Shown: in pieces, positions 1 to 64,000 of the stretch
Position numbering within the stretch: position 1 is the first letter of the stretch
Layout of the letters: every line of letters begins with the position of its first letter
The notes under the pieces: generated by a model
Database searches by the model: none
Seen by the model: the letters and a program-made list of their open reading frames with translations, nothing else
Told to the model about the DNA's origin: nothing
Translations under genes and position numbers: made by a program
Origin: an uncultured Fidelibacterota bacterium
GTDB lineage: Bacteria > Fidelibacterota > Marinisomatia > Marinisomatales > Marinisomataceae
Reading direction: 5' to 3'
DNA: 64,000 bases
NCBI GenBank assembly: GCA_902538565.1
Contig: CACBFQ010000002.1
Span: forward strand, 285,908 to 349,907

Positions 1-65
1 AGAACAGGTTTATTTACTGTTTGGACTGCCTTTAGTTGTTGAGTATTTAAATCTTGTAACTTCAT
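1..65 (-). CDS. ATP-dependent DNA helicase UvrD/PcrA/Rep family, N-terminal 21 codons only (runs off the window)
   Basis: Not in the ORF track. The reverse strand reads MKLQDLNTQQLKAVQTVNKPVL, the LNxxQxxAV (Q-motif) start of SF1 helicases. Its ATG overlaps the mltG stop (ATGA). Confidence 0.8.
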   Translation of the reverse strand, partial: MKLQDLNTQQLKAVQTVNKPV

Positions 66-1051
66 CTATTCTTTCTTTTGTTAATTTTATAAATCCTTTT
101 TGCCTCTTCATGATCTTTTTCATTCGTTGTAAATGCATGCGATCCATCTCCTTGTGCAACAAAAAATAAGAAATTGGTATCTTCAGGATATAATGCTGCT
201 TTAATTGATGCAATGCCTGGGTTGTTTATTGGCCCAGGAGGCAAACCATAATTCTGATACGTATTGTAATCAGACTTAATTCTTAAATCTCTATTAGATA
301 ATGTTTTTGGAGGACCTGGTATTATATATTGTATCGTTGGGTCGGCTTGTAGTTTCATATTAATTTTTAATCTATTATGATATACTGAAGAAATTGTACT
401 TCGCTCACTATCAAGCATCGCTTCTCCTTCAATAATCGACGCCAAAGTTACAACTTCATGTACCGAAAATCCTAATTGATTCGCTCTATCTTGTAAATTT
501 TCATCAAATTTTTTCCAAAATTCTGACAACAAAATATCTATAATTTCTTCTGGAGATGAATCATGATATAAATAATATGTATCTGGGTAAAGATAACCTT
601 CAAGCGATGAAGCATCCACTTTATATTGTTCTAAAATCTCGGTTGAATTAAAATATTTGTTAAAATCATAATCTGTTTTCAACAATGTATTAATATCTTT
701 GAAGAGATTCTTTGATTGTGAACCTTCCGGTATTGTTAGTTTTAATTTTATTGGACCCTTATTAAAAATGAGATCAATTAATATAGCGTCTGATATCTTT
801 CCATTAATTAAAAATCTACCGGTTGGGATTTTTGATGCCAACCCTCTGGTGATAACTTTTAGCTTAAATATATTTTGATTTACAATAATTTCATTTTCCA
901 ATAATAAATTAGAAACCGAATTTAATGACATACCTTTTTCAATAGTTATGACAGATGATTTTACTTCACGATTATTTACTGAAAGTATACTTGTAACAAA
1001 AATAATAAGTATTGTTATTGCTATAGATAAGGTAGTATTTATTTCTTTCAT
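62..1051 (-). CDS. mltG: Endolytic transglycosylase MltG
   Basis: N-terminal TM; LEGYLYPDTY, LASIIEGEA, SVYHNRL, LQADPT, YNTY, GLPPGPINNPG motifs. Confidence 0.95.
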   Translation of the reverse strand: MKEINTTLSIAITILIIFVTSILSVNNREVKSSVITIEKGMSLNSVSNLLLENEIIVNQNIFKLKVITRGLASKIPTGRFLINGKISDAILIDLIFNKGPIKLKLTIPEGSQSKNLFKDINTLLKTDYDFNKYFNSTEILEQYKVDASSLEGYLYPDTYYLYHDSSPEEIIDILLSEFWKKFDENLQDRANQLGFSVHEVVTLASIIEGEAMLDSERSTISSVYHNRLKINMKLQADPTIQYIIPGPPKTLSNRDLRIKSDYNTYQNYGLPPGPINNPGIASIKAALYPEDTNFLFFVAQGDGSHAFTTNEKDHEEAKRIYKINKRKNR

Positions 1052-1144
1052 CAGAGGGCTAGAAATTACCTTATTTCTTATTTCAAATCAATGGATGTAA
1101 TAATATTTTTGCAAACAACAATTATCGCAACTAACTTTCCAATT

Positions 1145-1360
1145 ATGGAAAACAAAAATAAAAAAACTTTGCAGTTTTCATGGCCATACAAAAGAAAAAA
1201 TTATGTTTTGTTTGGTGTTGGAGTTTTCGTTATAATTGTGGGTTATTTGATAATGTATTCAGGAGAAGTAGATAGTTTTCGAAGCTTAGTTATTTCTCCA
1301 CTACTTTTATTAGCTGGCTATTTGGTTATAATTCCAATGGCTTTGTTAAGCAAAAAATAA
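1145..1360 (+). CDS. Small two-TM membrane protein, DUF3098-like
   Basis: KNYVLFGVGVFVIIVGYLIM...ISPLLLLAGY pattern. Start chosen at ATG 1145; the ORF track extends to 1091. Confidence 0.7.
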   Translation: MENKNKKTLQFSWPYKRKNYVLFGVGVFVIIVGYLIMYSGEVDSFRSLVISPLLLLAGYLVIIPMALLSKK

Positions 1361-1363
1361 TTT

Positions 1364-1437
<74 letters not shown>

Positions 1438-1446
1438 CAACTTTCA

Positions 1447-2529
1447 ATGAAAAAAATTTTCCAAGTAGGTGCTGGTCTTGTAGGAAAAACAATGGCACTT
1501 GATTTATCCAAAAATTATGAACTTCATCTTGGTGATACCAATTTAGATCTATTAAATGAAATCAAAAATGAAGACCAATCAATACATATACAAAAAATAG
1601 ATATTCAAGATAAAGAAAATTTTTGTGCATGGATAGCTGATGCTGATATCGTGCTTTTGGCTGTACCAGGATTTTTAGGATTTGAAGCTTTACGTTTAAT
1701 TATAGAGTGTGGAAAAAATGTTGTTGATATATCTTTTTCTCCAGAGAATGTCCTTTCGCTTAACGATTTGGCAATAGAAAATGATGTTTGTGCCGTTGTA
1801 GATGCAGGCGTAGCTCCAGGTATACCAAATTTTTTATTGGGATATTGGAATGAAAAAATTAAAGTGAATTCTTTTGATTATATGGTAGGAGGCTTACCAA
1901 AAAATCCATTACCTCCTTATAATTACAAAGCACCTTTTTCCCCCATTGATGTTATTGAAGAATATACTCGACCTGCAAGAATGATGATAAATTCTGAAGT
2001 GGAAATAAAACCTGCACTATCAGAAATCGAAGAGTTAGAAATTGATGATGTTGGAATATTAGAAGCATTTAATACTGATGGTCTTCGTTCATTATTAACT
2101 ACAATGACACACATACCAAATATGAAAGAAAAAACTTTACGATACCCTGGACATGCAAAATTGATACAATTAATGATTGATGATGGATTATTTAATAATA
2201 AAAATTTTGATAATACAATAAATAGACTTTTTAAAGATTGGAAACTAAAAGAAGACGAACCAGAGTTTACAATTCTAGACATTAATATATTTAGTGACTC
2301 AAAAAATATTCATTATCATTTATACGATGAAACGAATGACATTTCAAAATCTTCCTCAATGGCAAGAACAACCGGCTTTACTGCCACCGCTACCATTAAT
2401 ATGCTCTTGAATAATCTGTGGAGTAAAAAAGGAGTTTTTCCTCCTGAATTAGTTGGCAAAAATGAGCAATGCATTGATTTTTTGTTATCGTATTTATCTT
2501 CCAGAAATGTTACAATCAGTCAGAACTAA
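1447..2529 (+). CDS. Saccharopine dehydrogenase / lysine 6-dehydrogenase family oxidoreductase
   Basis: Rossmann GAGLVG; VVDISF, DAGVAPGIPN, LEAFNTDGLRSL, KTLRYPGH, SSMARTTGF motifs. Confidence 0.85.
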   Translation: MKKIFQVGAGLVGKTMALDLSKNYELHLGDTNLDLLNEIKNEDQSIHIQKIDIQDKENFCAWIADADIVLLAVPGFLGFEALRLIIECGKNVVDISFSPENVLSLNDLAIENDVCAVVDAGVAPGIPNFLLGYWNEKIKVNSFDYMVGGLPKNPLPPYNYKAPFSPIDVIEEYTRPARMMINSEVEIKPALSEIEELEIDDVGILEAFNTDGLRSLLTTMTHIPNMKEKTLRYPGHAKLIQLMIDDGLFNNKNFDNTINRLFKDWKLKEDEPEFTILDINIFSDSKNIHYHLYDETNDISKSSSMARTTGFTATATINMLLNNLWSKKGVFPPELVGKNEQCIDFLLSYLSSRNVTISQN

Positions 2530-2556
2530 ATTTTTATTATAATAGTTAATTAAGTA

Positions 2557-2586
2557 TTGATACCAAATCTCTTTCTATTGTACATT
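2557..2586 (+). promoter_or_regulatory. Candidate sigma70 promoter for the cohesin/dockerin gene pair
   Basis: TTGATA (2557-2562), 18-nt spacer, TACATT (2581-2586), then only 5 nt to ATG 2592; no SD. Confidence 0.5.
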
Positions 2587-2591
2587 GTCTA

Positions 2592-3644
2592 ATGTTTAAA
2601 AAATCACTATATGTATTTTTATTATTTTTTATGATTAGCTGCGGTGGTGGAGGTGGTGATGGAGATGATTCCGGTGGAACCAGTCCAAGTAATGACCCTC
2701 CTGTTGCAAGCTTCACAGCAAATCCACTAAGCGGCGGAGCACCATTAGCGGTAACATTTACTTCTACATCAACAAACGCAACTTCGTATGAGTGGGATTT
2801 TAATGGTGATGGCATATTAGATGCATCTGGAGCTAGTGTCCAATATACATATAATGATGCAGGTGCATATTCTGTTTCATTAACGGCAACTGGACCTAAT
2901 GGAACAGACTCTACAACAAGAGCTAATTATATTAATGTATCACCTACTCCTCCGACTGCTGTTTTTTTTACAAATGATTCCACAACCGGAAAAAAAGATT
3001 TAAGAGTTGAATTTATCAATGGTTCAGTTAGATATACGACATCCCTTTGGGACTTTGGTGATGGCAATACTAGTTCAGATACAAATCCGATACACACTTA
3101 TACAACATCTGGTACGTTTGATGTGAGCTTATCAGTTACTGGAGACGGTGGAACAGATACATCTACCGTTCCTGCATTTGTAACAGTTGAAGATGTTCAA
3201 ACCCCTGCATTTGTTTTTGACCCTAAATATCTTGAAGTTTCAAGCGGATCATCATTTTCTCTTGACGTTAAAGTAATGGGAGTTACTGGGATGGCTGCTG
3301 CCCAAGTCGTAATATTTTACGACAATAGTTTAATGACCTATGACAGTACAACAGCAGGAGATTTTTTGAAAGGTGATTCAGATCCATTATTAGTCGTCAC
3401 TAGTAATCCTGGAGTAAATAGAGTTATCATTTATACATCATCTTTATCAAGTGATCTTCCATCAAATGATGGTGATGGGGTCATTGCAACCGTAAACTTC
3501 ACTCTTAATGGTTCGGTTGATACATTAGTAGATATTAATCTAGATTCATCACTTGGAGGTAGTGGTAGTTTGATGCTTGATGTTGATGGTGCAGACATTA
3601 CAGTTAATGATGCTGTTGGAGCATATATTTTAATTAATGAGTAA
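2592..3644 (+). CDS. Lipoprotein with two PKD domains and a C-terminal cohesin-like domain
   Basis: Lipobox FMIS-C, Gly/Asp linker, PKD motifs YEWDFNGDG and LWDFGDGNTS. The C-terminal ~145 aa (3204-3641) has the cohesin pattern FSLDVKV-GVTGMAAAQVVIFYDNSLM...GDFL...GDGVIATVNF. Confidence 0.8.
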   Translation: MFKKSLYVFLLFFMISCGGGGGDGDDSGGTSPSNDPPVASFTANPLSGGAPLAVTFTSTSTNATSYEWDFNGDGILDASGASVQYTYNDAGAYSVSLTATGPNGTDSTTRANYINVSPTPPTAVFFTNDSTTGKKDLRVEFINGSVRYTTSLWDFGDGNTSSDTNPIHTYTTSGTFDVSLSVTGDGGTDTSTVPAFVTVEDVQTPAFVFDPKYLEVSSGSSFSLDVKVMGVTGMAAAQVVIFYDNSLMTYDSTTAGDFLKGDSDPLLVVTSNPGVNRVIIYTSSLSSDLPSNDGDGVIATVNFTLNGSVDTLVDINLDSSLGGSGSLMLDVDGADITVNDAVGAYILINE

Positions 3645-6600
3645 AATAAATATGAAAAGAATATATTATATAATCGGTCTTTTAATTTTTGGTTTAATTT
3701 CATATAAACCAGTAAACAATTATTTAATCGAACTGGAGCGACAAGAACATGAACAATATGTAAATCGCTTAAATTCATATCATAGTTTTTATGAAAGCTC
3801 AAGAAAATTACCAAAAGATCAACGACCTGATTTAAGGGGTCTTCGTGAACACTTAATGACTGTAGATCTTTCTGAAAAACGCGTGCCTAAAGAAAGATTA
3901 ATTGAGGCTATTAAAGAAACTGAAGAAAGAAAAAGTACTTATGCGTTTCGTAATAGAATGACTGAAGTAGATTGGGAAGAAAGAGGTCCTAATACAATTG
4001 GTGGAAGAACTAGAGCCGTAATGTTTGATCCTAATAATTCTACAAAAATTTGGGCTGCTGGTGTTAATGGCGGTTTGTGGTACAATAATGATATAACTTC
4101 AAATACTCAAGATTGGAATTTAGTAGATGGAACATGGGCAAGTTTAGCAGTTTCATCTATGGCATATGATCCAAATAACACGGATGTAATGTATGTTGGA
4201 ACAGGAGAAAGATTTGGAAACTGGGTAGAGTCAGGTTCAAACTGGTATAGCCCTGGTGCGTCAGCTGGAATTGGAATGTTTAAATCCACGGACGGAGGAA
4301 ATACCTGGAGTCACCTATCCTCTACTTCAGATTTTGCTTTCATCACTGATATTTTTATAAGAGATGAAAATGGTCAAAATGCGATATATATAACAGTTGC
4401 TGGAAATGAATATGAAGGAATATATGTTGGTAGACCAGCGACAGGAATTTGGAAATCATCTGATCAAGGTAATTCATGGACAAGAGTAACCGAGACTATT
4501 CAAGAAACAACTGGTAATACTGAATTTAATAATATTCAGGAAGGTGTTGATGGAAGATTATGGTCAGGATCTAGAATGAATTCTTATTGGAGTGGTGGTG
4601 GAGAAATTTATTACTCAGATGATAATGGATCATCTTGGACAACTGCTACTTGGTCATCAGGATTAAATAATAATGGGAACAGAGTTGATGTTCGTGTTGC
4701 ACCTTCTGATCCTAATACTGTTTATGCATTAATTGGACAAATTGCAACTCCTAGATGGTTGGCAAAAACCACTGACAATGGAGCCTCATGGACTGTACTC
4801 GACTTACCAACCAACGAAGATACAAGTTCTCAAAGTTATGGGGGATATCTAAGTGACGTTAATGGTACTGCAAATTGGGCGATTGGTTTTGGAGTAGATG
4901 CGACAGATGCGAATATAATTTATGCTGGTGTAATAGATGCATATAAGTCAACAGATGGTGGAGTATCATGGACACATATTAGTGATTGGAGAGGTTCAGG
5001 TGGAGGCTTACAGTACTTGCATGCAGACCATCATGCCGTACGATCAATCAATAACAATGAAATTGTTTTCGCTAATGATGGAGGTATTTTTTATACAGTT
5101 GATGGTGGTACAAACATTTATCAACGAAATGAAGGTTATAATGTAGGACAATTTTATAGCGTTGCACTTCATCCCGAAGCTTCAAACCAATATGTTTTAG
5201 GAGGTACTCAAGATAATGGTTCTTGGAAAATAGGTGCTACTGGAATTGCTAGTGGAAGTGAAGTTACAGGTGGTGATGGTGGTTTTGCTCATATTGATCA
5301 ATTAGATCCTAATTATCAGTTCACAGCAGCCAATGGGAATAACATTTATAGGTCAACTAATGGTGGATTAAGTTGGTCAACTTATTCAAATCATACGGAG
5401 GGAACACTAATTAATCCTTCTGGAATTGATTCATCTACAAAAACAATATACACCAATGCTGGTGCAACTGGTATCATGCGACTAGATGATTATACAGCCT
5501 TAGCATCGAAGTATACAATGAATATAAACTTGGGTAGTTCAGCAACTTTCTTTAAAGCATCTCCGCATACCGATGATGTTATTTTTGTTGGAACTGCAGG
5601 TGGAAGAATATTTAAAATTTTAAATGCATCTACATCAAATTTTAGCGTTGAAGAAATTACTGGTTCAAATGTTCAAGGTTATATATCGTCAATTGATATT
5701 GGTGCAAGTGATGAACAAATTTTAATTACAGTTTCCAATTATGGTGCCCAATCTATCTTCGAAACTTATTCAGGTGGTGGTCCAAGTGGATGGACGAATG
5801 TTGAAGGTGATTTACCAGATATGCCTGTTAGAGCTGCCTTGTATAATAGAAATAATTTTAATCAAGTTATTGCAGGAACAGACTTGGGTACATGGACTTG
5901 CGATGATATTTCAACTTCATCACCAGCTTGGGTTCCTTCAAATGATGGGTTAAATAATGTGAGAGTAGATATGCTTGTTAATAGATCATCTGATGGTGCG
6001 ATTGCTGCTGCAACACATGGAAGAGGAATATTTTATTCAGCAAATGGATTTACATCAACTGCTCCATTAAACGCTGCTTTTTCACCAGATAAAACTTCAG
6101 GTGTCTTTCCTTTAACTATTAATTTTAGTGATAGATCCACTGGTAATGTTTCAAGTTGGAGTTGGGATTTCGGTGATGGTAATACAAGTACTGAGCAATC
6201 CCCTTCACATACATTTGCTACTGCTGGAAAATACACTGTAAGCCTACAAGTTACAGATGGAACTTCAAATGATAGTGAATCAAAAACTGACTTAGTATGG
6301 GCTACAGCGGTTCAAGATACATTATATGAAGAGGGATTTGAATCTGCCCCTTATGGTAGAGTAGATTTTATGGGAAGAAATACTTATGCATGGCCTACTT
6401 ATAATGTAAATAATGATGCTGAAGCATTTAGCTGGTGGTATTATACTGCTGGATATGGCGCAGCAGATGGAAGTCACTGGATGGCTGGCCTTGGAATGGC
6501 AGGTGCCGGTGCTGCTGATGACTGGTTAGTAAGCCCTGAATTATATTTAAGACCTGGCACAGATAATATTTTAAGTTTTTATACCAACATGAATGGTGGA

Positions 6601-8403
6601 AGCGAAACATATGATGTTTTATTGGCTCCATCTCCAGATAGTTCTCTTGAATTATCAGATTTTTCTGTTACTTTAGCAAATGTAGTTGACGAAAGTACTA
6701 GTACTTGGACACAACAGACATATGATCTTTCTGCATACGCTGGCACTAAAGTTCGAATTGGAATACATGTAAAAACAACAACACAACAATATGCTTTCTG
6801 GGACAACTTTACTGTTACTGCAGGACAATTAAGTGCTGATGGTGCCCCACTTGCTCCTCAAGGAATCGTTGTGGCAAGAGACATTGATTCTTCAGGCCCA
6901 GTTGATGCAATTGAATTATATTGGAATAGAAATGGTGAACCTGATTTTGCTTCATACAATGTGTATGGAAGTTTAACAGAAGGTTTTGTAGCTGACTCAA
7001 ATACACTTTTAGGCCAAGGTACTTTAGGCGACATAAATTCTACACATTATGAGCCTTCTCCTTCAACTACACCATGGCCAGATACTACTTTTGTGTATAC
7101 GCAGACTTATGCGATAGATAATTATGTTCATCCTGCAACTTCTGGTGAAGAATGGTTCTTTAAAGTAAGTGCAGTGGATACTGATGGAAATGAAACTTTA
7201 AGTGATGAATTATCATTCTTACTTGACACAGTTTCACCTACTGCAGGTACGTTCACAGTTGAAAACCTTGTTGATGGCTACTTGAAATCTTTAACTGAAA
7301 TAACTGTTGATGCTGATGGATTTAGCGATGATACGGGAATAGTAGACTATGTTCTTGATATAGGGACTTCAAGTAGTTCATATGGATCTGCAGTAATTGC
7401 TGCTGGTGATGAACTTACTTTAACAGGACTATCTTTACCTGATCAGACAGAACTTACCATATATTTATACGCTCGAGATGGTGGTGGTAATAACTCTGAA
7501 CTTGTTTCCCAGAATGTGACCACTTACGTTTCATATTTAGGTGATTATGATAGCGATAATGATGTTGATATTGAAGACCTCAATGTATTTGTAAATGCAT
7601 GGCCTAATGCTGGAGTAGATAGCTCAGTAGATCTTGGTCCTGCCACTGGTACTGCTCCATATCTTGTTCCTTCTCCTGACAACGTAAATGATGTTAAAGA
7701 TTTAAGCGTATTTTCTAGAATGTGGCTTTGGACTAAAGCGCAAGGAAGAACCGTCGAAGACATTGAAATTATGCCAACTGAATTTGAAGCAGAAATTTTA
7801 GGCAATCAAATCATTATTGAACTTCCTGAGGGCGTAACTGCTGGAAGATTTGAAATTGGAAATATCAATAATATTTATGATTTCAATACTGATCAAAAAC
7901 AAGGCTACTTAGTTCTAGAAAATGAAAATGAAGAAAACGAATATTACGAAGTTGAATTCGGAAACCTATCTTCAAATGATGGCAAAATTGTAATCAATAT
8001 TGATGGTGCTCCAATTTCTAGTGATATTGAATTAAACTATCAATTCTTCACTGCAGAGGGAATGATTGGAAATGGCATGATGCAACTTAGAAATCCTGAT
8101 GAATTCAACTTGTATCAGAATTATCCAAATCCATTTAACAATCAAACCACTATCATGTATGATATACCATCACTAATGGTAAATACTGTTGATGTAGAAA
8201 TACTTATCTACAACACTGTTGGTACACTTGTAAGAACCTTAGATGAAGGTGACAAAGGTGCTGGACAACATACTACTTTATGGGATGGTAGAAATGACGA
8301 TGGTGAAAAAGTAAGTAGTGGAGTATATTTCTATCAACTTAGAGCTAAGGTTGATGGTCAAAGTGATTACAATAAAACCAAGAAAATGGTTATTGTAAGA
8401 TAA
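3637..8403 (+). CDS. Large secreted multidomain protein: BNR/Asp-box (Vps10/GH74-like) propeller + PKD + cleaved-adhesin/MAM-like + FN3-like + dockerin-like + T9SS/FlgD-Ig C-terminal domain
   Basis: WEERGP.IGGRTRA start; about 7 S/TxDxGxxW Asp-boxes; WSWDFGDG PKD; DDWLVSPEL; GDYDSDNDVDIEDL dockerin repeat (7540-7725); LYQNYPNPFN...WDGRNDDGEKVSSGVYFYQL CTD. An alternative start is ATG 3652. Confidence 0.85.
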   Translation: MSKINMKRIYYIIGLLIFGLISYKPVNNYLIELERQEHEQYVNRLNSYHSFYESSRKLPKDQRPDLRGLREHLMTVDLSEKRVPKERLIEAIKETEERKSTYAFRNRMTEVDWEERGPNTIGGRTRAVMFDPNNSTKIWAAGVNGGLWYNNDITSNTQDWNLVDGTWASLAVSSMAYDPNNTDVMYVGTGERFGNWVESGSNWYSPGASAGIGMFKSTDGGNTWSHLSSTSDFAFITDIFIRDENGQNAIYITVAGNEYEGIYVGRPATGIWKSSDQGNSWTRVTETIQETTGNTEFNNIQEGVDGRLWSGSRMNSYWSGGGEIYYSDDNGSSWTTATWSSGLNNNGNRVDVRVAPSDPNTVYALIGQIATPRWLAKTTDNGASWTVLDLPTNEDTSSQSYGGYLSDVNGTANWAIGFGVDATDANIIYAGVIDAYKSTDGGVSWTHISDWRGSGGGLQYLHADHHAVRSINNNEIVFANDGGIFYTVDGGTNIYQRNEGYNVGQFYSVALHPEASNQYVLGGTQDNGSWKIGATGIASGSEVTGGDGGFAHIDQLDPNYQFTAANGNNIYRSTNGGLSWSTYSNHTEGTLINPSGIDSSTKTIYTNAGATGIMRLDDYTALASKYTMNINLGSSATFFKASPHTDDVIFVGTAGGRIFKILNASTSNFSVEEITGSNVQGYISSIDIGASDEQILITVSNYGAQSIFETYSGGGPSGWTNVEGDLPDMPVRAALYNRNNFNQVIAGTDLGTWTCDDISTSSPAWVPSNDGLNNVRVDMLVNRSSDGAIAAATHGRGIFYSANGFTSTAPLNAAFSPDKTSGVFPLTINFSDRSTGNVSSWSWDFGDGNTSTEQSPSHTFATAGKYTVSLQVTDGTSNDSESKTDLVWATAVQDTLYEEGFESAPYGRVDFMGRNTYAWPTYNVNNDAEAFSWWYYTAGYGAADGSHWMAGLGMAGAGAADDWLVSPELYLRPGTDNILSFYTNMNGGSETYDVLLAPSPDSSLELSDFSVTLANVVDESTSTWTQQTYDLSAYAGTKVRIGIHVKTTTQQYAFWDNFTVTAGQLSADGAPLAPQGIVVARDIDSSGPVDAIELYWNRNGEPDFASYNVYGSLTEGFVADSNTLLGQGTLGDINSTHYEPSPSTTPWPDTTFVYTQTYAIDNYVHPATSGEEWFFKVSAVDTDGNETLSDELSFLLDTVSPTAGTFTVENLVDGYLKSLTEITVDADGFSDDTGIVDYVLDIGTSSSSYGSAVIAAGDELTLTGLSLPDQTELTIYLYARDGGGNNSELVSQNVTTYVSYLGDYDSDNDVDIEDLNVFVNAWPNAGVDSSVDLGPATGTAPYLVPSPDNVNDVKDLSVFSRMWLWTKAQGRTVEDIEIMPTEFEAEILGNQIIIELPEGVTAGRFEIGNINNIYDFNTDQKQGYLVLENENEENEYYEVEFGNLSSNDGKIVINIDGAPISSDIELNYQFFTAEGMIGNGMMQLRNPDEFNLYQNYPNPFNNQTTIMYDIPSLMVNTVDVEILIYNTVGTLVRTLDEGDKGAGQHTTLWDGRNDDGEKVSSGVYFYQLRAKVDGQSDYNKTKKMVIVR

Positions 8404-8408
8404 CTTTT

Positions 8409-9380
8409 TTATACTAGTTTGGTTTGATATAAATCGTGAAGTGTAACAAGACCTAAGCATTTCCCATCACTATCTATAACAGGTAAACAAGAAATTTGAG
8501 AATGTCTGTCTTCCATTACTTTCATTGCATCTAGTATTGATATTGAAGGGTTGATTGAAATAGGATTGTTATTAATAAAATCTAAAATTGAATTTGATAA
8601 ATCACTGGTGGAAGCAATTGATTTTCTTAAATCCCCTTCTGTAACTATACCCTTTAATATATCATTATCCAAATGAAGTGCAGCACCTAGTGGCTTTTTG
8701 GTCATCTTAGAGGCACATGAACTAATTGAATCATTTTCATCAATTTGTGCAACGTCGTTTAATGGATGCATAACACTTTCAACTTTCAATGCTAATTGCT
8801 TCCCTAATTCTCCACCAGGATGATTTCTTGCAAAATCTTTTTTATCAAAACCTCTTTGAACCATAAGAACAGAAGCTAAAGCATCTCCAATTGCTAGTGC
8901 AACAAGTGAACTAGTTGTTGGAACGACTCCGAGCGGATCTATTTCCTTTTCAACTGTCCCATTGAGAATGATATCAGAATTTTTTGCAATGAAAGAATCC
9001 ATATTACCTATGATAGCAATTAAAGGTGATTGAAATTCTTTCAAAATGGGAATTAGTCTTACTAATTCTTCAGTATTTCCGCTTTTAGAAATTAATATAG
9101 TGGGATCTCCAGGATTATATATGCCTAAGTCACCATGAATGGCTTCTGCTGCATGCATATAAACACTACGCGTACCAGTACTACACAAAGTAGCGACTAT
9201 TTTTTGACCAATTAATCCTGATTTACCTAAACCACAAACTACTACCTTACCCGAATTATTAATAATTAACTCAGCAGCTGACTGAATATCCTGATCAATA
9301 TTTTTGGATACTTGTAAAAGCTGTGAAGAATAACTCTCAAAAATTGATTGAGATAGCCCGTTTATTTCTTTTTTTGCCAT
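8409..9380 (-). CDS. kdsD: Arabinose-5-phosphate isomerase KpsF/GutQ family (SIS + CBS)
   Basis: GLGKSGLIG, EAIHGDLG, SKSGNTEEL, PTTSS, GDALA, HPGGELG, C-terminal CBS pair. Confidence 0.93.
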   Translation of the reverse strand: MAKKEINGLSQSIFESYSSQLLQVSKNIDQDIQSAAELIINNSGKVVVCGLGKSGLIGQKIVATLCSTGTRSVYMHAAEAIHGDLGIYNPGDPTILISKSGNTEELVRLIPILKEFQSPLIAIIGNMDSFIAKNSDIILNGTVEKEIDPLGVVPTTSSLVALAIGDALASVLMVQRGFDKKDFARNHPGGELGKQLALKVESVMHPLNDVAQIDENDSISSCASKMTKKPLGAALHLDNDILKGIVTEGDLRKSIASTSDLSNSILDFINNNPISINPSISILDAMKVMEDRHSQISCLPVIDSDGKCLGLVTLHDLYQTKLV

Positions 9381-9440
9381 ACAATCGATAATATAAATAG
9401 TTTTAATGGAATTATGACTGATAAATTTGTAGTATTCCGC

Positions 9441-10199
9441 ATGAATATTTATTTAACAGGTGCAACAAGTGGTTTGGGAGAACATCTTGCATATGAATAT
9501 GCTAAAAGAGGTGCTTTTCTAGCTCTCAGTGGTAGAAGAAGAGATAAACTGGACTCTGTTGCTAGTAAATGTGAAGAACTCGGTGCAAAAGTTATTACAT
9601 ATTGCCTAGATGTCACTGATCAACATGCTACCAAAGAATCTATTGATGATTTTCTATCTAAAATATCAAATATCGACCTTGTAATTGCAAATGCTGGATA
9701 TGGGTTTGTTGATAAATTACATAAAGGAGATCCCACAGAACTCAATAAAGTTATTGATACCAATGTTAACGGAGTAATTAATACTGTTGTACCGTTTATG
9801 CCATCTATGATTAAAAAAGATATGGGGCACATTGCCATCATTGGTTCAGTTGCAAGTCACTTTGCATGGCCCGGAGCTGGCGCATATGCAGCGTCAAAGC
9901 ATGCCGTTAAGGCATTAAGTGTAAGCTGGAGAAAAACCCTACCTAGAAATGTGAATATTACTCTTATTTGTCCAGGATTTGTAAAAAGCGAAATGACAGA
10001 TTCAATGGGAACCTGGGCTCCTTTTATGATAGGGACTGAAGACGGTGTAAAACGAATTGTAAGAGCATTAGATAAAAAGAAAAAAATGTTTATTTTTCCA
10101 TTAATATGGAGATTAGTGATTGCTTTGGAAGGTCCAATATCTTTTTTAATGTCTAAGTCTTTTAGAGAAAATCATAAAAAGAATAGAAACAAATTATAA
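9441..10199 (+). CDS. SDR family NAD(P)-dependent oxidoreductase
   Basis: TGATSGLG, NAG, YAASK, PGFV. Start chosen at ATG 9441; the track extends to 9414. Confidence 0.9.
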   Translation: MNIYLTGATSGLGEHLAYEYAKRGAFLALSGRRRDKLDSVASKCEELGAKVITYCLDVTDQHATKESIDDFLSKISNIDLVIANAGYGFVDKLHKGDPTELNKVIDTNVNGVINTVVPFMPSMIKKDMGHIAIIGSVASHFAWPGAGAYAASKHAVKALSVSWRKTLPRNVNITLICPGFVKSEMTDSMGTWAPFMIGTEDGVKRIVRALDKKKKMFIFPLIWRLVIALEGPISFLMSKSFRENHKKNRNKL

Positions 10200-11024
10200 C
10201 GCTTTTAAAGCGAAATAAAAACAAATCATTCCTGGAACAAAGGTTAAAGAATCAATTTGTTCTCCAAAAATAAAGTAAGAATTCAGAATTGCAATTGGAA
10301 TGATAAGATTGTTCATTACTGCTAACTTGTCGTTAGTTACTTTCAACGAACCTAGATTCCAAAACAAAAAGCCTAGTCCTGTTGAAATTAATCCAAGAAA
10401 TATTAATGCAAATAGATTTTCAGATGAAAGTTGATTGCCACCAGTCGAACTAAAGAGATAAAAAAGAGACGTAACAAGTGTTGCCCCTAAAAACATTTGT
10501 GAAAAATTATGCAGTATATCTGTACCATCATTTTTTATCTTCCATTCTTTAAAAAGTATCTGACCAGAAGCAAAAAATAAGTTTGCGCATTGTATTAATA
10601 AAAATCCAATCCAATAATCAAGTGGATTTACAAAATTTATCCTCATTAAAAAAGATCCAATGATGACAAGTGAAATTGCATAAATACCATTTTTTGAAAT
10701 TGATTGATGTGCAATATATTTTGAAGCAAGACCTATAAAAATTGGTGTAGTAATTGTAAATGTTGCTATTAAATAAGCGGGTAAATATGCATATGATTGG
10801 ATATAAAAAATATACATTAAGCCAAACTGTAAAGCTCCAATCAATATTAGCTTCAAATCAAGAGTGAATTTTTTAATATTATATATTGATATTGATGAAA
10901 AGAAAAGTAAGGCTATTAAACTTCTTATGAAGCTAATGTATGACGAATCTACTCCACTTAAACCATATTTAATTATACCAAACGAAAATGACCAAAGAAT
11001 GGATACTATTATAAGGTAAATCAT
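10194..11024 (-). CDS. EamA/DMT family transporter, resembling the YigM/BioP-type
   Basis: ILWSFSF...GVDS, GALQFGLMY, GLGFLFWNLG, LAVMNNLIIP; about 10 TM. Confidence 0.8.
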   Translation of the reverse strand: MIYLIIVSILWSFSFGIIKYGLSGVDSSYISFIRSLIALLFFSSISIYNIKKFTLDLKLILIGALQFGLMYIFYIQSYAYLPAYLIATFTITTPIFIGLASKYIAHQSISKNGIYAISLVIIGSFLMRINFVNPLDYWIGFLLIQCANLFFASGQILFKEWKIKNDGTDILHNFSQMFLGATLVTSLFYLFSSTGGNQLSSENLFALIFLGLISTGLGFLFWNLGSLKVTNDKLAVMNNLIIPIAILNSYFIFGEQIDSLTFVPGMICFYFALKAL

Positions 11025-11258
11025 TCAAATATTTAAATCATCGATAAGCTTAGCAAGCTTATAATCTTTTTCTGTAAGAGAACCAGCGTCATGAGTTGTT
11101 AAGGATATTGTAACTTTACAATACCCTACTGTTATATCAGGATGATGATTTTCTTGTTCTGATAAGTTAGCAACTTCATTTACAAAATCAATTCCATCTA
11201 AATAAGAACTGAATTCAAATGTTTTAGTTAAAGTGTTATCTTTTTCGTTCCACTGCAT
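11025..11258 (-). CDS. phhB: Pterin-4-alpha-carbinolamine dehydratase
   Basis: NHHPDI, LTTHDAGSLTEKD motifs. Confidence 0.92.
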   Translation of the reverse strand: MQWNEKDNTLTKTFEFSSYLDGIDFVNEVANLSEQENHHPDITVGYCKVTISLTTHDAGSLTEKDYKLAKLIDDLNI

Positions 11259-11259
11259 A

Positions 11260-13050
11260 CTAGAATGGCCATATCATTGGTATCATTATAACTGAAACAA
11301 TCCATAGAATCAATCCTAAAGGTAATCCTACCTTAATGTAATCAGAATATCTATAACCTCCTGGACCAAATACCATAAGATTAGTTTGATAGCCTACTGG
11401 TGTTATAAATGACGCTGAAGCAGCATAACAAACTGCAAAAATGAATGGTTTTGGATCAAATCCGAAACTTGCTGCTAGAGATAATGTAATTGGAGTCATA
11501 ATAATTGCAGTAGCAGCATTTGACGCAATCTCAGTAAGAATCATAGTAATAAAATAAATTAATGCTAACAATAAATACGGAAGTATATCAGCAGGAAATA
11601 AATTAACCACGCTTGAAATTGAATCACTTATTATAATATCTAATCCTGTTCTCTGAATTGCAGCCCCCATAGGAAGAAATGCAGCAATCACTATAATAAC
11701 TTGCCAATGAATTGAGCTATATGCTTCATTAGGAGTAATTACTTTTGAAAGCAATAATGCTATAACGCCAAGAATAACACCAACAACAATTGGAACAACA
11801 TCCAAAATAGCTAATGTTACTGCTAACAAAATAGATACTAAGCTAAGCCACCAAAAAGGATGTCCATCAAGTGATCCATCTACTTTACCTAGCACAATGA
11901 ATCCTTCCTTATTTGCTAGCTGATTAATTCTATCCTTTGGGCCATAAACTAATAACGTATCGAAAGGCTTTAAAATAAAATGAGCCAGTTTTCTACGAAT
12001 GATTTCCCCTTCTCTTCGTATTGCTAATACAAAACTTCCGAAGGATCTTCTAAAATTAGCTTCTTGTAAAGAAAGGCCTATTAATTCTGAATTGTCAGTA
12101 ACTAGACATTCAGCTAATATATTATCCTCCTGCTCAAGTTCATCTTGTGTAAGTTTTTCATCAGCTAACATAACCAAATTTTCAATCTCTTTCAGTCTTT
12201 GAAAATTATCAAACGAACCTTTTACAAAAAGTATATCATCTTCGAGGATAACCAAATTACGAAGATTAGAATTGATAATTTCTCCATTCCTTAGTACGTC
12301 TAGTACTATTACATCATAGTTTTCATTTATTTTTCTATCTAATAATGTTTTACCCGTAAGAGGTGAGTTTTTAGAAACTTTAAATTCTGTTAAATAACCA
12401 TCTAATCGATAGTCTTCAATACTTGATGATTTTGCTACTCTTATTGGTAAAAGCTTGTATCCAATAGTAAAAATATATAACAAACCAATTACAAATTTTA
12501 TAATTCCAAACTTAGCAAACTCAAGCATACCTAGCGACACTTGACCGTTGGAAGAATCAACTAAAATCGAATTAACAATTAAATTTGTAGATGTACCTAC
12601 TAGTGTCAAAGTACCTCCTAAGATAGCTGCATAACTCAATGGAATAAGTACTTTAGATGGACTTATATTATATTTATCAGCAAGCCTTATAGTTACAGGC
12701 ATAAAAATCGCTACGATAGCAGTATTATTGACTACTGCAGAAGCTACTCCAATGGCAAATAGATAAGCAACCATACCTAAAACTCGAGACTTATCTATCA
12801 AAGAATTGATATTGATTATTAAATATTCAAGTACATGAGATTTTTGTAAAGCATGACTTAAAATAAATAAGCAAGCTATTGTAATGACTGCAGGATTAGA
12901 AAATCCTGCAAGACTTTCAGTAGGACTTACTAATCCCAGAATTAGTAACAATCCTAAAACTAATAATGCAGTTACATCTATTGGAAATAATTCAGTAACA
13001 AATAATACTAAAGCTACTAAAATTATCGTACCTAGGAATAAAATTTCCAT
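11260..13050 (-). CDS. SLC13/CitMHS-type permease with two TrkA-C domains
   Basis: GFSNPAVIT, SAVVNNTAIV, LGGTLTLVGTSTNL, EIASNAATA, TPVGYQTNLMV. The start is set at ATG 13050 because the track's extension lies inside the tRNA. Confidence 0.88.
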   Translation of the reverse strand: MEILFLGTIILVALVLFVTELFPIDVTALLVLGLLLILGLVSPTESLAGFSNPAVITIACLFILSHALQKSHVLEYLIININSLIDKSRVLGMVAYLFAIGVASAVVNNTAIVAIFMPVTIRLADKYNISPSKVLIPLSYAAILGGTLTLVGTSTNLIVNSILVDSSNGQVSLGMLEFAKFGIIKFVIGLLYIFTIGYKLLPIRVAKSSSIEDYRLDGYLTEFKVSKNSPLTGKTLLDRKINENYDVIVLDVLRNGEIINSNLRNLVILEDDILFVKGSFDNFQRLKEIENLVMLADEKLTQDELEQEDNILAECLVTDNSELIGLSLQEANFRRSFGSFVLAIRREGEIIRRKLAHFILKPFDTLLVYGPKDRINQLANKEGFIVLGKVDGSLDGHPFWWLSLVSILLAVTLAILDVVPIVVGVILGVIALLLSKVITPNEAYSSIHWQVIIVIAAFLPMGAAIQRTGLDIIISDSISSVVNLFPADILPYLLLALIYFITMILTEIASNAATAIIMTPITLSLAASFGFDPKPFIFAVCYAASASFITPVGYQTNLMVFGPGGYRYSDYIKVGLPLGLILWIVSVIMIPMIWPF

Positions 13051-13053
13051 AAG

Positions 13054-13135
13054 TACCGTGGAAAGGACTCGAACCTTCACATCTTACGATACTGGTTCCT
13101 AAGACCAGCGCGTCTACCAATTCCGCCACCACGGC
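13054..13135 (-). tRNA. tRNA-Leu(TAG), CCA not encoded
   Basis: Acceptor GCCGTGG/CCACGGT, anticodon arm CTGGT-CTTAGGA-ACCAG, long variable arm, GGTTCGA T-loop. Confidence 0.96.
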
Positions 13136-13177
13136 ATATTTATCAAAATATAAAGATAAAAAGCAAAAAAAGTTTAC

Positions 13178-14350
13178 TTAATGATTGATAGCTAAATCAA
13201 GCTCAGAAATTAAATCTTCCACATCCTCAATACCAACAGAAAGCCTTAATAGATTTTTTGTAATTCCCAACTTTTCTTTTTCTTTCTTTGGAACAGATGC
13301 ATGAGTCATGGAGTAAGGACATGAAATTAAAGTCTTTACTCCCCCCAAGCTCTCAGCTAAAGTAATAAAGTTTAATTTCTTTGCAAATTTCTTAACACTT
13401 ACAGTGGTATCAAGTTCAAAAGAAATGATTCCACCGAACACTGATTTTCCTTCAGGGTTCTTCTGTTGTTTTTTTGCTATTGCATGTTGCGGATGGTCTT
13501 TAAGTCCTGGATAAATTACTCTTGTAACTTTTTTATGATTTTTAAGCCAATTTGCAATGATCATCGCATTGCTAAAATGTCTTTCTACTCTCAATGATAA
13601 AGTTTTAACAGAACGAAGGAGTAGCCAGGCATCAAAAGGGCTTGGCAAAGCTCCTGCAGTATTTTGAATAAGAGTAATTTTTTCTGCAGAACTCTTATCG
13701 TTAACCATTAGTGCCCCACTTAAAATATCAGAATGACCTCCAATATATTTTGTAGTACTATGCATGACAATATCAGCTCCAAGATTAAGTGGCATTTGTC
13801 CACAAGGACTCATAAAAGTATTATCAACACTTACTAAAATATTTTTAGGCTTACATAGCTTACTTACTGAAGAAATATCTGCAATCTCAAGTAATGGGTT
13901 ACTAGGTGTTTCTAAGTGAATTAATTTTGTATTATCCCTTATTGAATCTTTAATGATCTTTAAGTTTGTAGTATCAATAAAGTCAAAATCAACTCCATTA
14001 TCATTTAATACTTTTGTAACAAGCCTAAAGACACCGCCATATACATTTTGTGAAATTACAACATGATCTCCGGGCTTAAACATTAAAAATATTGCCGACA
14101 TAGCTGCCATACCAGATGCAAAAGCAAAAGAAAACTTTGCATCTTCTAACATTGCAAAATTTTCTTCTAAGGCATCAATTGTTGGACCTCCAGTTCTAGA
14201 ATAAACAAATTTCTCAGAACTACTAAAACTTGGTTGTCTAAAAGTTGAGGTTAAATGAAGAGGGGTAACAGCAGCACCTGTTTCATCAATTCTGTTACCA
14301 GTATGAATAGATTTAGTTAAGAACTTTGTATTTTTTTTATTCTTAGCCAC
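13178..14350 (-). CDS. PLP-dependent trans-sulfuration enzyme (cystathionine gamma-lyase/synthase family)
   Basis: FASGMAA, LETPSNP, VDNTF, HSTTKYIGGHSD, AESLGG, LRLSVGIED. Confidence 0.92.
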   Translation of the reverse strand: MAKNKKNTKFLTKSIHTGNRIDETGAAVTPLHLTSTFRQPSFSSSEKFVYSRTGGPTIDALEENFAMLEDAKFSFAFASGMAAMSAIFLMFKPGDHVVISQNVYGGVFRLVTKVLNDNGVDFDFIDTTNLKIIKDSIRDNTKLIHLETPSNPLLEIADISSVSKLCKPKNILVSVDNTFMSPCGQMPLNLGADIVMHSTTKYIGGHSDILSGALMVNDKSSAEKITLIQNTAGALPSPFDAWLLLRSVKTLSLRVERHFSNAMIIANWLKNHKKVTRVIYPGLKDHPQHAIAKKQQKNPEGKSVFGGIISFELDTTVSVKKFAKKLNFITLAESLGGVKTLISCPYSMTHASVPKKEKEKLGITKNLLRLSVGIEDVEDLISELDLAINH

Positions 14351-17300
14351 GAGTATATCCTTTCATTAAATACTGATCAATTTTTTTAAATTTTACTTTA
14401 ACTCTTTCACCTGATGGAGCAATAAGCTCAACTTTATCATTTCTTCCAAGCTTTAATTCAGATTCATTTGACATATCTTCCTTTGGAGGAATATTTTTAG
14501 GGATTTCATTTGAATTGCTATTTGCTGCTTCATCATGTTGAAGTTGAATATTTTTTTGTAATGGATTTTGTTGAGTTTGAACTTGATCGCTCACCTGAGC
14601 ATGAAAAACTCTTTGAATAACAGTACTTCTTAAGCTAACCATTAATTCTTGAAAAAAGTTATATGATTCAGATTTATATTCAATTAATGGATTTTTCTGT
14701 CCATAAGCTCTTAACCCTATCCCTTCTCTTAATTGATCCATTCCCAATAAATGATTTCTCCATTTTTCATCAATAGTTTTTAGTACGATAAATTTTTCAA
14801 CCTTTCTTAATAACTCTGAAGGAATAACATCTTCTTTAAGTTTATAATATTTTAATGCTTCCTCATTTATGTAATCAATTAGCTCATCTAAAGATTGTAA
14901 AGATTCAATTTCATTAACATCAATATTGATAAGTAAATTACTATTTAGCTGTTGATTAATAGTTTGCCAATCCCAATCTTTTATTTGTTTAAAATCTAAA
15001 TCTCCGATAGTATCAAAAATAAAATCTTCAATAAACTCGTTGATAGTATCTTTAATCGATTCAGAAAGAAGTGCCTTGTTTCGTAAATCATATATTATTT
15101 CTCTTTGTTGATTTAAAACATCATCATACTCTAATAGATGTTTTCTCATTGCAAAATTTCTTTCTTCAACTTTCTTTTGAGCATTACTAACACCTCTATT
15201 CAACATCCCCGCACTAAGCTCTTGATCTTCATCCATTGAGAGTCGATCCATGTATGTTGCAAGTCTATCCATATTAAATAGTCTCATCAGGTCATCTTCT
15301 AAAGAAATATAAAATCTTGAAGACCCATTATCACCTTGTCTTCCAGATCTACCCATTAATTGTAAATCTATCCTTCTTGACTCATGTCTGGCTGTACCAA
15401 TTATATGTAACCCTCCTAACTCTTCAACGCCAGGTCCTAACTTAATATCTGTTCCTCTACCTGCCATATTAGTAGCAATAGTAATTGATTTTTTTAAACC
15501 AGCTTGAGCTACAATTTGCGCTTCGCTTTGATGTTGCTTTGCATTTAATACATTGTGAGGAATTCCTTTTTGTTTTAACATTTTTGAAAGTAGCTCAGAT
15601 ACCTCAACAGAAACTGTTCCAATTAAAACTGGTTGGCTTTTTGAGTAATATTCACTCACTTCTTTTATTACTGCCTTGTATTTTACTTGCATTGATTTAT
15701 AAATGACGTCGTTAAAATCATTCCTCTTAATAGGTCTATGAGTTGGGATTACAGTAACTCCAAGATTATAAATTTTTTCAAATTCAGCAGCTTCTGTATC
15801 AGCGGTACCTGTCATTCCGGATAATTTATCATACATTCTAAAATAATTTTGAATCGTTATTGATGCTAAAGTTTGTGTTTCTTTTTCAATTTTAACGTTT
15901 TCTTTTGCCTCCAATGCTTGATGAAGACCTCCGCTAAATCTTCTTCCTGGAAGAACTCTTCCTGTAAATTCATCGACGATTAATACTTGACCATTTTGAA
16001 CAACATATTCAACATCCTTATCAAAAAGAGTATATGCTTTTAACAATTGACTAAGATAATGAATCTTACTACTTCTTTCAGAATGCAACTTATATACCTT
16101 TTCTTTTTGTAATTGTTTTTGTTCATCTGAAAGATTTTGCTCATCAATATCTGAAAGCAATTCGCCTAAATCTGGAATAGTAAATGCATCTTTATTATCA
16201 GGAGATAATGCTTCTCTACCCTTATCTGATAAATCAACACTATTTGATTGTTCGTCAATCGAGAATAATAAATCTTCATCCAATAAATAAGTTTTCTTCT
16301 CCGCAATATATTCTGATTCCACAGCATTCATCATCTTAATTGTTCCCTGCTCTTGGAATAAATCTTGTAGTTTTTGAAATTTTGGTAACCCTCTTTTAGC
16401 CTTTAGAAGAAGCAATCCAGCTTGTTGTTTTTCATCATCAGATAGAGTTTCATTTTTTAATAATGTTTGGGCTTCAGAAACAAGTGTACTAATTAGTTGA
16501 GTTTGTTTTACTACAAGAGATTGTACAGGTCGCTTTAAATCTACATAAGATTGATTTATTTTTGTCTCAACAGGACCAGAAATAATTAAAGGTGTTCTTG
16601 CCTCATCTATTAATACACTATCAACTTCATCAACAATTGCATAATTGTGCTTTCTTTGCACTAAAAATTCACTATCAATAGTCATATTATCTCTTAAATA
16701 ATCAAACCCAAATTCATTATTTGTTCCATACGTTATATCACAATTATATGATGATTTTCTTTGTTCTGGGTTCATGCTATTTAAAATAAATCCAACAGAT
16801 AATCCAAGAGTTTCAAAAACTTTTCCCATCCATTCTGCATCTCTTTGAGCAAGATAGTCATTTACAGTAATCACATGAACACCTCTTCCTGAAAGAGCAT
16901 TGAGGTAAATTGGAAAAGTAGCAACCAGTGTCTTACCCTCTCCAGTCTTCATTTCTGAAATCTTTCCTTGATGTAAAACTACCCCACCAATGATCTGTTC
17001 GTCATAAGGAATCATTTCCCATTTAATTTTTTGACCAACTACTTCCCATTCTTTGCCATACAAAAGTCTACAGGCATGTTTTACAAGAGCGAAAGCTTCG
17101 ATTAAATGTTGTTCTAAAACATTTTCTGCAATTTGAGATCTTATTTTTTTTAGCTCTTTAGAGTCATCTATATTATTTAGTTTTTTACTTTCTTGCTCAA
17201 CTATGGATTCTTTGATTACGGTTTGTAATTCTTTTGTTCGATCTTGTAAATAGGATAAATCTTTGCCTTCAAGAGTGGCATAGAATTCATTTACTTGCTT

Positions 17301-17369
17301 TACAATAGGTAAAATTTTTTTTATTTCTCTATCTGATTTTGTTCCAAATATTTTTGTTAAAATACCCAA
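14343..17369 (-). CDS. secA: Preprotein translocase ATPase SecA (TTG start)
   Basis: EMKTGEGKT, DEVDSVLIDEARTPLIISG, ATNMAGRGTDI, GRSGRQGD, QKNPLIEYK. Confidence 0.98.
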   Translation of the reverse strand: MGILTKIFGTKSDREIKKILPIVKQVNEFYATLEGKDLSYLQDRTKELQTVIKESIVEQESKKLNNIDDSKELKKIRSQIAENVLEQHLIEAFALVKHACRLLYGKEWEVVGQKIKWEMIPYDEQIIGGVVLHQGKISEMKTGEGKTLVATFPIYLNALSGRGVHVITVNDYLAQRDAEWMGKVFETLGLSVGFILNSMNPEQRKSSYNCDITYGTNNEFGFDYLRDNMTIDSEFLVQRKHNYAIVDEVDSVLIDEARTPLIISGPVETKINQSYVDLKRPVQSLVVKQTQLISTLVSEAQTLLKNETLSDDEKQQAGLLLLKAKRGLPKFQKLQDLFQEQGTIKMMNAVESEYIAEKKTYLLDEDLLFSIDEQSNSVDLSDKGREALSPDNKDAFTIPDLGELLSDIDEQNLSDEQKQLQKEKVYKLHSERSSKIHYLSQLLKAYTLFDKDVEYVVQNGQVLIVDEFTGRVLPGRRFSGGLHQALEAKENVKIEKETQTLASITIQNYFRMYDKLSGMTGTADTEAAEFEKIYNLGVTVIPTHRPIKRNDFNDVIYKSMQVKYKAVIKEVSEYYSKSQPVLIGTVSVEVSELLSKMLKQKGIPHNVLNAKQHQSEAQIVAQAGLKKSITIATNMAGRGTDIKLGPGVEELGGLHIIGTARHESRRIDLQLMGRSGRQGDNGSSRFYISLEDDLMRLFNMDRLATYMDRLSMDEDQELSAGMLNRGVSNAQKKVEERNFAMRKHLLEYDDVLNQQREIIYDLRNKALLSESIKDTINEFIEDFIFDTIGDLDFKQIKDWDWQTINQQLNSNLLINIDVNEIESLQSLDELIDYINEEALKYYKLKEDVIPSELLRKVEKFIVLKTIDEKWRNHLLGMDQLREGIGLRAYGQKNPLIEYKSESYNFFQELMVSLRSTVIQRVFHAQVSDQVQTQQNPLQKNIQLQHDEAANSNSNEIPKNIPPKEDMSNESELKLGRNDKVELIAPSGERVKVKFKKIDQYLMKGYTRG

Positions 17370-17792
17370 TTATAACTCCTTGTAAATCGAGTCAAGGACA
17401 CCGTTAACAAACGAAGTACTATCTTCTGAGCTAAATTTTTTAGCATTTTCTATAGCAGAACTAATAGTAACCTTATGAGAAATATCATATGACTTTAAAT
17501 GAATCATTTCGCATAAAGACATTTGCATAATTAGTCTATCAATAACATTTAATCTATCTACTGTCCAATTATCAAGATTACTTTCAATATGTTTATCTAA
17601 ATCATCAGAAAATTTGACTGTTGAATTAAAAAGTTCTTCTACAAATTTTTTAGTCATTTTGTCAAATTCATATCTTTTCAAAATATCATGTAAGACTTTT
17701 TTAGCTTCCTCGCTTGATACATGTTTTGCATAAAGAGCTTGTAAAACGGCCTCTCTTGCTAACTTTCTTTGCTGTTTATCATTTTTTGCCAT
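17370..17792 (-). CDS. nusB: Transcription antitermination factor NusB
   Basis: RKLAREAVLQALY, W...RL..IDR, FVNGVLD. Confidence 0.93.
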   Translation of the reverse strand: MAKNDKQQRKLAREAVLQALYAKHVSSEEAKKVLHDILKRYEFDKMTKKFVEELFNSTVKFSDDLDKHIESNLDNWTVDRLNVIDRLIMQMSLCEMIHLKSYDISHKVTISSAIENAKKFSSEDSTSFVNGVLDSIYKEL

Positions 17793-17799
17793 GATTTAG

Positions 17800-18864
17800 T
17801 TACTGATGATTCCATTTAATATAGTCTTGAATTCGTCTTTCAGCTAAAATGTTAGCTGCTTTAAGTGTCGAAATATTATTATTTATCGCGTAATCAAAAA
17901 TTTTTGTTAAAATATGATAGATACCTTCAACTTGAAATTTTGCCTTTTCTTTGTTGTAACCTTGAAGTTCATTTGCAACATTCATTAATCCACCAGCATT
18001 AATTACATAATCAGGTACATACATTATTTTTTTTTCTTTCAATAACTTTGAATCTCTATCTTCTTTTTCTAACTGATTGTTAGCAGCGCCAGCGATAACA
18101 CTACACTTTAAACTTTCAATCGTAGTGGGATTGATAATAGCCCCCATTGCGCATGGAGAAAAAACATCTAAGTCCATTGACATTAGCTCATCAGCACTTA
18201 CTGGATTAACACCAAATTCATCTTTAACTCTATCAAGTGATTCTTCATTAATATCATTTCCATATATTTCTGCACCTTCACTTTTTAAGTGAGAACACAA
18301 ATAATATCCTACCTTGCCAAAACCTTGAACACCTATTTTAAGTCCATGTAATGATTGAATATTTAATCTTTTTTTCAATGCAGCTTTCATTCCAACAAAA
18401 ACTCCTAAAGCTGTAAGAATAGATGGATCACCGCTTCCTCCCATTGCTCTTTTGATTCCAGTAACATGGTCAGTTTCCATTCTAATAAATTCCATATCAC
18501 GGACAGTCATGCCAACATCTTCAGCAGTGATATATTTACCCCCAAGACTTTGTACAAATTTCCCAAATGATCTCAAAAGTACTTCTGATTTATCTGAATT
18601 TGGATCTCCAATTATAACAGCTTTTCCACCACCTAAATTTAGGTTTGAGATAGAAGCTTTATATGTCATACCTCTGGATAATCTTAAAACATCTACAAGC
18701 GCATCTTCTTCACTTTTGTATGGATACATTCTACATCCTCCTAAAGCAGGTCCTAAAACAGTATTATGTATTGCAATTATTGCTTTTAATCCAGAAGATG
18801 GATCATTGCAATAGACAATTTGCTCATGATTTTTATCAGATATTTTTTCAAAAATTTTTGCCAT
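17800..18864 (-). CDS. Glu/Leu/Phe/Val dehydrogenase (leucine dehydrogenase-like)
   Basis: GPALGGCRM, RLSRGMTYK, GGGKAVI, YITAEDVG, GAANNQL, PDYVINAGG. Confidence 0.92.
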   Translation of the reverse strand: MAKIFEKISDKNHEQIVYCNDPSSGLKAIIAIHNTVLGPALGGCRMYPYKSEEDALVDVLRLSRGMTYKASISNLNLGGGKAVIIGDPNSDKSEVLLRSFGKFVQSLGGKYITAEDVGMTVRDMEFIRMETDHVTGIKRAMGGSGDPSILTALGVFVGMKAALKKRLNIQSLHGLKIGVQGFGKVGYYLCSHLKSEGAEIYGNDINEESLDRVKDEFGVNPVSADELMSMDLDVFSPCAMGAIINPTTIESLKCSVIAGAANNQLEKEDRDSKLLKEKKIMYVPDYVINAGGLMNVANELQGYNKEKAKFQVEGIYHILTKIFDYAINNNISTLKAANILAERRIQDYIKWNHQ

Positions 18865-18873
18865 TATAATTTC

Positions 18874-19821
18874 CTATTTATTCTTGGATTTTGAATAAGC
18901 GTCAATGATATCTTTTACAAGATGATGTCTTGCAATATCATGTTCACTTAGTTTTACAATCCCAATATCATTAATATTTTTTAATATTTTTAAAACATCA
19001 ATCAATCCAGAATTAGACTTTGACGGTAAATCAATTTGCGATTCATCGCCAGTTATTATCGCTCTTGATTCAATTCCTAATCTTGTAAGAAACATTTTCA
19101 TTTGGATCGATGAAGCATTTTGAGCCTCATCAAGAATCATAGCTGAACGATTGATAGTTCTTCCCCTCATATATGCCAATGGTATTATCTCAATAATACC
19201 TCTATCTAAAAAATTTTGAATTTTATTTTTTGGCAATAATTCATGAAGTGCATCATATAATGGCGCAAGATATGGATCAATTTTATCTTTAAGGTCTCCT
19301 GGAAGAAATCCTAAATTTTCTCCAGCTTCAACAGCAGGTCTACAGAAAATAATTTTTTCAATTTCATGTTTTTCAAGTAATGATAATGCATATGCCACAG
19401 CAAGGAATGTTTTTCCTGTTCCTGCTGGACCTACTGAAATAATAATATCGTTTTTCAAAAAAGATTGAACTAATTCCTTTTGTCCATCAGTTCTAGGAAA
19501 AACTGGACCCTTTTTGCCATAAAATAATACGTTCTCAATGGAGCCATTAGATTTTGATGATGGTTCGGATGCATTTAAAGCAACTAATTGTGATATATCT
19601 TTTTGTGATAAGGTATTACCTTTTTTAATTGAGTCAATCATTTGATTTAAAACTGAATCAAAATGATTGATATCTTTTTTCAGACCTTGGCAAAAAATAT
19701 TGTTCCCTCTAACATTTAATTGAAGAGGAAGTTGTTTTTCTAAAAAAATAATATTTTTATCACCAACTCCATACAGACTTGTCAAATCTACGCCTTTTAT
19801 TTCAAACGTTTTTTTCATCAT
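18874..19821 (-). CDS. phoH: PhoH family ATPase
   Basis: [39 protein letters not shown]. Confidence 0.93.
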
Positions 19822-21553
19822 CTAAAATCTTTATTCCAAGTTCATTTAATTGTTCTTCTGAAACAAGGTTTGGAGCTTCTTCCATCAAGGCAGATGCTGA
19901 TGTTGTCTTCGGAAATGCAATAACGTCTCTAATATTTGTCACTCCTGCTAACAACATGACTAATCTATCTAACCCAAATGCAATACCGCCATGAGGAGGA
20001 GTACCATATTTAAGTGCATCTATAAAAAATCCAAATTTTTCCGAAATTTCCTTATCAGAGAGATTCATTATTTTAAATATATCCTTTTGCAATTTATGGT
20101 CATGGATTCTTATTGAACCTCCAGCTACTTCATAACCATTAATTACTATATCATAGCCTTTAGAAATAATATCTCCAGGATTTGATAAAACATTTTCTAT
20201 ATCAGAGTCTTTTGGAGCAGTAAAAGGATGATTTACAGAATCAAATCTTTCAGTCTCGTCGTTCCAATCAAATAAAGGAAAATCTACAATCCAAACAGGA
20301 GCAAACAGGCTATTATCCTTAAGATTTAATATATCGCCAAGCCTACTTCTTACTTTTCCAAGAATTTTGAGTGAATTATTTAGATTATCACCAACCATAA
20401 AACATATTGAGTTATCTTTAATTCCAAAATTGCTAATGATTTCATTACGAAGCTCAGAATCAAAAAATTTAGAAATTCCACCCTCAAAATCACCATTATT
20501 CACTTTATACCACGCTAGTCCTTTAGCACCAATTGATTGAGCATAAGCATCCATTTCGTCTATAACTTTTCTGGAAAATTTATCAGCTTCTTGAATGTGA
20601 ATCATTCTTACAGCCTCGCAAGAAGAAAATGCTTTAAAATCAGATTTGTCTGAAAAAGGCTTGAAATCATTGATAATCATTTCAAATCTTAAATCAGGCT
20701 TATCAGTACCATATTTTTCAATAGCTTCTTTATATGCAAGAATTGGAAAATCATTTAAATCTACATTAATTATGTCTTTAAATACTTTGACAATTAAATT
20801 TTGAACTAAATTTCTGACTTCGTCTTCATCCACAAAACTCATTTCTAAATCAATTTGAGTAAACTCAGGTTGACGATCAGATCTTAAATCTTCATCTCTA
20901 AAACATTTAACGATTTGAAAATATCTATCTAAGCCTGAAATCATAAATAGTTGCTTATACATTTGTGGAGATTGTGGTAAAGCATAGAATTGACCATTGT
21001 GAACTCTGCTAGGTACTAAATAATCTCTAGCACCTTCAGGAGTCGACTTCATCAAAACCGGTGTTTCAATCTCTAAAAAATTATTTTCTGATAAGAAATT
21101 TCTTACTACCTGAGCTGTTTTATGTCTAATAATTAAATTACTTTGAAGAGAAGAATTTCTAAGCTCTAAATATCTATATTTTAATCTATGCTCTTCCGAA
21201 GATGCTTCTCGATTTTGTATGGATAGAGGCATAGGTTCAGCAGTGCTTAATAAATCAATTTTTTCCACTAAAACTTCAATTTCCCCTGTTGATAAATCAG
21301 GATTGATTAAATCTTTTTCTCTTGCAGTAACTTTACCGGAAACATGAATAACATCTTCATTTGACAAGGTTTTACCAATTTCAATTAATTCATCAGAACT
21401 TAGTATCACCTGCGTTTTCCCAAAACGATCACGAATATCTATAAATATAATCTGACCATGGGTTCTTATAGAGTTTACCCATCCTGAAAGTTGAACGGTA
21501 TTGTCAATATGATTATTATTCAGTTCACCACAATTATGTGTTCTAATAGTCAT
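19802..21553 (-). CDS. aspS: Aspartate--tRNA ligase
   Basis: [59 protein letters not shown]. Confidence 0.98.
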
Positions 21554-21570
21554 TTATAATAATCTAACAA

Positions 21571-24112
<2,542 letters not shown>

Positions 24113-24113
24113 A

Positions 24114-25631
24114 TTAGAAGCTCTTCTTAAATTCCTCTATTGCCTTATTCATCTTTTTACCAAGATCGTCTGAAATATCTCCTGAACTTTTTATTTCTTC
24201 TAAGCATTCAGAATATTTTGACTCAAAATGCTCTAAAAGACCTACTTCAAATTCCTTAACAGACTCTAATTCAATATCATCTAAATAACCCTGACTCGCA
24301 GCATAAATAATTGCAACCTGCTTTTCAGTTGTCATTGGTACATATTGATTCTGTTTTAGAATTTCAACCATTCTTCTTCCTCTTGTAATTTGAGCTGCAG
24401 TTGATTCATCCAAATCTGAAGCAAATTTTGCAAAAGCTTCCAATTCTCTAAATTGAGCTAAATCTAACCTTAATTTACCTGCAATTTTTTTCATAGCTTT
24501 AATCTGTGCACTACCACCAACTCTTGAAACAGATAATCCAACATCAACAGCTGGTCTAACTCCTCCGTTAAACAAGTTTGTATCTAGATAAATCTGTCCA
24601 TCTGTAATTGATATCACGTTTGTTGGAATATATGCAGATACATCACCTTCTTGAGTTTCAATAACTGGAAGTGCGGTAAGCGAACCAGAGCCCAAATCTT
24701 CAGAAAGCTTTGAAGCCCTTTCTAATAATCTGCTATGTAAATAGAATACATCGCCTGGAAACGCTTCTCTTCCAGGAGGCCTTCTTAAAACAAGAGACAT
24801 TTGCCTATATGCAGTAGCTTGTTTTGATAAATCATCATAAACAATTAAACCATGCATACCATTATCTCTATAATATTCTCCCATAGCACAACCTGAATAA
24901 GGAGCAATATATTGTAATGGAGCTGGATCTGAAGCATTTGCTACAACAACAGTTGTGTAATCCATCGCGCCGTTAGCTTCAAGCTCAGCAACAAGCTTTG
25001 CAACTGTTGATGCCTTTTGACCGACAGCAACATAAACACAATATACCGGGCTGTCAGAACTATGAGTGGATTTTTGGTTAATAATAGCATCAATTGCAAT
25101 TGCTGATTTTCCAGTTTGCCTATCACCAATAATTAACTCTCTTTGACCTCTCCCAATTGGGATCATGCTATCAATTGATTTTAATCCAGTTTGTAGGGGT
25201 TCTTTAACCGGAAATCTTTGCATAACACCTAATGCTTTTCTTTCGATTGGTAAGGTTTCTTTAGCATTGATAGGTCCCTTTCCATCCATTGGCTGACCAA
25301 GAGGATCAACAACACGTCCTAAAAGTTCTTTACCAACTGGTACTTCAACAACTTTACCTGTTCTTTTAACTGTATCGCCTTCTTTAACAAGACTACTATC
25401 ACCAAACAGTACTGCGCCAACGTTTTCTTCTTCTAAATTTAAAGCCATCCCAAATACATTATTTGGAAACTCAACCAGCTCAGAACTCATTACGCTTCCA
25501 AGTCCGCTTGTTCTAGCAACACCATCGCCAATTTCTAAAACTTCGCCAACTTCATTAACATCAACACTTTCATTGATATTTTTAATCTGACTTCGAAGCA
25601 AATCGCCAATTTCATTTGTCTTAATATCCAT
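24114..25631 (-). CDS. atpA: F0F1 ATP synthase alpha subunit
   Basis: [30 protein letters not shown]. Confidence 0.99.
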
Positions 25632-26174
25632 TTATACCCCTACTAATTTTGATTTTGCGTTTTCTAATTTTGTTTGCAGACTACTATCATACAATGTGTC
25701 GTCTACTTTAATTTTAAGTCCCCCAATTAAATTTTTATCAACATCAAAGTTGATATCAATTTTCTTATTGATAAGTTCACTCAAAGAATTAGTTATATCA
25801 TCTTTTTGATCACTATTCATTTGACTTGAAGAAACCACTTCAACAAATGCAATATTTAGTTTTTGTTTTGATAGTAATGTAAAATTCTTGGTAACATCTT
25901 TTAATAAATTAATGTCATCGTTTTCTATTACTACTTTTAAAACTTCTACTAGAATAACACTCATTGAGTTTGAAACAGCTTTCTCAAAAAGACTCATTTT
26001 TTCTACACTATCTACTGTCTTCGATTTGAAAAAAGTATTGATAGATAAATCGTCTTTTAAAGAAGCATTAAATTTATCCAATCCATTTTTAACACCTATA
26101 AAATCATCAAATGAGTTAACGGCATCATTTAATAAATTAGAATAAATATTTATTTTTTTAAGATTTTGCTTCAT
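25632..26174 (-). CDS. atpH: F0F1 ATP synthase delta subunit
   Basis: C-terminal VDKNLIGGLKIKVDDTLYDSSL; operon position. Confidence 0.9.
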   Translation of the reverse strand: MKQNLKKINIYSNLLNDAVNSFDDFIGVKNGLDKFNASLKDDLSINTFFKSKTVDSVEKMSLFEKAVSNSMSVILVEVLKVVIENDDINLLKDVTKNFTLLSKQKLNIAFVEVVSSSQMNSDQKDDITNSLSELINKKIDINFDVDKNLIGGLKIKVDDTLYDSSLQTKLENAKSKLVGV

Positions 26175-26664
26175 CTACTTTCACTGCTTCTAACGATGAT
26201 TTAATAAACTTACTATTATCATCATCCTTAACATTCCTTTGTAAAACTTTTGTAGCTAATTCTAGACTGAGATCTACAACTTCTTCTTTAATTTCTTTAA
26301 TAGCTTTTTTCTTCTCAATCTCTATCTTTGACTTTGCATCATCAAGAAATTCATTAGATTTTGCCTTTGCATCATTAAGAATTTTAGCTGCGGACTCTTC
26401 GGCTCTAAGCTTACTATCTCCTACAATTGCTTTACCTTCTTTTTTGGCCTCATTAAGTATTTTTTCAGACTCATCTTTAATCTGTTCAAGATCAGTCTTG
26501 GCACTTTCTGCCATTTTAAGAGATTCTGCAATATCTTTTTCTCTTTCTTCTAAAAAGTCTAAAAGAGGATTCCATGCATACTTTCTTAATACAAAAAGTA
26601 CTGTCATAAAAATAACTAATGACCAGACATATGTGCCAAGTTCTGGCGTTAATAATGGATTCAT
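26158..26664 (-). CDS. atpF: F0F1 ATP synthase b subunit
   Basis: N-terminal TM, LRKYAWNPL...ERE, long coiled coil. Confidence 0.93.
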   Translation of the reverse strand: MNPLLTPELGTYVWSLVIFMTVLFVLRKYAWNPLLDFLEEREKDIAESLKMAESAKTDLEQIKDESEKILNEAKKEGKAIVGDSKLRAEESAAKILNDAKAKSNEFLDDAKSKIEIEKKKAIKEIKEEVVDLSLELATKVLQRNVKDDDNSKFIKSSLEAVKVDEAKS

Positions 26665-26682
26665 ATTATTTCCTTATTTTGA

Positions 26683-27856
<1,174 letters not shown>

Positions 27857-27910
27857 CGACGAAATATAAATAGAAAGTTGTAAGGAAAAACAGAAAAAAA
27901 AGTGTAAATC

Positions 27911-28108
27911 TTAATTATTATTTTTTACATGCTGATATGCACGATAAGAAGCATGAAGAACTCCAAAAATAATTACAAAAATTTTCCAAAAATCGTTTAA
28001 CAGAAAATAAGCTATTAAAAGCCAAGATATAATAATTCCGATGAATTCAAAATAGACCGAATAACTTTCAGCTAAAATAGAACTTAGTTTCTTCTTTTTA
28101 CTCATCAA
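27911..28108 (-). CDS. AtpZ/AtpI-like small membrane protein
   Basis: Two TM segments; first position in the atp cluster; divergent sequence. Confidence 0.55.
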   Translation of the reverse strand: MMSKKKKLSSILAESYSVYFEFIGIIISWLLIAYFLLNDFWKIFVIIFGVLHASYRAYQHVKNNN

Positions 28109-28442
28109 CTATAATGTCACATCTTCCTGAAAATTGAGCACCATCTTCAATAGTAAGAATTTTATACTTTAGATTTCCAACAAGCTCACAGCCTTTTAGA
28201 AGTTCAGCTGGGCCATTAATGAATGCATCACCCTCAATATAACCATTAATTTGAATCATTGAAGCTTCAACATCACCGTAGATTTTTCCACTTTTTGCTA
28301 ATTGAATTGCTCCGTTCGTTTTGACAGAGCCTTTTATCTTTCCATAAATAGTTACATTACCATTTAAAAGTACATTACCATCAATGGCTACATCTTCAGC
28401 AATGATTGTTTGACTATTAGTTGCTTTGGATTGAATTTTCAT
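28098..28442 (-). CDS. Bactofilin (polymer-forming cytoskeletal protein)
   Basis: TIIAEDVAIDGNV, Gly-spaced beta-helix repeats, LTIEDGAQFSG. Confidence 0.9.
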   Translation of the reverse strand: MKIQSKATNSQTIIAEDVAIDGNVLLNGNVTIYGKIKGSVKTNGAIQLAKSGKIYGDVEASMIQINGYIEGDAFINGPAELLKGCELVGNLKYKILTIEDGAQFSGRCDIIVDE

Positions 28443-29173
28443 TGAGATAATTTATCGGATTTTAAGTTAAAATCTTCAAAAAAATTAATTGGATCAATAG
28501 AATTTCCATCTTTCCAAATTTCAAAATGTAAATGAGGACCAGTGGACATTCCAGTATTGCCTAATTTAGCAATTACGTCTCCTGCTTTAACTGTATCCCC
28601 TCTTTTAAAAAAATTTTCCTGGTTATGATAATAATGTGAGAGATACCCATTTTGATGATCTATGATAATAAAATTTCCAAAATCATCTGAGAAATCACTA
28701 AAGACTATTTGTCCGTTTGCTGTTGCAAAAATAGGTGTTCCTTCAATATTTACAACATCTATTCCAAAATGTTTTGTTTCAGTATCATATGTTCTACTAA
28801 TCAAACCATCTGCAGGCTTAACTGTGGGAAGATTATTTGCCAAGATATATCTAATGTTTTTTTCTTTTAAATCATTACTCTTTTCTGTACCAATAATTGA
28901 ATCAATATAAGATTTCATTAAGGCAATCTCTTCAATCGACTTATCAATATTATTAATGATTTCTTGTTGCTGTTTTATTTCTTTGTTTATAGCTGAAACT
29001 CTTAAGTATTCTTTTACAATTGGCGATGAAAAATATAAAAGTGTAATTGAGCCAAGAACCATTATTGATAATACTATAATTGATGAAATAAATGTTAATC
29101 TACTAAATTCTATTTGCCACGATTTATCTGAAAATGGAGATATAAATAAAATTTTATATTTACTTAATTTCAT
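28439..29173 (-). CDS. M23 family metallopeptidase with N-terminal TM and coiled coil
   Basis: HFGIDV (HxGxD), GNTGMSTGPHLHFEIW. Confidence 0.93.
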   Translation of the reverse strand: MKLSKYKILFISPFSDKSWQIEFSRLTFISSIIVLSIMVLGSITLLYFSSPIVKEYLRVSAINKEIKQQQEIINNIDKSIEEIALMKSYIDSIIGTEKSNDLKEKNIRYILANNLPTVKPADGLISRTYDTETKHFGIDVVNIEGTPIFATANGQIVFSDFSDDFGNFIIIDHQNGYLSHYYHNQENFFKRGDTVKAGDVIAKLGNTGMSTGPHLHFEIWKDGNSIDPINFFEDFNLKSDKLSQ

Positions 29174-29177
29174 AAAA

Positions 29178-30008
29178 TTAATCAGACTTAATTGATTGTA
29201 GCTTGTCTAATACCCTGCTTATTGTTTTTTTACTGAAATTAATCTTAATAAAACCTTTTTTGGTTTTAGCATTTTGATTAATAACTACTTTTTCACCAAT
29301 CAATCTCGAAAGCTTATCTTGAATGTTTTGTAATTGAGGAGAAACCTTTCTTTTCGAAGCTAGTTTCTCTGTTTTACGTACTGATATCTTCTCTGTTAAT
29401 AGTTTTTGCCAAAGCTGAAGCATTCCTTGAGTAGTTTTTCTCTGTAAAATTGCTCTTGCTTGCCCTGCATTAATCTCACCTTTTAAGATACTATCTTGGA
29501 TTTGATCAGGAAGCTTTAACAGTCTTAAAGCATTAGAAACTGCAGGCCTTGATTTACCAACAGTTTTTGCTATTTCAGTTATTGAAGATTGTAAATTTTC
29601 TTGAAGGTATTTATATCCTTTAGCCTCTTCTATTGGGTTGAGATCTTCTCTTTGAATATTCTCAATTAGAGCCATATACATTACATCTTTAGTTGTATCT
29701 GCATCAATAACGTAAGCTAAAATTCTTTTTTTGTTTAACAGTTTGTGGGCTCTATATCTTCTTTCACCAGCTACAATAATATATTTGTTGCCAAATTTTT
29801 TGACAGTAATTGGACTAATTAAACCTTTCTCATCTATGGATTGAGCTAATTGTTTAAGAGATTTGTGTTCAAAATTTTTTCTAGGCTGATTAGGATTGGG
29901 TTTAATTTTGCTTAAAAGAATACTGCTTTGATTAAAATCTTCAAGATTGTTCTTTGAAGGAGTTAAAAGAGCTCCTAGTCCTTGACCAAGCTGTTTATTT
30001 TTTTTCAT
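29178..30008 (-). CDS. parB: Chromosome partitioning protein ParB
   Basis: LGQGLGALL, NPNQPRK, IVAGERRYRA, IENIQREDLN, HTH GKSRPAVSNALRLL. Confidence 0.96.
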   Translation of the reverse strand: MKKNKQLGQGLGALLTPSKNNLEDFNQSSILLSKIKPNPNQPRKNFEHKSLKQLAQSIDEKGLISPITVKKFGNKYIIVAGERRYRAHKLLNKKRILAYVIDADTTKDVMYMALIENIQREDLNPIEEAKGYKYLQENLQSSITEIAKTVGKSRPAVSNALRLLKLPDQIQDSILKGEINAGQARAILQRKTTQGMLQLWQKLLTEKISVRKTEKLASKRKVSPQLQNIQDKLSRLIGEKVVINQNAKTKKGFIKINFSKKTISRVLDKLQSIKSD

Positions 30009-30759
30009 TAATTATCTCCAATGCTAAGTCCATATAATCTTTTGCACCCGAACAATTTACATCATACATAATTGCAGGTTTTCCATCGTCTGGTGCTTCA
30101 GCTAATCTTACATTTCGGTTAATTTTAGTTTCAAATAATTTATTTTTAAAATTTGTTTTTAACAAACTCTCAACTTTTTTAGAAAGTTTTAGTCTCTTTG
30201 TATGCATTGTAATCAGCAATCCAAGAATATTCAGCTTATCATTTATATTCTCTTTAACAATTTTAATAGTTTCCTGTAAACTTCTTAAACCTTCAAGTGC
30301 AAAAAATTCGCTTTGAATAGGTATTAAAACATCTGTTGAAGCAGTTAAAGCATTTAATGTTAAAAGACCTAAGGAGGGAGGACAGTCTATTAGGATATAG
30401 TCATAATTTTTTTTCACCCTATTTATCAACTTTAATAACTGCTTTTCTCTATTTGGCAATGAAACCAGCTCTACTTCACAGCCAACTAAATTGGTGTCTG
30501 ATTTTATAAAATCCATATATTCAATAGATGTGTTTGAAATAATGTCTACTATTTTTTTATTTCCAGTAATTGCATCATAGATTGAAAATTCATTATTAAT
30601 ATCAAAATCATTTAATCCTGTCGTAGCATTGGCTTGAGGATCAAAATCAATTAACAAAGTTTTCTTTTCTAAGATACCTAAGCTAGCGGCTAAATTTATT
30701 GCAGTAGTAGTTTTACCTACTCCCCCTTTTTGATTTATTATGGAAATAATTTTTTTCAT
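29995..30759 (-). CDS. parA: Chromosome partitioning ATPase ParA/Soj
   Basis: NQKGGVGKTTT, DFDPQANAT, IDCPPSLG, EFFALEG. Start set at ATG 30759. Confidence 0.96.
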   Translation of the reverse strand: MKKIISIINQKGGVGKTTTAINLAASLGILEKKTLLIDFDPQANATTGLNDFDINNEFSIYDAITGNKKIVDIISNTSIEYMDFIKSDTNLVGCEVELVSLPNREKQLLKLINRVKKNYDYILIDCPPSLGLLTLNALTASTDVLIPIQSEFFALEGLRSLQETIKIVKENINDKLNILGLLITMHTKRLKLSKKVESLLKTNFKNKLFETKINRNVRLAEAPDDGKPAIMYDVNCSGAKDYMDLALEIINEKK

Positions 30760-30837
30760 ATGATTGAAAAATTTAATCGGTAAATAAGGGTAATACAAAG
30801 TTTTTAAAAAATCATTTTATCTAACTTAACTTTAAGA

Positions 30838-31788
30838 GTGAAAGGAAGAATATTAATTACTGGATACAATGGCGAATTAGGTAGTAAAACACTTAAAGAA
30901 TTAGTTAGCATAGGTAAATCGGTTATTGCTTTAGATATAAATGATCCAAAAGAAAAAATTCATTCCGTTAAATACATCAAAGACACTATAGCTAATAAAC
31001 AACTAATAAATTCAATATTTAACGATTATCATATTAGTGAAGTTTATCACTTTGCTGCACTACTAAGCCAAACAGCTGCTCAAAACCCTGAATTGGCATT
31101 TGAAATAAACGAAAAAGCATCGAAAAACTTAATTGATTGTTCGTACAATTTTGGAATAAAAAATAATTGTATCACAAGATTTTTTTTTCCTAGTTCAATT
31201 GCTGTTTATGGCCCAAGAAAAATTGAAAATGCTTCGGAGCAAGATATTATTAAACCAACAACAATTTACGGAAATAATAAACTTATCATTGAACAATATG
31301 GAAGTAAACTACATGAACAAAGTCTATTTAAAAAAATTGGATTAGATTTTAGATCAATTAGGTTTCCAGGAGTAATAAGTTATGATACTGTTCCATGTGG
31401 AGGTACTACAGATTATGCTCCACAAATGATAAATAATGCAAAAAAAGGTGAAAAATTTGAATGCAAGTTATCTCCAAACACAGAACTACCATTTATAGGG
31501 ATAGATAAAACAATATCATCTATTATTGACATAATGGATTTAGAAATAATCGAGTCTAAATTGAGAGCATTTAATGTACAAGAAGCTAATTTTTCTGTTA
31601 CAGAACTAAGTGATTTCCTATTACAAAAATTTCCTTCTTTTCAAATTACGTATAATGAAAATAAAAGTTTTCAATCAGTTGCAGATACGTGGCCCTCAAG
31701 TTTAAATTGTAAAAGAGCGAATAAATTTTGGAATTTCTCTAAAGAAAAAGATTTTGAAGTGTTTTTGGAAAAGATAATTAATAAATAA
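30838..31788 (+). CDS. tdh: L-threonine 3-dehydrogenase, SDR/NAD-epimerase type (GTG start)
   Basis: SSIAVYG, PTTIYGNNK, DFRSIRFPGVIS, GGTTDYA, ADTWP; directly upstream of kbl. Confidence 0.82.
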   Translation: MKGRILITGYNGELGSKTLKELVSIGKSVIALDINDPKEKIHSVKYIKDTIANKQLINSIFNDYHISEVYHFAALLSQTAAQNPELAFEINEKASKNLIDCSYNFGIKNNCITRFFFPSSIAVYGPRKIENASEQDIIKPTTIYGNNKLIIEQYGSKLHEQSLFKKIGLDFRSIRFPGVISYDTVPCGGTTDYAPQMINNAKKGEKFECKLSPNTELPFIGIDKTISSIIDIMDLEIIESKLRAFNVQEANFSVTELSDFLLQKFPSFQITYNENKSFQSVADTWPSSLNCKRANKFWNFSKEKDFEVFLEKIINK

Positions 31789-31790
31789 AT

Positions 31791-32969
31791 ATGAAAGATA
31801 TAGATCAAATATTACAATCTCAGTTAAATGACATCAAAGAGCAAGGTACATTTAAAGAAGAAAGGGTAATCGAAACCGCTCAAGAATCAGAAATAAATGT
31901 AAATGGCAAAAAAGTACTAAACTTTTGTGCAAATAATTATTTAGGTCTTGCAAACAACAGTGAAATTAGAAAAGCAGCTATGCAAGCTATTCAAGAATGG
32001 GGTTTCGGCTTAGGTTCAGTCAGATTCATATGCGGAACTCAAACAATACATAAAGAATTAGAGCAATCAGTTAGTAATTTTTTAAACAAGGATGATACAA
32101 TCTTGTATTCTTCCTGTTTTGATGCAAATGGCGGTTTATTTGAAACAATCTTAGGTGAAGAAGATGCTGTTTTTTCAGATGAGCTAAATCATGCTTCAAT
32201 TATTGATGGTATCAGATTATGTAAAGCTCAAAAGTATAGATATAAAAATTGTGATATGGAAGATTTGCAAGAAAAATTAAGTAATTCAGATGCAAGGGTT
32301 AAGCTGATTGTTACAGATGGAGTTTTTAGCATGGACGGAACAATTGCACCTGTTGACTTGATTGTTCAATTAGCCAAAAAATATAATGCATTAGTTATGG
32401 TAGATGATTGTCATGCTACTGGCTTTATTGGAACAAATGGAAAAGGAAGTGGAGAACATTGTGGAGTTTTAGATAAAGTTGATATTATTTCTTCAACTTT
32501 TGGTAAGGCTCTTGGAGGAGCGTCGGGAGGATTTATTTCTGCATCAAAAAATATTGTAGATACGCTTAGACAAAAATCTAGACCTTACCTTTTTTCAAAT
32601 AGCTTGGCACCAGCATTGGTAGTAGCATGCTTAAAAGCACTGGAAATAATCAATAATAACAAAAACCTTATCACCAAGCTTCATGATAATACGTTATACT
32701 TTAGAGAACGAATTACTGAAATTGGCTATGAAGTAAAAGGAGATTCACATCCAATTGTCCCGATAATGATTTATGATGCCAAGCAAGCAGTTGCTTTGTC
32801 TGAAATGTTATTAGAAAAAAATATTTACGTAATTCCATTTTCATTTCCAGTCGTTCCAAAAAAACAAGCAAGAATAAGGGTACAATTATCTTCTTCTCAT
32901 ACAATGGATCAATTAAAACATTCAATTAGTGCTTTTAAGGAATGCGGTAAAGCTCTAAATATTATTTAA
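31791..32969 (+). CDS. kbl: Glycine C-acetyltransferase (2-amino-3-ketobutyrate CoA ligase)
   Basis: NFCANNYLGL, VRFICGT, DELNHASIIDG, TFGKALGG, RQKSRPYLFSN. Confidence 0.96.
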   Translation: MKDIDQILQSQLNDIKEQGTFKEERVIETAQESEINVNGKKVLNFCANNYLGLANNSEIRKAAMQAIQEWGFGLGSVRFICGTQTIHKELEQSVSNFLNKDDTILYSSCFDANGGLFETILGEEDAVFSDELNHASIIDGIRLCKAQKYRYKNCDMEDLQEKLSNSDARVKLIVTDGVFSMDGTIAPVDLIVQLAKKYNALVMVDDCHATGFIGTNGKGSGEHCGVLDKVDIISSTFGKALGGASGGFISASKNIVDTLRQKSRPYLFSNSLAPALVVACLKALEIINNNKNLITKLHDNTLYFRERITEIGYEVKGDSHPIVPIMIYDAKQAVALSEMLLEKNIYVIPFSFPVVPKKQARIRVQLSSSHTMDQLKHSISAFKECGKALNII

Positions 32970-33013
32970 AAAAATAGTGAAAAAATATCTTAATGTGTTA
33001 AATTCTCTCACTT

Positions 33014-34810
33014 ATGGATAGTTCAATAAGAAATAGATTATTAACAATATTGTTTGTTTTTGGATTAGGAATTTATGCTCTTCTTCCATCACTTAGATAT
33101 TCATTGATGGATGAAGAGAAAAAATCAAATCTTTCTGATAATCAAATAGATTATTTTGAATCAAGAAGTATCAAACAAGGATTAGACTTGAAAGGTGGAA
33201 TTTATATTGTTCTTGAAGTTGATTTACCACAATTGATTGATAACTTAGCTAAAAACAAGGACAATAATTTTAATGGGTTTTTAATTGATTTAAAAAATGA
33301 ATATAATAACTCCTCCAGTGATTTTTTTACTGTCTTTGAAAATTTAGCAGACGAAAAAGAATTAAAACTTCCAAGATATTTTATTAATTATGGAAAAACA
33401 AAAGACCAAATAATCACTCAACTATCTTTACAATCTGAAGATTCAATTAGAAGAGTTATTGAAATTATTCAAAATCGTGTAGACCAATTTGGTGTGGCTG
33501 AACCAACAATTCAAAAACAAGGAAATAATAGAGTTATTGTAGAACTAGCAGGAATTGAAGATTCAGAAAGAGCTAGAGACCTTCTTCAAAGTACAGCATT
33601 ATTAGAATTGATGATTGTTAAAAATGTTGAAAGCACAAATGCAATCATTAGACAAATTGATAGTATTATAACAGCTTCAAATGTTAATGATGTTGAACAA
33701 AATGATCAAATTAATGAATTATTTGATTCAAGCTCATCATCTGAACTAGGATTTTCTTCATTGCTGATATCGGTTGGAGGAAACCTAGCAATTGCTTCAG
33801 AAGACTTAACTGCTCTAAAAGATATTTTATCTAAAGAAGATGTTAAACAAATTTTAGAAGCAACCAATAGTACTATTTTGACGAGTGACTCTTCTATTAA
33901 GCTTATAAATGAAATTGGTGAAGAAGAAGAATTTTATACACTATTCCATTTATTTAATAATGCTGAGCTTACTGGAGGAGTAATTGAAGATGCTCAAATG
34001 AGATTAAGCCAAGCAGGAGTAACTGCTGGACAGGCTGTTGTTGAAGTTGAAATGAATAGTGAAGGCTCCAGAGAATGGGCTAGAATTACAGGTGCTAATA
34101 TAAACAACAGAATTGCTATTGTACTTGATAAGAAAGTGCACATGGCGCCTGTCATAAGAAGTCAAATTTTTGGCGGTGGAACTGTTATTGAAGGATTAGA
34201 TTCAATCGAAGAAGCTGAGGACATAGCTATTGTTTTAAGAGCGGGTGCTTTACCTGTTCCTGTTACAATTGCTGAAGAAAGAACTGTAGGAGCATCTTTA
34301 GGAGCAGATTCAATTAGTAAAGGTACACTATCAATGGCAATTGGTTTACTATTAGTAGTATGTTTCATTGTATTCTTTTATAGGATGTCAGGTTTAATTG
34401 CAAGCTTCTCTGTTATGTGGACTCTAATTTTATTGTTAGGTGTCTTAGCCCTTCTAGAAGCAACGTTAACTCTTCCTGGAATCGCAGGACTAATATTAAC
34501 AGTTGGGATGTCAGTTGATGCTAATGTTATTATTTTTGAAAGAATTAAAGAAGAATTGCGTAATGGGAAATCAGTTAGATCCGCTATTGATTCAGGTTAT
34601 GAAAGAGCAATAAGGACAATTGTAGATGCTAATTTAACTACAGGTATTGCAGCAGCAGTGCTTTATCAATATGGTAGTGGTCCAATAAAAGGTTTTGCAA
34701 CTGTTCTCTTTTGGGGAATTATTGTAAGTATGTTTACTGCTATTATTGTAACAAGATTTGTATTTGATTTTGTAACAACAAGAAAAAATGTAGAAAGACT
34801 GAGTATATAA
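33014..34810 (+). CDS. secD: Protein translocase subunit SecD
   Basis: GLDLKGG, NRVDQFGVAEP, LRAGALP, VGASLG, VDANVIIFERIKEE. Confidence 0.97.
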   Translation: MDSSIRNRLLTILFVFGLGIYALLPSLRYSLMDEEKKSNLSDNQIDYFESRSIKQGLDLKGGIYIVLEVDLPQLIDNLAKNKDNNFNGFLIDLKNEYNNSSSDFFTVFENLADEKELKLPRYFINYGKTKDQIITQLSLQSEDSIRRVIEIIQNRVDQFGVAEPTIQKQGNNRVIVELAGIEDSERARDLLQSTALLELMIVKNVESTNAIIRQIDSIITASNVNDVEQNDQINELFDSSSSSELGFSSLLISVGGNLAIASEDLTALKDILSKEDVKQILEATNSTILTSDSSIKLINEIGEEEEFYTLFHLFNNAELTGGVIEDAQMRLSQAGVTAGQAVVEVEMNSEGSREWARITGANINNRIAIVLDKKVHMAPVIRSQIFGGGTVIEGLDSIEEAEDIAIVLRAGALPVPVTIAEERTVGASLGADSISKGTLSMAIGLLLVVCFIVFFYRMSGLIASFSVMWTLILLLGVLALLEATLTLPGIAGLILTVGMSVDANVIIFERIKEELRNGKSVRSAIDSGYERAIRTIVDANLTTGIAAAVLYQYGSGPIKGFATVLFWGIIVSMFTAIIVTRFVFDFVTTRKNVERLSI

Positions 34811-34812
34811 TT

Positions 34813-35736
34813 ATGAAATTCATGGAAAACACTAAAATCAATTTTATGAAATTCAAATCATTTGGATTTGGTCTCTCGTCCGTGTTAGCATTTGGATCAA
34901 TTATACTTCTCCTAATGGGCGTGAATCTTGGCATTGACTTTAAAGGTGGAACAGCAATTGGAGTTAGTTTTTCGGAGGATGTATCCATACAGGAAATAAG
35001 GGGTTCACTTAAATCAGTATCTTTGAATAATAGCATAGTAGATTTAAGTGGAGAAGAAATTAAATATTTTGGAAGTCAAAGTGATGTTATGATTAAAATA
35101 AAGTCTCTTGATAATGAACCTGAAAATTTTGGTCAAATAGTTATTAATCATTTGTATGATTCTATGTCAGCTAAAACGCCAGAAAACAAAAATGATTTCA
35201 TTCTTTCGCTAGGCTCAGTAAGTCCAAAAGTTGGATCTGAATTAAGTGGAAAAGCATTTTGGTCTGTTGTATCTGCTTTAGTTTTAATTCTGTTTTACAT
35301 ATCTGTAAGGTTTGAGTTTAGATTTGCTTTAGGGGCTATTTTAGCTCTAGTTCATGATGTAGTTATTACATTAGGAATTTTTTCTCTAACTGGTTTTGAA
35401 ATTACACTAAGTACGGTTGCTGCTTTTTTAACTATTGTTGGATACTCCTTAAATGATACAATTGTTATTTTGGATAGAATTAGAGAAAATATGAAATCAT
35501 CTGGTACTGTAATGTTTGAATCAACTATTAATAAAAGTATTAATCAATCCCTAAGCAGAACTTTAATTACTTCTTTAACGACACTGTTTGTTATTATTGT
35601 TTTGCTCGTTTATGGCGGTGAAGTAATAAGACCATTCTCTTTTACTATGCTAGTTGGTGTGATTGTAGGTACTTATTCTAGTATTTATATTGCTAGTGCA
35701 TTGCTTGCAACCATCTACCAATCTTCTAACAAATAA
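34813..35736 (+). CDS. secF: Protein translocase subunit SecF
   Basis: GIDFKGG, VSPKVGSEL, GYSLNDTIVILDRIRE, RTLITS, GTYSSIYIA. Confidence 0.96.
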   Translation: MKFMENTKINFMKFKSFGFGLSSVLAFGSIILLLMGVNLGIDFKGGTAIGVSFSEDVSIQEIRGSLKSVSLNNSIVDLSGEEIKYFGSQSDVMIKIKSLDNEPENFGQIVINHLYDSMSAKTPENKNDFILSLGSVSPKVGSELSGKAFWSVVSALVLILFYISVRFEFRFALGAILALVHDVVITLGIFSLTGFEITLSTVAAFLTIVGYSLNDTIVILDRIRENMKSSGTVMFESTINKSINQSLSRTLITSLTTLFVIIVLLVYGGEVIRPFSFTMLVGVIVGTYSSIYIASALLATIYQSSNK

Positions 35737-36617
35737 TGAATAATAAGATTTTATTTCCATTCATTGCGTTGTGCGTGATTTGGGGTTCTACATGGTATTT
35801 CATTAAAATTTCTTTAAATGCTGGAGTTCCACCTTTTTATGGAGTGGGATTAAGATTTCTTTTTTCTGGAATTATTTTTTACTTATATATCTATTACAAA
35901 AAACTATCTATACCATTTACCCCGCAAGCAATAAAATTATACCTCTCGTTTGGACTATTAAACTTTAGTCTATCTTATGGAATGACTTATTGGGCTACTC
36001 AATATATTTTTTCTAGCATCTCATCGATTCTATGGGGTCTATTTCCACTCTTTACAAGCCTAATGGCTCATTTTATGATTAAAGATGATCCTAATGAAAG
36101 ATTGAATAAAAATAAAATTGCAGCTCTATTTACTGGTTTAGCAGGAGTCATAATCATGAGTACTAACCAAGAAATTGATTTAGCCTCTCAATCGTTTTTG
36201 GCAATTCTTGTTTTAATTGCGGTAATTATTATAGCGGCATATCCAAGTGTTCTTTATAAAAAATACAATGACGAAGTTGGTCCATATCAAATGAATGCTG
36301 TATGTCAGGTATTAACAGGCTTTGTAATGCTCTCAATGTCATTTCTTGTAAAAGAAGATACATCAGTTATAGTATGGACAAATGAGCTTATACTTTCAAC
36401 ATTATATCTTATAATTTTTGGGGGATTTATTTCTTGGGGGATTTATTTCTGGTTATACCAATACCTTAATGTAACACAAATTACTTATGTAGCTATCTTT
36501 CCTCCAATCGTTGCGATATTACTTGGTTGGGTATTTTTAGGAGAAATACTGACAACAAAAGAAATTGTTGGAACCTTATTTATTCTTGGAAGTTCTATAC
36601 TAATATATAGGAAATAG
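35736..36617 (+). CDS. EamA/DMT family transporter
   Basis: VIWGSTW, PP...LRF; about 10 TM in two repeats. Confidence 0.85.
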   Translation: MNNKILFPFIALCVIWGSTWYFIKISLNAGVPPFYGVGLRFLFSGIIFYLYIYYKKLSIPFTPQAIKLYLSFGLLNFSLSYGMTYWATQYIFSSISSILWGLFPLFTSLMAHFMIKDDPNERLNKNKIAALFTGLAGVIIMSTNQEIDLASQSFLAILVLIAVIIIAAYPSVLYKKYNDEVGPYQMNAVCQVLTGFVMLSMSFLVKEDTSVIVWTNELILSTLYLIIFGGFISWGIYFWLYQYLNVTQITYVAIFPPIVAILLGWVFLGEILTTKEIVGTLFILGSSILIYRK

Positions 36618-36642
36618 AACCTATTTTATAATAAATTAAAAT

Positions 36643-37263
36643 ATGATTGAAAAAATAAAATCAAACCTACTTGCTGGTATAGCAACTATTGTTCCATTAG
36701 CATTAACTGTGTATGTAATTCAAGTTACACTAGAAATAACAATTTGGCTTGGTGGAACAGTTGCAGAACCTTTAGAAAGATTTGTTAATGTGACTTTTCC
36801 AGGTTTCGGTATTATCAGCTCAATTGTAGGTCTTTTAATTGTTTTATTGGCTCTTATCATTTTTGGAGCTTTAGCCAGAAATGTATTTGGCAAAAGAGTT
36901 GTTAATTGGTTTGAAGGAATCTTTAAAAAAATCCCTTTAATTGATTCTATCTATGGAACAACTAAGCAAATCATCGAAACAGTTTCTGGATCACAAAATG
37001 ATTCTTTTCAAAAAGTTGTATATGTTGAATATCCGAGAAAAGGTACATGGACGTTAGGTTTTGTTACTAGTGAATCCACAAACGAACATGATGAAGAATT
37101 TTATCACCTTTTTGTACCAACTACACCAAATCCTACATCAGGATTTTTTCTTATCATTCCCAAAGAAGATACTACTTTGGCAGATTTAAATGTTGAAGAA
37201 GGCTTCAGAATGATTGTTTCAAGCGGAATGGTTGGAAGTCATAAAAATTCTATAGTTAAATAA
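36643..37263 (+). CDS. DUF502 family membrane protein
   Basis: IPLIDSIY, VEYPRKG, FVPTTPNPTSGF. Confidence 0.9.
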   Translation: MIEKIKSNLLAGIATIVPLALTVYVIQVTLEITIWLGGTVAEPLERFVNVTFPGFGIISSIVGLLIVLLALIIFGALARNVFGKRVVNWFEGIFKKIPLIDSIYGTTKQIIETVSGSQNDSFQKVVYVEYPRKGTWTLGFVTSESTNEHDEEFYHLFVPTTPNPTSGFFLIIPKEDTTLADLNVEEGFRMIVSSGMVGSHKNSIVK

Positions 37264-37295
37264 AAAAAAAGGAGCATCGAGATGCTCCTTTTTTT
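37262..37295. terminator. Bidirectional Rho-independent terminator
   Basis: A9-GGAGCAT-CGAG-ATGCTCC-T7 between convergent DUF502 and the 75-aa gene. Confidence 0.9.
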
Positions 37296-37322
37296 AATTA
37301 AACCTAATAAGATAAAAGTTTA

Positions 37323-37550
37323 TTAACCTCTACCTCTAGCCATAGGTGCGCGAGATACATCACCGTCTTTATCGATGAAGTATAGGTAACCACTTTCACG
37401 TGTTACACCTGCGTCAGCAACTTTTTCAGCATTACCGCCACCAGATCCGCCTCTTGACATACCTGAGCGCCATACATTGCCATCTTTACCTAAGTAGTAT
37501 AGATAGCCTTTTTCTTTACTAACACCACATGTTTTTACTTTTTCAGCCAT
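37323..37550 (-). CDS. Small basic protein made of two ~34-aa repeats; function unknown, possibly nucleic-acid binding
   Basis: SD AGGAG, a consensus-like promoter and its own terminator; internal repeat AEKV..GV..E.GYLY...KDG.V.R..M.RG. Confidence 0.85.
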   Translation of the reverse strand: MAEKVKTCGVSKEKGYLYYLGKDGNVWRSGMSRGGSGGGNAEKVADAGVTRESGYLYFIDKDGDVSRAPMARGRG

Positions 37551-37592
37551 TTTATTCTCCTTAAAAAGTTTAGTGAATAAGCTTATCCCGAT

Positions 37593-37621
37593 ATTCTACT
37601 ACTAAACTCAATTTTTTGCAA
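37593..37621 (-). promoter_or_regulatory. Sigma70-type promoter of the 75-aa repeat protein gene
   Basis: TTGCAA-N17-TAGAAT on the minus strand, about 40 nt upstream of the ATG. Confidence 0.65.
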
Positions 37622-37702
37622 GAAATTTCTCGTCGGAGGCCCCTCGGAAGAATTTTACAAAAAAGCTTTAAAATTTTTATTAATTAGTTAAATTTGGCTC
37701 AT

Positions 37703-37776
37703 GCCCCGGTAGCTCAGCTGGATAGAGCAACGGATTTCTAATCCGTAGGTCACAGGTTCAAATCCTGTCCGGGGTA
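37703..37776 (+). tRNA. tRNA-Arg(TCT), CCA not encoded
   Basis: Acceptor GCCCCGG/CCGGGGT, anticodon arm ACGGA-TTTCTAA-TCCGT, GGTTCAA T-loop. Confidence 0.97.
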
Positions 37777-37844
37777 CAATAAATCCTTCCTTTATTTCAT
37801 AAAACTAATCCATTATATTTATATAAACTAATTAGGAGAGTCAT

Positions 37845-38126
37845 ATGAAATTAGATATTAAAAGTTTTATAATCGGAATTTTAACAACTGTTAACTTATT
37901 TCTGTTAATGGGATTTGATGATCATGATGAAGAAAATCAAAATGGTAGATACCAAGTAATCATTGATAGTAAAGGTGATCAATATTGGTATGATACTCGC
38001 TACGGAGACAAAATTGCAATCGGATCAAAATCTTATGGGTACATTTTACTTAAAGAAAAAGGTGGCATGAAAGAAAGATTTGATAAAGAATTTGAATTAG
38101 TAGAAGCTTTGAAAGAATTAGATTAG
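37845..38126 (+). CDS. Hypothetical protein with N-terminal TM/signal anchor
   Basis: SD AGGAG; MKLDIKSFIIGILTTVNLFLLMG leader followed by a GRYQ motif; no family recognised. Confidence 0.7.
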   Translation: MKLDIKSFIIGILTTVNLFLLMGFDDHDEENQNGRYQVIIDSKGDQYWYDTRYGDKIAIGSKSYGYILLKEKGGMKERFDKEFELVEALKELD

Positions 38127-38130
38127 ATAT

Positions 38131-38997
38131 TTAACTAGATAGAAATTCTTTGGCAAGTTGCTCCATCAAATCTCCACCCTTTTCATTCAGGTGAATATGA
38201 TCGCAAAGCAACTGTAGCTTATACTTTTCTCCAATCTTTGTCCAAGTCCAACCAAAAATATAGTGAAGTATAACAGCTCTTAGACCTCGCAACCTTCTAA
38301 GTTCAGAGGTAGTGTATGGAACGCTATTGTTGGAGCTTATTTGTTCTTTGAATTTTGAAAATAAATCAAGGATTGATAGATCATATTTTAAAGCAATCCT
38401 TTTAATTATTTTATTATGATTTTGAATGACACTTATGATTGATGCATCCTCTTGCTCACCAAGCCATGGAAGAGTTGTAATAGCAATTTTAGCAGAGGTT
38501 TTTGCTTTGATTTCCTTTACAAAAATTTCAATCTGCTCTTCAAACCAATCTATTGAAGGAACTTTTGGAAGATTTTTTGTTTGAATATAATAATCCTGAA
38601 TTAATTTTACAGGCTGGCTTCCTATTGCATCATTCGTACCAATTAAAATTGTAACATAGTCTGGATTATGCTTAATAATATCATTTAATCTTTGATTTAA
38701 GTTCCAAGTTAAATCAGCATTTATGCCTGCATTTATATAAATCTTAGAATCATCTGAACTTCTTAAAGAACTCACCCAGTCATATCCAATATGTCCATGT
38801 GTAATACTATCACCACAACATATAACTACAGGTTTATCATTATTAATCAAATTTACACTATGTGCATCCATATCAGGGAGCTGCCACGATTTTCGTATAA
38901 TTGGTAGTTTATAAATGTTTTGAATAATTGAATTTCTAAAAAGATATATAACTACAAGAAAAATGAAAAAAAATACAAGAAAGTAAAATATGTTCAC
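38131..38997 (-). CDS. Membrane-anchored SGNH/GDSL hydrolase
   Basis: GDSITHG (block I), GIN (II), IGTND (III), DHIH (V). Confidence 0.9.
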   Translation of the reverse strand: MNIFYFLVFFFIFLVVIYLFRNSIIQNIYKLPIIRKSWQLPDMDAHSVNLINNDKPVVICCGDSITHGHIGYDWVSSLRSSDDSKIYINAGINADLTWNLNQRLNDIIKHNPDYVTILIGTNDAIGSQPVKLIQDYYIQTKNLPKVPSIDWFEEQIEIFVKEIKAKTSAKIAITTLPWLGEQEDASIISVIQNHNKIIKRIALKYDLSILDLFSKFKEQISSNNSVPYTTSELRRLRGLRAVILHYIFGWTWTKIGEKYKLQLLCDHIHLNEKGGDLMEQLAKEFLSS

Positions 38998-39945
38998 TTA
39001 ATTGATTTCAGGCAGTTCAAATGCAACAACCCTAGCATCATTATCTACTGCATATAGAAACCATTTACCATGCATATATGCTGTAGTAATACCATCTGTG
39101 TAGGAAACATTATCTAAATACATAGTAGTCTTGTAATCTAATGTTTTACGATCATACAAGTGAAAACGATTGTCAGTTCTGCTTTGCTCAGTACAAATCC
39201 AATATCCATTATTATCTTTATTAATTACTAAAGCAATGCCTTCAGGATCATTTCCTCTACCAAAATTACCTAAATCTTCTTTTATAATTTCACCTGTCAT
39301 CAAATCTATTGCCATAACCTTATGGTGCTCTTTCATTTCTTCTGCTACTAACAAAGTTTGATAATATTTATCAGCTTGAATACTTTCTACTTGATAAAGT
39401 GTAGGGTTTCCTAGCACTGTAGCTGGCCCTACTGAAAATTCTTCATTTTCAATGGTGAAATCCCAACTTAGAATTCGATCTTCTCTTGGGTTATTAAATT
39501 CATAGCTATCCGTAACTAAAACTTTATAAGAGTTATTTTCCTGCTTATAAAATGTAATTCCATAGGGGCTACGCAACTCGTCTTTTCCAAAAGCACCTAA
39601 AAAGTCCATCGACGAATTAAATACAGCAACCTGCTTATTATCACGTTCTGTAACTAAAACAAACTGATCATTAATAGTGGTAATTCCATTTGGATAGGCA
39701 TTTTCTCGCTTAATAGATTTTTTAAACTTTCCATTCATAGCACCATATACATGCAGTTCATTTTTATCTTTTACTGTCACTACAATAACATGTTTTCTCA
39801 TTAAGAATCCAATACTGTCCATGCCTGCGTCAGCAACAGATTCTGTTACGAACATCGGGTTATTTAAGGTAATAACACTAGGTTTAGAATTACATCCAAT
39901 GATGAAAAACAAAGAACTGATAAGGTAGAATTTTAAAATCTTCAT
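38998..39945 (-). CDS. Beta-propeller phytase-like lipoprotein
   Basis: Lipobox IIG-C; QVESIQAD...LLVAEE, DPEGIAL, FHLYDR and TDG motifs align by eye with beta-propeller phytases. Confidence 0.7.
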   Translation of the reverse strand: MKILKFYLISSLFFIIGCNSKPSVITLNNPMFVTESVADAGMDSIGFLMRKHVIVVTVKDKNELHVYGAMNGKFKKSIKRENAYPNGITTINDQFVLVTERDNKQVAVFNSSMDFLGAFGKDELRSPYGITFYKQENNSYKVLVTDSYEFNNPREDRILSWDFTIENEEFSVGPATVLGNPTLYQVESIQADKYYQTLLVAEEMKEHHKVMAIDLMTGEIIKEDLGNFGRGNDPEGIALVINKDNNGYWICTEQSRTDNRFHLYDRKTLDYKTTMYLDNVSYTDGITTAYMHGKWFLYAVDNDARVVAFELPEIN

Positions 39946-39948
39946 ATA

Positions 39949-40704
39949 CTATTCTACTATACTAAGTAGTTCAATATCAAAGACTAAAGTGGAAGATGGT
40001 GGAATAATATATTCGCCTTTTTTTGCGTCTTTATAAACCCCTGCAATACCATAGCCTAAATTTTCAGGAATAAATACTTTCCATTTAGAACCAACTGGCA
40101 TTTTTTGTAAAATTTGTTGCCAACCTTGAATTACTCCATTAAGTGCAAAAGTTGCTGGCTCACCTCGATCATAACTACTATCAAATTTTGTACCATCAAT
40201 TAAATATCCGTTATAATGTACTACAACAGCGTCATCAAAGTCTGGAATCCTACCATTGCCCTCTTGCATAACTTTATATTGAATTTGACTTCTACTAAAC
40301 ACTCTTACGCCTTCATTGTATTTATTTTTTTCCAAAAACTCCTGACCAGCCATTTTATTTTCTCGAGACATTTTTTTGGACTTTTCACTAAGAGATTTCA
40401 TTAGCTCTCTTTCTATTTCAGAATTTTGAATATTGAATGCTCTTAATACTTCAAGTCTACTTGGTGCATTAATTCTTGGTTCAGTATTATCCCAAAAATC
40501 TTGTAATCCCTCAATAAGTAAATCATGATTAATTTCTGTTTCTGGAAGATTTTGACCGATATTTACTCCCATAGTATAACTCAATGAATCCTGAAAAGTT
40601 ACAATAGGCTCATTATCTACTTGTTTGGACGCATTACTTTCTGATGAGCAAGAAAATAATAAAAGACAAGAAATTGCTAGTTGAATTTTAAATATATTTT
40701 TCAT
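39949..40704 (-). CDS. FKBP-type peptidyl-prolyl isomerase (lipoprotein, FkpA/Mip-like)
   Basis: DSLSYTMG, VHYNGYLIDGTKFDSSYDRG, VIQGW, IPPSSTLVFDIELL. Confidence 0.95.
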   Translation of the reverse strand: MKNIFKIQLAISCLLLFSCSSESNASKQVDNEPIVTFQDSLSYTMGVNIGQNLPETEINHDLLIEGLQDFWDNTEPRINAPSRLEVLRAFNIQNSEIERELMKSLSEKSKKMSRENKMAGQEFLEKNKYNEGVRVFSRSQIQYKVMQEGNGRIPDFDDAVVVHYNGYLIDGTKFDSSYDRGEPATFALNGVIQGWQQILQKMPVGSKWKVFIPENLGYGIAGVYKDAKKGEYIIPPSSTLVFDIELLSIVE

Positions 40705-40746
40705 GCTTGTATTCTATTATCATTAAAAAAAAGAGTAAAGAAAAAA

Positions 40747-41580
40747 TTATCTTCCATCTTTATAGCCTTTATAATCATCCATCATATCATAAAGTCCATA
40801 AAGACTGCTAAACTTGATTAAAAGCGAGCTAGGAAGTAGTGCTCTAAGTAAAACTACTTGATTCATTATCCATGGAACTTTTGGCGAATGAAATCCAAGT
40901 TTAATGGCACGATTAACAATAACTTTTGCAACTGAATCATGACTCTTAACCCCTGGTGCTAATAACTGACCTAAAAAATTAAGCTTAGTTCCTTCAAATA
41001 ATCCTTTCTTCAAAAAGTTTGGATGAATGGAAGAAAATTTAACACCATACTTACCCATCTTTTTTACTTCAAGTCTTAAGGATTCAGTAAGTCCTGCTAC
41101 AGCCCATTTAGTAGCAGCGTATACAGCTAGCTTAGGAGCACCTGTCATTGATGATGCTGAGGAAATATTAATAATGTGACCAGAGTTTTTATCTAACATA
41201 GTTGGCATGAATGCACGAATGGTATATATCATTGATGTAAAGTTTACATTTATAAGATTTTCAAGCTCTTCATCACTTCTATCTAGCATATACCCAGTAT
41301 AAACAGTACCAGCGTTATTAATTAGGATATCTAAACTACCAAACTTTTCTTTAATGATATTTGCATTACTATATACTTGTTCTTTATTTGTAACATCACA
41401 TATTTGAGAGAAAACATCAAATCCTTGCTCTTTAAAATTATTAACAGTTTTGTTTAGATCATCTTCGTTGAAATCCCAAAGTATTACCTTTCCACCTTCA
41501 TTTAGAATCCTTTGTGCAGTAGCTAAACCTATACCTTTAGCTCCTCCCGTTATAAGAACAAGTTTATTTTTAAGATTCAC
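40747..41580 (-). CDS. SDR family oxidoreductase (retinol/17-beta-HSD-like; GTG start)
   Basis: TGGAKGIG, NNAG, YAATK. Confidence 0.9.
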   Translation of the reverse strand: MNLKNKLVLITGGAKGIGLATAQRILNEGGKVILWDFNEDDLNKTVNNFKEQGFDVFSQICDVTNKEQVYSNANIIKEKFGSLDILINNAGTVYTGYMLDRSDEELENLINVNFTSMIYTIRAFMPTMLDKNSGHIINISSASSMTGAPKLAVYAATKWAVAGLTESLRLEVKKMGKYGVKFSSIHPNFLKKGLFEGTKLNFLGQLLAPGVKSHDSVAKVIVNRAIKLGFHSPKVPWIMNQVVLLRALLPSSLLIKFSSLYGLYDMMDDYKGYKDGR

Positions 41581-41596
41581 ACTTTAAAATAAAGTA

Positions 41597-42583
41597 TTAC
41601 AGATTAGAATACCATTGAATTCCATATGCCAAAGTTACACTTATTGCTAAGCCTAACATAAGTCTGAAAAAATCAGAATAAAGCATTGGAAATATACCTT
41701 TTTTGTGCTTGTCAGTGTATGTGAGAGTTCCATAACCTTGAGCAAACATAATACCAATTTCTCTCCCTGCTAACATGCCCATAAATACAAAAGTAGTACT
41801 CATAGGAAGGTCATTTACTTCTTTAAAATAGTAAAGTACAAACACATACACCAAATCAACTAATGTAGCAGAACGAACATATCTAGTGTTTGTTTTAGAT
41901 AATACTATTTCTTGAATTTTTCCTCCCCTTTCATAAAACATAAAAGCTAATCCAAGGAGCATTGTTCCTAAAATAAGTATTTGAAAAGATATAGTAGGAA
42001 CAGATGAATATCTTGGTAAGAATACCATAATATTTGCCATATCATGTGAAAGCCATGTTGACCATAACCAACCGGTAGTTACCCATTGTGCAATTCTCCA
42101 ATAAGTATTGTTCTTGTTATCACCCTTTTCACCTTCATATAAGATATATTTGCTAATTAAATACCATGCAGCAAATGCAAACACAAATGATACGCCATAT
42201 CCCACAAAACTTTTTAAAAGCATTTTTTCCATCAGACCATCCACGCTAGCGGCAAAGACAGATAAGACTAAAAAAGTGGTTGATACAGGGATTTTTAATC
42301 TAGTTAAAAGAACTAAAACAAGAGGTGCTAATGCGTGATACCACATTATTTCAATTTCGGGGAATTCGGTCAATCTACCAAAAGCAGGATCTCCCGCATT
42401 GAATCCTTGAATCATAGTGAAAACAAAGATTGATCCCATATAACCAAACATCCAGTACCATTTTACATCAGCTCTATTAGATGCAATGTATGTACCTAAA
42501 GTTTGAATACTATCATTCGCAGTAACAGCATATACAGCAAATAAAAACCCAAAAAAAGACCATAGTGTTAAAAAATCCATCAA
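41597..42583 (-). CDS. Divergent PiT/PHO4-like inorganic phosphate permease (putative)
   Basis: Two-repeat membrane protein with TANDSIQTLG / SHDMAN and IPVSTT / LPMSTT, resembling the PiT GANDxAN and PxSTT signatures; directly downstream of phoU. Confidence 0.65.
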   Translation of the reverse strand: MMDFLTLWSFFGFLFAVYAVTANDSIQTLGTYIASNRADVKWYWMFGYMGSIFVFTMIQGFNAGDPAFGRLTEFPEIEIMWYHALAPLVLVLLTRLKIPVSTTFLVLSVFAASVDGLMEKMLLKSFVGYGVSFVFAFAAWYLISKYILYEGEKGDNKNNTYWRIAQWVTTGWLWSTWLSHDMANIMVFLPRYSSVPTISFQILILGTMLLGLAFMFYERGGKIQEIVLSKTNTRYVRSATLVDLVYVFVLYYFKEVNDLPMSTTFVFMGMLAGREIGIMFAQGYGTLTYTDKHKKGIFPMLYSDFFRLMLGLAISVTLAYGIQWYSNL

Positions 42584-42598
42584 AAGTACCTCATAAAA

Positions 42599-43252
42599 TT
42601 AAATATTTTCATCATGTCTAACAATTTTACCATTGATTTGAAAAATTATGTCTTCGGCTATATTCGTTGTATGATCTGCAGCTCTTTCAACATATCTTGA
42701 AATATTCGTAAAAACAATAAATTGCCTTAAGAATTCAGAATTACTTTTGGTTTTTTCTTTAAAAAGTGTAAATATCTCTCTGTTGTTGTTATCGATGATA
42801 TCATCCATTTCAATAACTTCAAATGCTTTTGCTTCGTCAGATAAAATAAAGGCATTAATAACATCATTTAACATAGAAGTTAAAGTTTCAGCTGAATGTG
42901 CTAAAATTTTAGGTAATTCTAAATCTGGATGTTCAACCATAAACTGGGTATTTCTAGCTATATTGGTTGCATAATCTCCTATTCTTTCAAGCTCATTATT
43001 AATTTTTAAAGCAGCTAATAGATATCGCAAATCTGAATCAGTAGGATGAAAATTTTCAATAATTTCGTTGACTTCTTTTTCTATTTCTACTTCCATCCTA
43101 TTTATTTTAGAATCAACATTTATTACAATTTGAGATTTATCTAAATCTTTTTCTTCAATTGCACTAAACGCATCTTTAATATTCGTTTCAACTAACGAGC
43201 TTAGTTTTAATAAATTATAGTTTAAATCTTGTATTCTGTCAGACAAATTCAT
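42599..43252 (-). CDS. phoU: Phosphate signalling complex protein PhoU
   Basis: D..IN..E..IE, ELERIGDYATNIA, DDIID, YVERAADHTTNIAEDII. Confidence 0.95.
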   Translation of the reverse strand: MNLSDRIQDLNYNLLKLSSLVETNIKDAFSAIEEKDLDKSQIVINVDSKINRMEVEIEKEVNEIIENFHPTDSDLRYLLAALKINNELERIGDYATNIARNTQFMVEHPDLELPKILAHSAETLTSMLNDVINAFILSDEAKAFEVIEMDDIIDNNNREIFTLFKEKTKSNSEFLRQFIVFTNISRYVERAADHTTNIAEDIIFQINGKIVRHDENI

Positions 43253-43282
43253 TCTCCATAATATAGGAAAAGTACAAAAAAA

Positions 43283-43304
43283 TATTTAGGATTATGTTAG
43301 GATT
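43283..43304 (-). promoter_or_regulatory. Candidate Pho box upstream of phoU
   Basis: AATCCTAACAT-AATCCTAAATA (11-bp period), followed after 8 nt by TACTTT. Confidence 0.7.
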
Positions 43305-43309
43305 CAGAT

Positions 43310-43342
43310 AAAAAAAGAGGGAAGAAAACTCTTCCCTCTTTT
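43310..43342 (-). terminator. Rho-independent terminator after the beta-helix lipoprotein gene
   Basis: AAAAGAGGGAAGA-4nt loop-TCTTCCCTC then T7 on the minus strand. Confidence 0.88.
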
Positions 43343-43390
43343 AGAAGTAATATTCACAATAGGAGATGCTATATTACTTATTGAATTAAT

Positions 43391-44977
43391 TTAGTTACTT
43401 TCTTCTGACCATACTGTCCAGCCATCAAAAGCATCATCGTTGAAACCAGCTTTTAAAGCACCAACAAATGTTGCAGATGCATCCATACTAGCTTCAGTCG
43501 GAGTTGATCCTGTAAACTCGGTTGTTGGAAGTAAGCTTGCTTCTGTTACGCCAGTATTACCATCTTGTACATTAAATGTAAAGCTAGCACCTGGATCCGT
43601 TCCATCAGTAGCTGCAACTGTTGCAGGAGTTGGAACATCATCCATAACATTTAAAGGATCTAACCAGATGTATCGTCCATCAGCATCATTTGTAGGAGGA
43701 GTTGAACCATTTACAACAAATGTTCCATCTAAATTTCCATCTTCATTAGTAGCACGGAAACCTCTTCTTTGCTGATCTACCAACATATAATTTTGGAAGT
43801 GTCCAGCAGTTCCTTCTCTTAATCTTAAAGACTCATCTTCAGAAGATCCGCTGTTATTTCCTACAATTGTTACATTAGAAAATTTAGGAAATGAATCGTC
43901 TGCAGACTGGCTGCTGTTTCTTCCATCCATTTCATGTCCTCTATTTGAGGTTGAACCTCTAACTACAACTAGGAATTGTCCTGTTCCTTGGTATCCGGTG
44001 TCTGTATCAAATCCGTCGTCACCGACTTTATATACCATACAGTATCTTAAATCAACAGTTCCACCAAACATTTCAAAACCGTCATCAAAGTTATAAGCTA
44101 CTTCACAGTAACTAACTTCTGTTCCAGTTCCAACACCAGCTAATGTAATACCATTAATTTCATTATCTGGAGCAATTGCTCTACCACCATAACGAACTGA
44201 AACATATCTTAATGTACCAGAGTCATCAGCAGCATCTGTACCACCATAAGGTACTGAAGCAACACCCTCAACGGTTCTAGTTCCACCGCCTTGAATTGGT
44301 GCATAACCACAGACAATTAATCCACCCCATGCTCTACCACCAACAATTGGAAGTCTGTCTGGTTCGTCTCTTGCAATAACTGATGTCATGATAATTGGAG
44401 CATTAGCAGTACCTACTGCTTCAATCATTCCACCTTGCCATACTACGATTGCAGGAGCGTTTCCATTACCATCATCTGATAATGCATAAATGTTAGATCC
44501 AGCTGCAATTGTTAACGTTGCACCATCTCTAACTTGTAGTTGACCAGAAAGTACATAATCACCGCTTAAATCTAAATCTGAAGTAACATCTCCATATAAA
44601 CTTCTTTCAACATTCATATCCATTGAGTATGAATTTGATAAAGTTGTTGTACCATCTAAAGCGGTTGTAGTAACTGTTAACGTAACAGTTTTTGAACCTC
44701 TGGAAGAGAATGTATGTGAACCACTTGGAGCAACAGCAGTTGCTTCACCATTAAAATCCCATGAATATGCTACTCCAGCACCAGTACCGTTAGAAGCAGC
44801 CTGATCATCTGAAATAGAAAAATTATAGGTTAATGTTCCCATCACATGCTCAGCGTTAAATGGCTGTGCAGATGGAGGAAGAGTAGTATTATCAACAGTC
44901 TCTGTATCGTTGTCATCACATGATGTAAAAAGAAATACACTTGCGAAAATAGACAATATGATTTTTTTACTATTCAT
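43391..44977 (-). CDS. Surface lipoprotein: PKD-like domain plus acidic right-handed beta-helix domain (TBDT partner)
   Basis: Lipobox FTS-C; YSWDFNG; WGGLIVCG, GGTDAADDSGTLRYVSVRYGG, NEINGITLAGVG, DDGFEMFGGTV, DDGFDTD. Confidence 0.8.
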   Translation of the reverse strand: MNSKKIILSIFASVFLFTSCDDNDTETVDNTTLPPSAQPFNAEHVMGTLTYNFSISDDQAASNGTGAGVAYSWDFNGEATAVAPSGSHTFSSRGSKTVTLTVTTTALDGTTTLSNSYSMDMNVERSLYGDVTSDLDLSGDYVLSGQLQVRDGATLTIAAGSNIYALSDDGNGNAPAIVVWQGGMIEAVGTANAPIIMTSVIARDEPDRLPIVGGRAWGGLIVCGYAPIQGGGTRTVEGVASVPYGGTDAADDSGTLRYVSVRYGGRAIAPDNEINGITLAGVGTGTEVSYCEVAYNFDDGFEMFGGTVDLRYCMVYKVGDDGFDTDTGYQGTGQFLVVVRGSTSNRGHEMDGRNSSQSADDSFPKFSNVTIVGNNSGSSEDESLRLREGTAGHFQNYMLVDQQRRGFRATNEDGNLDGTFVVNGSTPPTNDADGRYIWLDPLNVMDDVPTPATVAATDGTDPGASFTFNVQDGNTGVTEASLLPTTEFTGSTPTEASMDASATFVGALKAGFNDDAFDGWTVWSEESN

Positions 44978-44989
44978 TTTCTTATCCTT

Positions 44990-45013
44990 TTTATACTATT
45001 ATTTATACTATTA
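44990..45013. repeat. Perfect 12-bp tandem direct repeat TTTATACTATTA x2
   Basis: Seen directly, immediately upstream of the lipoprotein RBS. Confidence 0.85.
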
Positions 45014-45063
45014 GTGTGTGGAAAAAACCCACCGACGCAAACTAGATTTACAAATTGAGTTTG

Positions 45064-45096
45064 CTATTTGAAATTTGTTAGGATTATGTTTGAATT
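45064..45096 (-). promoter_or_regulatory. Candidate Pho box (three units) upstream of the lipoprotein gene
   Basis: AATTCAAACAT-AATCCTAACAA-ATTTCAAATAG, 11-bp period, starting 1 nt after the TBDT stop. Confidence 0.7.
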
Positions 45097-45097
45097 T

Positions 45098-47953
45098 TTA
45101 ATTAAAATCGTAAGTCATACTTAAAGATATAGATATACCTGGTTCAAGTATCTTTGTATCTAACTTATTTCCAGTATCAGTTTTTAAATAGTGTTCAATC
45201 TTGCTATTTAAAAGATTTTTTGCCTTAACACTAACTGATAATCCATTTTCAAATTTTTTCTTTGAAGTAAAATTTAAAGAATGAAAAGGTGCTTCAAAAT
45301 AATGTCCTGTTACATCTCCTACTTTAATAATTCTTTCACTAAAACCATTATAAGAAAGTGAAATTTCGTATCCTGAACTAAGAATTGTATCCAAGGCAAG
45401 ATTCCCTAAAAATTCTGAATGACCCATTAATGGCCTATTGGCCTGATCTTCAATTGGAGTGACTGCAAATGGAGACACTACAAAATCATTTACATCTACA
45501 TCTGATGATGACAGTGTAGCGTTTGCAGTTAAAATTTGGGTAGCACTTGATGAGGGAAATAAATTTATCTTCTTCCTAATATCAAACTCTAATCCATAAA
45601 TCGCTGCAGATTTTGCATTATTATACATACTATATGATCTTTCTACATTTACTAATAATACCTCTTCAACAGGTTTTTGCATATCTTTAGCAAATAATGA
45701 AACTGACCATACTTCACCTCCGGAAGGATATACTTCGTATCTAAGATCAAAATTTGTGACTTCAGATTGTTCAAGTGTGGGGACTCCAATATATTGATCA
45801 TCGCCATAAAATGCTTGATATTCAAGTGGTGCATATTCTCTAAATTCTGCTCTTGCAACAGTTTGAGATAACGAAAATCGCACTTTTGAATTCTCTGAAG
45901 TGTCAAAAATAAAATTGATAGAAGGAAGTACATAATTTTCATCAATATCTACAAGTGTTGGCTCTTGTGTAGGGTTGTTGTAAGGGTTCACATACGTTTG
46001 ACCAGTTACGGTATTGTATGGCCTAAGGTCTAATGTATACATTTCATATCTCATACCACCAATAAAAGTAATAGGTATAGCAAAAGAATCAAATTTTCTT
46101 TCAATCATTGAGAAAATTGCATTTGTCTTTTCATCTGCATCGTATGCAGCTCGTGCAAGCTGTGCTGCCTCTTCAACAATGATTAAACCACTATTTCCAT
46201 CAAAAAAGTTTTCTTCATCAAACGATCTTCCAAAATCATTATTATTAACCTCCAGAAGATTGTTTGGCCATGTTCCATTAGAATGAGTATAATAAAAAAT
46301 TCTCTTTTTAAAAGTCCTATCTCTCTGCTGAATTCTAAGTCCACTCTTTAATTGAAAGTTTTCAAAATTAACTTTATACGACAAATCTAAACTATTATTT
46401 GTATCATCTCCATCAGCCCAAAATCTTAAGCCAGGCGACGTACTACTGACATCAACAGTATAAGGATTTAATGCGCTTTGCCTTGAGTAAGTATGAGAAG
46501 CAACATCTGGTTCGTACAATGAAGCAGAACCTAAATTTATTGACCAATCAAGTTCGCTTGGATTAGAAGAATAAAATATACTACTACCTTCCAAAGATAA
46601 ATTAGATAATGCTTTTTCACTATAATAATGCTGAATGGTTACTGCGTCTTCTAAATTTTTAAGTACCCCAGAAGCATAAGATAATTTATCACTTGCCTTG
46701 TGACTTAATAAAAAAGATAATTTAAACTTGTGATCTTGTAAATATTTTAAACCTGTGCTCATATTTAATACATGGTTGGCATTATAAATGGATGTTTCTC
46801 TTTGGAGGTTCAAATATCTTGATAGTTCTGTATTGTCATAATATCTACCAATATTTTCATCCTCAAAATCATAAGAGTTACCAAAAGAATAATTTATAAA
46901 GTATCCATACTCATAATCACCGTTTGAACTATTAAACTTTTGACCATTTTCAATACCAAATGAAATTTGAGGGCTGGTACTTTTTGAATTAGTACGATAA
47001 TTTTGTTTGAATTTATTTGTATTTGTCGATAATAATTCTCGCCATTGTGAAGAAGTATAGTTCTGTGGATTAGTTGAACCAGATGTTAATGGATATCTAA
47101 ACTCTGACAACCAAAAATCTTTTGGAACGTCAGGCATTTTATTATCATTTCCATCTATACCAAAAAAATTAATGCCATTATTAGATGTTCTAAATCTACT
47201 ATTATCAATTGATGAAATTGTTCCAGCGCCAAACTTTAGCTTCATTATTTTTTTGTCTGGATATGCTAAAGTTTTAATATTTACCACCCCTCCAGCAAAA
47301 GTTCCAGGTAAGTCAGGAGTGAACGTTTTTTTTGCACTTAATCCAGAAATAATTGAAATAGAAAAAAGATCTAGAGGAACAGCTCTTTTTTCGGGTTCTG
47401 GGGTAGCTAAGTCAGAATTATTTAATTGAGTATTTGTATACCTATCACCTAACCCTCTTACAGCAACAATGTTATCAACTACAGAAACACCAGTCACTCT
47501 TCTAAACGCATCTGCTGCATTAGAATCCCCCGCTTTTGACATTCTTTCTAAACTTATTGCATCTTCAACATTAGATGATTCTTTTCTGTCAATAATTATA
47601 CTTATATCGCTACCATCGACTGCTTGACCAGTCACCTCAACACCAGATAACTGTACGGCATCTATTGATAAAGCTATATCAAAATTATTTTGCCCCTCTA
47701 AAAGATTAATTGAAAATCTTTCGGATTTATAACCTATGTACGAAACATTTAGTACAACTTCGCCTGGTTGAGTAAAAATCGTGAAGGAACCATTTAAATC
47801 AGAAGCTGCTCCATTATTTGAGTCTTCAATAATAATATTTACGCCGACTAGGGCTTCTCCAGAATCCTTATCAGTGACAGTACCAGTTAGAACAGATAAA
47901 TCTTGACAAAAAATGAAACTTAATGATAAAAATACTACTTTAAATATTCTCAA
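45098..47953 (-). CDS. TonB-dependent receptor with N-terminal carboxypeptidase-regulatory-like extension (TTG start)
   Basis: GTVTDKDSGEALVG, LSGVEV, plug RVTGVSV...VRGLGDRY, NFDLRYE, C-terminal ISLSMTYDF; SD AGGAG 8 nt upstream. Confidence 0.92.
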   Translation of the reverse strand: MRIFKVVFLSLSFIFCQDLSVLTGTVTDKDSGEALVGVNIIIEDSNNGAASDLNGSFTIFTQPGEVVLNVSYIGYKSERFSINLLEGQNNFDIALSIDAVQLSGVEVTGQAVDGSDISIIIDRKESSNVEDAISLERMSKAGDSNAADAFRRVTGVSVVDNIVAVRGLGDRYTNTQLNNSDLATPEPEKRAVPLDLFSISIISGLSAKKTFTPDLPGTFAGGVVNIKTLAYPDKKIMKLKFGAGTISSIDNSRFRTSNNGINFFGIDGNDNKMPDVPKDFWLSEFRYPLTSGSTNPQNYTSSQWRELLSTNTNKFKQNYRTNSKSTSPQISFGIENGQKFNSSNGDYEYGYFINYSFGNSYDFEDENIGRYYDNTELSRYLNLQRETSIYNANHVLNMSTGLKYLQDHKFKLSFLLSHKASDKLSYASGVLKNLEDAVTIQHYYSEKALSNLSLEGSSIFYSSNPSELDWSINLGSASLYEPDVASHTYSRQSALNPYTVDVSSTSPGLRFWADGDDTNNSLDLSYKVNFENFQLKSGLRIQQRDRTFKKRIFYYTHSNGTWPNNLLEVNNNDFGRSFDEENFFDGNSGLIIVEEAAQLARAAYDADEKTNAIFSMIERKFDSFAIPITFIGGMRYEMYTLDLRPYNTVTGQTYVNPYNNPTQEPTLVDIDENYVLPSINFIFDTSENSKVRFSLSQTVARAEFREYAPLEYQAFYGDDQYIGVPTLEQSEVTNFDLRYEVYPSGGEVWSVSLFAKDMQKPVEEVLLVNVERSYSMYNNAKSAAIYGLEFDIRKKINLFPSSSATQILTANATLSSSDVDVNDFVVSPFAVTPIEDQANRPLMGHSEFLGNLALDTILSSGYEISLSYNGFSERIIKVGDVTGHYFEAPFHSLNFTSKKKFENGLSVSVKAKNLLNSKIEHYLKTDTGNKLDTKILEPGISISLSMTYDFN

Positions 47954-47995
47954 CTCTACATCTCCTTTAAAAGTTAAGAAAAATGTAAAAAGCTT

Positions 47996-48017
47996 ATGTT
48001 AGGATCATGTTTGAATA
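47996..48017 (-). promoter_or_regulatory. Candidate Pho box upstream of the TBDT, overlapping the phoR 3' end
   Basis: TATTCAAACAT-GATCCTAACAT, 11-bp period, followed after 8 nt by TACATT. Confidence 0.72.
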
Positions 48018-49045
48018 GGTAGAAATATTTTTACAGAAGTTCCTTTGCCTATCTCACTATCTATTATAATATCTCCATTGTGCAGATCCAAAATTTTTTT
48101 TACAATTGATAATCCTAAACCTGATCCTCCATACTCTCTACTTCTTGAGGATTCTTCTCTAAAAAATCTAATAAATATATCCTTAATATTTTCTTTTTTT
48201 ATTCCTTTTCCATTATCAATTATTTTAATAATGCATGAATCTTGCTGGCTGGATAGCAGAATATTAATCTTGCTATTTGAATTTGAATACATAATTGCAT
48301 TTTTTAAAATATTGGATAATGCATTTTGAATAAGGCTTATATCAACCTTTAAATTGCAACAATTAAAATCTTTCGGCTGTTCAATATCTATATTTTTTTT
48401 ATCTGCAAGGTGTTTCACAGTTTCGACAGAAGATAAAATTAAATCACTTAAACTAATCTCTTCTTTTTGAAGATTAAAAACAGCATTGTTTTCTAACATA
48501 GATATCTGCAGCAAATCATCAATTATTTCATTCATTCTCAAAGATTGTCTAATAATGATGTCTCTAAAAGGAATTTCTGTAGGAATTGTTTCAGTAGCAG
48601 CTAAAATAGAAGTGATTGGCGTTCTAAGTTCATGAGATACATTTTCAACAAACTCTCTTTGAGAATTCTGTGCTTGTATGATAGATGATATATCATTAAA
48701 AACAATTAAATATTTCGACTTAACGGATGTTTCCACTTTCAAAAAAGTTACTTTTGCATCAAATGATTGAGAAGCATCAATAAAAAAGTCTTCTTCAAAA
48801 GTTGTAATTTCGTTTTGATTTTCAATAGCTTTCATTGATTGCTCAATGAAGTTTAATATTTTGGGGTTTCTAACAATACCTGATATCGGTTTCCCAATGA
48901 ATTCTTCAGATAAAGAAAATATTCTTTTTGCTTTATCATTATAAAAAATTAAAAATTTATCATTATTTATAGAAATAACACCCGATTGTATAGTATCAAG
49001 AACTGACTTTAAATCATTAATCGGAGTATTACTCATCTTCATCAT
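48005..49045 (-). CDS. phoR: Sensor histidine kinase, PhoR-like (PAS-HisKA-HATPase, no TM segments)
   Basis: FVENVSHELRTPITSI, NILKNAIMYS, DNGKGI, GGSGLGLSIVK; paired with an OmpR-family regulator and near phoU. Confidence 0.8.
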   Translation of the reverse strand: MMKMSNTPINDLKSVLDTIQSGVISINNDKFLIFYNDKAKRIFSLSEEFIGKPISGIVRNPKILNFIEQSMKAIENQNEITTFEEDFFIDASQSFDAKVTFLKVETSVKSKYLIVFNDISSIIQAQNSQREFVENVSHELRTPITSILAATETIPTEIPFRDIIIRQSLRMNEIIDDLLQISMLENNAVFNLQKEEISLSDLILSSVETVKHLADKKNIDIEQPKDFNCCNLKVDISLIQNALSNILKNAIMYSNSNSKINILLSSQQDSCIIKIIDNGKGIKKENIKDIFIRFFREESSRSREYGGSGLGLSIVKKILDLHNGDIIIDSEIGKGTSVKIFLPIQT

Positions 49046-49724
49046 TAAACTTATATCCTATACCCCTAATAGTTTTAATATATTTTTTTTCAGTAGATAA
49101 TTTTTTTCTCAATCCTACAATTTGAAAATCAATTGTTCTATCTGTAGCAGGATAATTATCTCCTCTAATAGAGTCAATTATTTGAGATCTAGTATACACC
49201 AAACCAGGATTTTGAGCAAGCATACTTAAAATTTCAAACTCACTAAATGTTAAATCTATTATAGCATTATTTACACTGACTTGATGTTTGCCAATATCTA
49301 TTTTTAAGCTATCAAATTTCAAAATTTTTGAATCTGTTTTTTTAACTCTTCTCAGAACAGCAGCAATTCTAGCAGAAAGAATTGAGCCAGAAAATGGTTT
49401 AACTATGTAATCATCTGCTCCCAATTCCAAACCTTTTACAATATCAACTTCGCTTCCTTTAGCTGTAAGCATTATTATCAGAAGATCTTTTAATTTGGGG
49501 TCACTTTTGATAATTCTACAAATATCGTATCCACTAATACCTGGAAGCATTAAATCTAAAAGAAGCAAATTGGACTTATTATTTCTAAGGTGTTTTAGAC
49601 CAGATTCGCCATTTGAAAATGATTGTACTTGATATCCTAAGCTTGAAATATTATAAGCAAGTAGCTCGCGAATATCTTTATCATCTTCAATAATTACTAA
49701 TTTTATATTTTTTGTATCTGACAT
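49029..49724 (-). CDS. phoB: OmpR/PhoB family response regulator
   Basis: IEDD, LLDLMLPG, MLTAK, GADDYIVKPF, winged-helix RTID...IKTIRGIGY. True start is ATG 49724. Confidence 0.85.
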   Translation of the reverse strand: MSDTKNIKLVIIEDDKDIRELLAYNISSLGYQVQSFSNGESGLKHLRNNKSNLLLLDLMLPGISGYDICRIIKSDPKLKDLLIIMLTAKGSEVDIVKGLELGADDYIVKPFSGSILSARIAAVLRRVKKTDSKILKFDSLKIDIGKHQVSVNNAIIDLTFSEFEILSMLAQNPGLVYTRSQIIDSIRGDNYPATDRTIDFQIVGLRKKLSTEKKYIKTIRGIGYKFNDEDE

Positions 49725-49729
49725 AGATG

Positions 49730-49802
49730 CTCCGGAGGAGGGACTCGAACCCCCGACCTGGTGATTAACAGTCACTCGCTCTACCAACTGAGCTACTCCG
49801 GA
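49730..49802 (-). tRNA. tRNA-Asn(GTT), CCA not encoded
   Basis: Acceptor TCCGGAG/CTCCGGA, anticodon loop CTGTTAA, GGTTCGA T-loop. Confidence 0.96.
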
Positions 49803-49877
49803 AGATGGTAGAAATTTTTAATATTATTATTGAAAAAACAAGTATTATTACTTTTATTTTTTATTATAAAGTAAAAG

Positions 49878-51746
49878 TTATAGCTCTAGTTCAATAAATA
49901 ATTTTTTTGTTGGGTCAAATTGACCATGATTCTGGACATTTTTAGAGATTTCAATTTTATCGCTTGATGACATTTTTCCAATGTAGGCGTGAGTTGACTT
50001 GATTCCACCCAAGTACCATCTTGTATCAGATATGTATGCAAAATCTCCTTCTTTTGCACCAAGATCTTTCATCAAATCTGCTGGTAAATATATTTTATTA
50101 TCTGTGTCATCCAGAACTTTAATCATATCACCATCAAAGGTAATTTTACTGCCTGCATTTTCATTTACCTTTGAACCTTTGAAGAATGTGGGACCATCTT
50201 TGATAGTCCAAAGAGTTAATCCTTTAATTTGTTCATAGTGTGATTGATTTGGTTTTGAAGTAAGCAAGGTTACTATGATTCCAATTGAAGTACATGCCAC
50301 TACATTATATAATGCTCTAATATATGACCACGGTTTTGCTTCAACATATTCTATCCCATGTGAGAATGGTTGAACAAAAATTTGAGGATACTCGATTCCA
50401 AGGAAAATAAATGCTGCACCTAGTACAAACGTTAAAACAGCTGCTCTTGATGAAAAGCGCTGCCAGAAAATACCAAGGAAAATAACCGTAACCATTGGTG
50501 GAGTCACGACACTATGAAATGCACCGTGAGCCTCGTAAATAGTCCCATATTGTGCAAATAAAAATGCTGCCTGTATCCCAACAAAAGTAACAAGCAAGGA
50601 AGTAAACATGGAAACTCTTAAGCGTGTTTTCTCAGAAGGATTTTTACTTAATGGTGTATACACATCATTAACCGCCACTGCTGCTGAAGCATTAATTTGC
50701 GAATCCAAGCTGGACATTAAAGCAGCTACTACTGCTGCTACTAAAAATGCAAAAATTGCTTCTGAATTAGCTACCAGGGAAGCAACAACAGTAAAAACAC
50801 CATTTGCACTTCCATTTGGTAATAAATCAGTGATAACACCAGGGGTCATATTTTCCATAGCTCTAGCCAACCAACCAGAATTTGAAACAGCAACAGTACC
50901 TATTGGCAAGAAAACCAATACATTCATCATAGTTGCTCTTCTAGCATGAATAACAGATCGAGATGCTAAAAATCTCATAATTACTGCCTGATTCATAAAA
51001 GCAAATCCAACTGAACCAACTACTCCGTCTTGCCAGAAAATTCCAACAAAATTAAAGTCGGGTGGGGAGTTAAAATCTGCCAATGGTAATTTATTTGTAT
51101 CTGACAAATTGCTCCAGAAAAAATCAAATCCTCCTAAATAAGCAATACCCAAACCAAAAATAAGTAACCCTGCAAATAGCAGAATGACACCCTGTAAAAA
51201 ATCTGTAAAAATAATAGCAGTTTGACCACCTAAGGACACATAGGTACCCGATATAATAGCTACTACTATAATAATAGTGTTAATTTCCCATCCTAAAATT
51301 GGCTGTAATAATGACCCTAAAGCCAATAATCCAATACCTATATACCCTACCAGGTACAAAAGCATGGTTATCGTAGATAAATTTCTTACAGTGGAGTTAA
51401 ACCTACGTTCAAAATATTCTGGAATAGAATTGACCTGCATGTAATATATAATTGGAATCCAACCAAACAGCAATAGTGGCATAAAAAACCAATCATTCAT
51501 ATAGGTCATGGTAGATGAAAACCCATATTCAAAACCTTTAGATGCATATTTGGCAAAACTATGTGATCCCACACCAGTTGCCAACATTGACATTCCAATT
51601 AACCACCATGAAAATCTTCGTCCACCAAAAAAGAAATCTTCGGTTGATTGATTATTTCTTGCAAAAAATAACCCCGCACCTAATACAAAGAAAACATAGC
51701 TAGCTAAGATGACCCAGAATAATTCTGATGTAGCAATGGTATTCAT
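49878..51746 (-). CDS. Sodium:solute symporter (SSS) family transporter
   Basis: DFFFGGR, YVSLGG..AIIFTD..Q, AALMSSLDS; C-terminal small beta domain. Confidence 0.92.
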   Translation of the reverse strand: MNTIATSELFWVILASYVFFVLGAGLFFARNNQSTEDFFFGGRRFSWWLIGMSMLATGVGSHSFAKYASKGFEYGFSSTMTYMNDWFFMPLLLFGWIPIIYYMQVNSIPEYFERRFNSTVRNLSTITMLLYLVGYIGIGLLALGSLLQPILGWEINTIIIVVAIISGTYVSLGGQTAIIFTDFLQGVILLFAGLLIFGLGIAYLGGFDFFWSNLSDTNKLPLADFNSPPDFNFVGIFWQDGVVGSVGFAFMNQAVIMRFLASRSVIHARRATMMNVLVFLPIGTVAVSNSGWLARAMENMTPGVITDLLPNGSANGVFTVVASLVANSEAIFAFLVAAVVAALMSSLDSQINASAAVAVNDVYTPLSKNPSEKTRLRVSMFTSLLVTFVGIQAAFLFAQYGTIYEAHGAFHSVVTPPMVTVIFLGIFWQRFSSRAAVLTFVLGAAFIFLGIEYPQIFVQPFSHGIEYVEAKPWSYIRALYNVVACTSIGIIVTLLTSKPNQSHYEQIKGLTLWTIKDGPTFFKGSKVNENAGSKITFDGDMIKVLDDTDNKIYLPADLMKDLGAKEGDFAYISDTRWYLGGIKSTHAYIGKMSSSDKIEISKNVQNHGQFDPTKKLFIELEL

Positions 51747-52027
51747 GTAATTTTCCTGGTTAATAAAAAGACATTAAATATATATAAAGATAAAATTACA
51801 AGATATAACTGAGGATAATCATTCAGTGCTGAAACAGTCATTAATAAGTGTATAGAAGAGACATAAATAAATCCCCAAATCAAAATCTGAATCCATATCT
51901 TATATTGATTCCAGAACTCTTTGCCACCATAAGCTTTGAATATTGCAAAAAGACCTCCGCCAAAAATCAATATACCAAAACCATATTGGTACATAAAAGG
52001 AAGCCAGGAATGTGAAAATAAATCCAT
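51743..52027 (-). CDS. Small multi-TM membrane protein, possible SSS partner subunit
   Basis: About 3 hydrophobic segments; stop overlaps the SSS start (ATGA). Confidence 0.65.
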   Translation of the reverse strand: MDLFSHSWLPFMYQYGFGILIFGGGLFAIFKAYGGKEFWNQYKIWIQILIWGFIYVSSIHLLMTVSALNDYPQLYLVILSLYIFNVFLLTRKIT

Positions 52028-52524
52028 TATAGTTCTTCCTTAAATAATTTTAATAATTGCTCATATGTATCATCTAACGTTTGAGCCATCACTTTTGTAT
52101 TTCCAATAACAGGCATAAAAGATGTGTCGCTTTTCCAGCGAGGAACTATATGAAAATGCAAATGAGATTGAATGGAAGCACCCGAGCCTTCACCTATGTT
52201 AGCCCCAAAATTAAATCCATCACAATTAAAACTACTTCTTAATAGTTTCATCACTTTTTTAGAAGTAGACATAATCTCAGATAAAACTTCATCTTCGAGT
52301 TCTTCAAATCTATCAACTTCTTTATAAGGAATAACCATCAAATGTCCATTATTATAAGGATAATAATTCATTATTACATAACAATGTTTTGCACGATGAA
52401 GGATTAAATGATCTTTATCATTATCTTCATTTATAAAATCAGAAAAAATCTTTTGAGAATCTTGCTTCTTATTTTTGAGGTAATCCATTTTCCATGGAGC
52501 CCATAAATGTTTTTGATTGCTCAT
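52027..52524 (-). CDS. HIT family hydrolase (Ap4A phosphorylase/FHIT-like)
   Basis: LWAPWKMDY, N.YPYNNGHLMV, HLHFHIVPRW. Confidence 0.92.
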   Translation of the reverse strand: MSNQKHLWAPWKMDYLKNKKQDSQKIFSDFINEDNDKDHLILHRAKHCYVIMNYYPYNNGHLMVIPYKEVDRFEELEDEVLSEIMSTSKKVMKLLRSSFNCDGFNFGANIGEGSGASIQSHLHFHIVPRWKSDTSFMPVIGNTKVMAQTLDDTYEQLLKLFKEEL

Positions 52525-52799
52525 GTATTATTTATTTTTGCTTGATTAATTAAATCCCTTAGCATTGGTTTAATATAAACATTATCAAGATTAATTTGAC
52601 TAAAACACTTTGCTAAAACATACAATCTCTGTTCAAGAGGTTTGTGTTTATTGATTACAATAGTATCATTGGAAAATAATAAACAATTATCGCCATTAAA
52701 ATCACCTTTATCATGAATGATTTTTATGTTACATTTTTCTCCAAGTTCTAGAAAATCTTCTAATAATTGTGTTTTCTTTTTATCAAGCTTTTTTTTCAT
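52521..52799 (-). CDS. Conserved hypothetical protein
   Basis: KGDFNGDNC...IVINK...YIKPMLR pattern; overlaps both neighbours. Confidence 0.7.
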   Translation of the reverse strand: MKKKLDKKKTQLLEDFLELGEKCNIKIIHDKGDFNGDNCLLFSNDTIVINKHKPLEQRLYVLAKCFSQINLDNVYIKPMLRDLINQAKINNT

Positions 52800-53206
52800 T
52801 TACCAATTCCAGTTAAATCACTGCTGCTTCTTATCTTATCACCCAAACCATCGACCATTTTAATATTATATTTTTTCATAACGACAGTTTCAGGAATTTC
52901 CTCCAAAGATCTATCTCCCCCATTTGCAAAAATATCAGGTTTTATTGCTTCTAAGCTTTTACAAACACTCTTGTCTGAATCAATACTTAAAAAAACTTCA
53001 TCAACGCATTTGAGGGCAGCGACAATTTCCATTCTGTCATTCTCATGCATAAAAAACTCTCCCTTTTTGATTTCTGCTTGATGATTATTATTTATAATAA
53101 CAATTAATTTATCTCCCAATTGACTAGCAAGCTGTAAATACTCTAAATGTCCAACATGAATTGGATCAAAATATCCACTAACAGCTACTACTATTTCTTT
53201 CTTCAT
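52796..53206 (-). CDS. Cytidylyltransferase-like nucleotidyltransferase (TagD/RfaE-II/RibL-like)
   Basis: SGYFDPIHVGH (HxGH), FANGGDR, KIRSSS. Start set at ATG 53206. Confidence 0.88.
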   Translation of the reverse strand: MKKEIVVAVSGYFDPIHVGHLEYLQLASQLGDKLIVIINNNHQAEIKKGEFFMHENDRMEIVAALKCVDEVFLSIDSDKSVCKSLEAIKPDIFANGGDRSLEEIPETVVMKKYNIKMVDGLGDKIRSSSDLTGIGK

Positions 53207-54258
53207 TGATTTATTTCCCAGTCTTCTATTTCTAATTCCCAATTCGTCCTTAATATTAATGAGTCTGGATAAACATAGAATTTTTCTGAGTTACTATCAT
53301 CTTGTAAATTTCCAGTATCAAGAATGTTATTATTATTTCGATCTTGATAGGCAAATAATTGATACGTTCCACTGATAACATTATCAATTTTAAATTTTCC
53401 ATCAAAAAATAATTCTGTTTTAAAACTATTATCTTCATTCCTTAATTCAATGACAACCGGGAGAATATAATTGCCATTAATATTACCTACAATATTTGCA
53501 AATTGCTCGATATCCTCTGCTACATTCAAAGAGTCTGATTCAACTTCAACTTCTTCAGCATTAAAAAAGAAATTTAACTCTGGAGTATTATCTTTTTTCA
53601 AATCAATAAAGCTTTCTGAAAAAAAAGATATTTTATTTTTTTCTAATGATAGTTTTGGATTATACAAGTCGACAGCCAAGACAGTGTATTTATCATATGC
53701 TAAATAACCAAAACTAAATTTATCGGAAGATGAAATTATATAATCAGGTTTCTTTGAAAGCAATTCATTCTTATCAATCATGCCTTTCCATAATAAGATT
53801 GAGGGTTTGTTATATGATCCAAATATTTTTCCTTTAATTGCTGCTTGATTGATTGAATTTGAAAGACTTATTGGAATAACAATGTTTTCATTTAACTTAA
53901 CATTTTGCTCATCAGATAAATTAGAATTCAATGATATAACATATGTTTTGTCCTTATCAAGATTGGATGGTAACGTAACTATTACCTCTTTCCCATAATA
54001 TTCAAAATCAATTTTTTGATTTACGGTTGGAAAAAGTTCGATTGCGTTTTTAAGAGACTCTTCTTTAATAAACTCATTAAAAGATAAGGTAATTTGTTGC
54101 CCCTGATTTAGATTTGTTAAAATTGCTGGAGAAGTTGACTTTAATTTTGGTGGATTAGAATCTAAAGGTCCTCCTTGAGGCGCTTTAACAGATGCACATG
54201 AAAATAGAACTAGCAAGCATAGAGCTAAGAGTATCTTATTTAATTGATTCAAGTACAT
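53203..54258 (-). CDS. Ig-like (Big_5-type) domain lipoprotein
   Basis: LFS-CAS...PQGGPLDSNPP, LSFNEFI, D.NNN..LD.G motif; start uncertain (54252-54267). Confidence 0.75.
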   Translation of the reverse strand: MYLNQLNKILLALCLLVLFSCASVKAPQGGPLDSNPPKLKSTSPAILTNLNQGQQITLSFNEFIKEESLKNAIELFPTVNQKIDFEYYGKEVIVTLPSNLDKDKTYVISLNSNLSDEQNVKLNENIVIPISLSNSINQAAIKGKIFGSYNKPSILLWKGMIDKNELLSKKPDYIISSSDKFSFGYLAYDKYTVLAVDLYNPKLSLEKNKISFFSESFIDLKKDNTPELNFFFNAEEVEVESDSLNVAEDIEQFANIVGNINGNYILPVVIELRNEDNSFKTELFFDGKFKIDNVISGTYQLFAYQDRNNNNILDTGNLQDDSNSEKFYVYPDSLILRTNWELEIEDWEINQ

Positions 54259-54691
54259 CAGATGCATGTGTTGCAGTTTTTACTTTACTATAAGCTTGTT
54301 CAATCATTCCATTTTCATCTATTAAATAAGATATCCTAAGAATACCCTCATATTCTCTTCCATACATTTTTTTAAGCCCCCATGCTTTATATTTTTTTAG
54401 AACACTTAATTCCGTATCTGATAAAATATCAAATTTAAATTCATTTTTTGTGCAAAAGTTTTTTTGAGCTTTAACTGAATCTTTACTAACACCTAAGATA
54501 GAAATATTTTGATTGTTAAAATTTTTGATGAGCTCATTGAACCCTATTCCTTCTTTAGTACAACCACTTGTACTTGCCTTGGGGAAAAACCATATAAGCA
54601 ACTTTTGACCTTTAAAATCTTTTAAAGATATAACGGTATCATCCTGATTTGGCAATGAAAACTCTGGAGCTTTTTGACCAATTTTTAACAT
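54236..54691 (-). CDS. bcp: Thioredoxin-dependent thiol peroxidase Bcp/PrxQ
   Basis: FFPKASTSGCTKE, GVSKDSV, resolving Cys in KNFC, RISYLID. Confidence 0.93.
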   Translation of the reverse strand: MLKIGQKAPEFSLPNQDDTVISLKDFKGQKLLIWFFPKASTSGCTKEGIGFNELIKNFNNQNISILGVSKDSVKAQKNFCTKNEFKFDILSDTELSVLKKYKAWGLKKMYGREYEGILRISYLIDENGMIEQAYSKVKTATHASDVLESIK

Positions 54692-54694
54692 AAT

Positions 54695-55816
54695 TTAATT
54701 CTCATATATTTTTAAATACTTATCAGACCATTTTACAAAAGTATTATTATTAATTTCATTTTTTATTTCATTTATCAAATCCAAATAATATGCTATGTTG
54801 GTTAAGGTTGCAATCCTCAGTCCAAACATCTCGTTCACTTTAAAAAGGTGTCTTAGATATGACTTTGAAAAAGTTTTTGCATACTCTATTGAACTATGTT
54901 TATCTATTGGTGATGTATCATTTGAATAAGCACTATTCATAATGTTTATAACACCATCATGTGTGAATATCTGACCATTTCTTGCATTCCTGGCGGGCAG
55001 CACACAATCAAACATATCTACCCCTCGTAAAATTGCTTTAACCAAATCTGTAGGCTTACCAACTCCCATCAAATATCTTGGTTGATCTACGGGCATATTT
55101 TTTCCTAATAACTCAACAATATCAAGCATTGGTTCTTTTTTTTCGCCAACTGAAAGTCCTCCAATTGCTATTCCGCATGAAGCATATGGAAGCATTTGAT
55201 TCAAACATTTTAATCTTTCTTCTGGATTAATACCCCCTTGAATTATTGGGAAAAGCGTTTGATTGTGATCATAAATGCTCGTTTTATCGTTTAGATATTT
55301 AAAAGCTTGCTCGGTCCATTTTTCAGTTAAAGTTGATGCTCTTCTAAGCTCTTTTTCAGAGCAATCTGCGGGAGGGCAATAATCAAAAGCCATAATTATG
55401 TCAGAACCTAACTGTCTTTGAACTTCCATCGATTTTTGGGGAGTAAAAAAATGTTCACTTCCATCTAAATGCGATCTAAAATTTACACCATCGCTAGTTA
55501 TTTCATTCATGTTGCTTAAAGAGAATACTTGATATCCGCCACTATCAGTTAGAATGCTTTTATCCCAATTTAAAAATTTATGCAACCCTTCATTTTCATG
55601 TATAATATCGGTTCCTGGTCTTAAATATAAATGATAGGTATTTGAAAGCATTATTTGAACACTCATATCATTTAAGTCATCTGGAGATAGTGTTTTTACA
55701 ACACCATGGGTTCCTACTGGCATAAAAACTGGAGTTTCTATTATAGAATGATCTGTTTCGATCAAGCCTGTTCGAGCTAGAGAATTATTATCTTCAGATA
55801 AAACTGAGAATTTCAA
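54695..55816 (-). CDS. tgt: tRNA-guanine transglycosylase (TTG start)
   Basis: TPVFMPVGT, NTYHLYLRPG, TDSGGYQVFSL, IIQGG, GGLSVGE, PRYLMGVG, DMFDCV. Confidence 0.97.
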   Translation of the reverse strand: MKFSVLSEDNNSLARTGLIETDHSIIETPVFMPVGTHGVVKTLSPDDLNDMSVQIMLSNTYHLYLRPGTDIIHENEGLHKFLNWDKSILTDSGGYQVFSLSNMNEITSDGVNFRSHLDGSEHFFTPQKSMEVQRQLGSDIIMAFDYCPPADCSEKELRRASTLTEKWTEQAFKYLNDKTSIYDHNQTLFPIIQGGINPEERLKCLNQMLPYASCGIAIGGLSVGEKKEPMLDIVELLGKNMPVDQPRYLMGVGKPTDLVKAILRGVDMFDCVLPARNARNGQIFTHDGVINIMNSAYSNDTSPIDKHSSIEYAKTFSKSYLRHLFKVNEMFGLRIATLTNIAYYLDLINEIKNEINNNTFVKWSDKYLKIYEN

Positions 55817-55821
55817 AAAAT

Positions 55822-58800
55822 TTACCAGTCGTAACCGAAAGATATTATATATTGTGGTTTTGAATAACCTCCACTTGGGTATTTATCCCATGCTGTATCA
55901 ATTCTAATTAAAGCAAATGGAGTAAAAATTTTTGTTCCGATACCAAAAGTAGTTAATATTGGAGAAGCTTCAGGATCTGTTAGCCCATATTTATTTCTAA
56001 CTAACTCACTATTATTGAATTCATCAGATGAATCCCAGGCTGCTCCAACATCTACAAAAAGATGACCAAAAATATTACCAAATCTAATTCTAGCAGGAAA
56101 ACTTACATCAACATAGTTAACAAATGGGAATCTAAATTCAAAGTTAGCTACAGCTACATTTTCTCCCACTCTTTCTCTATATCTTGCACCTCTTAATGGA
56201 AAGACATATTCACTAAAATAAACATCCTCTAGAATGCTTGTATTGTCATAATCAAGAACTCGTTGAGCATAAAATCCCGAATCATCTCTTCCTTCTGTTT
56301 GCGTGTCTGAAAAAATCATCATTTGTGAATTTCCACCTAAGAAAAACTTTTGAGGTCTATCTCCAACGCTTTTACCCAACATCAACCTTGCCGCTAAACT
56401 ATAATTTCTGTTAATCTTATAATATTTTCGCATATCAAATTTTAGAGTTTGAAATGGCATAGAATTTGAACCTATGTCAGGGCTAAATTGAAATGTAAGA
56501 TATTGCTTAAATCCATCTACTGGACCAGTATAACCATTAGTAGAATTATCAAATACAAAACTTGTAATAGGAACCACTGCTTTTAAATTTTCTTTATAAT
56601 TTGTTGACGTTTGAAAAGTAAAAATATCAAATTGCTTAATTTCATAATCTACATTTCTGAGTGTTGCTCCAAAATCTAATCTCATAAATTTAGAAAAAGG
56701 GTATTGTCCGTAAAATCCAATACCGTAATCTCTAAGTTGGCCAATGAAGTCATAATTCATATTATATCCCAAAGAAAATGTATTAGCTTGTTGGAATAAT
56801 GTAGTATAATAATTTGTTCTATTTTTTAGATATGCATACTGAACTACTAAATCGCTATTATTTAAATCTAGAACTAAATTGGTACCAACGTTGATTCTAT
56901 GATCACCCATTACGTCGCTCCACGATAAGTTTGCGACACCACGAGTTCCAAAAAGATTATCAATGGTTGCTGTGGTGGCTATATAATCTACAGAAAAATC
57001 AGTTTGATATTTTCTTGCTAAATAATCATCCTTAAAACGCAAAGAATCAACTTCTACTTCTTCATTATTATCTTTCTTATCATTTCTGTACTGATAATTT
57101 CTGGCAAAAATATATTTGGAATAATCTTCTGGACTTAATGTGACTTTTTTGCTAGTAAAAGTTCTTAAATCTTCAAAATCAGTATTACGGTTTTTATTTG
57201 CATAAAATTTTGTAGGCTTAATTTCCTTTTCTGAAAAAGAATTAGGATTTTTCATTATATATAAATCCCAACCTCGTTTCTTAAATCCTGAAAAAACCAA
57301 ATTATCACTACTATCTAAATCTATCTGCTGAACACCAGTTACAACATTAGTAATTGGAAAAGCTTCATTATTACTAAGATTATGTTTAAAAATATTTGTA
57401 ATACCATTATAGTCTGCAGTATAAAATAAATTTCCATCTGAACTGGCAACTGGATAATTTTCATTATATTCAGTATTAGTTATTTGAGAAACTGTATTGG
57501 TTTGATAACTATATTGAAATATATCGGTTTGAGAAAAATCAACATCATACATATTGTTAGCGCTAGTATTTTGACCTCTATCTGAAGTAAAATAAATTAT
57601 TTCACCATTTGAAGACCAGCTTGGTGAAGATTCTGAAAAGATATCGTTGGTAATATTTGTAACCTCTTTTGTTGTTAAATCAATAACATAAATGTCACTT
57701 GAATCATCCTTGTGACCCATAAATGCAATCCTATTTTCAGTTGGGTGCCATGAAGTAGTAAAAACTCCATCAAGATCTATAGGAATCTTTTTATATTTTC
57801 CAGATTTAATATCTACAATGATAATTGAATCTTGCTCTCCGCTCTTAGAAGCAAATGATATAGATTTCCCATCTGGTGACCAAGAAATTCCAGGTTGCAA
57901 CCATTTTAATTCCTCAAAATCTGGAGTAGTATTTCCTCTAATTAGGCGCCTTTTTTGCTTTTCAGAATCAACCTCATATAAAATTAAATCCATATAGCCA
58001 TCTTGGTCAGAAAAGTAAGCAATAGTATTACCATCTGGCGAAAATGAAGGGCTAACATTATAAAAATTTCTTGTTTCAGTTCTATCAGTTATTTTTGTTG
58101 AAAAGTCATCAAAATTTTCCCTATTTACTAGATCAGGCCAATATTCCCTTTTAACAAAATCATGCCAATCTTCAGTAAGTTTTTCATAATCAACTCCTAG
58201 AGCGCTTTCAAAACCACGCTCATCATTCTGCGCTCTTTTCATTTGCTGAAAAATTTCACCAACTTTCTCTCTACCATATTTTTGAGTAATGTATTGCCAA
58301 ACAGACTGTCCTCCTTTATATGCTAAAATAGAATAATTAAGTTCAGGTATTGAAGGCAGTCTGTCTTCAATTGCTAGATCTCTTAGTACCATATCTGAAT
58401 TAGTATCCCAGTCAACAGATAAAAATTCAGCTAAACCTTCATTAGCCCATAGCGGAACTTGTACACGGATTCTTCCACTTATCAAACCTTGTGCATTTCC
58501 TCCATACACCAGCTCATTTATCGCTGCATGAACGAGCTCATGATGAATTACATGTTCAAACTGTTCGTAAGAACCTTCAAAAGGAATAACAATTCTATTT
58601 TTATATAATTCCGTTACTCCCCCAACACCCTCTGACATATATACATTTACAACGTTTGTTTGCTGGAAATCGTTATGGGATGTATAAACAATAATTTTAA
58701 TTGGTTTATTACTTCTCCATCTTAAATGTTTTCCAATTTGCTCGATGGATCTTTCTGCTACTTTAGATGTAAAAATAGCTAGGTCTTTATTATCTCCGTA

Positions 58801-58929
58801 GTAATAAATATTGGTATTTGGACTTACAATGTATTCCCAATTAAAGGATTCATATTGAACCTTATTTTGCCCAAAACTTTGTGGATATAAAAGATTAGTT
58901 AATAATAATATAGTAAGTATAATGCGCAT
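55822..58929 (-). CDS. Omp85/BamA-family protein fused to an N-terminal gluzincin-like peptidase domain and PD40/TolB-like propeller
   Basis: FGQNKVQY start, HHELVH + W..EGLAE, repeated PSFSPDG/SWSPDG/PSWSSNG, barrel motif PLRGARY, C-terminal ISFGYDW. Confidence 0.85.
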   Translation of the reverse strand: MRIILTILLLTNLLYPQSFGQNKVQYESFNWEYIVSPNTNIYYYGDNKDLAIFTSKVAERSIEQIGKHLRWRSNKPIKIIVYTSHNDFQQTNVVNVYMSEGVGGVTELYKNRIVIPFEGSYEQFEHVIHHELVHAAINELVYGGNAQGLISGRIRVQVPLWANEGLAEFLSVDWDTNSDMVLRDLAIEDRLPSIPELNYSILAYKGGQSVWQYITQKYGREKVGEIFQQMKRAQNDERGFESALGVDYEKLTEDWHDFVKREYWPDLVNRENFDDFSTKITDRTETRNFYNVSPSFSPDGNTIAYFSDQDGYMDLILYEVDSEKQKRRLIRGNTTPDFEELKWLQPGISWSPDGKSISFASKSGEQDSIIIVDIKSGKYKKIPIDLDGVFTTSWHPTENRIAFMGHKDDSSDIYVIDLTTKEVTNITNDIFSESSPSWSSNGEIIYFTSDRGQNTSANNMYDVDFSQTDIFQYSYQTNTVSQITNTEYNENYPVASSDGNLFYTADYNGITNIFKHNLSNNEAFPITNVVTGVQQIDLDSSDNLVFSGFKKRGWDLYIMKNPNSFSEKEIKPTKFYANKNRNTDFEDLRTFTSKKVTLSPEDYSKYIFARNYQYRNDKKDNNEEVEVDSLRFKDDYLARKYQTDFSVDYIATTATIDNLFGTRGVANLSWSDVMGDHRINVGTNLVLDLNNSDLVVQYAYLKNRTNYYTTLFQQANTFSLGYNMNYDFIGQLRDYGIGFYGQYPFSKFMRLDFGATLRNVDYEIKQFDIFTFQTSTNYKENLKAVVPITSFVFDNSTNGYTGPVDGFKQYLTFQFSPDIGSNSMPFQTLKFDMRKYYKINRNYSLAARLMLGKSVGDRPQKFFLGGNSQMMIFSDTQTEGRDDSGFYAQRVLDYDNTSILEDVYFSEYVFPLRGARYRERVGENVAVANFEFRFPFVNYVDVSFPARIRFGNIFGHLFVDVGAAWDSSDEFNNSELVRNKYGLTDPEASPILTTFGIGTKIFTPFALIRIDTAWDKYPSGGYSKPQYIISFGYDW

Positions 58930-59075
58930 ATGATTTTATAAGTTAAAAAATTGACAAAGTTTCAAATAATTTATTTATTCAAAATATTTTTATTATCAAA
59001 GATAGTATAATTTAAGACAAAAATTTTAAATTATTAATTCATTGATGCAATTTTTATAAAAGATTAAGTTTTTTA

Positions 59076-59807
59076 ATGCAATTGCCAATCTATTTTTTTG
59101 GAGATAATCACTTTTCTCCAACTCCTTCATTATCTAATGAAAATAAAATCAAGAAGATGGAAGAGTTTATTCATGTAATTGAAAAGTCTAAAGGAAGTAT
59201 CTTTATTATGGGGGATTTTTTTGATTATTACTTCGAATACAATAAAAATAATCCAAATTATTTTGAAAAGATTTTTTTATTACTAGAAAAAATAAAAAGC
59301 AAAGGAATTGAAATATATTTTATAGCAGGCAATCATGATTTTTGGATAGGAAAAGAATTTGAATCACTAATAACAAAATCTTTTTTAAATGATCAAATTT
59401 TATTTGCAGGTAATAAAAGAATTTATGTTACTCATGGAGACGGTATCCTATCTTGGGATAAAGGATATCGATTATTGAAGATTATTTTAAGAAGTAAAAT
59501 TTTTCGTTTTTTATACTCTTTATTACCAAAAAGTATTGCGTTAAAAGTTGCAGAAAAAATTTCATATGAAAGAAAAGATTCACATAAAATTGATAATAAA
59601 AAGTTAGATAAAATTCATTTGGAGTTGATTGAATACGCTAGATCAAAGTGGAATAAAGATTGTGACATTGTAATCATGGGTCACTACCATCATTCATTTA
59701 ATTTTAATGAAAATCAAAAACAATTAATTATACTTGATGATTGTTGTGATCAACAATTTAATTATGCCAAATATGATGGTAATTCAATTAGTATAAAAAG
59801 TTTATAA
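59076..59807 (+). CDS. lpxH: UDP-2,3-diacylglucosamine diphosphatase (LpxH-like metallophosphoesterase)
   Basis: GDNH, MGDFFDY, GNHDFW, HGDG, MGHYH. Confidence 0.85.
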   Translation: MQLPIYFFGDNHFSPTPSLSNENKIKKMEEFIHVIEKSKGSIFIMGDFFDYYFEYNKNNPNYFEKIFLLLEKIKSKGIEIYFIAGNHDFWIGKEFESLITKSFLNDQILFAGNKRIYVTHGDGILSWDKGYRLLKIILRSKIFRFLYSLLPKSIALKVAEKISYERKDSHKIDNKKLDKIHLELIEYARSKWNKDCDIVIMGHYHHSFNFNENQKQLIILDDCCDQQFNYAKYDGNSISIKSL

Positions 59808-60731
59808 CTAAACTTTATTTGCTAGAGTTACCATAATAGCATTTTGGGTATGTAGTCTATTCTCAGCTTGCTCAAATACTATGGAATTTTGAGAATCAAT
59901 TACTTGATCGGTAACTTCTCTACCTCTTTCAGCTGGCAAGCAATGCATAAACATATAATCATTTTTTGCATGTTGAATCAAATCATGATTTACCTGCAAA
60001 GGAGAAAATATTTTTACCCTTTCATCAACTTCTTCTTTTTGACCCATTGATGCCCAAACATCTGTATAAATAACATCAGCATCTTTTACTCCCTGAATTG
60101 GGTCATGAAGAATATTTATTGAAGAAATATTTTTAGAATTGGCATATGAAATTGTTTCTGGATCAGGTTCATACCCTTCAGGACAGACGCAAGTGAATTC
60201 AAAAGGTAATACTGAAGCTAATCTTATCCATGAGTTAACAATATTATTTCCATCTCCAACATATACAATCTTTAAATCACTTAAATTATCCTTTTTTTGC
60301 TCCCAAATTGTAAACATATCAGTAAGAATTTGGCATGGATGGTTATAATCAGTTAAACCATTCACAACTGGAACAGTAGCATGTTTTTCAAATTCCAACA
60401 TATCATTATGACTATATACTCTTGCCATAATCATATCATTATATCTACTGAAAAGTTGAGCTAAATCACCTGCACTCTCACGAGTTCCTAAGCCGATATC
60501 TTGGGGAGCTAAATAAATTGCATGCCCTCCCATCCAAGCAAAACCTGTTTCAAATGAAACTCTGGTTCGTGCAGAAGGTTTTGCAAATATCATAGCCATG
60601 GAGTTGTCTTTGAAGGGTTGATAACTTTCTTTATTTCTGTATTTAGATTTTAATTCAGAAGCCAATTCAAATAAATCTAAAATCTCATTTTTACTAAAGT
60701 CATCTACTTTTATACAATGTTTTATGCTCAT
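59808..60731 (-). CDS. argF: Ornithine carbamoyltransferase
   Basis: PSARTRVSF, HPCQILTD, GDGNN, DVWASMG, MHCLPA. Confidence 0.95.
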   Translation of the reverse strand: MSIKHCIKVDDFSKNEILDLFELASELKSKYRNKESYQPFKDNSMAMIFAKPSARTRVSFETGFAWMGGHAIYLAPQDIGLGTRESAGDLAQLFSRYNDMIMARVYSHNDMLEFEKHATVPVVNGLTDYNHPCQILTDMFTIWEQKKDNLSDLKIVYVGDGNNIVNSWIRLASVLPFEFTCVCPEGYEPDPETISYANSKNISSINILHDPIQGVKDADVIYTDVWASMGQKEEVDERVKIFSPLQVNHDLIQHAKNDYMFMHCLPAERGREVTDQVIDSQNSIVFEQAENRLHTQNAIMVTLANKV

Positions 60732-62017
60732 TTTTCTATCCTTTGATTTACATTTTTAATATCTAATAGCTTTCTATACTTAGCAACCGTTCTTCTTGCT
60801 ATTAGAAAATCTTTTTCATTTAATTTCTCTACAATATCTGAATCAGATAATGGAGATTTTTTATCCTCGGCATCTATTATTTCAAGCATCACTTTTTTAA
60901 GCTCATTCGTAGATGCAGTTTTACCAGATTTTTTAGTTAATGTGTTTGAAAATAAACTTTTTAAACTAATTAATCCAATTGGTGCATCAATATATTTATT
61001 TTTGACCACTCTACTAATACTTGAAATATCTTTATCAATTTTATTTGCAATGTCTTCTAATTTTAACGGATTTAAAAATTCACTTTTATTGCTTAAAAAA
61101 TTTCCTTGTACTAATAAAATCTGCTCAATAACATCCTTTAGTGTATTAGATCTATAATTCAATGTATCTAAGATATTTTGTGCATCACTAATATGGTTTT
61201 TTAAGAAAGTTTTTTCTTCTTTTGAAGAATTTGAATTCATTGCTGCATCTAGATAATCTTGCGAAATTTGATACTTATTTAATAGTCTATCATTTATAAG
61301 AATCAACCACTTATCTTCTTTCTCCTTCACTATAGCGTCTGGTAAAACATTTTCGATGCCTAAATCATTATCAAGAATTGGAGAGAAATTTTGATCTGAA
61401 ATGAATGAAAAGGCTTCATCAATTTCTTTGTCCTTACAATTTATATGTTGTTTTATCTTATCTTTATCCTGATTTAAAAAATCATCAAAATAATTTTCAA
61501 CTATTTTGTTTGATAGTGTATTAGAATTTCCAATTTGAAAAGTTAAATACTCTTTCAAATCTTTGCTTCCCACACCCACTGGATTAAGCTCCATTACTTC
61601 TTTTCTGATTTGTTCTACTTCTTCAACATCAACATTATGATTATCTGCTATTAACTCTAACTCAGTATCTAAAAATCCATTTTTATCTAAATTAAATACT
61701 ATTTCTTTTCCAATTAATTTTGATTTCTCATCAAGATTTGATGTATCAATTTGAGTTATTAAATCGTCTGTGATGTCCTTGCTTTCTGGAATATTTGATA
61801 AGAATAATTCATAGCTACTTTGATCTTGAAATGAATCAACCTGATTATTTAATCTTGATTCTTCAATGCTTTTTTCTTCAATTACAGGATTTACTTGTAT
61901 TTCATTTTCCAAATCTTTTTCAAGCTCATCAATAGACAACTCTAATAGTCTAGATTTTATAATTTGCTGAGGAACTATAGATTGTTTTTGTCTAAGCTTG
62001 GTAGAAAGTTTGTTCAT
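60728..62017 (-). CDS. rpoN: RNA polymerase sigma-54 factor
   Basis: Q-rich region I, NPVIEE, PVGVG, PLSDSDI, RpoN box ARRTVAKYR. Confidence 0.93.
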   Translation of the reverse strand: MNKLSTKLRQKQSIVPQQIIKSRLLELSIDELEKDLENEIQVNPVIEEKSIEESRLNNQVDSFQDQSSYELFLSNIPESKDITDDLITQIDTSNLDEKSKLIGKEIVFNLDKNGFLDTELELIADNHNVDVEEVEQIRKEVMELNPVGVGSKDLKEYLTFQIGNSNTLSNKIVENYFDDFLNQDKDKIKQHINCKDKEIDEAFSFISDQNFSPILDNDLGIENVLPDAIVKEKEDKWLILINDRLLNKYQISQDYLDAAMNSNSSKEEKTFLKNHISDAQNILDTLNYRSNTLKDVIEQILLVQGNFLSNKSEFLNPLKLEDIANKIDKDISSISRVVKNKYIDAPIGLISLKSLFSNTLTKKSGKTASTNELKKVMLEIIDAEDKKSPLSDSDIVEKLNEKDFLIARRTVAKYRKLLDIKNVNQRIEK

Positions 62018-62745
62018 TGATCCAATTTAAAATTTTTACCCAAGTATATTCTTCTGACTTCCTCATCATTTGCTAAGGTTTGGGCATCTCCAGATTTTAA
62101 TATCTTTCCTCCGTATAGAAGGTATGACCTATCTGTAATTGAAAGTGTCTCTCTAACATTATGATCAGTAATTAGCACTCCAATATTTTGCTGTTTTAGA
62201 GAAATAATCATCTGCTGAATATCTTCAACCGCAATCGGATCAACACCTGCAAATGGTTCATCTAACAATACAAAGTCAGGTTTTAAAGCTAAAGTGCGAC
62301 ATATTTCAACTCTTCGTCTTTCTCCACCTGATAATCCAGCTCCAATATTATTTCTTATGTGAGAAATATTAAATTGGTTTAGTAGTTTATCAATTAGTTG
62401 ATTTTGTTCTTCTTTGTTAGGAATAATTGTTTCAAGCACAATTTTCAAATTATCTTCGACACTTAATTTCCCAAAAATTGATGGTTCTTGAGCTAAATAT
62501 CCAATCCCCATTCTAGCTCTTTTGTACATTGGAAACTTTGTTATATCTTCATCTCCAAAAATTATTTTACCTGAAGAAGGCCTTATCATACCAGTAATCA
62601 TATAAAATGTTGTGGTCTTTCCTGCCCCGTTCGGTCCTAAAAGACCTACAACTTCACCTTTATTTAAATTTAAATCAATGTCATTAACGGCATAAAAATC
62701 TCCATATTTTTTAACAAGATTTTGTGCTCTTAATACTTTAGTCAT
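62014..62745 (-). CDS. lptB: LPS export ABC transporter ATP-binding protein
   Basis: GPNGAGKT, YLAQEPSIF, LSGGERRRVEI, DEPFAGVDP, YLGKNF. Confidence 0.96.
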   Translation of the reverse strand: MTKVLRAQNLVKKYGDFYAVNDIDLNLNKGEVVGLLGPNGAGKTTTFYMITGMIRPSSGKIIFGDEDITKFPMYKRARMGIGYLAQEPSIFGKLSVEDNLKIVLETIIPNKEEQNQLIDKLLNQFNISHIRNNIGAGLSGGERRRVEICRTLALKPDFVLLDEPFAGVDPIAVEDIQQMIISLKQQNIGVLITDHNVRETLSITDRSYLLYGGKILKSGDAQTLANDEEVRRIYLGKNFKLDQ

Positions 62746-63268
62746 TATTAATTCTTCCTCTTGGTTGCAAAATATTCCAATCAGTTAGGTCTATATTAGA
62801 TTTAAATCCAGTTCCATAAAGTGTGTCCGTATCTGAAGTAACAAATTTAAGATTTGCATCAGTATAAATTTTATCAGAATTATTATCCCATGTTAAAGAG
62901 TCTGTCATAAGTATTTTTCCATCATCGGAAATGACAATAACACTTCCATAAGCTTTAATTCTATTTTCTTTTTCATTTACCATCGCAGATTGTGATTTTA
63001 TTAAAGATTTATGCTGAAAATCTTCATCAAATAAATCAACATTAACGTTATCATATAGCTCTAATTGTAATGATTGATTATTCTTTTTTAAGATTTCCGA
63101 TTTGATTTTTGCAGTAATATTACCTTTTTTTGTTAGCGTAATTTCTACATTTGTTGATAATTGATCATGTACGTCTTTTTCAACATTATTGGTAAATTCA
63201 TTTTTTGAACATGAAACGAAAAAAAGCATTAAAAAAATTGTTAATTTTTTGTTTAAATCTAATGTCAT
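62738..63268 (-). CDS. lptC: LPS export protein LptC
   Basis: N-terminal anchor, beta-jellyroll pattern (LMTDSLTWD, LYGTGF); between kdsC and lptB. Confidence 0.8.
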   Translation of the reverse strand: MTLDLNKKLTIFLMLFFVSCSKNEFTNNVEKDVHDQLSTNVEITLTKKGNITAKIKSEILKKNNQSLQLELYDNVNVDLFDEDFQHKSLIKSQSAMVNEKENRIKAYGSVIVISDDGKILMTDSLTWDNNSDKIYTDANLKFVTSDTDTLYGTGFKSNIDLTDWNILQPRGRINND

Positions 63269-63807
63269 TTTAGCTCACTAAGTAATTTATCTAATTGTTC
63301 AGTAAAATCACCTCTAGATTGAATAAGCAGGTCAATTACCTCTCTTACTGCGCCTTTACCCCCTTCAAGTAAAGTGGTATAGTGCGAATAATTAGATATA
63401 TACTTTGGAGCATTTGGTACTGTAACAGCAAATCCAACTTTTTCTAAAATAGGTATGTCTATAATGTCATCTCCAATGAAACAAACTTCATTATCTAATA
63501 CCCCATATTTCTTTTTTAATTCATTGTATGCATCAATTTTACGAATTACTCCATTATATACGTCATCAATTTGAAGCTCTTCTGCTCTTTGAGTAGTTGT
63601 AAGAGATTCTCTTCCAGTAATCCATGCAGTTTTAATATTAAGATTCAATAATCTAAGCGTTACAAAACCAACACCATCAAGCGCATTAAAAGATCTCAAC
63701 TCATCTCCAGATGTACTTTTAATAAATGATCCATCTGTGAGTACACCGTCAATATCACAAATAAATAATTTTATTTTAGAAAGTGAATCTTGTAATTTTT
63801 TATCCAT
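63265..63807 (-). CDS. kdsC: KDO 8-phosphate phosphatase (HAD)
   Basis: CDIDGVLTDG, ITGRES, FIGDDIID, GGKGAVREV. Confidence 0.92.
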   Translation of the reverse strand: MDKKLQDSLSKIKLFICDIDGVLTDGSFIKSTSGDELRSFNALDGVGFVTLRLLNLNIKTAWITGRESLTTTQRAEELQIDDVYNGVIRKIDAYNELKKKYGVLDNEVCFIGDDIIDIPILEKVGFAVTVPNAPKYISNYSHYTTLLEGGKGAVREVIDLLIQSRGDFTEQLDKLLSELK

Positions 63808-64000
63808 GATTTAAATATGTTTCTCTAAAAGCAATAATAGATGTTAATACTTTTTCTAGTTTATCAATAGGCCATTGTGTGCTAGCATCGCTCAATGCAT
63901 TATCTACATCATCATGCACTTCCATAAATATTCCATTTGCACCTGATGACACAGCAGCATATGTTTGGGAAGGAATAAATTGTCTATTTCCACCTGTTTT
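63800..64000 (-). CDS. kdsA: KDO 8-phosphate synthase, C-terminal 66 aa (partial; absent from the ORF track)
   Basis: The reverse strand reads KTGGNRQFIP...GANGIFMEVHDDVDNALSDAS..., a KdsA motif; the stop overlaps the kdsC start. Confidence 0.9.
   Translation of the reverse strand, partial: KTGGNRQFIPSQTYAAVSSGANGIFMEVHDDVDNALSDASTQWPIDKLEKVLTSIIAFRETYLNHG

Follow-up and report, generated by a model that had tools for sequence, protein, structure and literature searches.

In Clostridium thermocellum, enzymes with type I dockerins are captured directly at the cell surface by the single-cohesin anchors OlpA and OlpC, which carry SLH repeats and sit on a Gram-positive wall. Cohesins and dockerins are also found outside cellulose degradation, in large secreted proteins, as in Archaeoglobus fulgidus (cohesin 2xdh) and the GH84C/GH33 toxin complexes of Clostridium perfringens (2w1n and 2ozn), whose dockerins are recognised by standard models and which are coupled with neither a lipoprotein nor the type IX secretion system (T9SS). 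To our knowledge, surface retention of T9SS substrates has been explained in just a few Bacteroidota, where it is either covalent to lipopolysaccharide or dependent on PorP-type partners. Type A cargo of the Porphyromonas T9SS is covalently anchored to lipopolysaccharide, and in both Flavobacterium and Porphyromonas type B cargo has a cognate outer-membrane partner of the PorP/SprF family, which is encoded beside the cargo gene and presumably retains or handles the cargo at the surface. Cohesin and dockerin domains also occur in the Cloacimonadota 'Ca. Stygibacter', of the FCB group, together with surface attachment through a C-terminal domain of the T9SS type, in a cellulosome-like complex that has been predicted only; there, a 3755-residue multi-cohesin scaffoldin bears the sorting domain and the enzymes bear standard C-terminal dockerins (PMC8542988).

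In this study, we analyzed a pair of overlapping genes, gene 1 and gene 2, in a 64-kb stretch of DNA (the window). As in OlpA and OlpC, one cohesin on a cell-envelope anchor would capture a single dockerin-bearing protein; unlike them, gene 1 would be anchored through the lipid on its Cys, in a bacterium that is diderm and of the FCB type, and its overlapping neighbour encodes a predicted T9SS substrate whose module escapes the Dockerin_1 model and has a degenerate second repeat. The fixed cassette of dockerin-like module, cohesin-like domain and sorting domain found in the gene 2 family is absent from the A. fulgidus and C. perfringens pairs. In contrast with 'Ca. Stygibacter', it is the cargo that bears the sorting domain, the cohesin belongs to a small lipoprotein, and each cargo is paired with one lipoprotein in an operon. 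The locus resembles the PorP/SprF arrangement in having a cargo-specific envelope partner beside each large T9SS substrate, whereas the partner here is a cohesin lipoprotein and not a beta-barrel, the cargo has a type A/FlgD_ig-like tail and we propose a contact of the cohesin-dockerin kind. Judged from its sequence, the combination of cohesin lipoprotein and T9SS cargo appears to be a hitherto undescribed means of retaining secreted proteins at the surface of the cell.

The cohesin lipoprotein and its overlapping neighbour

Both open reading frames (Table 1) were confirmed, in agreement with the initial annotation, which had described them as a two-gene unit with overlapping stop and start. 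A second ATG at 3652, 8 nt beyond the stop of gene 1, is an alternative start for gene 2. The two genes probably form a bicistronic, translationally coupled pair of anchor and cargo.

Table 1. Positions of the two genes and their features in the window.
Feature	Position	Strand	Evidence
Gene 1, 350-residue lipoprotein (PKD-PKD-cohesin)	2592..3644	+	ORF
Signal peptide and lipobox M-I-S-C (Cys17 at 2640-2642), then Gly/Asp-rich linker	2592..2642	+	Read by eye
Two PKD domains, stalk (residues about 41-117, 120-199)	2712..3188	+	Pfam PKD_4 4.5e-25, PKD 5.4e-18; AF2 pLDDT 92-98
Cohesin domain (Pfam match 3237-3587)	3204..3641	+	PF00963 and Foldseek
Gene 2 ATG overlapping gene 1 TAA, 8 nt, ATGAGTAA	3637..3644	+	Read from sequence
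Gene 2, 1588-residue predicted T9SS cargo protein	3637..8403	+	ORF and domain matches
BNR / Sortilin-Vps10-type region, GH74-like (residues about 123-787)	4003..5997	+	Pfam Sortilin-Vps10 52 bits; orthologue profile vs PDB
PKD domain (residues 817-885)	6085..6291	+	Pfam PKD_4 1.8e-18
Choice-of-anchor J (MAM-like) domain (residues 913-1060)	6373..6816	+	NCBIfam NF038128, 59 bits, cutoff 30
Dockerin-like module (residues 1295-1375)	7519..7761	+	Module-family profile, column counts
Module loop 1, canonical (residues 1303-1314)	7543-7578	+	Column counts
Module loop 2, degenerate (residues 1344-1355)	7666-7701	+	Column counts
Post-module beta-sandwich, cohesin-like (residues about 1377-1495)	7765..8121	+	hhalign; Pfam in relatives; Foldseek
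T9SS type A C-terminal sorting domain (residues 1496-1588)	8122..8400	+	Pfam, TIGR04183

The N-terminus of gene 1 is MFKKSLYVFLLFFMISC, followed by a Gly run, and the lipobox (MFKKSLYVFLLFFMIS-C) was read by eye, without a lipoprotein predictor. Cys17 and G18-G22 were unchanged in all 10 orthologues, and the signal peptide and lipobox are those expected of a bacterial lipoprotein. Residues 216-332 matched Pfam Cohesin (PF00963; gathering score 24.1) with 41.6 bits. The AF2 model had a pLDDT of 83.7, with the cohesin domain mostly at 70-90 and one 10-residue block at 63, and showed the flattened, jelly-roll beta-sandwich of cohesins. In Foldseek, this domain superposed on solved cohesins with target-normalised TM values of 0.82 for 6kgc and for the A. 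fulgidus cohesin 2xdh, which was among the best single-domain matches, 0.81 for Coh-OlpA (3ul4) and 0.80 for 5nrk; the TM for Coh-OlpC (4dh2) was 0.74. By HMM and predicted fold, the C-terminal domain of gene 1 is a genuine cohesin. Thus, the initial description of gene 1 as a one-cohesin lipoprotein on a PKD stalk held, including at the search against Pfam Cohesin that had been suggested as a check. Gene 1 had 537 homologues, and among the best 120 of them all but one were annotated with both PKD and Cohesin.

By Pfam, gene 1 has one cohesin and lacks a CBM, and gene 2 was the only module-bearing gene within the window. On these grounds, together with the one-to-one pairing seen in five families, a classical cellulosome was rejected.

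The C-terminal cassette of gene 2

Sequence comparison indicates that gene 2 ends in a conserved cassette, in which a dockerin-like module is followed by a cohesin-like domain and a T9SS sorting domain. In its first loop, the module has the canonical calcium-binding pattern of dockerins (D-x-[DN]-x-[DN]-x3-[DN]-x2-D-L), with positions 1 and 12 invariant in 69 of 69 family members, and an [ED][LI]GPxxGxxP linker comes after this loop. Loop 2 kept only positions 5, 9 and 12, and its positions 1 and 3 were hydrophobic or Pro. The duplicated calcium-loop segment lies where the initial annotation had placed it, with a canonical first loop and a degenerate second one. The possibility that the motif is a chance acidic run was rejected on two grounds. 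Across public genomes and metagenomes, the module is present in at least 638 protein clusters, and the strict pattern of a 12-residue loop plus helix, for which shuffling predicted 0.015 occurrences, was seen once (residue 1303) in the window ORFs, which total about 20,000 residues.

Standard dockerin models did not recognise the module. Pfam Dockerin_1 (PF00404), the other search suggested at the outset, matched neither gene 2 nor the isolated 76-residue segment at E<=10, and NCBIfam dockerin_GC reached 16.3 bits on gene 2 against a cutoff of 29. By the refuting test that the initial annotation had proposed for itself, the dockerin assignment thus fails at the Pfam search. Among 54 module-bearing relatives, Dockerin_1 matched two, weakly (best 8.7e-4), and a homologue search with the gene 2 C-terminus returned only close orthologues and fragments, none of them annotated as dockerin. 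A 69-sequence module profile run against PDB at E<=10 recovered 19 sequences: 16 dockerins, including that of 2ozn, and three EF-hand or sarcoplasmic Ca-binding proteins. The matches to solved dockerins were weak (E 0.003-0.1) and confined to the first repeat, the best being 5lxv_B (0.0029), 2vn5_B (0.0094) and 8ajy_B (0.012); a narrower 9-sequence profile found no dockerin among PDB sequences. Two helices were predicted in the module by AF2 (pLDDT <45), and the model of the gene 2 C-terminus, at pLDDT 29-43 across the module, was too poor to judge the fold. It appears that gene 2 carries a divergent dockerin-like module, tied to true dockerins by the weak first-repeat profile matches.

We call the post-module domain cohesin-like because its family profile aligned with the gene 1 family on the cohesin region (hhalign probability 80%, E 1.4e-5) and because Pfam Cohesin fell on this position in the relatives P0222, P0275, P0266 and P0312. 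Pfam Cohesin had no match on the post-module domain of gene 2 itself, and the domain profile found nothing among PDB sequences. The top Foldseek match of the gene 2 C-terminal model was 2w1n, a cohesin plus FN3 construct, which is suggestive only, the model being poor in the module. The sorting domain scored 41.6 bits with Pfam FlgD_ig (gathering score 27), 26 with CHU_C and 21 with Por_Secre_tail (below 27), and was borderline with TIGR04183 (23.0 against a cutoff of 23); as in T9SS type A substrates, a C-terminal domain of about 80 residues matched curated models. A Por_Secre_tail T9SS tail was present in 52 of 54 cassette relatives. The module always sat about 220 residues from the C-terminus in relatives, and module, post-module domain and sorting domain co-occurred at fixed spacing in nearly all members. 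Both the sorting domain and the cohesin-like domain between module and tail had been overlooked in the initial annotation.

Recurrence of the gene pairing and its possible meaning

The pair was syntenic in relatives of 50-99% identity, and one orthologue was located on NCBI GCA_000402655.1 / AQSI01000001.1, which we take to be a SAR406/Marinimicrobia single-cell genome. Distant module-bearing genes were sought by a locus scan with a subgroup alignment of the module family; the loci fetched in this analysis are marine. At four of them (L138, L146, L159 and L169), a cohesin-only lipoprotein gene lay directly upstream and overlapped the cargo start by 11 nt (type ATGCGCAGTAG). Pfam Cohesin scored 30.9, 21.5, 43.2 and 25.1 bits on these lipoproteins, respectively, and the four lipoboxes were LVSC, LLGC, FISC and FLGC. 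The C-terminal region alone is common to these cargos and gene 2 (29-32% identity over 256-444 residues), and their passengers, assigned by Pfam to beta-helix, LTD/CBM20 and NHL, are unrelated and differ from that of gene 2. The residues after the lipid-modified Cys were acidic in all five lipoproteins, gene 1 included, a stretch that presumably resembles the Bacteroidota surface-lipoprotein export signal.

Gene context was visible in five distinct cargo families, this window's included, which represent a minority of the 638 clusters, and in four of the five a cohesin lipoprotein gene was immediately upstream and overlapping. The remaining family, of about 2185 residues (L115, L120, L124, L125 and L131), had no adjacent cohesin gene. 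As a negative control, we used 80 loci (about 1.2 Mb) fetched by a gene 1 alignment scan that was driven by PKD motifs (WDFGDGNT) and returned mostly unrelated PKD proteins; here, the gene-1-type cohesin HMM found the true orthologue (L005) only. The pairing of cohesin lipoprotein and T9SS cargo is well supported by gene context and, in line with the initial annotation, is not accidental. Its gene-by-gene character argues for cognate anchors over a scaffold shared with other dockerin proteins, which the initial annotation had considered possible.

We propose that gene 1 is an outer-membrane lipoprotein presenting one cohesin, here on a two-PKD stalk, and that gene 2 is a large surface protein that would be exported via Sec and then T9SS. 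Once the sorting domain had been removed from the secreted cargo, its dockerin-like module would bind the cohesin of its own lipoprotein in trans and in a Ca2+-dependent manner, and the cargo would be tethered non-covalently at the cell surface, where the lipoprotein would be exposed. We regard this as the most likely mechanism, at about even odds. What the sequences show directly is which domains are present, that three of them form a cassette, that this cassette is widespread and that the gene pairing recurs. What counts against it is the Dockerin_1 failure, the degenerate second repeat, the unmodellable module, the cargo family lacking an adjacent cohesin gene and the fact that no T9SS core machinery gene was found among the window ORFs checked. 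Moreover, covalent lipopolysaccharide anchoring in Porphyromonas means that a protein anchor may be unnecessary, and the cohesin-like domain next to the module is a possible cis occupant, so that capture in trans by the lipoprotein is only one of several possible wirings.

One such wiring is intramolecular: the module would fold onto the cohesin-like domain that follows, forming a rigid stalk or a recognition unit of the T9SS tail, and the lipoprotein cohesin would bind something else or nothing. The fixed spacing of the cassette, the cohesin-like character of the post-module domain, the linker of just about 10 residues and the fact that the cassette also occurs, in at least one cargo family, with no cohesin lipoprotein beside it are consistent with this. 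However, the overlap with a cohesin lipoprotein gene in four of five cargo families would be left unexplained, the gene 2 domain has no Pfam Cohesin score, and the structural model, at pLDDT <45 in the module, does not support a clasp; we regard such folding as unlikely. In another wiring, the module of one T9SS cargo would bind the cohesin-like domain of the next, head to tail, with the cohesin-only lipoprotein as a membrane-proximal primer. This seems improbable; if true, it would mean a protein-only, Ca2+-dependent surface layer or anchoring that replaces lipopolysaccharide attachment in abundant uncultured marine FCB bacteria.

The lipoprotein might also face the periplasm, as a cargo-specific chaperone or delivery factor holding the C-terminal cassette until the cargo enters T9SS or while it is being exported. 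The one-to-one ratio of cohesin lipoproteins to cargo genes, tight translational coupling and the obligatory tie between module and T9SS tail would suit such a pilot, for which the cargo-specific PorP/SprF partners of type B substrates offer an analogue. On the other hand, the stalk of two PKD domains and the acidic residues that follow the Cys, presumably an export signal, fit surface display better, and all characterised cohesin-dockerin pairs that we know of are extracellular; a periplasmic role is quite unlikely in our view. We consider it very improbable that the two are independent surface proteins, co-transcribed for the same process (adhesion to or processing of marine polymers), with the 'dockerin' serving as a Ca2+-binding structural element. 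The failure of dockerin HMMs would fit, EF-hand-like loops are common in non-dockerin contexts and EF-hand proteins were among the profile matches, but the same pairing was seen with several unrelated passengers, nothing but the cassette and the cohesin being shared, and the control loci contained no other cohesin domains.

The presence of the cassette in so many clusters, recurring beside cohesin lipoprotein genes, points to modular, non-covalent plug-and-socket anchoring in uncultured, ocean-abundant bacteria. If tethering of each cargo by its own lipoprotein were confirmed, cohesin-dockerin biology would extend to diderm outer membranes and T9SS, and a dockerin subfamily missed by current HMMs would be defined. 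It would also help to annotate hundreds of giant marine surface proteins now listed as 'hypothetical' and provide new orthogonal binding pairs for surface display.

The passenger of gene 2

The initial annotation had described gene 2 as a secreted enzyme with a BNR propeller. The propeller was upheld, and a gene 2 orthologue profile run against PDB matched the GH74 xyloglucanases 6p2m (1.2e-15), 5fkq (2.9e-14) and 2cn2 (1.2e-12). The profile alignment paired the Asp of 'TDIGG' in 6p2m, presumably a catalytic residue of GH74, with the Val of 'AGVSGG' in gene 2, and the second catalytic position was not alignable. The passenger is GH74-like in sequence and at most a putative enzyme. Its GH74-like BNR propeller comes first, ahead of the PKD, choice-of-anchor J and Ig-like domains.

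Gene pair and its conservation

The two-gene unit with overlapping stop and start that was described in the initial annotation was confirmed, the start of gene 2 lying over the stop of gene 1 with an overlap of 8 nt (junction ATGAGTAA). An alternative in-frame ATG of gene 2 is present at 3652, with a gap of 7 nt to the stop of gene 1. The product of gene 1 begins with MFKKSLYVFLLFFMISC followed by GGGGGDGDD, which we read as a lipobox-containing signal peptide; the lipobox cysteine and the glycine run were both invariant across orthologues. Pfam analysis revealed two PKD domains and, at the C-terminus, a Cohesin domain (41.6 bits; gathering score, 24.1). When an AF2 model built from ten orthologues (pLDDT 83.7) was compared with solved structures by Foldseek at the level of single domains, the cohesin reached target-normalised TM values of 0.82 with 2xdh, a non-cellulosomal cohesin of Archaeoglobus, 0.82 with C. 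acetobutylicum CohA2, 0.81 with C. thermocellum OlpA and 0.80 with 5nrk. Thus, a Pfam score above the gathering score and these fold matches indicated that the cohesin is real, and the lipoprotein ending in a cohesin, as first proposed, was borne out.

The pair and its flanking genes (YceG, DUF3098 and saccharopine dehydrogenase on one side; SIS-CBS, SDR and EamA on the other) were conserved in marine metagenome contigs and one NCBI assembly, with identities of 50%-99%. An orthologue was found on GCA_000402655.1 (NCBI), which we take to be a SAR406/Marinimicrobia single-cell genome. The relatives were all from marine metagenomes (Tara and others). In NCBI assembly GCA_038281905.1 (L090:5300-11107), orthologous gene 1 and gene 2 were split into many short called genes, which looks like assembly frameshift errors rather than pseudogenisation.

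Features of the gene pair, of related loci and of the window
Feature	Location	Strand	Details
Gene 1 ORF	2592..3644	+	350 residues
Gene 2 ORF	3637..8403	+	1588 residues
Hydrophobic signal or anchor	N-terminus of gene 2
BNR / Sortilin-Vps10-type repeats	gene 2, after N-terminus		~700 residues
PKD domain	gene 2, after BNR repeats		Pfam
Choice-of-anchor J domain	gene 2, after PKD		NCBIfam
Unassigned Ig/Fn3-like sequence	gene 2, between choice-of-anchor J and dockerin-like segment
Dockerin-like segment	gene 2, residues 1295-1375		followed by domain of ~120 residues
T9SS C-terminal sorting domain	end of gene 2		FlgD_ig 41.6 bits; TIGR04183 23.0 (cutoff 23)
Lipoprotein, locus L138	upstream of cargo		lipobox LVSC; Pfam Cohesin 30.9 bits
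Lipoprotein, locus L146	upstream of cargo		lipobox LLGC; Pfam Cohesin 21.5 bits
Lipoprotein, locus L159	upstream of cargo		lipobox FISC; Pfam Cohesin 43.2 bits
Lipoprotein, locus L169	upstream of cargo		lipobox FLGC; Pfam Cohesin 25.1 bits
LpoB/CsgG/TolB_N-like + DUF5683 genes	L138:661-1656, L159:3680-4681, L169:739-2151
Peptidase_S74-ending repeat protein genes	L115:3539-4315, L125:3-794
tRNA-Asp-GTC	1364-1438		between DUF3098 and saccharopine dehydrogenase, just upstream of pair
tRNA-Leu-TAG	13053-13135
tRNA-Arg-TCT	37703-37777
tRNA-Asn-GTT	49729-49802

Dockerin-like module and C-terminal cassette of gene 2

The last two parts of gene 2, a domain of ~120 residues and a T9SS tail, were absent from the initial annotation and matter for the interpretation; the tail also fits an FCB-group host. 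An orthologue profile of the BNR region matched GH74 xyloglucanases (E 1e-15 to 1e-12). In the best alignment, gene 2 has a valine opposite the aspartate of the 'TDIGG' motif, which we presume to be catalytic, so the earlier label of gene 2 as an enzyme is not justified. At the N-termini of gene 2 and its orthologues (3637-3720), a conserved S-Y/F-Q/K/E-P-x-K-N motif comes after a hydrophobic stretch, and no Ala-x-Ala cleavage site is obvious; this region may serve as a signal anchor that stays uncleaved, in place of a standard signal peptide.

Standard models do not recognise the gene 2 segment as a dockerin: Pfam Dockerin_1 matched neither the whole protein nor the isolated segment, and the dockerin_GC model gave 16 bits on gene 2, below its cutoff of 29. 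Dockerin_1 was weakly reached by two of 54 module-bearing relatives. A chance motif was ruled out by the excess of the strict loop-plus-helix pattern over expectation (once in ~20,000 residues of window proteins versus 0.015 expected from shuffles) and by the wide occurrence of the module: among 1.84 billion representatives, at least 638 protein clusters matched the 81-residue module profile at E<=1e-3, 227 of them at E<=1e-10. Across 69 diverse members, the first loop was canonical, D1303 and D1314 each being present in 69/69, together with D/N1305, D/N1307 and D/N1311. Column counts placed L-x-x-F-x-x-x-W after this loop. The [ED][LI]GPxxGxxP linker was strictly conserved, and we know of no such linker in classical dockerins. 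Only positions 5, 9 and 12 of the degenerate second loop were kept (D/N1348, D/N1352 and D1355). Against the PDB, the 69-sequence profile matched 19 sequences at E<=10, all restricted to the first repeat. Sixteen were dockerins (5lxv_B, 0.0029; 2vn5_B, 0.0094; 8ajy_B, 0.012; also 2y3n_B, 2ccl_B, 1daq, 2ozn and others), and three were EF-hand or sarcoplasmic Ca-binding proteins. AF2 pLDDT over the module was 29-43, too low to judge its fold. From these sequence comparisons, we conclude that this is probably a divergent, asymmetric dockerin-like module missed by current HMMs.

In 92 of the 104 module-bearing proteins longer than 400 residues, the module ended 200-300 residues from the C-terminus, and 52 of 54 scanned members carried a T9SS tail. 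Although Pfam Cohesin did not match the post-module domain of gene 2 itself, this copy being too divergent, four approaches identified the domain between module and tail as cohesin-like: (i) an HMM of the gene 1 cohesin matched this position in many members; (ii) Pfam Cohesin did so in relatives P0222 (25.7 bits), P0275 (23.7) and P0266 (20.4), and gave 52.1 bits for the whole of P0312 over two stretches, the best one between module and tail; (iii) hhalign of a 39-sequence profile led by gene 2's domain against the cohesin region of the gene 1 family gave 80% probability (E 1.4e-5); and (iv) the best Foldseek match of the gene 2 C-terminal model was 2w1n, a cohesin+FN3 construct of C. perfringens. 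Thus, dockerin-like module, cohesin-like domain and T9SS tail form, in this order, a cassette, which was found behind a wide variety of passengers, VWA, Ig-like, BNR and beta-helix among them.

Recurrence of the pairing and its interpretation

To look outside this lineage, metagenome contigs were scanned with a distant module subgroup, which yielded 80 marine loci, each carrying a single module gene; the 5' end of this gene was visible in 20. Loci whose upstream sequence was too short, and evident frameshift fragments, were set aside, which left five distinct cargo families, including that of the window. We found that in four of the five, the window's included, a cohesin lipoprotein was encoded immediately upstream of the cargo. 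At L138, L146, L159 and L169 this lipoprotein is small, little more than a cohesin, and its gene overlaps the cargo start by 11 nt in each case (junction type ATGCGCAGTAG). The passengers at these loci were beta-helix/pectinesterase-like, LTD+CBM20 or NHL-propeller, and only the C-terminal region was shared with gene 2. No adjacent cohesin gene was found in the fifth family (~2185 residues). When 80 control loci, totalling ~1.2 Mb, were searched with this cohesin HMM, it matched the true orthologue only. Recurrent pairing over unrelated passengers is the strongest evidence that the lipoprotein cohesin is functionally linked to the cargo cassette, and argues for a cognate pairing rather than a shared scaffold.

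The earlier interpretation of the two genes holds in part and has to be revised: the cargo is a predicted T9SS substrate, its dockerin is divergent and a cohesin-like domain lies in cis. A cognate anchor-and-cargo pair is the best explanation, which we hold with moderate confidence. After export of the cargo by the T9SS, its dockerin-like module would dock onto the cohesin of the lipoprotein from the preceding gene and so retain the cargo at the outer membrane; in this lineage a PKD stalk would carry it. The cassette also places a cohesin-like domain beside the module, and a cis clasp of the module on this neighbour seems rather unlikely; with the same parts, cargos might chain head to tail, primed by the lipoprotein, which we consider improbable. 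A role of the lipoprotein as a periplasmic pilot is improbable too, if marginally less so, and the absence of any specific interaction between the two products is the most doubtful reading.

In its mode of action, the pair would come closest to OlpA and OlpC, the anchoring proteins of C. thermocellum with one cohesin each, and it also resembles the non-cellulosomal cohesin-dockerin pairs of A. fulgidus and C. perfringens. A cellulosome was rejected on the basis of a single cohesin, an anchor without CBM, one-to-one pairing and no proven glycoside hydrolase. Within the FCB group, Cloacimonadota are predicted to form a cellulosome-like complex whose multi-cohesin scaffoldin is anchored through the T9SS (PMC8542988). 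A further report describes dockerins from Bacteroidetes of the rumen (PMC6487960). Our literature search found no paper joining Marinimicrobia/SAR406 with cohesin or dockerin, and none on a T9SS substrate with a cohesin lipoprotein as its partner.

Other features of the related loci and the window

The distant cargos (L093-L169) had 30-43% identity with one another over 650-1080 C-terminal residues, beyond the ~300-residue cassette; thus, in that subgroup conservation extends ahead of the module into a longer region with Fn3-like domains. The distant cargos begin with ordinary signal peptides. Three of the four distant pairs have, directly before the lipoprotein gene, a gene for a protein with LpoB/CsgG/TolB_N-like domains and then DUF5683, a possible third member of the unit; in the window, this position is taken by saccharopine dehydrogenase. 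In the ~2185-residue cargo family, the cargo follows a repeat protein with a Peptidase_S74 'chaperone of endosialidase' domain at its end, of the kind present in phage tail fibres.

The G+C content of the window is ~33%. On its minus strand, a 951-residue CarboxypepD_reg protein (TonB-dependent-receptor/SusC-like N-terminus) adjoins a 528-residue PKD protein (43391-47953), and the two may be a SusC/SusD-like uptake pair. A 1035-residue protein with Peptidase_MA_2 and PD40/WD40-like beta-propeller repeats, also on the minus strand (55822-58929), appears to be a large peptidase, either secreted or periplasmic. The remaining genes were housekeeping (ATP synthase, SecA, SecDF, AspRS and sigma-54).

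Follow-up and report, generated by a model that had tools for sequence, protein, structure and literature searches.

A classical PhoU without Pst beside a divergent PiT-like permease that appears to be the sole phosphate importer of a marine SAR406-type genus

In the PhoR-PhoU-PstSCAB system of E. coli, a classical PhoU is combined with a PhoB-type regulator, a PAS-containing PhoR and operators built of direct repeats with 11-bp spacing. All of these features recur in the locus described here, which, however, lacks PstSCAB, encodes a PhoR without a membrane anchor, uses a secondary transporter as the importer, and has boxes with a CTAAC-like core in place of CTGTCAT. In a survey of 926 genomes, PstSCAB was present in 99.4% of the genomes containing PhoU, and a classical PhoU without Pst occurred in 0.6% (PMC13170248). 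A PhoU-superfamily gene adjoining a secondary Pi transporter is also found in the PitR-PitA and NptA-PhoU-domain pairs (S. aureus), in which accessory proteins of the PitR/NptA type modulate the Pho two-component system (PMC13170248); the accessory protein of these pairs is PitR/DUF47 or a domain fused to NptA, whereas that of our locus belongs to the classical PhoU clade (TIGR02135). Pst-independent sensing has been described for SenX3-RegX3 and PhoU1/PhoU2 of M. smegmatis, where PhoU and Pi alone switch the PAS kinase to phosphatase mode, the PAS domain of the kinase being essential and both Pst and membrane anchoring dispensable, and where phoU itself is induced by low Pi (PMC12301784). Mycobacteria nevertheless keep Pst and PitA, while a soluble kinase and the absence of Pst are the natural state here.

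The window (the whole stretch of DNA analyzed, 64,000 nucleotides) comes from a marine SAR406-type genome of 0.97 Mb (~1 Mb). A first-pass annotation had pointed to two adjacent open reading frames, phoU and a PiT-like permease gene, as a possible Pst-independent phosphate sensor. Both frames are present as described, on the minus strand, with the permease gene following phoU by 15 nt when read from its TTG start (328 aa), or by 18 nt when read from the ATG at 42580 (327 aa). The features of the locus are collected in Table 1.

Table 1. Features of the phosphate locus in the window, listed in the direction of transcription.
Feature	Coordinates	Strand	Basis or remark
tRNA-Asn (GTT), sharp left island boundary	49729..49802	-	ARAGORN
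phoB-like response regulator (Response_reg + Trans_reg_C)	49029..49724	-	Pfam; true start is the ATG at 49724, read from the sequence
Soluble PhoR/PnpS-like histidine kinase (PAS-HisKA-HATPase, 346 aa, no transmembrane segment)	48005..49045	-	Pfam, NCBIfam
Pho-box-like repeat 1, TATTCAAAcatGATCCTAA	47999..48017	-	Overlaps phoR stop codon; 46 nt upstream of TBDR start
TonB-dependent receptor, TBDR (CarboxypepD_reg + Plug + barrel, 951 aa)	45098..47953	-	Pfam, NCBIfam TIGR01782
Pho-box-like repeat 2, three units, AATTCAAAcatAATCCTAAcaaATTTCAAA	45067..45096	-	Upstream of lipoprotein gene
Lipoprotein with PKD and beta-helix-like PF28492 domain	43391..44977	-	Pfam PKD; precomputed PF28492 in homologues; AF2
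Terminator-like hairpin, 13-bp stem and T-run	43313..43342	-	After lipoprotein gene; conserved in four genomes
Pho-box-like repeat 3, AATCCTAAcatAATCCTAA	43286..43304	-	34 nt upstream of phoU start
phoU, classical (Pst-type) clade, last island gene	42599..43252	-	TIGR02135, ExxxD motifs, dN/dS
Divergent PiT-fold permease, predicted Na+ (or H+)/Pi symporter	41597..42583	-	PHO4 sub-threshold, hhalign, AF2, Foldseek, ligand conservation
SDR oxidoreductase, 16 nt downstream of permease; backbone gene with or without island	40747..41580	-	Pfam, synteny

The permease had been credited with degenerate PiT signatures in both halves, and the four motifs quoted are all found: TANDSIQTLG (residues 21-30), PVSTT (99-103), SHDMAN (179-184) and PMSTT (260-264). 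They are not chance occurrences. Across 34 aligned, diverse members of the permease family, whose identity to the window protein is 29-46%, the residues N23, D24, Q27, T31, P99, S101, T263, T264, G269, G273, R274 and E275 are invariant or at least 90% conserved. The term degenerate understates this conservation, the ligand set being almost fully intact (see below). The case for PiT homology is carried by profile-profile and fold comparison, because the Pfam PHO4 model (PF01384) scores the permease at 19 bits against a gathering cutoff of 33.7 (13.6 bits in the genome scan), and because PDB sequence searches with both the single protein and the 34-member profile gave no match; a few close relatives carry a precomputed PF01384 match. 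Profile-profile alignment of the family with canonical PiTs (hhalign) reached a probability of 81.4%, not >95%, with an E of 1.2e-5 over 293 columns spanning both PD001131 repeats and with all four signature motifs in register. The AF2 model of the permease (pLDDT 89.8, pTM 0.89) has a 5+5 inverted-repeat fold with a re-entrant hairpin in each five-helix repeat, and Foldseek against the PDB returned a single significant match, TmPiT of Thermotoga maritima (6L85; E 1.4e-4, prob 1.00, TMq 0.58), and no other match reached a TM of 0.25. The PiT-like character proposed earlier is thereby corroborated by the model, the profile-profile match and the retention of all TmPiT ligands but one, and the permease is, as judged from profiles and the predicted structure, a real relative of the PiT (SLC20/PHO4) superfamily, although a divergent and minimal one.

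TmPiT and the permease share the inverted-repeat transport fold and its two hairpins at an identity of ~16%, although TmPiT has 402 aa and the permease 328 aa; the TM4-TM5 scaffold region of TmPiT is missing from the permease, as it is from short canonical PiTs. Using the Pi and Na+ ligands described for TmPiT (PMC7413737), we mapped N21/D22 to N23/D24, T29 to T31, V104-S-T-T107 to V100-S-T-T103, Q243/S247 to Q166/T170, D258 to D181, K314 to K230, D327 to D243 and I344-S-T-T347 to M261-S-T-T264, so that conservation extends to the PxSTT tips of both hairpins, to the two Asp residues, to the full set of four Nafore ligands and to K314; the sole changed ligand is N257, which is H180 in the permease. 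The two PxSxT hairpin-tip motifs are PVSTT (99-103) and PMSTT (260-264), with T263 and T264 invariant in the 34 members. The GxNDx motifs read TANDS and SHDMA in the permease. Each keeps its Asp (D24 in 31 of the 34 family members, D181 in 25), neither retains the Gly, and H or Q stands in place of the second Asn. One of the two ND motifs reads HD, as does one in the H+-coupled PitA of E. coli.

As the sole candidate importer, and in view of its Pho-linked contexts, the permease would most likely import Pi in symport with Na+ (or H+). CysP of Bacillus subtilis is a PiT-family sulfate carrier, and the sub-threshold PHO4 score, together with invariant residues particular to the family and without counterpart in canonical PiTs (Q27, W177, R274, E275 and D304), would fit a carrier of another anion (sulfate, arsenate or phosphite) for which the Pho context is secondary. 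We regard this as very unlikely, given that all Pi-coordinating residues of TmPiT are conserved, that the family is linked to PhoB/PhoR and to Pho boxes, with some members fused to a PstS-type domain and others to a phosphate porin O/P domain, that its distribution is complementary to those of known Pi importers, and that the genome would be left without any Pi importer.

This last point follows from a screen that covered Pst, canonical PiT and NptA. The genome has no pstS, pstC, pstA, pstB, canonical PiT or NptA, and an independent tblastn likewise found no PstS, PstC, PstA or PiT in it. Among 25 genomes of the genus, PiT, PstC and NptA each occur in none, PstS and PstA were not found, and no PstB scored above the cutoff; the permease is present in 22 of the 25 as a core, syntenic gene. 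In 16 other genomes of the same order the picture is complementary, with the permease in none, NptA in 14, PiT in four and PstC in three. Because Pst, canonical PiT and NptA are absent from both genome and genus, the divergent permease appears from gene content to be their only recognisable Pi importer. The proposal of a Pst-independent system therefore holds for the genome and for the 25 genomes of the genus, and Pst-independent Pho signaling is supported.

The permease family extends to SAR11, to Flavobacteriales and to >560 viral contigs. The SAR11 homologues share 45-49% identity with the window protein (E ~1e-88, down to 1e-92), and the family gene is the only PHO4-like signal in SAR11 genomes. 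A SAR11 Genome Atlas preprint describes an orthogroup, OG0001433, called 'pitA', as a PiT-like candidate that matches 6L85 in Foldseek (prob 1.00, ~16-17% identity), is missed by profile annotators and is mutually exclusive with Pst/Pho in SAR11 (Tucker et al. 2025, doi 10.64898/2026.08.15.744057). The description and Foldseek figures given in the preprint's section on OG0001433 match those of our permease, and the two very probably belong to the same family; the window permease differs in its host phylum and in being combined with phoB, phoR and phoU, without Pst. Absent from that section are the predicted ligand mapping, the putative Pho boxes, the exchanged island and the copies in phages. 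The viral copies are confined to metagenomic and IMG/VR contigs; a search of GenBank phage genomes returned no match, and a literature search for the family as a phage auxiliary metabolic gene (AMG) found nothing relevant. A Pi importer family on which a streamlined SAR406 genus and many SAR11 cells appear to depend entirely for taking up Pi, and that is also aboard hundreds of marine phage contigs, is probably missed by marine phosphorus-uptake surveys and viral AMG catalogues, because Pfam, KOfam and NCBIfam do not recognise it.

Directly upstream of the permease lies an island of 7.2 kb in the order tRNA-Asn, phoB, soluble phoR, TBDR, surface lipoprotein gene and phoU. In genomes lacking the island, the same tRNA-Asn is located directly upstream of the permease, and in a comparison of genomes G000 and G013 the jump in identity falls at this tRNA, the left island boundary. 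The dS of island genes is 0.15-0.23, against 1.6-2.0 in flanking genes. These values indicate that the island was exchanged recently between lineages within the window's subclade, and the adjacency of phoU and permease is, on the same comparative grounds, explained by the position of the island, which fills a variable slot ahead of a gene belonging to the core. Outgroup genera without the permease locus give no polarity for gain versus loss of the island. An apparent PhoB remnant in the island-less genome G003, considered as a sign of island deletion, proved to be translated tRNA-Asn, which the mechanically called (over-long) phoB ORF overlaps. The combination of an exchangeable regulation island (phoBR-phoU) with a core transporter illustrates how phosphate-stress control can be acquired or lost by streamlined bacteria of the ocean.

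The three island intergenic spacers preceding the TBDR, lipoprotein and phoU genes each carry Pho-box-like direct repeats with an 11-bp period, and the repeat upstream of phoU is 100% conserved in genomes G009, G011 and G013. The refined consensus WATYCWAACATRATCCTAA has three exact matches in the genome, all inside the island, the consensus having been derived from these same three sites; the only other near-match in the genome is upstream of a second TBDR. The first pattern used was not enriched genome-wide (three two-mismatch matches versus 2.8 expected), and what speaks for Pho boxes is instead their placement, orientation and conservation, together with the refined consensus; PhoB would be expected to bind at the three repeats. 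In Bacteroidota, too, the permease gene is preceded by a box of this kind. With a gap of 15 nt and no terminator between the two genes, phoU and the permease gene are probably co-transcribed, and the permease would be read together with phoU from the Pho-box promoter because phoU ends so close to its start.

PhoU is a protein of 217 aa that scores 166.7 bits with NCBIfam TIGR02135 (cutoff 130.25) and contains two Pfam PhoU repeats, with both ExxxD motifs intact (E89-D93 and E189-D193). Pfam assigns it only PF01895 (PhoU) and NCBIfam phoU_full, which places it outside the PitR (PhoU_div/DUF47) clade. The gene occurs in four of the 25 genus genomes, with an intact ORF in all four, and is absent from the other 21; it has no pstSCAB linkage, there being no Pst in any of the 25. 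PhoU is of the Pst-linked type, and its nearest counterparts among the PhoUs compared are those linked to pst in relatives from the same order (36-38% identity), as would be expected if a pstSCAB-phoU operon had been lost and had left this gene behind to decay, with no current role. Such a leftover is, however, extremely improbable for a gene that is intact in four genomes, evolves under purifying selection (dN/dS 0.07-0.09), keeps both ExxxD motifs and has its own conserved Pho box. Because a classical PhoU is retained under purifying selection without PstB, it needs another partner here or works alone.

The first-pass annotation proposed that PhoU may couple the permease to PhoR. In such a model, PhoU would dock on the cytoplasmic face of the permease and inform the PhoR PAS domain of the carrier's transport state, the permease acting as a transceptor that replaces PstB. 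The 15-nt spacing of the two genes, the purifying selection on a classical PhoU in genomes without PstB (set against the near-constant company of PstSCAB in the survey above, PMC13170248), the possible need of a soluble PhoR for a membrane tether, and the PhoU-like genes adjoining NptA in order relatives are consistent with this idea. On the other hand, the permease is present in 22 genus genomes and PhoU is missing from 21, only four of 80 other family loci have PhoU near the permease, and the adjacency is accounted for by the variable slot. Comparison of permeases from PhoU-containing and PhoU-lacking genomes revealed 16 fixed differences spread over the protein, of which the large cytoplasmic loops (149-159 and 218-235) contain none, and hence no signal of co-adaptation of the cytoplasmic face of the permease to PhoU. 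Moreover, Bacteroidota have loci of PhoB, PhoR, box and permease that lack both PhoU and Pst, the PhoR of the present locus is a soluble protein, and in M. smegmatis PhoU with Pi switches the PAS kinase without any transporter (PMC12301784). Physical coupling of PhoU and permease is not favored, and docking with relay to PhoR can be entertained only tentatively. The fuller version, in which a portable Pho island inserts ahead of a constitutive PiT-type permease and thereby makes it a transceptor that is gated by PhoU and regulated by Pho, the permease serving in place of PstB as the docking site of PhoU, is likewise doubtful; if true, no classical-clade PhoU before this one would have sensed flux via a PiT-type carrier. 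Alternatively, PhoU could serve mainly as a brake on the permease, limiting Pi influx after Pho induction to counter Pi toxicity, with PhoR signaling secondary or absent; co-transcription would keep brake and importer in step, but most genus genomes run the same permease without PhoU, and PhoU travels with phoB and phoR and not with the permease, leaving this role improbable.

We favor an explanation in which the permease is a PiT-type Pi importer, a Pho-box promoter of the island drives phoU and permease together, and the classical PhoU, in the absence of Pst, signals Pi sufficiency through the PAS domain of a soluble PhoR. PhoU would read cytoplasmic Pi and push PhoR into phosphatase mode; the permease would be the regulated output and the co-expressed PhoU a negative feedback, and PhoU might, but need not, dock directly on the permease. 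The soluble character of PhoR is evident from a maximum 19-residue hydropathy of 0.99 versus 2.1-2.9 in Bacteroidota PhoRs, and its NCBIfam scores (PnpS, 244 bits; phoR_proteo, 217 bits) are each below the respective cutoff. A cytoplasmic sensor of PhoU and soluble PhoR is at least as likely as PhoU-permease coupling, and to the favored explanation as a whole we attach moderate confidence. The locus represents a natural minimal Pho system, in which a classical PhoU and a soluble PAS kinase are combined with a single secondary transporter and Pst is missing. Rebuilt in E. coli or in vitro, it could settle the live dispute over what PhoU/PhoR sense, the flux through the transporter or the Pi of the cytoplasm.

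The AF2 model of the island lipoprotein, which is of moderate confidence (pLDDT 71), has only weak beta-helix fold matches, none of them with E <= 0.001. Beyond the other end of the island, the SDR oxidoreductase gene may be co-transcribed with the permease.

Inspection of the minus-strand ORFs confirmed that the permease gene follows phoU after 15 nt, and the four PiT-like motifs quoted in the first-pass annotation are all present in its product: TANDSIQTLG (residues 21-30), PVSTT (99-103), SHDMAN (179-184) and PMSTT (260-264). The PhoU assignment is secure from its profile matches (NCBIfam TIGR02135, 166.7 bits, cutoff 130.25; two Pfam PhoU repeats). The permease scores 19 bits with Pfam PHO4, under the cutoff of 33.7, and has no match among NCBIfam profiles; neither the protein itself nor a 34-member profile retrieved any sequence from the PDB. 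An AlphaFold model built on the 34-member alignment (pLDDT 89.8, pTM 0.89) consists of two five-helix repeats, and its sole significant Foldseek match in the PDB is 6L85 (E 1.4e-4, prob 1.00, TMq 0.58), the structure of TmPiT, a Na+/Pi transporter from T. maritima, the remaining matches having TM <0.25. When profiles of the permease and of canonical PiTs in related genomes were compared, 293 columns aligned (probability 81%, E 1.2e-5), and the four signature motifs all fell in register.

Coordinates of the features discussed (window positions unless a contig or locus is named)
Feature	Position	Strand	Remarks
permease gene	41597..42583	-	328 aa; TTG start, ATG 3 nt further in
phoU	42599..43252	-	217 aa
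lipoprotein gene	43391-44977	-	PKD domain and PF28492 domain; predicted Pho-box control
island block	49802..42599		7.2 kb
phoB start	49724		ATG, five bases past tRNA-Asn
phoB overcall	49725-49787		21 codons added by mechanical ORF calling
tRNA-Asn	49729-49802		overlapped by mechanically called phoB ORF
near-match to box consensus	C1:279003-279021	-	outside window
NptA and PhoU-like genes, order relative	G025:C6:21740-23443
divergent permease allele (G004:C31)	L139 6027-6959
permease copy, metagenome contig	L141 8001-8969

Ligand residues were mapped through two chained alignments (permease to PiT, PiT to 6L85) using the published TmPiT ligand list (PMC7413737). Of the Pi ligands, D22 and D258 map to D24 and D181 of the permease, S105/T106/T107 to S101/T102/T103 and S345/T346/T347 to S262/T263/T264; the Nafore ligands T29, Q243, S247 and D327 map to T31, Q166, T170 and D243, and K314 to K230. 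All of these positions are conserved family-wide. The sole systematic ligand change is TmPiT N257, which is H180 here and H or Q in the family; the H+ symporter PitA of E. coli likewise has one HD motif (GFHDTANA). Because the Nafore site is intact and the habitat marine, Na+ would be the likelier coupling ion, although the HD motif would also be compatible with H+. Fold, profile match and ligand conservation together bear out the earlier PiT-like assignment, and we commit to the prediction that the permease is a PiT-type Pi symporter and serves as the core importer.

The family is large, with >7,000 matches in a set of 5.8 billion proteins, almost all unnamed marine sequences, forming 676 clusters at 50% identity; the blocks NDSxQTLGT, PVSTT, WLxxDxAN…LPR and PMSTTWVFxGLLAGRE are invariant or nearly so among the 34 diverse members aligned. 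The proposed independence from Pst held: profile scans of the window's genome (969,495 bp, 96% complete; protein names in its relatives suggest Marinimicrobia/SAR406) detected neither PstC nor NptA, and neither PHO4 nor PstB scored above cutoff; an independent tblastn with relatives' Pst, PstS and PiT proteins gave the same absence. Across relatives the permease is complementary in distribution to PiT, PstC and NptA, being encoded in 22 of the 25 genomes of the genus (0.7-1.1 Mb), which have no canonical PiT, PstC or NptA, and in none of 16 genomes from other genera of the order, where canonical PiT occurs in 4, PstC in 3 and NptA in 14. Among the Pst, PiT and NptA routes screened, the permease is therefore the one Pi importer that can be recognised in the genus. 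In these order relatives (G025-G040), short NptA genes are directly followed by ~225-aa PhoU-like genes (TIGR02135 55-80 bits, under cutoff), long NptA ORFs have a fused PhoU-like domain, and bona fide PhoU lies beside pstC/pstA.

PhoU is accessory and the permease core: within the genus phoU occurs in four genomes only (G000, the window's own, G009, G011 and G013). The conserved backbone reads HIT-SSF-tRNA-Asn-[slot]-permease-SDR-FKBP, the slot being empty in some genomes and holding phoB-phoR-TBDR-lipoprotein-phoU in the window's subclade; some genus genomes have an unrelated TonB-dependent receptor (TBDR) gene before tRNA-Asn. Between G000 and G013, dS is 0.15-0.23 for the five island genes, 1.6-2.0 for flanking core genes and 0.78 for the permease, and nucleotide identity rises from ~55-75% to 91-97% exactly at tRNA-Asn, stays high through phoU and decays gradually through permease and SDR. 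The island block was therefore exchanged long after the backbones diverged, and since it contains no integrase, exchange probably proceeded by homologous recombination on the flanks. Permease alleles only 48% identical to the window's occupy the same syntenic position (SSF-tRNA-Asn-permease-SDR) in G004 and G016 (contig C108), which suggests xenologous replacement at a recombination-prone slot. Matches to 'PhoB' in island-less genomes were rejected as spurious, because the called phoB ORF runs over tRNA-Asn.

At a distance of 34 nt, phoU is preceded by a two-unit direct repeat, AATCCTAAcatAATCCTAA, of 11-bp period, which comes after a strong terminator-like hairpin closing the lipoprotein gene; repeat and flank are identical in all four genomes with the island. 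The lipoprotein and TBDR genes have near-identical repeats upstream, and the consensus WATYCWAACATRATCCTAA, derived from these same three sites, has three exact occurrences in the genome, all within the island. The only other near-match, GATTCAAACATAATTCTAA, has 2 mismatches, with 0.8 such sites expected by chance. It is situated ~50 nt upstream of another TBDR gene (913 aa) with a small lipoprotein after it and a 315-aa lipoprotein before it, and may mark a second PhoB-controlled uptake locus. The PF28492 domain of the island lipoprotein is widespread among Marinimicrobia and the FCB group, often accompanied by T9SS sorting tails. Its model is a right-handed beta-helix that matches polysaccharide lyases and tailspikes only weakly. 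One Flavobacteriales MAG (L017) likewise has a homologous lipoprotein-TBDR pair adjoining the permease.

In the window's subclade, a Pho-box promoter would drive the permease gene in one transcript with phoU, and PhoU with soluble PhoR would form a Pst-independent sensor. That PhoU is a relic was rejected, given its dN/dS of 0.07-0.09 and two intact ExxxD motifs; its nearest relatives among the PhoUs compared are pst-linked PhoUs of the same order (36-38% identity). The first-pass annotation proposed that PhoU may couple the permease to PhoR. In favour of this reading are the odd retention of a classical PhoU where PstB is absent, the spacing of 15 nt and the lack of a membrane anchor in the kinase. 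We consider it less likely than cytoplasmic sensing, since PhoU is missing from most genomes using the same permease, the island slot accounts for the adjacency, and comparison of permeases from PhoU-bearing and PhoU-less genomes showed no co-adaptation on the cytoplasmic face. Within the Pst-independent frame we favour cytoplasmic sensing, to which we assign about an even chance. The island PhoR (PAS-HisKA-HATPase) has no hydrophobic segment; in M. smegmatis PhoU and Pi alone switch a PAS kinase to phosphatase mode, neither Pst nor membrane anchoring being needed (PMC12301784), and results from Salmonella suggest that the signal is intracellular. In a 2026 mBio survey, 99.4% of PhoU-containing genomes have PstSCAB, the PitA accessory forms a separate clade, PitR, and NptA has a fused PhoU domain (PMC13170248).

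PhoU lies near the permease in 4 of 80 reference loci, and PhoB/PhoR are adjacent in ~10. Four Flavobacteriales/Bacteroidota MAG loci (L023, L026, L027, L030) share the order PhoB-PhoR-CTTAACAttgtCTTAAC-permease, with a CTTAACAnnnnCTTAAC repeat between PhoR and permease; their PhoRs have two TM segments, unlike the soluble island PhoR. The two corresponding genomes searched (G047, G048; L023, L026) contain no Pst/PstC, PhoU or canonical PiT, and the loci appear to represent another way of placing the family under Pho control without Pst, here lacking PhoU as well. SAR11 genomes encode the permease alone or beside phoR-pstSCAB-phoU, and in one single-cell genome (L041) an 11-bp-period direct repeat, TGTTACAGAttTGTTACAGA, between divergent phoR and permease is a candidate SAR11 Pho box. 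A 2026 preprint described a SAR11 orthogroup, earlier named pitA, that profile annotators missed, that matches 6L85 by Foldseek (prob 1.00, 16.8% identity) and is mutually exclusive with Pst/Pho, and proposed it as an alternative Pi transporter (doi 10.64898/2026.08.15.744057). As the SAR11 genomes searched have no other PHO4-like gene, the two are very probably the same family. Long metagenomic members (P0137, 653 aa; P0141, 740 aa) bear a fused PstS-type PBP_like_2 or phosphate-selective porin O/P domain. Whether genuine fusions or the product of merged gene calls, they link the family to phosphate.

Marine phages carry the permease as well. No GenBank phage searched carries one, PHROGs holds no family for it, and we found no paper describing the family as an AMG. 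A 74%-identical copy is encoded in a T4-like contig beside gp46/47-type SbcCD, Hsp20, a CobS-like gene and the gp45 clamp (the metagenome contigs L141 and L142 measure 119.6 and 51.4 kb), and at least 563 IMG/VR contigs (L144-L223 among them) encode relatives with 50-54% identity, the one contig checked containing virion structural genes.

Follow-up and report, generated by a model that had tools for sequence, protein, structure and literature searches.

Predicted Pho boxes with an 11-bp period in a phoBR–phoU gene cluster of an uncultured Marinimicrobia (SAR406) bacterium

Three sites of tandem 11-bp repeats (S1, S2 and S3) inside one 5-kb gene cluster of an uncultured Marinimicrobia bacterium are very probably Pho boxes, i.e. 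operators for the phosphorylated form of the response regulator PhoB encoded just upstream. Marinimicrobia (SAR406) are abundant, uncultured ocean bacteria whose response to phosphorus scarcity has so far been readable only from sequence. The sites lie in a window of 64,000 nucleotides (the whole stretch of DNA that was analysed) from a genome of 32% G+C, and all three are on the strand of the genes downstream: predicted targets are a TonB-dependent receptor gene for S1, a Beta_helix_4 surface lipoprotein gene for S2 and a phoU/PiT-like operon for S3. A preliminary description had proposed 11-bp tandem operators of the PhoB/OmpR type, and this proposal is supported by gene context, by the transfer of scoring matrices in both directions between loci, by promoter spacing and by metagenome matches enriched in phosphorus genes.

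The gene order on the minus strand is tRNA-Asn, phoB, phoR, [S1], TonB-dependent receptor, [S2], beta-helix lipoprotein, terminator, [S3], phoU and PiT-like gene (Table 1). The cluster encodes a cognate two-component pair, with the regulator matching PhoB best (top NCBIfam models PhoB TIGR02154, 219 bits, and a Bacteroides-type PhoB) and the kinase matching PnpS and PhoR best. Because the scores fall below the curated equivalog cut-offs, PhoB orthology is argued from best-hit rank together with gene context; the closest solved structure to the regulator is RegX3, of the phosphate-sensing SenX3-RegX3 system, and the adjacent PhoB is the presumed binder of the boxes. The tRNA-Asn gene ends 4 nt ahead of the phoB start codon, an order shared by four close relatives (L001–L004); in this clade no Pho box precedes phoB, which directly follows the tRNA gene, and none was found upstream of tRNA-Asn. 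In the receptor, a CarboxypepD_reg domain at the N-terminus is accompanied by a Plug domain. Directly ahead of S3, the intrinsic terminator closes the upstream transcription unit. The PiT-like gene begins 15 nt past phoU, and its assignment as a PiT/PHO4-like transporter is tentative. No pstSCAB operon is present within the 64-kb window, so that neither of the classical marker promoters, those of phoB and pst, bears on the case in this genome. A 315-aa lipoprotein encoded at 38998-39945 was considered as a beta-propeller phytase and rejected, Pfam giving only a marginal NHL match.

Table 1. Features of the cluster, in order of transcription (positions in the window).
Feature	Position	Strand	Basis or promoter
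tRNA-Asn (GTT)	49729..49802	-	ARAGORN; sequence
phoB, OmpR-family response regulator	49029..49724	-	Pfam Response_reg, Trans_reg_C
phoR-like PAS histidine kinase	48005..49045	-	Pfam PAS, HisKA, HATPase_c
S1, predicted Pho box, two 11-bp units, TATTCAAACAT GATCCTAACAT	47996..48017	-	TonB-dependent receptor gene promoter
TACATTTT, predicted TAnnTTT(G)-type -7 box 8 nt past S1	47980..47987	-	Sequence; spacing test
TonB-dependent receptor, 951 aa	45098..47953	-	Pfam; NCBIfam TIGR01782
S2, predicted array, AATTCAAACAT/AATCCTAACAA/ATTTCAAATAG (45096-45064) and weak fourth in-phase unit (45063-45053)	45053..45096	-	
TAGTTTGC, candidate -7 box 8 nt past fourth S2 unit	45037..45044	-	
Lipoprotein, 528 aa, PKD and C-terminal Beta_helix_4 (PF28492)	43391..44977	-	
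Intrinsic terminator, 13-pair stem, then T run	43313..43342	-	
S3, predicted Pho box, two units, AATCCTAACAT AATCCTAAATA	43283..43304	-	phoU promoter
TACTTTTC, predicted -7 promoter box 8 nt past S3	43267..43274	-	Sequence; spacing test
phoU	42599..43252	-	Pfam PhoU; NCBIfam TIGR02135, 166.7 bits (cut-off 130)
Putative PiT/PHO4-like phosphate transporter	41597..42583	-	Weak PHO4 match, E = 7.5e-4, below cut-off

The repeats claimed in the preliminary description are all present at these minus-strand coordinates. They are direct repeats with an 11-bp period, each unit combining a conserved core with a variable A/T-rich part, and number two at S1, three at S2 (plus one weak unit) and two at S3. 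The family consensus of the unit is WWTYCTAACAW, arranged in head-to-tail arrays, and pairs in the window clade often have TTCAAACAT as one of their units. The 3' end of phoR, comprising its final codons and stop, overlaps the first unit of S1; this is the only coding overlap, the sites being otherwise confined to intergenic space, which makes up about 6% of the window. S2 follows the stop codon of the receptor gene and precedes the lipoprotein gene.

Downstream of S1 and S3, the hexamers earlier described as -10-like, TACATT (47987-47982) and TACTTT (43274-43269), follow at exactly 8 nt. This spacing stands, but another identity is more likely: the six bases would open a TAnnTTT(G) sigma-A -7 box, an element that in Bacteroidota sits at -12 to -5 of the transcription start (PMC9723704). 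Both TACATTTT and TACTTTTC match the TAnnTTTG consensus of Bacteroidota, here in a Marinimicrobia host, at seven of eight positions, and perfect copies occur at the phoB promoter of locus L134 and the pst promoter of locus L135. Of 11 independent promoters, 6 have TAnnTT exactly 8 nt past the proximal unit, where the background rate is 0.0098 per position; S1, S3 and units 3-4 of S2 show the same gap. Transcription would accordingly start near 47975 for the receptor promoter and near 43262 for the phoU promoter. The two best units of S2 do not have the S1/S3 spacing to a -7 box; a CTAnTTT motif after S2 is identical in all five sequences of its alignment, and TAGTTTGC may serve as an internal promoter. 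A scan of 38-50 kb with the sigma-70 consensus gave 57 promoter-like sites versus 62 in shuffles; with no excess over shuffles, this consensus does not explain the promoters here.

The dimer pattern WATYCWAACAWNATYCWAA, derived post hoc from the window sites, has three exact matches in the window versus none in 300 dinucleotide shuffles. A non-circular measure comes from a matrix of 22 units taken from four other Marinimicrobia loci, with which S2, S3 and S1 supply the top four window dimers on both strands (23.7, 18.9, 18.2 and 17.7 bits, S2 being the highest-scoring site); the next-best dimer scores 13.3 bits, and the maxima of 100 simulated windows have a mean of 13.2 (sd 2.4, highest 19.8). 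Conserved columns across the window and the four close relatives (PhoU 85-97% identical) amount to 21/22 within the S3 box versus 48/94 in the other intergenic sequence, 23/33 versus 39/87 for S2, and 18/22 versus 28/42 for S1. The 20-nt core of S3 is identical in all five genomes, with flanks that diverge in L004; the S1 core is kept in L001–L004, and S2 is partly degenerate in L004. A PhoU search of genome contigs returned these four relatives and two unrelated Firmicutes loci; since the relatives are too close for deep footprinting, sampling was widened through lipoprotein and PstS homologues.

A matrix scan of related genomes had been suggested in the preliminary description. With a matrix built from the window units only and scanned on both strands of five independent Marinimicrobia loci, matches precede phosphate genes in four of the five, the top ones lying just upstream of phoB, the pst operon or the orthologous receptor gene; the reverse matrix recovers S1–S3. 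In L127, the four tandem units ahead of pstS reach 23.7 bits, the receptor gene is preceded by a dimer of 17.7 bits and phoB by a weak one of 12.9, and no other match on either strand attains 10 bits. In L133, L134 and L135, top matches precede phoB and the first gene of the pst operon, with one off-target match of at least 14 bits. Arrays in these four loci comprise 2 to 4 in-phase units. L132 has CTAATA cores that score weakly with the window-only matrix, and four of five in-phase frames upstream of its pstS hold box-like cores. The orthologous receptor gene is preceded by a box in L127 and by a weaker one in L133, and a counterpart of S2 is absent from both. A paralogous receptor-lipoprotein pair without Pho genes (L130/L131) served as negative control, and the window-only matrix found no match ahead of the pair in L130.

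Metagenomes were scanned as DNA only for two CTAACA cores 11 bp apart, followed by 9 nt and TAnnTTT, a pattern that included the promoter element by design, so that the spacing of its matches is fixed in advance. It yielded at least 120 loci in at least 84 distinct contexts, 72 of these 84 being intergenic. Among the matches listed, 41-43 of 84 contexts have the start of a phosphorus gene no more than 400 nt downstream, and the downstream genes encode PstS (10), porin-like barrels (8), PhoB (6), Na/Pi cotransporters (5), receptors (4), AP-superfamily phosphodiesterases (4), PstC fusions (2) and, once each, PhoU, a Beta_helix_4 lipoprotein, PAP2 and a metallophosphoesterase. A third in-phase CTAAYA unit, which the pattern leaves unconstrained, appears upstream among the matches listed. 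Their hosts include Bacteroidota, Desulfobacterales, Lentisphaerota and marine MAGs, so the motif is not lineage-specific; the earlier suggestion that it defines this lineage's Pho regulon is thus upheld for the Pho association, but not for the restriction to one lineage. Receptor homologues stand behind a box in Bacteroidota-like metagenome contigs, and the partner of the receptor is a Beta_helix_4 lipoprotein in SAR406 as well as Bacteroidota loci. Pedobacter quisquiliarum (L147) has the same receptor-[box]-lipoprotein layout, with a full box and TAnnTTT directly before the Beta_helix_4 gene and downstream of the receptor gene. In viral contigs, an 18-nt degenerate motif gave more than 120 matches, apparently mostly by chance and uninformative, and the pattern including the -7 box gave six, none beside a recognisable phosphorus gene.

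For S2 alone there is an alternative reading, in which S1 and S3 are true boxes and S2 is either a leftover duplicate of S1 or an element within a receptor-lipoprotein co-transcript. The near-identity of the S2 core to S1 (ATTCAAACAT[A/G]ATCCTAACA) fits this alternative, as do the lack of a -7 box at +8 from its best units, its degeneration in L004 and the arrangement in L127, where receptor and lipoprotein genes are 15 nt apart with no intervening box. We nevertheless regard this alternative as unlikely: S2 is the top site by the independent matrix, its four units keep the register of a conserved TAnnTT that lies 8 nt beyond the fourth, and the Pedobacter box occupies the equivalent position before the Beta_helix_4 gene. 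As an operator, S2 would act via its in-phase array, whose distance from a weaker candidate -7 box is greater by one box.

It is quite improbable that the sites are operators of another OmpR/winged-helix regulator controlling the same genes, rather than of the adjacent PhoB. An 11-bp direct-repeat geometry is common to many OmpR-family regulators, and other family models score nearly as well as PhoB for the adjacent regulator, itself below the PhoB equivalog cut-offs; however, in several phyla the motif accompanies phosphorus genes such as pstS, phoU, those for phosphatases and phoB, and the PhoB-like protein is the only regulator linked to boxes in every locus, with autoregulatory boxes before its gene in L127, L133, L134, L135 and at least six distinct metagenome contexts. 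Chance AT-rich repeats or generic promoter/UP-element sequence bound by no specific regulator are scarcely credible, for although the genome is AT-rich, the 8-mer TCCTAACA taken singly shows no excess in the window (4 copies versus 2.6 expected) and the degenerate motif recurs in viral contigs, the dimer pattern is absent from shuffles, the three sites beat nearly all simulated window maxima, box columns are selectively conserved, and both transfer tests agree with a phosphorus-gene rate of roughly 50% downstream of the metagenome matches listed.

In the proposed PhoB-dependent mechanism, a PhoB dimer would contact two adjacent units on one helix face. As the proximal unit ends 8 nt upstream of the -7 box, the S1/S3 box would span about -42 to -21 and take the place of a -33/-35 element. 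Under phosphate limitation, RNA polymerase would be brought in by phosphorylated PhoB, following the pattern of E. coli Pho promoters, and we infer that binding leads to activation rather than repression. This is standard PhoB biology, and the box is a useful but unsurprising regulatory signal. On a slender balance of the evidence, Pho regulons throughout the FCB group (Marinimicrobia and Bacteroidota) may be marked by one promoter architecture, in which at least two CTAACA units with an 11-bp period are separated by 8 nt from a TAnnTTT(G) box; in Desulfobacterota and Lentisphaerota this may hold at least for the box itself. If so, the Pho regulons of uncultured marine and soil lineages would be readable directly from sequence, and the receptor/Beta_helix_4 lipoprotein pair and an unannotated beta-barrel family of about 410 aa would join the core PhoB targets. 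A validated Pho-box model with fixed promoter spacing would allow the SAR406 Pho regulon to be listed from MAGs, aid interpretation of metatranscriptomes from phosphorus-limited waters and flag unannotated candidates for phosphorus acquisition at the outer membrane, such as the receptor/beta-helix lipoprotein pair and the porin-like barrels. The model appears to work also in soil Bacteroidota, for which the Pi-starvation proteome is known and the operator is not defined.

The CTAACA motif belongs to the TTAACA/CTTAAC class of Pho boxes, in agreement with the earlier remark that its core is unlike the E. coli CTGTCAT and nearer to the TTAACA type. The PhoP box of Bacillus subtilis consists of TT[A/T/C]ACA repeats spaced about 11 bp apart, and at some promoters of that species PhoP requires at least four repeats, among them sites within coding sequence. 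A single position separates CTAACA from TTAACA, and CTAACA likewise forms direct repeats with helical periodicity; coding-region sites of the B. subtilis type were not seen here. The cyanobacterial SphR/PhoB box, defined computationally, by footprinting of the pst, sphX and phoA promoters, is CTTAACCT, an 8-bp unit with a 3-bp linker in at least three repeats (PMC1906773). It shares with the present motif the 11-bp period, the YTAAC core, the frequency of arrays of three or more units and a computational definition, and differs at positions 2 and 7 of the 8-mer (TCTAACAT here), in host phylum and in promoter type.

A Pho box comprises a pair of 11-nt direct repeats that are occupied in head-to-tail fashion (PMC4415409). 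As in E. coli, the predicted operator has at least two such repeats, each with a conserved and an A/T-rich part, and would stand in for the upstream element of the promoter, a short and fixed distance from the downstream one (PMC1906773; PMC4415409); several boxes occur at strong promoters, the L127 pstS promoter having four units. Unlike in E. coli, where the box lies 10 bp upstream of the -10 box (PMC1906773), the distance here is 8 nt and is counted from the -7 box; CTAACA or CAAACA replaces CTGTCA as the core, and TAnnTTT(G) replaces TATAAT as the downstream element. No description of a Marinimicrobia or Bacteroidota Pho box, or of the combined box, spacer and TAnnTTT(G) architecture, was found in the searchable literature. 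The closest counterpart of the cluster is the 'PhoBR operon' of Flavobacterium johnsoniae (Fjoh_0542-0546), in which Pi depletion strongly induces the TonB-dependent transporter Fjoh_0545 and lipoprotein FII Fjoh_0546, both neighbours of phoBR, and for which no PhoB binding site was defined (PMC8115612). Both clusters contain phoR, phoB, a TonB-dependent transporter and a beta-helix (pectin-lyase-fold) lipoprotein, with the window receptor corresponding to Fjoh_0545 and its lipoprotein resembling Fjoh_0546, whereas the SAR406 clade adds phoU and the PiT-like gene downstream and has a tRNA gene directly before phoB.

Three arrays of 11-bp repeat units (S1, S2 and S3) occupy intergenic gaps of a phosphate-signalling locus, each on the sense strand, and very probably represent Pho boxes, i.e. 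predicted PhoB operators, that drive expression of the receptor gene, the lipoprotein gene and the phoU/PiT-like pair. The repeat sites themselves are real; on re-reading, their sequences and minus-strand coordinates agree exactly with the preliminary description, as does the 8-nt gap to TACATT after S1 and TACTTT after S3. Only unit 1 of S1 overlaps coding sequence, running into the 3' end of phoR (final codons and stop). In the window (G+C about 32%), three exact copies of the dimer pattern occur, versus none in 300 dinucleotide shuffles, and a site-derived matrix scores S1-S3 at 21.7 bits or more, with the next best dimer at 12.4 bits; the reasoning is circular in both cases, S1-S3 themselves having supplied the pattern and the matrix.

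Features of the phosphate-signalling locus, in transcription order
Feature	Position	Strand	Remarks
Na+/solute symporter		(-)	First in order, before tRNA-Asn
tRNA-Asn	49802-49729	(-)	
phoB, OmpR-family regulator	49724-49029	(-)	Best models PhoB
phoR, PAS histidine kinase	49045-48005	(-)	Best models PnpS/PhoR
S1	48017-47996	(-)	TATTCAAACAT GATCCTAACAT
TonB-dependent receptor, 951 aa	47953-45098	(-)	Between S1 and S2
S2	45096-45064	(-)	AATTCAAACAT AATCCTAACAA ATTTCAAATAG
Small hairpin	45016-45033	(-)	GGTGGG-TTTTTT-CCACAC; between S2 and lipoprotein start codon
Lipoprotein, 528 aa	44977-43391	(-)	PKD and Beta_helix_4 (PF28492) domains; 3' of S2
Intrinsic terminator	43342-43313	(-)	13-pair; between lipoprotein gene and S3
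S3	43304-43283	(-)	AATCCTAACAT AATCCTAAATA
phoU	43252-42599	(-)	Exceeds TIGR02135 cut-off; 3' of S3
PiT-like gene	42583-41597	(-)	Weakly PHO4-like membrane protein; after phoU
SDR, FKBP isomerase, 315-aa lipoprotein, GDSL hydrolase	38131-41580	(-)	After PiT-like gene; lipoprotein has marginal NHL match

Within the genome collection, the window is closest to Marinimicrobia/SAR406 single-cell genomes and MAGs (PhoU 85-97% identical), and all three sites are present in four same-clade genomes (L001-L004). Invariant columns make up 21/22 of the S3 box versus 48/94 of other intergenic positions, 18/22 versus 28/42 at S1, and 23/33 versus 39/87 at S2, with partial degeneration of that site in L004. 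At S3, the 20-nt core is identical throughout; the surrounding terminator and spacer, by contrast, have diverged in L004. The small hairpin varies in sequence among L001-L004 with its pairing potential kept, and may represent a structure in the 5' UTR or between cistrons.

The motif transfers in both directions between the window and distant Marinimicrobia. A matrix built from the window's seven units only was applied to both strands of L127, a locus reached through a lipoprotein homologue (48% identity) and ordered phoB, phoR, receptor, Beta_helix_4 lipoprotein, then pstS, porin, pstCAB and phoU. It detected four in-phase tandem units upstream of pstS (AAGCCTAACTA TATTCTAACTC AATCCTAACAA AAATCTAACAT), a dimer upstream of the receptor gene (TTTTCAAACAT AAATCTAACAA) and a weak dimer upstream of phoB, with no further match of at least 10 bits on either strand. 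Four more loci were obtained from PstS homologues (L132-L135; G+C 29-43%). In L133, L134 and L135, the best matches directly precede phoB and the first pst operon gene, and a single match of at least 14 bits is located elsewhere. L132 scores weakly and uses CTAATA cores; upstream of its pstS, box-like cores fill four of the five in-phase frames, three as CTAATA and one as CTTAACA. No box was found with the window matrix ahead of L130, a paralogous receptor-lipoprotein pair unlinked to Pho genes. Conversely, when 22 units from L127, L133, L134 and L135 supplied the matrix, the top four dimers anywhere in the window belonged to S2, S3 and S1 (23.7, 18.9, 18.2 and 17.7 bits; next 13.3), where maxima of simulated windows average 13.2 (sd 2.4, highest 19.8). 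The sole high-scoring box-like dimer away from Pho genes (L133, 18812-18833, minus strand) lies between a ribonucleotide reductase operon and citrate synthase; it may have arisen by chance or mark an additional regulon member.

Promoter spacing is also shared. Of 11 independent promoters, 6 have TAnnTT exactly 8 nt past their promoter-proximal unit, including L134 phoB (TAATTTTG) and the L135 pst operon (TAAGTTTG), against a per-position background of 0.0098; TAnnTTTG is the flavobacterial sigma-A -7 box, at positions -12 to -5 (PMC9723704). S1 (TACATTTT, 47987-47980) and S3 (TACTTTTC, 43274-43267) obey this rule, so placed that transcription would start near 47975 and 43262, respectively. Their boxes would then span about -42 to -21, the usual place of an upstream promoter element, analogous to the E. 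coli Pho box 10 bp upstream of the -10 element (PMC1906773). At S2, the two best units lie one box (22 bp) farther upstream, and a fourth, weak unit is followed 8 nt later by TAGTTTGC (45044-45037), where CTAnTTT is kept in all five clade members.

A motif-only scan (CTAACA-N4-Y-CTAACA-N9-TAnnTTT), which none of S1-S3 matches, returned six matches in the viral collection and at least 120 in the metagenome collection. Among the matches listed, 72 of 84 distinct contexts lie outside any open frame of at least 120 aa, and C-T-A-A-Y-A emerges at the unconstrained positions 11 bp upstream, indicating a third unit. In 41-43 of these 84 contexts, the same strand carries the start of an identifiable phosphorus gene no more than 400 nt downstream; downstream products among the matches listed include PstS (10 contexts), porin-like beta-barrels (8), PhoB (6), Na/Pi cotransporter (5), homologous TonB receptor (4), AP-superfamily phosphodiesterase (4), PstC fusions (2), and PhoU, Beta_helix_4 lipoprotein, PAP2 acid phosphatase and metallophosphoesterase (1 each). 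Beta-barrel-like proteins of ~403-416 aa directly behind the box in marine contigs (L143, L162, L163, L171, L229, L239, L245, L246) are candidate phosphate-regulated porins; the one tested (L143) has no Pfam match, and one cluster member takes its name from a TMED MAG. In marine contig L186, boxes on opposite strands (789, minus; 1528, plus) precede divergent phoB and Na/Pi cotransporter genes. Long tandem CTAACATTTTT runs (at least four units) occur in AT-rich viral (L136, L141) and metagenome (L217, L250) contigs; downstream of them no phosphorus gene could be recognised.

The phosphate locus, both transfer tests, promoter spacing and the metagenome association with phosphorus genes uphold the PhoB-type operator proposed in the preliminary description. 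The motif is not restricted to this lineage: some downstream proteins fall in clusters named after Desulfobacterales, Pedobacter quisquiliarum, Victivallaceae/Lentisphaerota and marine TMED MAGs. Nor do S1-S3 form a new class: judged by sequence, the core (T/C)CTAACA(T/A) is a member of the TAAC class, with cyanobacterial and B. subtilis boxes. B. subtilis PhoP is associated with TTAACA-like repeats. By definition, a Pho box is a pair of 11-nt direct repeats to which PhoB binds head-to-tail, with consensus differing among taxa (CTGTCAT in E. coli, GTTCACC in Streptomyces; PMC4415409); the cyanobacterial box comprises CTTAACCT with a 3-bp linker (PMC1906773). A full-text literature search, with most subscription journals outside its coverage, found no Marinimicrobia or Bacteroidota Pho box described.

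The receptor and Beta_helix_4 lipoprotein pair recurs behind Pho boxes in SAR406, Bacteroidota-like metagenome contigs and Pedobacter (the window, L127, L133, L147, L149, L199, L213 and L230). The order box, receptor, lipoprotein is found in contigs whose sample identifiers are of soil or rhizosphere type and whose promoter type is Bacteroidota-like, and a Pedobacter contig has the box between the two genes, like S2. The pair matches Fjoh_0545/0546 of the F. johnsoniae 'PhoBR operon', a TonB-dependent transporter and the pectin-lyase-fold lipoprotein FII, both strongly induced by Pi depletion in a study that defined no PhoB site (PMC8115612).

The window clade has no Pho box upstream of tRNA-Asn/phoB, whereas phoB has its own box in L127, L133, L134 and L135; this suggests that the clade has lost or rewired autoregulation. 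The tRNA-Asn 3' end lies 4 nt from the phoB start codon, an arrangement kept in L001-L004, and the 252-aa 'TTG' ORF listed for phoB therefore begins as translated tRNA. Beyond the PiT-like gene, which contains the only same-strand terminator candidate, no convincing terminator is predicted in 38131-41580; the four same-strand genes there are separated by short gaps and could be part of the transcription unit of S3.
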